Virus record (IMG/VR): IMGVR_UViG_2563366879_000001
Span: 1 to 34,760 of that record
Source: a virus
Lineage: Duplodnaviria; Heunggongvirae; Uroviricota; Caudoviricetes
Length of the DNA: 34,760 nucleotides
Reading direction: 5' to 3' (one strand)
The notes below the pieces were generated by a model that had not been told where the DNA came from, made no database searches, and saw only the letters and a program-made list of their open reading frames with translations. The position numbers were made by a program, and so were the translations under genes. Positions 1 to 34,760 of this stretch are shown piece by piece (the stretch's first letter is position 1; every line of letters starts with the position of its first letter).

Positions 1-12583: not shown

Positions 12584-13269
12584 ATATCCAATATTTACAG
12601 TATGTCCGCGAGCAACTCATGGTGGCTACCGCTGATTTGAGCGGAGCAACGAAAGGCCAGCTTGAAGCCTGGCTGGAGCATGCACAATTTGATACTGGTA
12701 CATACAAACGAAAGAAGCCACGCATTCTGGATGTGGTAACTGGCAAGATGATTACGCTGGATAATCCGCCGATTTCCGGTAAACAGTCGTACGCAAAAGG
12801 TTCATCTGTCGCCCTGGTCAGTTCTGTCGAGTTTTCAACCTCTTCATGGCAGCGTGCGATTTTGTCTCTCGATGAACATCAGAAAGCGTGGTTGTTGTGG
12901 AGTTACAGTGAAAATATTCGCTGGGAGCATCAGGTTGCCATAACGCAGTGGGCATGGAGCGAGTTTAAGGCGCTGTTAGGTACAAGAAAAATTGCCAGTA
13001 AGACACTGGAACGCTTAAAGAAGTTGATTTGGTTGGCGGTACAGGATGTGAAGAACGAGCTGGCAGGGCGTGAGACCTATGAATACCAGGAGCTTGCATT
13101 ACTGGTGGGAGTGACATCAAAAAACTGGTCTGAGACATTTACTGAACGCTGGGTTGCAATGAAGCACATTTTTCTACAGCTTGATAGCCAAGCTTTATTG
13201 CTTGTAACGAGAACACGTTCAAAACAAAAGGCGACATTTTCACGGCAAAATATTGCAAAACTGGATTAA
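12580..13269 (+). CDS. Putative late-gene antiterminator Q (not lambda-Q-like and not QuuD-like)
   Basis: 229-aa ORF from the ATG at 12580 with AGGAG ribosome-binding site. Called from position only: directly after rusA/ylcG, followed by a ~310-bp leader with two terminator hairpins and then the lysis cassette. I do not recognise the sequence. Confidence 0.5.
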   Translation: MNIQYLQYVREQLMVATADLSGATKGQLEAWLEHAQFDTGTYKRKKPRILDVVTGKMITLDNPPISGKQSYAKGSSVALVSSVEFSTSSWQRAILSLDEHQKAWLLWSYSENIRWEHQVAITQWAWSEFKALLGTRKIASKTLERLKKLIWLAVQDVKNELAGRETYEYQELALLVGVTSKNWSETFTERWVAMKHIFLQLDSQALLLVTRTRSKQKATFSRQNIAKLD

Positions 13270-13336
13270 AAAGCATATATTTCATGTAAATCTGATATTT
13301 TGCCAATGTTGTACGCACTGGCAGTAATCCAAATTC

Positions 13337-13375
13337 AAGCCCGAGGTTTAAAGCCTTGGGCTTTTCTGTTTCTGG
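13337..13375 (+). terminator. Rho-independent terminator in the late leader (candidate tR-prime)
   Basis: Hairpin AAGCCCGAGG-TTTAAAG-CCTTGGGCTT (one G-U pair) followed by the U-rich tract TTCTGTTTCTGG. Confidence 0.55.
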
Positions 13376-13450
13376 ACGGTGAGTAGCCTTCCAACCTACC
13401 CCAGTCAGGGTGTCTTCAGCTGTTGAGTTGATATTGCTTAACCCTCTGTT

Positions 13451-13476
13451 GCCAGCTACATGCTGGCTTTTTTATT
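13451..13476 (+). terminator. Second rho-independent terminator-like hairpin in the late leader
   Basis: GCCAGC-TACAT-GCTGGC followed by TTTTTTATT. Confidence 0.5.
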
Positions 13477-13578
13477 CCAGGCTTGCGGGGAGCATCAACT
13501 CCGTGCTTTGTCGTTAAATTACCCCGAGAGCCTGATTTCTGACATTTAACGTCCCGGCCTTTTGTCGGCGACGAAACA

Positions 13579-13896
13579 TTGGCTATTCATATGCACGAAA
13601 AAGAGAGCCTTGCCGGAGCGTTCTGGCTCGTTTTGCTGATCATCGCAGGTTGGGGCGGTCTGGTCCGCTACCTGATAGATGTGAAGCAGAGTAAAGCAAC
13701 GTGGAGCTGGATAAATGCTCTGGCTCAGATAGTGGTATCGGGATTCACCGGTGTTATTGGTGGCCTGATCAGTATCGAAAGTGGATTCAGCATTTACATG
13801 ATTCTCGCGACGGCGGGGATTAGTGGTGCGATGGGTTCGGTTGCACTGACGTACTTCTGGGAACGACTGACAGGGGTGAAAAATGCAAAATCTTAA
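13579..13896 (+). CDS. Holin (three predicted transmembrane helices; two candidate starts, Met1 and Met5)
   Basis: 105-aa ORF with three hydrophobic segments, overlapping the start of the endolysin gene. Not lambda-S-like in sequence; called from position and topology. Confidence 0.7.
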   Translation: MAIHMHEKESLAGAFWLVLLIIAGWGGLVRYLIDVKQSKATWSWINALAQIVVSGFTGVIGGLISIESGFSIYMILATAGISGAMGSVALTYFWERLTGVKNAKS

Positions 13897-14359
13897 TCCT
13901 CAGCGTAAAGCTTTCCTCGATATGTTGGCGTGGTCAGAAGGAACGGATAACAGCAGACAGCTAACCCGCAATCACGGCTACGACGTTATTGTAGGTGGTG
14001 AGCTATTCACGGATTACTCCGATCATCCTCGCAAACTTGTCACGCTAAACCCGCAACTTAAATCAACCGCAGCTGGACGTTACCAGCTTCTTTCCCGTTG
14101 GTGGGATGCCTACCGCAAGCAGCTTGGCCTGAAAGACTTCTCTCCGAAAAGCCAGGACGCTGTGGCATTGCAGCAGATTAAGGAGCGTGGCGCTTTACCG
14201 ATGATTGATCGCGGTGATATCCGTCAGGCTATCAATCGTTGCAGCAATATCTGGGCGTCATTACCCGGTGCAGGTTACGGTCAGTATGAGCATAAAATCG
14301 GTGACCTGATTGCCCGATTTAAAGAGGCTGGTGGGGTGGTAAATGAAGCTGACTTATAA
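13883..14359 (+). CDS. R: Endolysin, lytic transglycosylase (lambda R)
   Basis: 158 aa, ..NPQRKAFLDMLAWSEGTDNSRQLTRNHGYDVIVGGELFTDYSDHPRKLVTLNP..., near-identical to lambda R as remembered. Confidence 0.95.
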   Translation: MQNLNPQRKAFLDMLAWSEGTDNSRQLTRNHGYDVIVGGELFTDYSDHPRKLVTLNPQLKSTAAGRYQLLSRWWDAYRKQLGLKDFSPKSQDAVALQQIKERGALPMIDRGDIRQAINRCSNIWASLPGAGYGQYEHKIGDLIARFKEAGGVVNEADL

Positions 14360-14870
14360 GCTGGTTATCGCTACATTCTTCTTCTCTGTCTTCGGTGGAC
14401 TCGTCTGGTCAGTAAACCATTACCACAGCAAATATCAGACAGAAAAGTTACGTGCGGATAAAGCCGAAGGTGAGGCTGAATATCAAGGGAAAGTGATAGC
14501 TAATCAGGCATTCAACTTCAATCGATTCAATCAGGTTGCAGAACATGCCAACAGGCTTAATTCCCTGATCGATACCAGCACCGAAGAAACCGTAATCGAA
14601 TATCGGGAGATTCTCCGCCGTGAAAAAAGCTGTGATCTGTCTGTTCCTGCTGATGTCGCTGGTGAGCTGCTCGACTACGCGAACCGTTTACGTACCGGGG
14701 CAATGCACACCGATTCCGGTAACGCTGACGCAGCCAGTGATAGCACCGCTTCCACCAGTTCGTTGACGTATTGCCAGGCTGTTCTCTGGATTAAGCCGCT
14801 GCTGGCCGCTATTGAAAAAGCGAATAACCAACTGGCTGGTATACGTCAAATCGAGCAGGACCGAAAATGA
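14343..14870 (+). CDS. Rz: Inner-membrane spanin (Rz-like)
   Basis: 175 aa with an N-terminal transmembrane helix and a coiled-coil periplasmic domain; overlaps the end of R; contains an embedded +1-frame lipoprotein gene. Confidence 0.85.
   Translation: MKLTYKLVIATFFFSVFGGLVWSVNHYHSKYQTEKLRADKAEGEAEYQGKVIANQAFNFNRFNQVAEHANRLNSLIDTSTEETVIEYREILRREKSCDLSVPADVAGELLDYANRLRTGAMHTDSGNADAASDSTASTSSLTYCQAVLWIKPLLAAIEKANNQLAGIRQIEQDRK
14620..14766 (+). CDS. Rz1: Outer-membrane lipoprotein spanin (Rz1-like), embedded in Rz in another frame
   Basis: 48-aa ORF from GTG not in the supplied track (VKKAVICLFLLMSLVSCSTTRTVYVPGQCTPIPVTLTQPVIAPLPPVR): lipobox LVSC and a proline-rich mature peptide. Confidence 0.7.
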   Translation: MKKAVICLFLLMSLVSCSTTRTVYVPGQCTPIPVTLTQPVIAPLPPVR

Positions 14871-15241
14871 GTCTTATCTCTTTGTGCGGTTAAATCACTA
14901 AATATCCACGCACCAGGATAAAACTATGAAGCAATAAGCGGATATACCGCAGCCGATAGGCAATGCAGCAGTAGTGATGTTGCTCCGAGTCGCGTAATGG
15001 CGAACCTGTGTAGTGATGGGTAAGGGTTCACAGATAACAATAAGCTCCGGTAGGGCAGCTCGATCGCCAAACGCGTGCCGGTTATCAGCGGCGATGATGC
15101 GACAGCACTTTAAGGTCATGAGCGTGGCTACTCTGGGAAGTGGCAAAGAGTTACAGAAGCCATTCTCTCGGAGGCTTCGATGATGTTCTATGGGGCAATA
15201 ACATATCTTGATGGTAAAATCCCCATTTTAAGGGGTAGGGT

Positions 15242-15604
15242 ATGTTCAATTGGATGGTTGTACACGAAGAGTCAGTAAAAATTTTTGCTTCAGCACTTTT
15301 AACAGTTGGCTCAATAGTACTGGCTATTAGAGTTAAGAATCTTATCAGCCTGATAGCTGATGTTCTAAATGCGCATGAGAAAGCCATCGGCGAAATAAAA
15401 GAGATTAGTGAAAACCCAAAGTGGGACAATTCAAGGCGCTTAAGTGCTGCTGTTGATGCGGGGCTTAAAAACGGCATGGTCGTGGCAATAGAAAGGTTTA
15501 ACTCCAGAAAAGGTGCCGCTCTGCTTGTCATTGGGTTCGGTTCACTGGCTTTAGGCGGCGGACTTAACTTTGCACTTGGGATATTGACAAAAATTTATAG
15601 CTAA
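15242..15604 (+). CDS. Hypothetical membrane protein (one hydrophobic helix near each terminus), gene 1 of the AT-rich accessory block
   Basis: 120-aa ORF with a purine-rich ribosome-binding site (AAGGGGTAGGG) before the ATG. Hydrophobic segments FASALLTVGSIVLAI and AALLVIGFGSLALGGGLNFALGIL. No recognisable homology. Confidence 0.5.
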   Translation: MFNWMVVHEESVKIFASALLTVGSIVLAIRVKNLISLIADVLNAHEKAIGEIKEISENPKWDNSRRLSAAVDAGLKNGMVVAIERFNSRKGAALLVIGFGSLALGGGLNFALGILTKIYS

Positions 15605-15721
15605 CAGATCCGTTACCGGGCGGTTTGAGCTATATTCGTTACAAAGCATTACAGCAGGCATTCACTGAGTGTCTGTAATAATGATAAAATGTAAGCCACT
15701 ACAGCTCATTATGAGGTAATA

Positions 15722-16147
15722 ATGACTCCAGAACAGATTTCATTCTGGTCAATGGTGGCTACATTTCTATCTGCTCTTGCTGCTGCCGTATCAGCTTTCT
15801 TTACGTTCAAGACGGTAAACTCGTGGAAAAAAGAGGCAAAACATGAAGGGCAAAGGGAGTTCAAAAAGGCTGTTTATCATTACTATGAGATGGCTCAAGT
15901 GCTTCCTGATTTTGCTTTCAGACAGGATAGACAAGAGAAAAAAGATGATTTTTTAGCTTTTAAAAAAGCTAAAAATGATTGTTCTTATGCATGGGCAATG
16001 ACAGAAGGCTCGATCAAAAATCCTCAGGTTATTCGATTATGGTCCGAGTTGGAAAAGGCTCATCATGAATACATGTTAATCAGGCAGCCTATAACGATGG
16101 TGCAGGATAAAGCAGCAGAAATAATCAATTCACACTTCCTAAATTGA
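15722..16147 (+). CDS. Hypothetical protein with N-terminal transmembrane anchor, gene 2 of the accessory block
   Basis: 141-aa ORF, ribosome-binding site GAGGTAA. N-terminal hydrophobic helix (FWSMVATFLSALAAAVSAFFTF) followed by a charged, Lys/Glu-rich soluble domain. No recognisable homology. Confidence 0.5.
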   Translation: MTPEQISFWSMVATFLSALAAAVSAFFTFKTVNSWKKEAKHEGQREFKKAVYHYYEMAQVLPDFAFRQDRQEKKDDFLAFKKAKNDCSYAWAMTEGSIKNPQVIRLWSELEKAHHEYMLIRQPITMVQDKAAEIINSHFLN

Positions 16148-16392
16148 TTCAGTAAATTATCACTGGAGCCTCGATGTTCGCTATTGTGGGGCATTTTTAA
16201 TTTGCAACACTCATAAGGAAGCTCAGTGTCACCGTGTGACAGCTAATCATGCACTTGTTAGAGCCAGCGGGGAGCAGAGACAAACGGGGGAGGGCGAGCT
16301 TAAGGGTATGGGCGAGGCACTGGGGAAGTTGGGCCAGTTTTTACAGCATTTTGGCCTTACGATATTAATAATCAAATAACTAAGAGGTCTTT

Positions 16393-16785
16393 ATGCCATT
16401 TAATGTTTATTTTTTACAGGGGATAGCTGCTGTTACAGCAATCGCAGCGAATACCAGAAGTTTTACACGCAAAAATGATCCAAATATTTCTCCTGCAATT
16501 GTTGCTCTTACTAGGGCTGTTCATGAGACTGAGATGTATTTTAGAGATAGAATGCGCGGGAAAGAGCGTGATTTTGAACGTGAGGATGCTCTGTCAAGAC
16601 TTTGGTCAGATGCCGAAGAGCCGGTAAGATTAATCGAGCCACGCCTTTCAGAACTTTGTCGTTATAAAGCAAGATATTGGCTTTTCCCTGAAACATATAG
16701 CCGTGCACAGGTAATAGAATTACACATAACTTTAGAGGGTATGAATGCTGCTCTTCAACGTCTCCGTGATATACCTGCAGAGTAG
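16393..16785 (+). CDS. Hypothetical protein, gene 3 of the accessory block
   Basis: 130-aa ORF, ribosome-binding site AAGAGG. Preceded by a ~245-bp non-coding spacer. No recognisable homology. Confidence 0.5.
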   Translation: MPFNVYFLQGIAAVTAIAANTRSFTRKNDPNISPAIVALTRAVHETEMYFRDRMRGKERDFEREDALSRLWSDAEEPVRLIEPRLSELCRYKARYWLFPETYSRAQVIELHITLEGMNAALQRLRDIPAE

Positions 16786-16924
16786 TGATTGAAAGGCATA
16801 CCTAGAGACTGGTTAAATTAAAGCTTTACTGATAAGCAGCTTACTAAAGAACTTACAGCAATTGCAGATAACCATATAGAGAAGGGCTATTATCATCTAG
16901 GGTCCTTTTCAGTCATCCGAACTG

Positions 16925-17120
16925 TTACGGGGCGGAAGGCGCGCGGGTTTTCGCTATTTATGAAAATTTTCCGGTTTAAGGCGTTTCCGTTCTTCTTCGT
17001 CATAACTTAATGTTTTTATTTAAAATACCCTCTGAAAAGAAAGGAAACGACAGGTGCTTAAAACCAGCTTTTTGGCCTCTGTCGTTTCCTTTCTCTGTTT
17101 TTGTCCGTGGAATGAACAAT
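16925..17120. other. cos region: variant cosN (12-nt cohesive-end equivalent GGGCGGAAGGCG at 16930..16941) plus a lambda-identical cosB ahead of Nu1
   Basis: From 16942 onward (CGCGGGTTTTCGCTATTTATGAAAATTTTCCGGTTTAAGGCGTTTCCGTTCTTCTTCGTCATAACTTAATG...) the sequence matches the lambda left end as remembered. The 12 nt before it differ from lambda GGGCGGCGACCT at 5 positions. Confidence 0.75.
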
Positions 17121-17638
17121 GGAAGTCAACAAAAAGCAGCTGGCTGACATTTTCGGCGCGAGTATCCGTACCATTCAGAACTGGCAGGAGCAGGGAATGC
17201 CCGTTCTGCGGGGTGGTGGCAAGGGTAATGAAGTGCTTTATGACTCTGCCGCCGCCATAAAATGGTATGCCGAAAGGGATGCTGAAATTGAGAACGAAAA
17301 GCTGCGCCGGGAAGTTGAAGAACTGCGGCAGGCCAGCGAGACAGATCTCCAGCCAGGGACTATTGAGTACGAACGCCATCGACTTACGCGTGCGCAGGCC
17401 GACGCACAGGAGCTGAAAAATGCCAGAGACTCCGCTGAAGTGGTGGAAACCGCATTCTGTACTTTCGTGCTGTCGCGGATCGCAGGTGAAATTGCCAGTA
17501 TTCTCGACGGGATCCCCCTGTCGGTGCAGCGGCGTTTTCCGGAACTGGAAAACCGACATGTTGATTTCCTGAAACGGGATATCATCAAAGCCATGAACAA
17601 AGCAGCCGCGCTGGATGAACTGATACCGGGGTTGCTGA

Positions 17639-17664
<26 letters not shown>
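17119..17664 (+). CDS. nu1: Terminase small subunit
   Basis: 181 aa, MEVNKKQLADIFGASIRTIQNWQEQGMPVLRGGGKGNEVLYDSAAAIKWYAERDAEIENEK..., near-identical to lambda Nu1. Confidence 0.97.
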
Positions 17665-21344
<3,680 letters not shown>

Positions 21345-21364
<20 letters not shown>

Positions 21365-22664
21365 TCTCCCGCATATTGCCAGCATGGCCTTTAATGAGCC
21401 GCTGATGCTTGAACCCGCCTATGCGCGGGTTTTCTTTTGTGCGCTTGCAGGCCAGCTTGGGATCAGCCGCCTGACGGATGCGGTGTCCGGCGACAGCCTG
21501 ACTGCCCAGGAGGCACTCGCGACGCTGGCATTATCCGGTGATGATGACGGACCACGACAGACCCGCAGTTATCAGGTCATGAACGGCATCGCCGTGCTGC
21601 CGGTGTCCGGCACGCTGGTCAGCCGGACGCGGGCGCTGCAGCCGTATTCGGGAATGACCGGTTACAACGGCATTATCGCCCGTCTGCAACAGGCTGCCAG
21701 CGATCCGATGGTGGACGGCATTCTGCTCGATATGGACACGCCGGGCGGGATGGTGGCGGGGGCATTTGACTGCGCTGACATCATCGCCCGTGTGCGTGAC
21801 ATAAAACCGGTATGGGCGCTGGCCAACGACATGAACTGCAGTGCAGGTCAGTTGCTTGCCAGTGCCGCCTCCCGGCGTCTGGTCACGCAGACCGCCCGGA
21901 CAGGCTCCATCGGCGTCATGATGGCTCACAGTAATTACGGTGCTGCGCTGGAGAAACAGGGTGTGGAAATCACGCTGATTTACAGCGGCAGCCATAAGGT
22001 GGATGGCAACCCCTACAGCCATCTTCCGGATGACGTCCGGGAGACACTGCAGTCCCGGATGGACGCAACCCGCCAGATGTTTGCGCAGAAGGTGTCGGCA
22101 TATACCGGCCTGTCCGTGCAGGCTGTGCTGGATACCGAGGCTGCAGTGTACAGCGGTCAGGAGGCCATTGATGCCGGACTGGCTGATGAACTTGTTAACA
22201 GCACCGATGCGATCACCGTCATGCGTGATGCACTGGATGCACGTAAATCCCGTCTCTCAGGAGGGCGAATGACCAAAGAGACTCAATCAACAACTGTTTC
22301 AGCCACTGCTTCGCAGGCTGACGTTACTGACGTGGTGCCAGCGACGGAGGGCGAAAACGCCAGCGCGGCGCAGCCGGACGTGAACGCGCAGATCACCGCA
22401 GCGGTTGCGGCAGAAAACAGCCGCATTATGGGGATCCTCAACTGTGAGGAGGCTCACGGACGCGAAGAACAGGCACGCGTGCTGGCAGAAACCCCCGGTA
22501 TGACCGTGGAAACGGCCCGCCGCATTCTGGCCGCAGCACCACAGAGTGCACAGGCGCGCAGTGACACTGCGCTGGATCGTCTGATGCAGGGGGCACCGGC
22601 ACCGCTGGCTGCAGGTAACCCGGCATCTGATGCCGTTAACGATTTGCTGAACACACCAGTGTAA
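21345..22664 (+). CDS. C: Capsid assembly protease C
   Basis: MTAELRNLPHIASMAFNEPLMLEPAYARVFFCALAGQLG..., near-identical to lambda C. Start overlaps the end of B as in lambda. Confidence 0.95.
22059..22664 (+). CDS. nu3: Scaffolding protein Nu3 (in-frame internal start within C)
   Basis: An in-frame ATG at 22059 (MDATRQMFAQKV...) lies at the position of lambda Nu3, the last ~606 bp of C. Confidence 0.6.
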   Translation: MDATRQMFAQKVSAYTGLSVQAVLDTEAAVYSGQEAIDAGLADELVNSTDAITVMRDALDARKSRLSGGRMTKETQSTTVSATASQADVTDVVPATEGENASAAQPDVNAQITAAVAAENSRIMGILNCEEAHGREEQARVLAETPGMTVETARRILAAAPQSAQARSDTALDRLMQGAPAPLAAGNPASDAVNDLLNTPV

Positions 22665-22673
22665 GGGATGTTT

Positions 22674-23006
22674 ATGACGAGCAAAGAAACCTTTACCCAT
22701 TACCAGCCGCTGGGCAACAGTGACCCGGCTCATACCGCAACCGCGCCCGGCGGATTGAGTGCGAAAGCGCCTGCAATGACCCCGCTGATGCTGGACACCT
22801 CCAGCCGTAAGCTGGTTGCGTGGGATGGCACCACCGACGGTGCTGCCGTTGGCATTCTTGCGGTTGCTGCTGACCAGACCAGCACCACGCTGACGTTCTA
22901 CAAGTCCGGCACGTTCCGTTATGAGGATGTGCTCTGGCCGGAGGCTGCCAGCGACGAGACGAAAAAACGGACCGCGTTTGCCGGAACGGCAATCAGCATC
23001 GTTTAA
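22674..23006 (+). CDS. D: Head decoration protein D
   Basis: [52 protein letters not shown]..., near-identical to lambda gpD. Confidence 0.97.
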
Positions 23007-23061
23007 CTTTACCCTTCATCACTAAAGGCCGCCTTTGCGGCTTTTTTTACGGGATTTTTTT

Positions 23062-24087
23062 ATGTCGATGTACACAACCGCCCAGCTGCTGGCGGCAAAT
23101 GAGCAGAAATTTAAGTTTGATCCGCTGTTTCTGCGCCTCTTTTTCCGTGAGAGCTATCCCTTCACTACGGAGAAAGTCTATCTCTCACAAATTCCGGGAC
23201 TGGTAAACATGGCGCTGTACGTTTCGCCGATTGTTTCCGGTGAGGTTATCCGTTCCCGTGGCGGCTCCACCTCTGAATTTACGCCGGGATATGTCAAACC
23301 CAAGCATGAAGTGAATCCGCAGATGACCCTGCGTCGCCTGCCGGATGAAGATCCGCAGAATCTGGCGGACCCGGCTTACCGCCGCCGTCGCATCATCATG
23401 CAGAACATGCGTGACGAAGAGCTGGCCATTGCTCAGGTCGAAGAGATGCAGGCAGTTTCTGCCGTGCTCAAGGGCAAATACACCATGACCGGTGAAGCCT
23501 TCGATCCGGTTGAGGTGGATATGGGCCGCAGTGCGGCGAACAACATCACGCAGTCCGGCGGCACGGAGTGGAGCAAGCGTGACAAGTCCACGTATGACCC
23601 GACCGACGATATCGAAGCCTACGCGCTGAACGCCAGCGGCGTGGTGAATATCATCGTGTTTGACCCGAAAGGCTGGGCGCTGTTCCGTTCCTTCAAAGCC
23701 GTCAGGGAGAAGCTGGATACCCGTCGCGGCTCTCATTCCGAACTGGAGACAGCGGTAAAAGACCTGGGCAAAGCGGTGTCTTATAAGGGAATGTATGGCG
23801 ATGTGGCCATCGTCGTGTATTCCGGACAGTACGTGGAAAACGACGTCAAAAAGAACTTCCTGCCGGACAACACGATGGTGCTGGGTAACACTCATGCACG
23901 CGGTCTGCGCACCTATGGCTGTATTCAGGATGCGGATGCATTGAGTGAGGGTATTAATGCGTCTCCCCGTTATCCGAAAAACTGGAAGACATCCGGCGAT
24001 CCGGCGCGAGAGTTCACCATGATTCAGTCAGCACCGCTGATGCTGCTGGCTGATCCTGATGAGTTCGTGTCCGTTCAACTGGCGTAA
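23062..24087 (+). CDS. E: Major capsid protein E
   Basis: MSMYTTAQLLAANEQKFKFDPLFLRLFFRESYPFTTEKVYLSQIPGLVNMALYVSPIV..., near-identical to lambda gpE. Confidence 0.97.
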   Translation: MSMYTTAQLLAANEQKFKFDPLFLRLFFRESYPFTTEKVYLSQIPGLVNMALYVSPIVSGEVIRSRGGSTSEFTPGYVKPKHEVNPQMTLRRLPDEDPQNLADPAYRRRRIIMQNMRDEELAIAQVEEMQAVSAVLKGKYTMTGEAFDPVEVDMGRSAANNITQSGGTEWSKRDKSTYDPTDDIEAYALNASGVVNIIVFDPKGWALFRSFKAVREKLDTRRGSHSELETAVKDLGKAVSYKGMYGDVAIVVYSGQYVENDVKKNFLPDNTMVLGNTHARGLRTYGCIQDADALSEGINASPRYPKNWKTSGDPAREFTMIQSAPLMLLADPDEFVSVQLA

Positions 24088-24128
24088 TCATGGCCCTTCG
24101 GGGCCATTTTCTCTCTGTGGAGGAGTCC

Positions 24129-24527
24129 ATGACGAAAGATGAACTGATTGCCCGTCTCCGGTCGCTGGGTGAGCAACTGAACCGTGATGTCAGCCTGACG
24201 GGGACGAAAGAAGAACTGGCGCTCCGTGTGGCAGAGCTGGAAGAGGAGCTTGATAACACGGATGACGCAGCCGGTCAGGACATGTCTGTCAGCCCGGAAA
24301 ATGCGCTGACCGGACATGAAAATGAGGTGGTATCAGCACAGACGGATACCGTGATTCTGGATACGTCTGAACTGGTCACGGTTGTGGCACTGGTGACGCT
24401 GCATACTGATGCACTTCACGCCACGCGGGATGAACCTGTGGCATTTGTGCTGCCGGGAACGGCGTTCCGTGTCTCTGCCGGTGTGGCAGCTGAAATGACA
24501 GAGCGCGGCCTGGCCAGAATGCAATAA
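24129..24527 (+). CDS. FI: DNA-packaging protein FI
   Basis: MTKDELIARLRSLGEQLNRDVSLTGTKEELALRVAELEEELD..., lambda FI-like. Confidence 0.9.
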   Translation: MTKDELIARLRSLGEQLNRDVSLTGTKEELALRVAELEEELDNTDDAAGQDMSVSPENALTGHENEVVSAQTDTVILDTSELVTVVALVTLHTDALHATRDEPVAFVLPGTAFRVSAGVAAEMTERGLARMQ

Positions 24528-24538
24528 CGGGAGGCGCT

Positions 24539-24892
24539 GTGGCTGATTTCGATAACCTGTTCGATGCTGCCATTGCCCGCGCCGATGAAACGATACGCGG
24601 GTACATGGGAACGTCAGCCACCATGACATCCGGTGAGCAGTCCGGTGCTGTGATACGTGGTGTTTTTGATGACCCTGAAAATATCAGCTATGCCGGACAG
24701 GGCGTGCGCGTTGAAGGCTCCAGCCCGTCCCTGTTTGTCCGGACTGATGATGTGCGGCAGCTGCGGCGCGGCGACACGCTGACCATCGGTGAGGAAAACT
24801 TCTGGATAGACCGGATTTCGCCGGATGATGGCGGAAGCTGTCATCTCTGGCTTGGGCGGGGCGTACCGCCTGCCGTTAACCGTCGCCGCTGA
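24539..24892 (+). CDS. FII: Head completion protein FII
   Basis: 117 aa, MADFDNLFDAAIARADETIRGYMGTSATMTSGEQSGAVIRGVFDDPENISYAGQGVRVEG..., lambda FII-like. Confidence 0.95.
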   Translation: MADFDNLFDAAIARADETIRGYMGTSATMTSGEQSGAVIRGVFDDPENISYAGQGVRVEGSSPSLFVRTDDVRQLRRGDTLTIGEENFWIDRISPDDGGSCHLWLGRGVPPAVNRRR

Positions 24893-24903
24893 AAGGGGGA
24901 TGT

Positions 24904-25482
24904 ATGGCCATAAAAGGTCTTGAGCAGGCCGTTGAAAACCTCAGCCGTATCAGCAGAACGGCGGTGCCCGGTGCCGCCGCAATGGCCATTAACCGCGTTG
25001 CTTCATCCGCGATATCGCAGTCGGCGTCACAGGTTGCCCGTGAGACAAAGGTACGCCGGAAACTGGTAAAGGAAAGGGCCAGGCTGAAAAGGGCCACGGT
25101 CAAAAATCCGCAGGCCAGAATCAAGGTTAACCGGGGGGATTTGCCCGTAATCAGGCTGGGTAACGCGCGGGTTGTCCTGTCCCGACGCAGGCGTCGTAAA
25201 AAAGGGCAGCGTTCATCCCTGAAAGGTGGCGACAGCGTGCTTGTGGTGGGAAACCGTCGTATTCCCGGCGCGTTTATTCAGCAACTGAAAAATGGCCGGT
25301 GGCATGTCATGCAGCGTGTGGCCGGGAAAAACCGTTACCCCATTGATGTGGTGAAAATCCCGATGGCAGTGCCGCTGACCACGGCGTTTAAACAGAATAT
25401 TGAGCGGATACGGCGTGAACGTCTTCCGAAAGAGCTGGGCTATGCGCTGCAGCATCAACTGAGGATGGTAATAAAGCGATGA
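24904..25482 (+). CDS. Z: Tail completion protein Z
   Basis: 192 aa, at the lambda Z position with lambda-like sequence. Confidence 0.9.
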   Translation: MAIKGLEQAVENLSRISRTAVPGAAAMAINRVASSAISQSASQVARETKVRRKLVKERARLKRATVKNPQARIKVNRGDLPVIRLGNARVVLSRRRRRKKGQRSSLKGGDSVLVVGNRRIPGAFIQQLKNGRWHVMQRVAGKNRYPIDVVKIPMAVPLTTAFKQNIERIRRERLPKELGYALQHQLRMVIKR

Positions 25483-25874
25483 AACATACAGAACTCCGTG
25501 CAGCCGTACTGGATGCACTGGAAAAACATGACACCGGGGCGACGCTTTTTGATGGTCGCCCCGCTGTTTTTGATGAGGAGGATTTTCCGGCAGTTGCCGT
25601 TTATCTCACCGGCGCTGAATACACGGGCGAAGAGCTGGACAGCGATACCTGGCAGGCGGAGCTGCATATTGAAGTTTTCCTGCCTGCTCAGGTGCCGGAT
25701 TCAGAGCTGGATGCGTGGATGGAGTCCCGGATTTATCCGGTGATGAGCGATATCCCGGCACTGTCAGATTTGATCACCAGTATGGTGGCCAGTGGCTATG
25801 ACTACCGGCGCGACGATGATGCGGGCCTGTGGAGTTCAGCCGATCTGACTTATGTCATTACCTATGAAATGTGA
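25479..25874 (+). CDS. U: Tail terminator protein U
   Basis: 131 aa, [54 protein letters not shown]..., lambda U-like. Confidence 0.93.
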
Positions 25875-25881
25875 GGACGAT

Positions 25882-26583
25882 ATGCCAACACCAAATCCTC
25901 TGGCACCGGTGAAAGGGGCCGGGACCACACTGTGGGTTTATAACGGGAGCGGCGACCCATATGCAAACCCGCTTTCAGACAATGACTGGTCGCGTCTGGC
26001 AAAGGTTAAAGACCTGACGCCCGGCGAACTGACCGCTGAGTCCTATGACGACAGTTATCTCGATGATGAAGATGCGGACTGGGCCGCGACCGGACAGGGG
26101 CAGAAATCTGCCGGAGATACCAGCTTCACGCTGGCGTGGTTTAATGAAGGTGATACCCGTGCCTATAAAATCCGCTTCCCGAACGGCACGGTCGATGTGT
26201 TCCGCGGCTGGGTCAGCAGTATCGGTAAGGCGGTGACGGCGAAGGAAGTGATCACCCGCACGGTGAAAGTCACCAACGTGGGACGTCCGTCGATGGCAGA
26301 AGATCGCAGCACGGTAACAGCGGCAACCGGCATGACCGTGACGCCTGCCAGCACCTCGGTGGTGAAAGGGCAGAGCACCACGCTGACCGTGGCATTCCAG
26401 CCGGAAGGCGCAACCGACAAGAGCTTCCGTGCGGTGTCTGCGGATAAAACAAAAGCCACCGTGTCGGTCAGTGGTATGACCATCACCGTGAAAGGTGTTG
26501 CTGTAGGCAAGGTCAACATTCCGGTCGTATCCGGTAATGGTGAACTTGCTGCGGTTGCAGAAATCAACGTCACCGCCAGTTAA
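25882..26583 (+). CDS. V: Major tail tube protein V (C-terminal Ig-like domain present)
   Basis: [67 protein letters not shown]..., lambda V-like. Start chosen at the ATG at 25882, after the GAGGA ribosome-binding site. Confidence 0.95.
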
Positions 26584-26598
26584 TCCGGAGAGTCAGCG

Positions 26599-27021
26599 AT
26601 GTTCCTGAAAACCGAATCATTTGAACATAACGGTGTGACCGTCACGCTTTCTGAACTGTCAGCCCTGCAGCGTATTGAGCATCTCGCCCTGATGAAACGA
26701 CAGGCAGAACAGGCGGAGTCAGACAGCAACCGGAAGTTTACTGTGGAAGACGCCATCAGAACCGGCGCTTTTGTGGTGGCGATGTCCCTGTGGCATAACC
26801 ATCCGCAGAAGACAAAGCTGCCTTCCATGAATGAAGCCGTTAAACAGATTGAGCAGGAAGTGCTTACCACCTGGCCTACAGAGGCAATTTCTCATGCTGA
26901 AAACGTGGTGTACCGGCTGTCCGGAATGTATGAGTTTGTGGTGAATGATGCTCCTGAACAGGCAGATGACGCCGGGCCTGCAGAGCCTGTTTCTGCGGGA
27001 AAGTGTTCGACGGTGAGCTGA
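26599..27021 (+). CDS. G: Tail assembly chaperone G
   Basis: 140 aa, MFLKTESFEHNGVTVTLSELSALQRIEHLALMKRQAEQAESD..., lambda G-like. Confidence 0.95.
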   Translation: MFLKTESFEHNGVTVTLSELSALQRIEHLALMKRQAEQAESDSNRKFTVEDAIRTGAFVVAMSLWHNHPQKTKLPSMNEAVKQIEQEVLTTWPTEAISHAENVVYRLSGMYEFVVNDAPEQADDAGPAEPVSAGKCSTVS

Positions 27022-27437
27022 GTTTTGCCCTGAAACTGGCGCGTGAGATGGGGCGACCCGACTGGCGCGCCATGCTTGCCGGGATGTCATCCACGGAGTA
27101 TGCCGACTGGCACCGCTTTTACAGTACCCATTATTTTCATGATGTTCTGCTGGATATGCACTTTTCGGGGCTGACGTACACCGTGCTCAGCCTGTTTTTC
27201 AGCGATCCGGATATGCATCCGCTGGATTTCAGTCTGCTGAACCGGCGTGAGGCTGACGAAGAGCCTGAAGATGATGTGCTGATGCAGAAAGCGGCAGGGC
27301 TTGCCGGAGGCGTCCGCTTTGGCCCGGACGGGAATGAAGTTATCCCCGCTTCCCCGGATGTGGCGGACATGACGGAGGATGACGTAATGCTGATGACAGT
27401 ATCAGAAGGGATCGCAGGAGGAGTCCGGTATGGCTGA
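26599..27437 (+). CDS. T: Tail assembly chaperone G-T fusion made by -1 programmed ribosomal frameshift at the slippery heptamer GGGAAAG (26998..27004)
   Basis: The -1 frame ORF 27003..27437 has lambda T-like sequence and overlaps the G 3' end. The slippery site is conserved as in lambda. Confidence 0.85.
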
Positions 27438-30027
27438 ACCGGTAGGCGATCTGGTCGTTGATTTAAGCCTGGATGCGGCCAGATTTGACGAGCAGATGGC
27501 CAGAGTCAGGCGTCATTTTTCCGGTACGGAAAGTGATGCGAAAAAAACAGCGGCAGTCGTTGAACAGTCAATGAACCGGCAGGCGCTGGCTGCACAGAAA
27601 GCGGGGATTTCCGTCGGGCAGTATAAAGCTGCCATGCGTATGCTGCCTGCGCAGTTCACCGACGTGGCCACGCAGCTTGCAGGGGGGCAGAATCCGTGGC
27701 TCATCCTGCTGCAACAGGGTGGTCAGGTGAAGGACTCCTTCGGCGGGATGATCCCCATGTTCAGGGGGCTTGCCGGTGCGATCACCCTGCCGATGGTTGG
27801 TATCACTTCGCTGACGGTGGCGACCGGTGCGCTGGCGTATGCCTGGTATCAGGGTGACTCAACCCTGTCCAATTTCAATAAAACGCTGGTCCTTTCCGGT
27901 AATCAGGCGGGACTGACGGCAGATCGTATGCTGGCCCTGTCCAGATCCGGGCAGGCGGCAGGGCTGACGTTTAACCAGACCAGCGAGTCACTGACGGCGC
28001 TGGTGAATGCCGGTGTGCGTGGTGGTGAGCAGTTTGAGGCAATTAGCCAGAGTGTGGCGCGTTTCTCCTCTGCATCCGGCGTGGAGGTGGACAAGGTCGC
28101 TGAAGCCTTCGGGAAGCTGACCACTGACCCGACGTCTGGGTTGACGGCGATGGCGCGCCAGTTCCATAACGTGACGGCGGAACAGATTGCGTATGTTGCT
28201 CAGTTGCAGCGTTCCGGCGATGGGGCCGGGGCATTGCAGGCGGCGAACGAGGCCGCAACGAAAGGGTTTGATGACCAGACCCGTAAACTGAAAGATAACA
28301 TGGGTACGCTGGAGACCTGGGCAGACAAGACTGCACAGGCATTCAAATCCATGTGGGATGCGGTGCTGGATATTGGTCGTCCTGATACCGCGCAGGAGAT
28401 GCTGATTAAGGCAGAGGCCGCGTTTAAGAAAGCGGACGACATCTGGAATCTGCGCAAGGATGATTATTTTGTTAACGATGAAGCGCGGGCGCGTTACTGG
28501 GATGATCGTGAAAAGGCCCGTCTTGCGCTTGAAGCCGCCCGAAAGAAGGCTGAACAGCAGAGTCAACAGGACAAAAATGCGCAGCAGCAGAGCAATACCG
28601 AAGCGTCACGGCTGAAATATACCGAAGAGGCGCAGAAGGCTTACGAACGGCTGCAGACGCCGCTGGAGAAATATACCGCCCGTCAGGAAGAACTGAACAA
28701 GGCACTGAAAGACGGGAAAATCCTGCAGGCAGATTACAACACGCTGATGGCGGCGGCGAAAAAGGATTATGAAGCGACGCTGAAAAAGCCGAAACAGTCC
28801 GGCGTGAAGGTGTCTGCGGGCGATCGTCAGGAAGACAATGCTCATGCTGCCCTGCTGACGCTTCAGGCAGAACTCCGGACGCTGGAGAAGCATGCCGGAG
28901 CGAATGAGAAAATCAGCCAGCAGCGCCGGGATTTGTGGAAGGCGGAGAGTCAGTTCGCGGTACTGGAGGAGGCGGCGCAACGTCGCCAGCTGTCCGCACA
29001 GGAGGAGGCGGTGCAACGTCGCCAGCTGTCCGCACAGGAGAAATCCCTGCTGGCGCATAAAGATGAGACGCTGGAGTACAAACGCCAGCTGGCTGCACTT
29101 GGCGATAAGGTCACGTATCAGGAGCACCTGAACGCGCTGGCGCAGCAGGCGGATAAATTCGCACAGCAGCAACGGGCAAAACGGGCAGCCATTGAGGCGA
29201 AAAACCGGGGGCTGACTGACCGGCAGGCAGCGCGGGACGCCACGGAACAGCGCCTGAAGGAACAGTATGGCGATAATCCGCTGGCGCTGAATAGCGTCAT
29301 GTCAGAGCAGAAAAAGACCTGGGCGGCTGAAGACCAGCTTCGCGGGAGCTGGATGGCAGGCCTCAAGTCAGGCTGGAGTGAGTGGGAAGAGAGCGCCACG
29401 GACAGTATGTCGCAGGTTAAAAGTGCAGCCACGCAGACCTTTGATGGTATTGCACAGAATATGGCGGCGATGCTGACCGGCAGTAAACAGAACTGGCGCA
29501 GCTTCACCCGTTCCGTGCTGTCCATGATGACAGAAATTCTGCTTAAGCAGGCAATGGTGGGGATTGTCGGGAGTATCGGCAGCGCCATTGGAGGTGCTAC
29601 CGGTGGCGGCGCATCAGCGTCAGGTGGTGCAGCCATTCAGGCCGCTGCGGCGAAACTTCATTTTGCGACCGGAGGATTTACGGGAACCGGCGGCAAATAT
29701 GAGCCAGCGGGGATTGTTCACCGTGGTGAATTTGTCTTCACGAAGGAGGCAACCAGCCGGATTGGCGTGGGGAATCTTTACCGGCTGATGCGCGGCTATG
29801 CCACCGGCGGTTATGTCGGTACACCGGGCAGCATGGCGGACAGTCGGTCGCAGGCGTCCGGGAAGTTTGAGCAGAATAACCATGTGGTGATTAACAACGA
29901 CGGCACGAACGGTCAGATAGGGCCACAGGCGCTGAAGGCGGTTTATGACGTAGCCCGTAAGGCGGCAATGGATGTTGTGACCGGGCAGATGCGTGATGGT
30001 GGTCTGTTCTCCGGAGGTGGACGATGA
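27430..30027 (+). CDS. H: Tail tape-measure protein H, 865 aa, with a 36-bp in-frame tandem duplication
   Basis: Lambda H-like throughout (MAEPVGDLVVDLSLDAARFDEQMARVRRHFSG... GGLFSGGGR). Internal duplicated peptide EEAAQRRQLSAQ / EEAVQRRQLSAQ. Confidence 0.95.
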   Translation: MAEPVGDLVVDLSLDAARFDEQMARVRRHFSGTESDAKKTAAVVEQSMNRQALAAQKAGISVGQYKAAMRMLPAQFTDVATQLAGGQNPWLILLQQGGQVKDSFGGMIPMFRGLAGAITLPMVGITSLTVATGALAYAWYQGDSTLSNFNKTLVLSGNQAGLTADRMLALSRSGQAAGLTFNQTSESLTALVNAGVRGGEQFEAISQSVARFSSASGVEVDKVAEAFGKLTTDPTSGLTAMARQFHNVTAEQIAYVAQLQRSGDGAGALQAANEAATKGFDDQTRKLKDNMGTLETWADKTAQAFKSMWDAVLDIGRPDTAQEMLIKAEAAFKKADDIWNLRKDDYFVNDEARARYWDDREKARLALEAARKKAEQQSQQDKNAQQQSNTEASRLKYTEEAQKAYERLQTPLEKYTARQEELNKALKDGKILQADYNTLMAAAKKDYEATLKKPKQSGVKVSAGDRQEDNAHAALLTLQAELRTLEKHAGANEKISQQRRDLWKAESQFAVLEEAAQRRQLSAQEEAVQRRQLSAQEKSLLAHKDETLEYKRQLAALGDKVTYQEHLNALAQQADKFAQQQRAKRAAIEAKNRGLTDRQAARDATEQRLKEQYGDNPLALNSVMSEQKKTWAAEDQLRGSWMAGLKSGWSEWEESATDSMSQVKSAATQTFDGIAQNMAAMLTGSKQNWRSFTRSVLSMMTEILLKQAMVGIVGSIGSAIGGATGGGASASGGAAIQAAAAKLHFATGGFTGTGGKYEPAGIVHRGEFVFTKEATSRIGVGNLYRLMRGYATGGYVGTPGSMADSRSQASGKFEQNNHVVINNDGTNGQIGPQALKAVYDVARKAAMDVVTGQMRDGGLFSGGGR

Positions 30028-30353
30028 AAACCTTCCGCTGGAAAGTGAAATCGGGTATGGATGTGGCTTCGACTCCTTCCGTCAGGGAGGTGCGCTTTGG
30101 TGATGGTTACTCCCAGCGCGCGCCTGCCGGGCTGAATGCCAACCTGAAAACGTACAGCGTGACGATTTCTGTCCCCCGTTGGGAGGCCACGGCGCTGGAA
30201 TCGTTTCTGGCAGAGCACGGAGGCTGGAAAGCCTTTCTGTGGACGCCGCCTTATGACTGGCGGCAGATAAAGGTGACCTGCGCAAAATGGACGTCGCGGG
30301 TCAGTATGCTGCGTGTTGAGTTCAGCGCAGAGTTTAAACAGGTGGTGAACTGA
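30024..30353 (+). CDS. M: Tail tip protein M
   Basis: 109 aa, MKTFRWKVKSGMDVASTPSVREVRFGDGYSQRAPAGLNANLKTYSVT..., lambda M-like. Confidence 0.95.
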   Translation: MKTFRWKVKSGMDVASTPSVREVRFGDGYSQRAPAGLNANLKTYSVTISVPRWEATALESFLAEHGGWKAFLWTPPYDWRQIKVTCAKWTSRVSMLRVEFSAEFKQVVN

Positions 30354-31051
30354 TGCAGGATATCCGGCAGGAAACACTGAATGAATGCACCCGTGCGGAG
30401 CAGTCGGCCAGCGTGGTGCTCTGGGAAATCGATCTGACAGAGGTCGGTGGTGAACGTTATTTTTTCTGTAATGAGCAGAACGAAAAAGGTGAGCCGGTCA
30501 CTTGGCAGGGGCGGCAGTATCTGGCGTATCCCATTCAGGGGAGTGGTTTTGAACTGAATGGCAAAGGCACCAGTACGCGCCCCACGCTGGCAGTCTCTAA
30601 CCTGTACGGCATGGTCACCGGGATGGTGGAAGATCTGCAGAGTCTGGTCGGCGGAACGGTGGTCAGGCGTAAGGTTTACGCCCGTTTTCTGGATGCGGTG
30701 AACTTCGTCAACGGAAACAGCGATGCCGATCCGGAGCAGGAGGTGATCAGCCGCTGGCGCATAGAGCAGTGCAGCGAACTGAGCGCGGTCAGTGCCTCCT
30801 TTGTGTTGTCCACACCGACGGAAACGGATGGTGCTGTTTTTCCGGGGCGCATCATGCTGGCCAACACCTGTACTTGGACCTATCGCGGTGATGAGTGCGG
30901 TTATAGCGGTCCGGCGGTCGCGGATGAATATGACCAGCCGACGTCCGATATCACGAAGGATAAATGCAGCAAATGCCTGAGTGGCTGTAAGTTTCGCAAT
31001 AACGTCGGCAACTTTGGCGGCTTCCTTTCCATTAACAAACTTTCGCAGTAA
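30353..31051 (+). CDS. L: Tail tip protein L
   Basis: 232 aa, MQDIRQETLNECTRAEQSASVVLWEIDLTEVGGERYFFCNEQNEKGEPVTWQG..., lambda L-like. Confidence 0.95.
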   Translation: MQDIRQETLNECTRAEQSASVVLWEIDLTEVGGERYFFCNEQNEKGEPVTWQGRQYLAYPIQGSGFELNGKGTSTRPTLAVSNLYGMVTGMVEDLQSLVGGTVVRRKVYARFLDAVNFVNGNSDADPEQEVISRWRIEQCSELSAVSASFVLSTPTETDGAVFPGRIMLANTCTWTYRGDECGYSGPAVADEYDQPTSDITKDKCSKCLSGCKFRNNVGNFGGFLSINKLSQ

Positions 31052-31056
31052 ATCCC

Positions 31057-31800
31057 ATGACAGAGACAGAATCAGCGATTCTGGCGCACGCCCGGCGATG
31101 TGCGCCAGCGGAGTCGTGCGGCTTCGTGGTGAGAACGCCGGAGGGGGAAAGATATTTTCCCTGCGTGAATATCTCCGGTGAGCCGGAGGATTATTTCCGG
31201 ATGTCGCCGGAGGACTGGCTGCAGGCAGAGATGCAGGGTGAGATTGTGGCGCTGGTCCACAGTCATCCCGGTGGTCTGCCCTGGCTGAGTGAGGCCGACC
31301 GGCGGCTGCAGGTGCAGAGTGATTTGCCGTGGTGGCTGGTCTGCCGGGGGGCGATTCACAAGTTCCGCTGTGTGCCGCATCTTACCGGGCGGCGCTTTGA
31401 GCACGGGGTGACGGACTGTTACACGCTGTTCCGGGACGCTTACCATCTGGCGGGGATTGAGATGCCGGATTTTACGCGGGAGGATGACTGGTGGCGTCAC
31501 GGTCAGAATCTCTATCTGGATAATCTGGAGGCAACGGGGCTGTATCAGGTGCCGTTGTCAGCGGCGCAGCCGGGCGATGTGCTGCTGTGCTGCTTTGGTT
31601 CATCGGTGCCGAATCATGCCGCTATTTACTGTGGTGATGGCGAGCTGCTGCACCATATTCCTGAACAACTGAGCAAACGAGAGAGGTATACCGACAAATG
31701 GCAGCGACGCACACACTCCCTCTGGCGTCACCGGGCATGGCACGCATCTGCCTTTACGGGGATTTGCAACGATTTGGCCGCCGCATCGACCTTCGTGTGA
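31057..31800 (+). CDS. K: Tail tip assembly protein K (JAB/MPN metalloprotease-like domain plus NlpC/P60-like domain)
   Basis: 247-aa ORF; the HSHPGG motif and upstream Glu (ESCGF) fit a JAMM-type site. Overlaps the start of I as in lambda. The long start at 31057 is preferred over the internal ATG at 31201 because the N-terminal extension completes the JAB fold. Confidence 0.85.
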   Translation: MTETESAILAHARRCAPAESCGFVVRTPEGERYFPCVNISGEPEDYFRMSPEDWLQAEMQGEIVALVHSHPGGLPWLSEADRRLQVQSDLPWWLVCRGAIHKFRCVPHLTGRRFEHGVTDCYTLFRDAYHLAGIEMPDFTREDDWWRHGQNLYLDNLEATGLYQVPLSAAQPGDVLLCCFGSSVPNHAAIYCGDGELLHHIPEQLSKRERYTDKWQRRTHSLWRHRAWHASAFTGICNDLAAASTFV

Positions 31801-32369
31801 AAACGGGGGCTGGAGCCATCCGGGCACTGGCCACACAGCTCCCGGCGTTTCGTCAGAAACTGAGCGACGGCTGGTATCAGGTACGGATTGCCGGGCAGGA
31901 TGTCAGCACGTCCGGATTAACGGCGCAGTTACATGAGACTCTGCCTGATGGCGCTGTGATTCATATTGTTCCCAGAGTCGCCGGGGCCAAGTCAGGGGGC
32001 GTATTCCAGATTGTCCTGGGAGCAGCCGCCATTGCCGGATCATTCTTTACCGCCGGAGCCACCCTTGCAGCATGGGGGGCAGCCATTGGGGCCGGAGGTA
32101 TGACCGGCATCCTGTTTTCTCTCGGCGCCAGTATGGTGCTCGGTGGTGTGGCGCAGATGCTGGCACCGAAAGCCAGAACTCCCCGTACACAGACAACGGA
32201 TAACGGCAAACAGAACACCTATTTCTCCTCACTGGATAACATGGTTGCCCAGGGCAATGTTCTGCCGGTTCTGTACGGTGAAATGCGCGTGGGGTCACGC
32301 GTGGTTTCTCAGGAGATCAGCACGGCAGACGAAGGGGATGGTGGTCAGGTTGTGGTGATTGGTCGCTGA
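31698..32369 (+). CDS. I: Tail tip assembly protein I
   Basis: 223 aa, MAATHTLPLASPGMARICLYGDLQRFGRRIDLRVKTGAGAIRALATQLPAFRQ..., lambda I-like. Confidence 0.93.
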   Translation: MAATHTLPLASPGMARICLYGDLQRFGRRIDLRVKTGAGAIRALATQLPAFRQKLSDGWYQVRIAGQDVSTSGLTAQLHETLPDGAVIHIVPRVAGAKSGGVFQIVLGAAAIAGSFFTAGATLAAWGAAIGAGGMTGILFSLGASMVLGGVAQMLAPKARTPRTQTTDNGKQNTYFSSLDNMVAQGNVLPVLYGEMRVGSRVVSQEISTADEGDGGQVVVIGR

Positions 32370-32429
32370 TGCAAAATGTTTTATGTGAAACCGCCTCCGG
32401 GCGGTTTTATCGTTTATGGAGCATGACGA

Positions 32430-34760
32430 ATGGGTAAAGGCAGCAGTAAGGGGCATACCCCGCGCGAAGCGAAGGACAACCTGAAATCATCCCAGATGCT
32501 GAGCGTGATAGACGCCATCAGCGAAGGGCCGGTTGAAGGTCCGGTGGACGGATTAAAAAGTGTGCTGCTGAACAGTACACCGGTGCTGGACAGTGAGGGG
32601 AATACCAATATCTCCGGTGTCACGGTGGTTTTCCGGGCAGGTGAGCAGGAGCAGACACCGCCGGAGGGATTTGAATCCTCCGGCTCCGAGACGGTGCTGG
32701 GTACGGAAGTGAAGTACGACACGCCGATTACCCGGACCATCACGTCTGCAAACATCGACCGTCTGCGCTTTACCTTCGGTGTGCAGGCACTGGTGGAAAC
32801 CACCTCAAAGGGGGACCGGAATCCGTCGGAAGTCCGCCTGCTGGTTCAGATACAGCGTAACGGTGGCTGGGTGACGGAAAAAGACATCACCATTAAAGGC
32901 AAAACCACCTCACAGTATCTGGCATCGGTGGTGGTGGGTAACCTGCCGCCGCGCCCGTTCAATATCCGGATGCGCAGGATGACGCCGGACAGCACCACAG
33001 ACCAACTGCAGAACAAAACGCTCTGGTCGTCATACACCGAAATCATCGATGTGAAACAGTGCTACCCGAACACGGCACTGGTCGGCGTACAGGTGGATTC
33101 GGAGCAGTTCGGCAGCCAGCAGGTGAGCCGTAATTATCATCTGCGCGGGCGTATTCTGCAGGTGCCGTCGAATTATAACCCGCAGACGCGGCAATACAGC
33201 GGTATCTGGGACGGAACGTTTAAACCGGCATACAGCAACAACATGGCCTGGTGTCTGTGGGATATGCTGACCCATCCGCGCTACGGCATGGGGAAACGTC
33301 TTGGTGCGGCGGATGTGGATAAATGGGCGCTGTATGTCATCGGCCAGAACTGCGACCAGTCAGTGCCGGACGGCTTTGGCGGCACGGAGCCGCGCATCAC
33401 CTGTAATGCGTACCTGACCACACAGCGCAAGGCGTGGGATGTGCTCAGTGATTTCTGCTCGGCGATGCGCTGTATGCCGGTATGGAACGGGCAGACGCTG
33501 ACGTTCGTGCAGGACCGACCATCGGATAAGGTGTGGACCTATAACCGCAGTAATGTGGTGATGCCGGATGATGGCGCGCCGTTCCGCTACAGCTTTAGCG
33601 CCCTGAAAGACCGCCATAATGCCGTTGAGGTGAACTGGATTGACCCGAACAACGGCTGGGAGACGGCGACAGAGCTTGTGGAGGATACGCAGGCCATTGC
33701 CCGTTACGGTCGTAACGTCACGAAGATGGATGCTTTTGGCTGTACCAGCCGGGGGCAGGCACACCGCGCCGGGCTGTGGCTGATTAAAACAGAACTGCTG
33801 GAAACGCAGACCGTGGACTTCAGCGTGGGCGCAGAAGGGCTTCGCCATGTGCCGGGCGATGTCATTGAAATCTGTGATGACGACTATGCCGGTATCAGCA
33901 CCGGTGGTCGCGTGCTGGCGGTGAACAGCCAGACCCGGACGCTGACGCTCGACCGTGAAATCACGCTGCCATCCTCCGGCACCACGCTGATAAGCCTGGT
34001 TGACGGGCAGGGTAATCCGGTCAGCGTGGAGGTCCGGTCCGTCACTGACGGTGTGAAGGTGAACGTCAGCCAGATACCAGATGGTGTTGCAGAGTACAGC
34101 GTGTGGGGGCTGAAGCTGCCGACGCTGCGCCAGCGCCTGTTCCGCTGCGTGAGTATCCGTGAGAACGACAACGGCACGTATGCCATTACCGCCGTGCAGC
34201 ATGTACCGGAAAAAGAGGCCATCGTGGATAACGGGGCGCACTTTGACGGCGACCAGAGCGGCACGGTGAACGGGGTCACACCGCCCGCAGTGCAGCATCT
34301 GACCACGGAAATCAGCGCCGACGGCTGGCAGTATCAGGTGCTGGCAAAGTGGGGCACGCCGAAAGTGGTGAAGGGGGTGAGCTTCACGCTTCGGCTGACC
34401 GTGACAGCGGGAGACGGCAGTGAGCGGCTGGTCAGCACGGCCCGGACGACGGAAACCACGTACCGCTTCACGCAACTGGCACTGGGGGACTACACGCTGA
34501 CGGTGCGGGCAGTCAATGCGTGGGGGCAGCAGGGCGAACCGGCATCCACGTCGTTTTCCATTAAGGCACCGGCAGTGCCTGTCACCATTGAACTGATACC
34601 GGGGTATTTTCAGATAACGGCGGTCCCGAAACTGGCTGTATATGACCCGACGGTACAGTTTGAGTTCTGGTTTTCGGAACAGCAGATTGCCGATATCAGG
34701 CAGGTTGAAACCACCGCCCGCTATCTTGGCACGGCGCTGTACTGGATAGCCGCCAGTATC
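32430..34760 (+). CDS. J: Central tail fibre / host-specificity protein J (5' part; runs off the window end)
   Basis: [54 protein letters not shown]..., near-identical to the lambda J N-terminal region. No stop before the window edge. Confidence 0.95.

What the first reader, a model, noticed from the sequence alone, without database searches (positions are those of the whole stretch)
15150..16900. AT-rich three-gene accessory block between the lysis cassette and cos: candidate undescribed superinfection-exclusion or defence module
Between Rz/Rz1 and cos a lambda-type genome carries the small accessory region that includes bor. Here that slot holds about 1.7 kb of visibly AT-richer DNA with three same-strand ORFs (15242..15604, 15722..16147, 16393..16785), each with its own ribosome-binding site. 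None resembles any protein family I can recognise. Two carry predicted membrane helices and the third is soluble. Small membrane-anchored proteins in prophage accessory slots are the usual form of superinfection-exclusion and abortive-infection factors, so this block is the best candidate in the window for a new system. The functional assignment is inference from position, composition and topology only.
Basis: inference. Interest (0 to 1): 0.8.

Follow-up and report, generated by a model that had tools for sequence, protein, structure and literature searches.

The report
Three independent prophage cargo genes
The three small genes are real, but they are separate, individually mobile accessory genes of unknown function rather than one defence system, and they sit behind a conserved folded RNA, absent from the RNA-family library, that marks this cargo slot in many viruses of gut bacteria.

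Summary
ORFs 15242-15604, 15722-16147 and 16393-16785 are real genes under purifying selection (dN/dS 0.11-0.32). They lie in a 41% GC block that replaces the bor region of the closest phage. None matches Pfam, NCBIfam, PADLOC or a solved structure.

The reading as one three-gene module does not hold. Outside this phage's own lineage, 29 related loci carry exactly one of the three genes and none carries two. Each is a single-gene cassette found between lysis and terminase genes of unrelated Enterobacterales prophages, next to other cargo (Acb2, DUF2560, DUF2441). ORF1 (two membrane helices) and ORF2 (one) each carry a conserved TGnTAAAAT promoter-like motif. Function is unknown; exclusion or defence is only one option.

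More interesting is what precedes them: a conserved non-coding element of about 210 nt (14926-15144, plus a hairpin to 15178) that is absent from Rfam. It has 11 helices including a pseudoknot (95% canonical pairs, 20 covarying pairs in 55 sequences). It is nearly always preceded by a 1-3-codon mini-ORF or a gene's stop codon. It occurs after lysis genes, after Q, and between nutL and N. A decayed half-copy lies between ORF2 and ORF3, which suggests cassettes are shuffled by recombination at this element.

The parts
14915..14937 (+). Shine-Dalgarno AGGA (14915-14918) plus mini-ORF ATG AAG CAA TAA (14926-14937), ending at the first base pair of the RNA element
   Evidence: Sequence read. Of 95 unique copies of the element, 72 have an SD plus ATG plus 1-3 sense codons plus stop at this position, and 13 have the stop codon of the upstream o-spanin gene there.
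14938..15144 (+). Core of a conserved structured non-coding element: P1 GCGG/CCGC at 14938-14950, the GAGUCGC motif at 14987-14993, the last helix ending at 15144
   Evidence: About 80% identical and unannotated in 119 of 5426 E. coli genomes. Found in at least 119 viral contigs and in 13 Enterobacterales species. No conserved ORF and no 3-base periodicity. 45 pairs in 11 helices: 95.3% canonical, 20 pairs with compensatory changes, 0 of 500 shuffles as good, slid controls 26-36% paired. No Rfam match. nhmmer E=5e-77 for 14894-15181.
15156..15178 (+). Tail hairpin GAAGCC...GGCUUC that closes the element; its counterpart after Q genes is an intrinsic terminator
   Evidence: The 3' half (GGCTTC/GATAATG) is the shared 5' boundary of ORF1 cassettes in loci that lack the full element.
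15212..15220 (+). TGGTAAAAT, an extended -10 promoter-like motif 22 nt before the ORF1 start codon
   Evidence: TGNTAAAAT occurs only twice in the 34.8-kb window, and both copies are in front of cargo genes. TG(A/G)TAAAAT is present in 10 of 10 ORF1 homolog leaders. Promoter function is inferred, not shown.
15221..15235 (+). Hairpin CCCC(15221-15224)/GGGG(15232-15235) that pairs the ORF1 ribosome-binding site
   Evidence: Local folds of the window and nine homolog leaders; the stem is kept with different sequences, for example CCCTC/GAGGG and CCTCCCC/GGAGGGG. Inference.
15242..15604 (+). ORF1, 120 aa, two predicted membrane helices (about 14-31 and 92-118) with a glycine-rich C-terminal helix; no family
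   Evidence: Its 12 homologous clusters are 72-99% identical and sit alone between lysis and terminase genes in Klebsiella, Enterobacter and Pectobacterium prophages. dN/dS 0.11-0.17.
15643..15691 (+). Tail-like module (GCATTACAG...CTGTAATAATG) containing TGATAAAAT at 15682-15690, 32 nt before the ORF2 start
   Evidence: Recurs upstream of all ORF2 homologs, and again between other cargo genes at L012 6524-6568 and L024 4070-4110. Promoter-like TTCACT-18-TAAAAT with TG.
15722..16147 (+). ORF2, 141 aa, N-terminal membrane helix plus a helical bundle placed in the cytoplasm by the positive-inside rule; phrog_6169
16238..16351 (+). Degenerate copy of the 3' half of the RNA element, between ORF2 and ORF3
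   Evidence: nhmmer model positions 177-277, E=0.0065. Window 16302 onward aligns with the 3' end of the full element that precedes the ORF3 homolog in L014. Full or near-full elements precede the ORF3 homologs in L014 and L016.
16393..16785 (+). ORF3, 130 aa, weakly hydrophobic N-terminus plus a confident four-helix bundle (residues 30-125, pLDDT about 90); phrog_12412
16889..17118 (.). Right boundary of the variable slot: lambda-type cos region and the Nu1 leader
   Evidence: Similarity to lambda, DE3 and other lambdoid phages (91-94% identity) resumes at window 16889 and to PhiR47_2 at 16900. Nu1 starts at 17119.

Best explanation
The block is not one system. It is an array of three independently acquired single-gene cargo cassettes (morons) stacked in the lysis-to-cos hot spot of a lambda-like prophage.

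Each cassette brings its own leader. ORF1 and ORF2 have a conserved extended -10-like TGnTAAAAT motif, so they are probably transcribed on their own as well as by read-through from the late operon (inferred). The cassettes are joined at copies or remnants of a conserved structured RNA element: a full copy before ORF1, its tail module before ORF2, and a decayed 3' half before ORF3. The array was therefore most likely assembled by homologous recombination at that element between different phages (inferred from the anatomy).

The products are small, helical proteins. By the positive-inside rule their soluble parts face the cytoplasm, and ORF1 and ORF2 are tethered to the inner membrane. Each most likely acts alone on a membrane-associated host or phage process.

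My split for function is: superinfection exclusion or abortive infection about 0.3, counter-defence or other lytic-cycle help about 0.3, lysis-timing or envelope modulation about 0.2, other lysogenic conversion about 0.2. The confidence given below is for the architecture (independent cassettes, not a three-gene system), not for any one function.
For: No co-occurrence: tblastn of the three proteins against 156 fetched loci gives 14 loci with ORF1 only, 9 with ORF2 only and 6 with ORF3 only. All three appear together only in the window's own lineage, at 100% identity (contexts).

Each gene recurs in the same slot of phages with unrelated lysis cassettes and terminases (Terminase_2, Terminase_4, Nu1/GpA), next to different cargo: Acb2/Tad1, DUF2560, DUF2441, ParB_N/TAGT.

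A defective E. coli prophage (EcPF15) keeps intact ORF2 and ORF3 after a deletion that removed the N-terminal part of ORF1.

Purifying selection acts on each gene.

Boundary anatomy: full element at 14894-15181, partial copy at 16238-16351, tail module at 15643-15691 shared with other loci. Elements directly precede ORF1, ORF2-family and ORF3 homologs in other phages.

The TGnTAAAAT motif occurs only at 15212 and 15682 in the window and is conserved in 14 of 14 homolog leaders.

No hit to defence models or known families.
Against: Within its own lineage the trio is stably inherited. The exact ORF1 protein is indexed in 260 blocks of the assembly collection, and every contig read shows ORF1-ORF2-ORF3. 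A recently evolved cooperation among the three cannot be excluded.

The homolog samples are small: 12, 5 and 10 clusters.

No + strand intrinsic terminator separates the genes, and the consensus promoter scan is not above chance (4 found, 4.9 expected), so autonomous transcription is unproven.

The partial element copy is statistically marginal on its own (E=0.0065).

There are no expression or phenotype data.
Confidence: 0.72

Rival explanations
1. One reading: the three genes form one operon-like superinfection-exclusion or defence system expressed from the prophage, with the two membrane proteins and the third protein working together.
For: The genes are on the same strand and tightly spaced. 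Two have membrane anchors. The slot is a known home of lysogenic-conversion genes (bor in PhiR47_2). The trio is stably inherited in its own lineage. ORF2 has a marginal PADLOC hit to the DRT-associated membrane protein model PDLC03821 (E=0.0017).
Against: No locus outside the lineage has two of the three genes; 29 have exactly one. EcPF15 keeps intact ORF2 and ORF3 with ORF1 truncated. Only 1 of the 30 aligned ORF2-family sequences, ORF2 itself, matches the PADLOC model, and no reverse transcriptase is nearby. There are no other defence-model hits. The intergenic regions carry separate leader modules and an element remnant, as expected for independent cassettes.
Confidence: 0.07
2. The genes are late-operon passengers expressed only during lytic growth by Q-antiterminated read-through from pR'. 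They serve the phage itself (counter-defence, lysis timing or envelope conditioning), not the lysogen.
For: They are co-oriented with the late operon, with no + strand terminator between Rz and Nu1. They lie immediately downstream of the lysis genes in every lineage. The same slot carries Acb2/Tad1-family counter-defence genes in 25 element-bearing loci. The ORF1 ribosome-binding site is sequestered in a hairpin, as is common for tightly controlled membrane proteins.
Against: A conserved TGnTAAAAT motif sits at promoter distance from ORF1 and ORF2 in all 14 homolog leaders, which suggests independent and possibly lysogenic transcription. ORF3-like genes also occur in early-region slots: the ren-nin slot in phage Turner and near xis/int in L017.
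Confidence: 0.3
3. The ORFs are chance or decaying reading frames in AT-rich filler DNA, with no function.
For: No annotated family, small size, rare in databases.
Against: dN/dS is 0.11-0.32 over synonymous divergence of 0.46 to more than 1. Full-length conservation across genera. ORF3 has a confident predicted fold. ORF2 belongs to a wider family of uniform architecture.
Confidence: 0.03

Closest known systems
Lambdoid 'morons' such as lambda bor and lom (accessory genes inserted between conserved modules; concept of Hendrix, Juhala and colleagues, from my own knowledge)
   Same: They are inserted in the same Rz-to-cos slot that holds bor in PhiR47_2 and lambda. They are absent from the closest relatives, have deviant base composition, are single genes with their own leader and promoter-like motif, and are each found in otherwise unrelated phages.
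   Different: bor is on the opposite strand with its own promoter and is a characterised outer-membrane lipoprotein. These genes are co-oriented with the late operon, lack recognisable terminators, have no known function, and are bounded by a conserved RNA element.
Small membrane-anchored superinfection-exclusion proteins (HK97 gp15, P22 SieA/SieB, T4 Imm and Sp; from my own knowledge)
   Same: Small size, one or two membrane helices, encoded as prophage accessory genes, act singly.
   Different: No sequence or profile similarity was found (Pfam, PHROGs, PADLOC). Expression in the lysogen and any exclusion phenotype are untested.
PADLOC PDLC03821 (Drt1b / RT-associated membrane protein of DRT systems)
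   Same: ORF2 gives a marginal match (E=0.0017) over its membrane helix and the following 45 residues, and the two are of similar length.
   Different: Only 1 of the 30 aligned ORF2-family sequences, ORF2 itself, matches. No reverse transcriptase gene is adjacent in any locus. The match is best explained by the shared hydrophobic helix.
HK022 put RNAs and the lambda N-leader and pR' 6S leader (cis-acting leader RNAs of lambdoid operons; PMC9378689 for put)
   Same: These compare with the RNA element upstream of the block. Like them it is co-oriented with transcription and placed just downstream of pL/nutL or of pR'/Q in many phages.
   Different: put is about 70 nt with two stem-loops and replaces N/nut. 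This element is about 210 nt with 11 helices and a pseudoknot. It coexists with nutL, N and Q, also occurs mid-operon after the lysis genes, and is preceded by a mini-ORF. No sequence similarity to HK022 was detected.
Prophage-encoded Hfq-binding sRNAs near Q and holin (PasA-D, STnc100, StxS; bioRxiv 10.64898/2026.05.13.724894)
   Same: Non-coding RNAs located in the Q-to-lysis region of lambdoid prophages of E. coli.
   Different: PasA, the only one whose size that paper gives, is an 84-nt mature sRNA, and all Pas sRNAs have a terminator hairpin and a U-tract. STnc100 (RF02076), listed in that paper as an Rfam family, did not match the element in Rfam scans of the window and nine other loci.

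Membership tests
Multi-gene anti-phage defence system | Component genes co-occur as a unit across unrelated genomes or mobile elements | tested here: not met
   29 loci have exactly one of the three genes. Only the window's own lineage (100% identical copies, and EcPF15) has more than one.
Multi-gene anti-phage defence system | At least one component matches a known defence protein model or domain | tested here: not met
   PADLOC: no hit for ORF1 or ORF3. ORF2 hits PDLC03821 at E=0.0017 only, and no other aligned ORF2-family sequence does. Pfam and NCBIfam: nothing.
Multi-gene anti-phage defence system | Confers resistance to phage infection when expressed | not testable with these tools
   Needs cloning and a phage challenge.
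Moron (autonomous accessory gene in a prophage) | Present or absent polymorphism at a fixed position between otherwise collinear, closely related phages | tested here: met
   PhiR47_2 is 95-96% identical on both sides but unrelated between 14334 and 16900. Each gene recurs in the same slot of unrelated phages.
Moron (autonomous accessory gene in a prophage) | Base composition differs from the flanking phage genes | tested here: met
   GC 0.411 against 0.498 (lysis) and 0.573 (structural).
Moron (autonomous accessory gene in a prophage) | Own promoter | tested here: inconclusive
   A conserved TGnTAAAAT motif lies 22 and 32 nt upstream of ORF1 and ORF2 and is present in 14 of 14 homolog leaders. 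The generic promoter scan is not above chance and there is no transcript evidence. No clear motif for ORF3.
Moron (autonomous accessory gene in a prophage) | Own terminator | tested here: not met
   No + strand intrinsic-terminator-like site in 14300-17200.
Superinfection-exclusion membrane proteins | Small protein with a membrane anchor | tested here: met
   ORF1 has two hydrophobic segments and ORF2 has one. ORF3 is only weakly hydrophobic at its N-terminus.
Superinfection-exclusion membrane proteins | Homology to a characterised exclusion protein | tested here: not met
   No match in Pfam, PHROGs with annotated function, PADLOC, or PDB sequence and fold searches.
Superinfection-exclusion membrane proteins | Expressed from the repressed prophage and blocks incoming phage | not testable with these tools
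   Needs lysogen RNA-seq and plating assays.
PHROG families 6169 and 12412 (unknown function) | Significant full-length profile match | tested here: met
   ORF2 to phrog_6169 at E=4.2e-47 over 2-141. ORF3 to phrog_12412 at E=1.5e-59 over 11-127. ORF1 matches none.
Any Rfam 15 RNA family (for the upstream element) | Covariance-model match at or near the gathering score | tested here: not met
   No match overlapping the element at E<=1 in the window or at E<=0.1 in nine other loci.
put-type antitermination RNA | About 70 nt, two stem-loops, directly downstream of pL or pR, in a phage lacking N | tested here: not met
   The element is about 210 nt with 11 helices. It follows nutL boxA/boxB and precedes an N gene. 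Activity on RNA polymerase is not testable here.

The most novel reading that the evidence does not exclude
The element of about 210 nt at 14926-15178 is a previously undescribed class of structured RNA in temperate phages of Enterobacterales. On this reading it is a cis-acting leader that couples a parked or terminating ribosome (the mini-ORF) to a pseudoknotted fold. It gates expression of whatever lies downstream: N in the early-left operon, the lysis genes after Q, or cargo and packaging genes after lysis. It does so through different downstream platforms: an intrinsic terminator after Q, ribosome-binding-site hairpins before cargo. Its conserved sequence also serves as the recombination site that shuffles single-gene cargo cassettes such as ORF1, ORF2 and ORF3 between phages. 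A trans-acting or processing role (stable RNA, ribozyme, decoy) is equally open.
Probability: 0.4. Interest if true: 0.8.

Novelty: new member of a known kind. Interest (0 to 1): 0.5.

Why it matters
For the finding as written, the result stops a false lead. Treating 15150-16900 as one 'system' would put three unrelated genes into one construct and would cut the upstream RNA element in two. The right experiments are single-gene ones.

The three proteins remain genuine unknowns. ORF1 is unusually well conserved: 72-82% identity across Escherichia, Klebsiella, Enterobacter and Pectobacterium prophages that share little else. They sit in a slot that also carries Acb2/Tad1 counter-defence genes, so each is a reasonable single-gene candidate for phage-host conflict functions.

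The larger payoff is the RNA element. A complex, covariation-supported fold sits at the heads of the N, lysis and packaging or cargo modules of many prophages, it is missing from Rfam, and it has a conserved mini-ORF. That makes it a testable new piece of lambdoid gene regulation, and a plausible mechanistic explanation for how cargo genes are exchanged at this hot spot.

Tried and rejected
Family and structure searches that gave nothing usable:
- Pfam, NCBIfam and PADLOC scans of the three proteins gave no significant family.
- PDB sequence search gave only noise, E>=0.046.
- ORF2 against ORF3 by BLASTP showed no similarity, so they are not paralogs.
- tblastn against 50,697 phage records found nothing for ORF1 or ORF2, and only 28-37% relatives for ORF3.
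- Peptide-pattern scans of IMG/VR found five ORF1 loci and none for ORF2 or ORF3.

The Drt1b/RTasTM lead for ORF2 was rejected after scanning the 30 aligned ORF2-family sequences.

Checks on the RNA element:
- A missed protein-coding gene was rejected: stop codons in all frames in most copies and no codon periodicity.
- A duplicated pR' region was rejected: no second copy near Q in the window.
- tRNA or tmRNA-like was rejected: ARAGORN finds none.
- Known Rfam families were rejected.
- Pas or STnc100 sRNAs were rejected: PasA, the one whose size is given, is far smaller (84 nt), all Pas sRNAs end in a terminator hairpin with a U-tract, and no RF02076 hit was found.
- The single-sequence fold of the window copy is not exceptional (z = -1.5). 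The support comes from covariation, not from thermodynamics.
- A literature search for element sequence strings found nothing.
- RNAalifold alone gave an incomplete structure. The structure tested was refined by hand from the same alignment, which inflates the percentage of paired cells somewhat.
Full report
**Setting.** The window is a lambda-like (pro)phage. Over window 10000-34760 the best match is Escherichia phage PhiR47_2 (89% covered, 95.7% identity), with the usual order nin-Q-S-R-Rz-(variable)-cos-Nu1-A-head-tail. In the window the holin is at 13579-13896, the lysozyme at 13883-14359, and Rz at 14343-14870 with Rz1 embedded. Nu1 starts at 17119 and the large terminase at 17639. Homology to PhiR47_2 stops at 14334 and resumes at 16900. 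That phage has a different Rz allele, then bor and several small ORFs, in the interval. Similarity to lambda cos/Nu1 resumes at 16889.

**The observation.**
- The block 15150-16900 has 41.1% GC, against 49.8% for the lysis genes and 57.3% for the structural genes.
- All three are genuine genes. Each has full-length homologs at 52-99% identity. Pairwise dN/dS is 0.11-0.17 for ORF1 and 0.11-0.32 for ORF2; synonymous sites are saturated for ORF3.
- Hydropathy gives two membrane segments for ORF1 and one for ORF2. ORF3 has only a weakly hydrophobic N-terminus.
- The distribution of flanking charges puts the soluble parts of ORF1 and ORF2 in the cytoplasm. This is an inference from the positive-inside rule.
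- Pfam, NCBIfam and PADLOC give no significant family. PHROGs places ORF2 in phrog_6169 and ORF3 in phrog_12412, both of unknown function.
- There are no relatives among solved structures by sequence.
- The ORF3 model is confident for residues 30-125 and the ORF2 model is moderate. Both are up-and-down helical bundles whose fold matches are generic: designed proteins, HPt/CheA-P1, talin rods, four-helix sensor domains.

**Are the three genes a unit?** No.
- I fetched the genomic context of homologs of each protein and ran all three proteins against every fetched locus. Fourteen loci carry only ORF1, nine only ORF2 and six only ORF3.
- The only loci with more than one are 100%-identical copies of this same phage (L152-L154) and the defective EcPF15 prophage. 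EcPF15 is a deletion derivative that joins window 11292 to 15460, which leaves intact ORF2 and ORF3 but truncates ORF1.
- The exact ORF1 protein is indexed in 260 blocks of the assembly collection. Every contig read has the same backbone, so the trio's frequency reflects one successful phage lineage and not repeated co-selection.
- In other lineages each gene sits alone between the lysis cassette and the small terminase. Those phages have unrelated holins, endolysins and spanins, and different terminase types. The neighbouring cargo also differs: Acb2/Tad1-family, DUF2560, DUF2441, ParB_N plus TAGT, HNH.
- ORF3 relatives also occur near xis/int (L017, 58% identity) and in the ren-nin slot of phage Turner (37% identity).
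- ORF2 belongs to a thin but wider family. Thirty representatives were found among 1.84 billion proteins, all 138-182 aa, sharing a membrane helix followed by W-x2-QE-x2-K-x-K-x2-FK and later MP and C-x2-AW motifs. None of these relatives matches a Pfam or PADLOC family consistently, which removes the marginal Drt1b/RTasTM hit as a lead.

**What joins the cassettes.** A search with the 390 nt between Rz and ORF1 showed that about 300 nt (14888-15188) are roughly 80% identical to unannotated DNA in 119 of 5426 complete E. coli genomes.
- The same sequence precedes an ORF1 homolog in L003/L019/L020, an ORF2 homolog in L008, an ORF3 homolog in L014 and L016, and a DUF2560 gene in L024/L029.
It also found 14 sites in 13 species in the one-genome-per-species collection: Kluyvera, Citrobacter, Pseudocitrobacter, Escherichia, Silvania, Hafnia, Ewingella and others.
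- It is not coding. Most copies have stops in all six frames, and variable columns show no 3-base periodicity (49/45/42).
- It matches no Rfam family in the window or in nine other loci, and ARAGORN finds nothing.

**Structure of the element.** I aligned 55 copies that are less than 90% identical to each other. I then tested a hand-refined structure of 45 pairs in 11 helices, including a pseudoknot between CCCY and the loop of the UCGC/GCGA hairpin on one side and UCAAGG on the other.
- 95.3% of cells are canonical pairs.
- 20 pairs show changes on both sides, against a shuffled mean of 7.4; 0 of 500 shuffles reach this.
- The covariation score is 0.184, against 0.017-0.043 when partners are slid by 1-3 columns. 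Paired cells fall to 26-36% in those controls.
- Clear examples: C/U at column 82 with G/A at column 121 (32 C-G, 22 U-A, 1 U-G, none unpaired); the CUCA/UGAG hairpin, which becomes UCCA/UGGG, CCCA/UGGG or CUUA/UAAG; and the terminal CCAC/GUGG stem, which becomes UCAC/GUGA or CUAU/GUAG.
- Many G-U pairs would be A-C mismatches on the other strand, so the + strand, which is the sense of the operon, is the folded one.
- Caveats: the structure was derived from the same alignment, some variable sub-domains swap as blocks, and the single-sequence folding energy is unremarkable (z = -1.5).

**A conserved feature at the 5' edge.** Of 95 unique copies, 72 have a Shine-Dalgarno sequence, an ATG, one to three sense codons and a stop that ends at the first helix. 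The window has AGGA-7 nt-ATG AAG CAA TAA at 14915-14937. The peptide sequence itself is not conserved (MKQ, MVH, MHQ, M-stop and others). Thirteen more copies have the stop codon of the upstream o-spanin gene at the same place.

**Where the element occurs.** It occupies three kinds of position, always co-oriented with transcription.
- (a) After the spanin genes and before cargo or terminase genes. An o-spanin lies upstream in 46 loci, and an Acb2/Tad1-family gene lies upstream in 25.
- (b) Right after a Q gene, in 28 loci. There it lies between two intrinsic terminators downstream of the presumed pR'.
- (c) In the early-left operon. There it follows a canonical nutL (boxA GCTCTTTAACA plus a boxB hairpin) and precedes an N-family gene, in 17 loci.
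- Downstream of the core is a hairpin. It is a bona fide terminator in class (b) and lacks the U-tract elsewhere (window 15156-15178).

**Anatomy of the block in this light.**
- A profile of the element finds the full copy at 14894-15181 (E=5e-77) and a degenerate copy of its 3' half at 16238-16351, between ORF2 and ORF3 (E=0.0065). The second hit is supported by direct homology to the junction between the element and the ORF3 homolog in L014 and by the presence of the element before the ORF3 homolog in L016.
- The 45-nt stretch 15643-15691 before ORF2 is a copy of the tail module. It recurs before all ORF2 homologs and between other cargo genes elsewhere.
- ORF1 cassettes in loci without the full element still begin with the 3' half of the tail hairpin (GGCTTGATAATG).
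- The simplest account is that single-gene cassettes are exchanged by homologous recombination at the element or its tail. On that account this phage has accumulated three. This is an inference from anatomy.

**Expression signals.**
- The motif TGNTAAAAT occurs only twice in the 34.8-kb window, 22 nt before the ORF1 start and 32 nt before the ORF2 start. TG(A/G)TAAAAT is present in 10 of 10 ORF1 and 4 of 4 ORF2 homolog leaders. It looks like an extended -10 promoter.
- Transcripts starting there would lack the 5' arm of a conserved hairpin (CCCC 15221-15224 with GGGG 15232-15235) that otherwise pairs the ORF1 ribosome-binding site. If so, ORF1 could be translated from its own transcript but masked in late read-through RNA. 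This is speculative.
- Against autonomy, the generic promoter scan is at chance level and no + strand terminator exists in the block.
- Whether the genes are lysogen-expressed, which an exclusion or defence role would need, or late-expressed, is therefore open.

**Verdict.**
- 'Accessory cargo of unknown function, two of three membrane-anchored' is supported.
- Defence or exclusion remains one possibility among several, and I put it at about 0.3.
- The block itself is a new member of a known kind: uncharacterised morons in a known hot spot.
- The adjacent structured RNA, which partly overlaps the finding's left edge and whose remnants lie inside the block, is the more novel object. It should be followed up in its own right.

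Noticed in passing
window 14915-15178 (+): A conserved structured non-coding element of about 210 nt, preceded by a 3-codon mini-ORF and closed by a hairpin. It is absent from Rfam and present in 119 of 5426 E. coli genomes, at least 119 IMG/VR contigs and 13 Enterobacterales species. It has 11 helices including a pseudoknot, with strong covariation. It occurs after lysis genes, after Q (between two terminators), and between nutL and N.
   Followed up: yes
window 16238-16351 (+): A GC-rich patch in the ORF2-ORF3 spacer is a decayed copy of the 3' half of the same element (nhmmer E=0.0065). It is homologous to the junction between the element and the ORF3 homolog in L014 and L016, which points to cassette assembly by recombination at the element.
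   Followed up: partly
window 15212-15220 and 15682-15690 (+): The only two TGNTAAAAT sites in the window lie 22 and 32 nt upstream of ORF1 and ORF2, and the motif is conserved in all 14 homolog leaders examined. It looks like an extended -10 promoter. The ORF1 ribosome-binding site is paired in a conserved hairpin (15221-15235) just downstream of the motif.
   Followed up: partly
window 5743-9651 (+) and 9688-10731 (-): A large cargo insertion lies between replication gene P and the nin region: a 1302-aa ORF and an antiparallel 347-aa ORF in AT-rich DNA (GC down to 0.34). Their counterparts in the EcPF15 prophage, about 95% identical at the DNA level, are annotated as an inverse-autotransporter beta-domain protein and an alpha/beta hydrolase. 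PhiR47_2 matches the hydrolase ORF but was not compared upstream of window 10000. This is probably a lysogenic-conversion adhesin.
   Followed up: no
window 14334-14870: Homology to PhiR47_2 breaks at the R/Rz junction, so the Rz/Rz1 spanin allele was exchanged together with the cargo block. The mosaic boundary is at 14334, not at the end of Rz.
   Followed up: partly
L001 (E. coli EcPF15, NZ_CP054227.1, 1181789-1195228): The only complete E. coli genome of 5426 with this block is a defective derivative of the same phage. A deletion joins window 11292 to 15460, removing nin, Q, the lysis genes, the RNA element and the N-terminal part of ORF1. Further deletions lie in the head and tail genes.
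   Followed up: yes
L003 5353-5634, L010 5407-5691, and 25 element-bearing loci (cluster 3): Acb2/Tad1-hairpin family genes (anti-CBASS/anti-Thoeris sponge family, PF24729) lie in the same lysis-to-terminase slot. In the 25 element-bearing loci they are immediately upstream of the RNA element; L010 has no detectable element. The slot therefore carries counter-defence cargo.
   Followed up: partly
L126 about 9440-9500, L008 about 5660-5700, and window 14893-14918: Short hairpin modules of the form TATCCCC-(4-6 nt, often GNRA)-GGGGATA recur around the element and between cargo genes in several loci. Their meaning is unknown; they could be processing sites or recombination linkers.
   Followed up: no
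L025-L027, L113, L127 (pL class), about 30-250 nt downstream of the element: Between the element and the N start codon there is a long-range helix (GCTTTGGGGTGTGGTG ... CACCACACCACCAAAGC) that encloses a variable insert. It resembles the RNase III-sensitive N-leader structure of lambda.
   Followed up: no
window 17033-17099: Weak, sub-threshold Rfam hits to eukaryotic microRNA precursor models on both strands. They are caused by the inverted repeat between cos and Nu1 and are spurious.
   Followed up: no

Follow-up and report, generated by a model that had tools for sequence, protein, structure and literature searches.

The window, by which we mean the whole stretch of 34,760 nucleotides analysed here, carries a lambda-type packaging region in which a cosB of the R3-I1-R2-R1 architecture lies at the lambda distance from the cohesive-end site and is followed by terS and terL. 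Its sites and genes are given below. Note that GGGTCCT is the established cosQ sequence, and that R2, R1 and the IHF site I1 were located by their known strings and by the motif repeated in the sequence.

16900-16906, plus strand: cosQ, GGGTCCT, packaging-termination signal, identical to the lambda right end
16907-16926, plus strand: cosQ-cosN spacer, an unusual haplotype differing from lambda at 6 of 20 nt
16928-16943, plus strand: cosN, 16 bp, CG / GGGCGG AAGGCG / CG, from comparison with lambda, with nicks placed by homology
16936-16941, plus strand: right half of cosN, cos positions 7-12, AAGGCG, from the sequence and comparison with lambda
16942-17118, plus strand: cosB region, placed by lambda offsets
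about 16979-16994: R3 (lambda bp 50-65)
about 17037-17051: R2, inverted, located by its known string and by a motif repeated in the sequence
about 17081-17096: R1, located in the same way
17119-17664, plus strand: Nu1 (TerS), 181 aa, from comparison with lambda
17639-19564, plus strand: A (TerL), 641 aa, from comparison with lambda

A divergent cosN in a lambda-like cos region

The cosN 12-mer at 16930-16941 reads GGGCGGAAGGCG, with GTTACG upstream and CGCGGGTTTTCGCTATTTATG downstream. By comparison, bases 1 to 12 of lambda (NC_001416.1) are GGGCGGCGACCT, followed by the same CGCGGGTTTTCGCTATTTATG, and in the record of phage DE3 the lambda 12 nt are annotated as 'cos site'. In full, the window string is GGGTCCT-TTTCAGTCATCCGAACTGTT-ACG, then GGGCGGAAGGCG, then CGCGGGTTTTCGCTATTTATGAAAATTTT; the lambda record begins with GGGCGGCGACCTCGCGGGTTTTCGCTATTTATG and ends with GGGTCCTTTCCGGTGATCCGACAGGTTACG. 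The two cosN sequences differ at 5 of 12 positions (cos positions 7, 8, 9, 10 and 12), so that the right half is AAGGCG in the window and CGACCT in lambda. The left half (GGGCGG, 16930-16935) and the CG pairs by the two nick positions (16928-16929 and 16942-16943) are those of lambda. Thus, the original prediction, which had reported five mismatches to lambda concentrated in the right half, proved correct on both the lambda sequence and the difference: once the region was aligned to the lambda cos region, the reference had a different 12 nt. By homology with lambda, the top strand would be nicked at 16929/16930 and the bottom strand at 16941/16942. The two-fold symmetry of cosN is lower in the window (8 of 16 bp, against 10 of 16 in lambda), with the pairs 3/10 and 6/7 lost and the pair 4/9 gained; symmetry of the right half is functionally dispensable (PMC4669245).

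Around these five positions the site is very close to lambda. The interval from cosQ to the top-strand nick is 30 nt, the same offset as in lambda, and GGGTCCT was found at -30 +/-1 in 294 of the 300 cos loci that we fetched, a motif absent from every search pattern behind that set. Cos positions 13-129 (117 nt) have zero differences from lambda, and the interval between cosN and R3 is free of indels. The R3, R2 and I1 motifs lie at lambda offsets; R1 is out of register by 1 nt, because the R2-R1 spacer (17059-17075, cos positions about 130-146) has lost 1 nt compared with NC_001416, besides carrying four substitutions. Because of this deletion Nu1 starts at cos +190, not +191. The shorter R2-R1 spacer is common to many natural lambda-type cos sites, DE3 included. 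In summary, the window shares with lambda cosQ, the left half of cosN, the CG pairs, R3/I1/R2/R1, the cosN-R3 spacing, the DNA-binding domain of Nu1 and gpA, and is unlike lambda in five cosN positions, the R2-R1 spacer and part of the cosQ-cosN spacer. Of the 83 variant loci, just two have the left-flank haplotype of the window: the window itself and E. coli EcPF15.

The window prophage is defective

The prophage in the window is cryptic. Its int gene is split, transposase genes stand in place of xis to cII, and the portal gene is disrupted:

1-492: int, ORF with the catalytic domain
588-1127: int, ORF with the Arm-DNA-binding domain
1284-1622 and 1665-2132: IS3-type transposase fragments
2456-3532: IS110-family transposase
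3894-4790: O
4787-5488: P
19764-21364, plus strand: portal gene B, interrupted at about 20559 (lambda 3631) by the loss of 1 bp

The IS elements lie directly upstream of O and P, where the immunity/early region (xis-exo-bet-gam-N-cI-cro-cII) would be expected. The portal deletion changes CAGAACACG to CAGACACG and results in ORFs of 273 aa and 260 aa; the site is intact in three relatives, EcPF15 and two plasmid prophages. Since the deletion lies outside any long homopolymer, it may be a real inactivating mutation. Because the prophage is defective, this particular copy of cos is probably idle and may never be used. Even so, it carries the allele that is normal for its lineage.

Between P and the nin/Q region (5743-10731) the window carries a moron, and the same gene pair is found in the EcPF15 prophage. 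It comprises a 1302-aa inverse autotransporter, with an IAT_beta barrel, repeated Big_1/Invasin_D3 domains and DNA repeats at about 7054-7757, and a convergent alpha/beta hydrolase of the BD-FAE family (9688-10731, minus strand).

The terminase is conserved and does not co-vary with cosN

The window runs collinear with lambda 13-17835 from 16942 onwards, the two being 95.9% identical. As the original prediction had stated, the terminase adjoining cosN is lambda-like: gpA is identical to that of lambda over 641 of 641 aa, and Nu1 differs at 3 of 181 residues (V46A, A75T, L132I), with its N-terminal DNA-binding domain unchanged. Gene A has 25 synonymous and no non-synonymous nucleotide differences from lambda, a 25:0 ratio which indicates that gpA is under purifying selection.

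With five of the six right-half bases altered, including the one next to the bottom-strand nick, and with a less symmetrical cosN, the site could be imagined to be nicked with a different specificity, dependent on a terminase that had co-evolved with it, and so to define a new packaging-specificity class. This is very improbable given that the gpA of the window is 100% lambda. To this can be added a comparison of 33 variant and 30 lambda-allele loci, all with a full-length lambda-type gpA (98.8-100% identical to lambda), among which no residue separates the gpA of variant loci from that of lambda-allele loci, and two gpA sequences were found with both alleles. The unchanged DNA-binding domain of Nu1, the occurrence of the allele with three TerS/cosB classes (see below) and published data in which lambda TerL has no cosN specificity (PMC4669245) argue against it as well. 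Thus, the AAGGCG allele shows no co-variation with TerL.

The AAGGCG allele is widespread

The 24-mer GGGCGGAAGGCGCGCGGGTTTTCG was found in 77 IMG/VR contigs, which makes AAGGCG the second commonest cosN allele found in that collection. Of 5,426 complete E. coli genomes, 170 (about 3%) contain a 40-mer that spans the variant cosN. It is found there at 185 places, of which 16 are on plasmids, and the match reaches 99% or more in 152 records. The corresponding lambda-type 40-mer is present in 4,101 E. coli genomes at 7,414 places (19 on plasmids), a count inflated by the DLP12 remnants present in most E. coli. Plasmid places are thus 16 of 185 for the variant against 19 of 7,414 for the lambda type. 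In E. coli K-12 MG1655, DLP12 (locus L390, 4645-4656) has an exact lambda-type cosQ-cosN-cosB upstream of nohD, and its large terminase gene is represented by the pseudogene fragment aaaD only. Among 50,697 phage records the exact allele is found in two, Escherichia phage YDC107_1 (Ravinvirus) and Escherichia phage PhiR46_1. AAGGCG was also found beside a 99%-identical gpA in Escherichia sp. E1V33 in a protein-based survey.

The 83 variant loci, which include the window and annotated records and in which the 12-mer is invariant by construction, have 32 left-flank and 33 cosB haplotypes around the 12-mer, and they span at least three TerS/cosB classes, unrelated to one another. The first is the lambda type. 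In the second, marked by a CATGTCGG repeat, the N-terminal domain of TerS differs from Nu1, the C-terminus is lambda-like and a lambda-like gpA follows; the third, marked by GGTGGTGG (IMG/VR loci L005, L014, L058 and L065), has a different TerS-like protein. These cosB/TerS classes are also found with the lambda allele, and even one identical 45-nt left flank is common to the two alleles. The CATGTCGG class (IMG/VR loci L002, L004, L008 and L010) represents a domain-swap type of packaging specificity.

These data bear on the origin of the five changes. The original prediction had proposed, as one of two options, packaging-site decay in a cryptic prophage. The prophage is indeed cryptic, as shown by its split int, its IS3-type and IS110-type transposase genes in place of xis to cII and its portal deletion. 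Decay of the cos site itself, however, is a highly improbable explanation, which we consider effectively refuted: the allele is widespread, with the same 12-mer in the 77 IMG/VR contigs and 170 E. coli genomes next to many different flanks, and the terminase is intact. In support of this, all of the testable variant loci have intact Nu1 and A genes (29 of 29, compared with 20 of 25 lambda-allele loci, among the matches listed; IMG/VR loci with a lambda-type R3/cosB and enough downstream sequence). Moreover, the changes fall within 6 bp, the next 117 nt are unchanged and every position known to matter is spared, and in K-12 the lambda 12-mer persists in DLP12, a truly cryptic element with a truncated terminase. 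A decayed cos would show private, scattered mutations and broken packaging genes; the window shows neither at its cos and terminase genes.

A sequencing or assembly error in the window has next to no probability as an explanation. Nothing specific speaks for it, apart from the 1-bp portal deletion elsewhere, which could itself be an error, and the identical block is found in hundreds of independent assemblies. Since the identical 12-mer recurs in many independent records, it is neither an artefact nor a product of chance. The other option of the original prediction, a real variant nicking site, is supported by this recurrence, with cleavage itself predicted by homology.

Apparently intact elements carrying the allele

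The closest systems with a full set of genes are four linear-plasmid prophages, PhiR46_1, YDC107_1, pEC21Z151-46K and pCAVP367-48. Like the window, they have the identical 12-mer and a near-identical cosB, and their Nu1-A-W-B-C-D-E...J module is about 95-97% identical to that of the window. Unlike the window, which is of the integrase type and has a degraded left end and portal, they are protelomerase/ParAB plasmid prophages with full gene sets. PhiR46_1 is 46,290 bp long, with annotated telL/telR ends, ParA/ParB and a large primase-type replication protein, and its lambda-type module is complete (Nu1-A-W-B-C/Nu3-D-E-FI-FII-Z-U-V-G-T-H-M-L-K-I-J-lom-stf). Its record gives ECOR13 as the host, and PMC13190303, citing Brenes & Laub 2025, uses PhiR names for a panel of lambda-related temperate phages in plaquing assays. 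From the record and this description of the panel in another paper, we infer that PhiR46_1 is plaque-forming. pEC21Z151-46K and pCAVP367-48 encode a protelomerase and the replication protein CyRepA1 and have an intact lambda structural module, with a frameshifted J in one of the two. The linear-plasmid prophages with AAGGCG are 46-48 kb long and apparently intact.

These elements represent an N15-like linear-plasmid lineage (protelomerase, ParAB, CyRepA1/primase) which carries a lambda-type, not an N15-type, head-tail module together with the AAGGCG cosN. Records of this lineage include the E. coli plasmids NZ_CP101200.1 (locus L199) and NZ_CP145143.1 (L200) and the phage PV340565.1 (L299).

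The closest chromosomal relative is in E. coli EcPF15, in which the allele lies in a prophage at the argU/intD (DLP12) site. It is like the window in the 66 nt around cosN, which are identical and include the rare left spacer, and in the region from O and P to the inverse autotransporter and hydrolase. It is unlike the window in lacking the Q/lysis segment and most head/tail genes and in keeping the early region that the window has lost.

Occurrence of the variant in functional lambdoid phages, which the original prediction had named as an outcome that would change its view of the site, is largely what was found, in PhiR46_1 (with plaque formation inferred as above), in YDC107_1, in the apparently intact linear-plasmid prophages and in the 170 E. 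coli genomes.

The right half of cosN is polymorphic

The original prediction started from the premise of identical cohesive ends throughout the lambda group, a premise which is outdated. Lambda-like phages commonly differ in bp 7-12 of cosN (Feiss et al. 2015, PMC4669245): relative to lambda, N15 and phiD326 differ at positions 9 and 12 and Gifsy-1 at 8, 9 and 11, and cosQ, the left half and the CG pairs beside the nicks are conserved (PMC4669245). The definition of cosQ goes back to Wieczorek & Feiss 2001, as cited there. The cosN shared by N15, phiD326 and HK225 (GGGCGGCGTCCG) and that of Gifsy-1 are like the window in that all changes lie within bp 7-12 and the left half and CG pairs are kept. 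They are two or three positions off lambda, whereas the window is five. The window is also unlike N15 in having a lambda-type complex cosB and a lambda-identical TerL.

The survey of cosN variation among lambda-like elements suggested at the outset revealed at least 18 right-half alleles. It consisted of pattern scans in which the two major alleles were left out and of a protein-based survey run on species-representative genomes; the latter counts enterobacterial loci only, since its contig scan was dominated by lambda-DNA contamination. The right halves were distributed as follows, with the allele frequencies in IMG/VR being lower bounds.

IMG/VR, several contigs: CGACCT (at least 123), AAGGCG (77), CGTCCG (43), CAGCGG (19), CGTCCT (14), CGACCG (8), CAGACG (5), GAGCGT (3), CAGGCG (3)
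IMG/VR, singletons: GAGGCG, GAGCAT, AGACCG, CGACCC, CGAACC
PhiR70_1 (PV340577.1): AGACCT
Other Enterobacteriaceae: CAGCGT, CAGACT, CGGCCT

CGTCCG is the allele of N15 and HK225. In the protein-based survey, which is free of cos-pattern bias, ACG followed by GGGCGG and the next CG are conserved across genera and the six bases between them vary. Nearly all right halves have 4-5 G/C of 6, a constancy which suggests selection on duplex stability and not on sequence. The alleles are linked by chains of single steps, such as CAGACT-CAGACG-CAGGCG-AAGGCG, and a stepwise path through such observed intermediates fits the origin of AAGGCG better than an inversion. A small inversion of the right half was considered and rejected, since the reverse complement of CGACCTCG is CGAGGTCG, not AAGGCGCG.

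The contaminated contigs are low-coverage contigs, some of about 48.4-48.5 kb, in which gpA is 100% lambda and which are assigned to unrelated bacteria such as Shewanella, Pseudomonas, Oceanobacillus, Bradyrhizobium, Kitasatospora and Chromatium (loci L313-L319, L323, L324, L335 and L338 among them). Their presence in public genomes almost certainly reflects contamination with, or spike-in of, lambda DNA.

A text search of the literature, with figures outside its scope, found the 12-mer and its reverse complement in no paper, which is weak evidence that the allele has not been described.

A probable functional allele of the lambda-type cohesive-end site

Taken together, the AAGGCG cosN is very probably a natural and functional variant of the lambda-type cohesive-end site, a reading based on comparison of sequences and on the published behaviour of lambda terminase. 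In that system, many right-half mutations are reported to have a minimal phenotype (Xu & Feiss 1991 and Hang et al. 2001, as cited in PMC4669245). The left-half change G2C costs about 10-fold in yield; its symmetric counterpart, C11G, is without phenotype (PMC4669245). This left/right asymmetry of cosN is attributed to cosB (Hang, Catalano & Feiss 2001, as cited in PMC4669245). Lambda terminase nicks right-half mutants efficiently because TerS at R3 of cosB positions TerL (PMC4669245). Similarly, TerS at R3 (bp 50-65, the coordinates used here) anchors TerL for nicking between bp 12 and 13, and the sequence specificity of the TerL nuclease centres is not high (Feiss and colleagues 2022, PMC9026076). 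Whether the terminase is that of lambda or an N15 hybrid, cosN-lambda and cosN-N15 support equal bursts, and the burst of lambda TerL on cosN-N15 is undiminished (PMC4669245). Note that the published tolerance data concern one to three right-half changes, and that the window allele has five at once, including cos position 12, which adjoins the bottom-strand nick. All of the changes in the window fall in the half tolerated by the terminase model (PMC4669245, PMC9026076), and the sequence-sensitive elements (GGGCGG, the CG pairs, cosQ and the cosN-R3 spacing) are all kept.

We propose that Nu1 would bind R3, R2 and R1, with IHF at I1, and that the terminase (Nu1 and gpA) would assemble on cosB. 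The R3-bound TerS would position TerL, which would then place the bottom-strand nick 12 bp rightward of that on the top strand, mostly whatever the bases at 7-12. Cutting would leave 12-nt 5' overhangs, GGGCGGAAGGCG and CGCCTTCCGCCC, which are mutually complementary. The nick positions and the 12-nt overhang are placed by homology with lambda because both phage records with the allele, PhiR46_1 and YDC107_1, are written in prophage (tel-to-tel) or plasmid orientation. The two ends of a packaged chromosome would be complementary because both come from one cos sequence. The predicted duplex free energy is -18.6 kcal/mol for the variant and -19.0 for lambda, with a GC content of 10 of 12 in both. 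With matched ends and equal duplex stability, the right half would therefore be free to drift, and AAGGCG may be one of many drifted right-half alleles.

Matched ends are not expected between the two alleles. With 5 of 12 mismatches, the window overhang falls outside the lambda cohesive-end compatibility group: the predicted pairing of a lambda with a variant end is limited to 6 contiguous bp, at -9.5 instead of -19.0 kcal/mol. Since a lambda left end and a variant right end would pair over those 6 bp only, hybrid chromosomes should cyclise poorly, and incompatibility of the AAGGCG end with lambda-type phages is likely. In published experiments, an end mismatch of 2 nt lowers the viable yield about 4-fold (PMC4669245).

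This raises the alternative that the right halves are discrete, frequent alleles kept by selection as cohesive-end incompatibility groups which block viable chimeras, with AAGGCG at an advantage on linear-plasmid prophages whose hosts also harbour lambdoid prophages in the chromosome. The weak pairing of lambda and variant ends and the cost of even a 2-bp mismatch are consistent with it, as are the over-representation of the variant at plasmid places, the flanks and cosB classes common to both alleles and the right halves of mostly 4-5 GC of 6. However, the single-step network of alleles fits neutral drift and hitch-hiking, and the plasmid enrichment may reflect one successful lineage, measured against a lambda-type count inflated by DLP12 remnants. 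We therefore regard selection of this kind as unlikely. That the right halves act as incompatibility 'barcodes', with AAGGCG kept because it blocks viable hybrids, and perhaps end-to-end joining, with co-resident lambda-type prophages or their remnants, is similarly a speculative reading to which we give a small chance.

The functional, drifted allele that we favour is an apparently undescribed and unsurprising member of a known polymorphism, albeit more divergent than the known ones. Given the known functional asymmetry of cosN, a five-base departure from lambda beside a lambda-identical terminase is to be expected and does not point to decay. Prophage and terminus predictors keyed to the lambda 12-mer will miss AAGGCG cos sites, and neither lambda ends nor lambda-cos oligonucleotides would anneal to the DNA of AAGGCG phages. 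Poor viability is predicted for recombinant chromosomes with a lambda cos at one end and an AAGGCG cos at the other. The allele is unusually frequent on lambda-headed linear-plasmid prophages. If the barcode reading were true, the right halves of cosN would constitute a mechanism of genetic isolation operating at the level of 6 bp.
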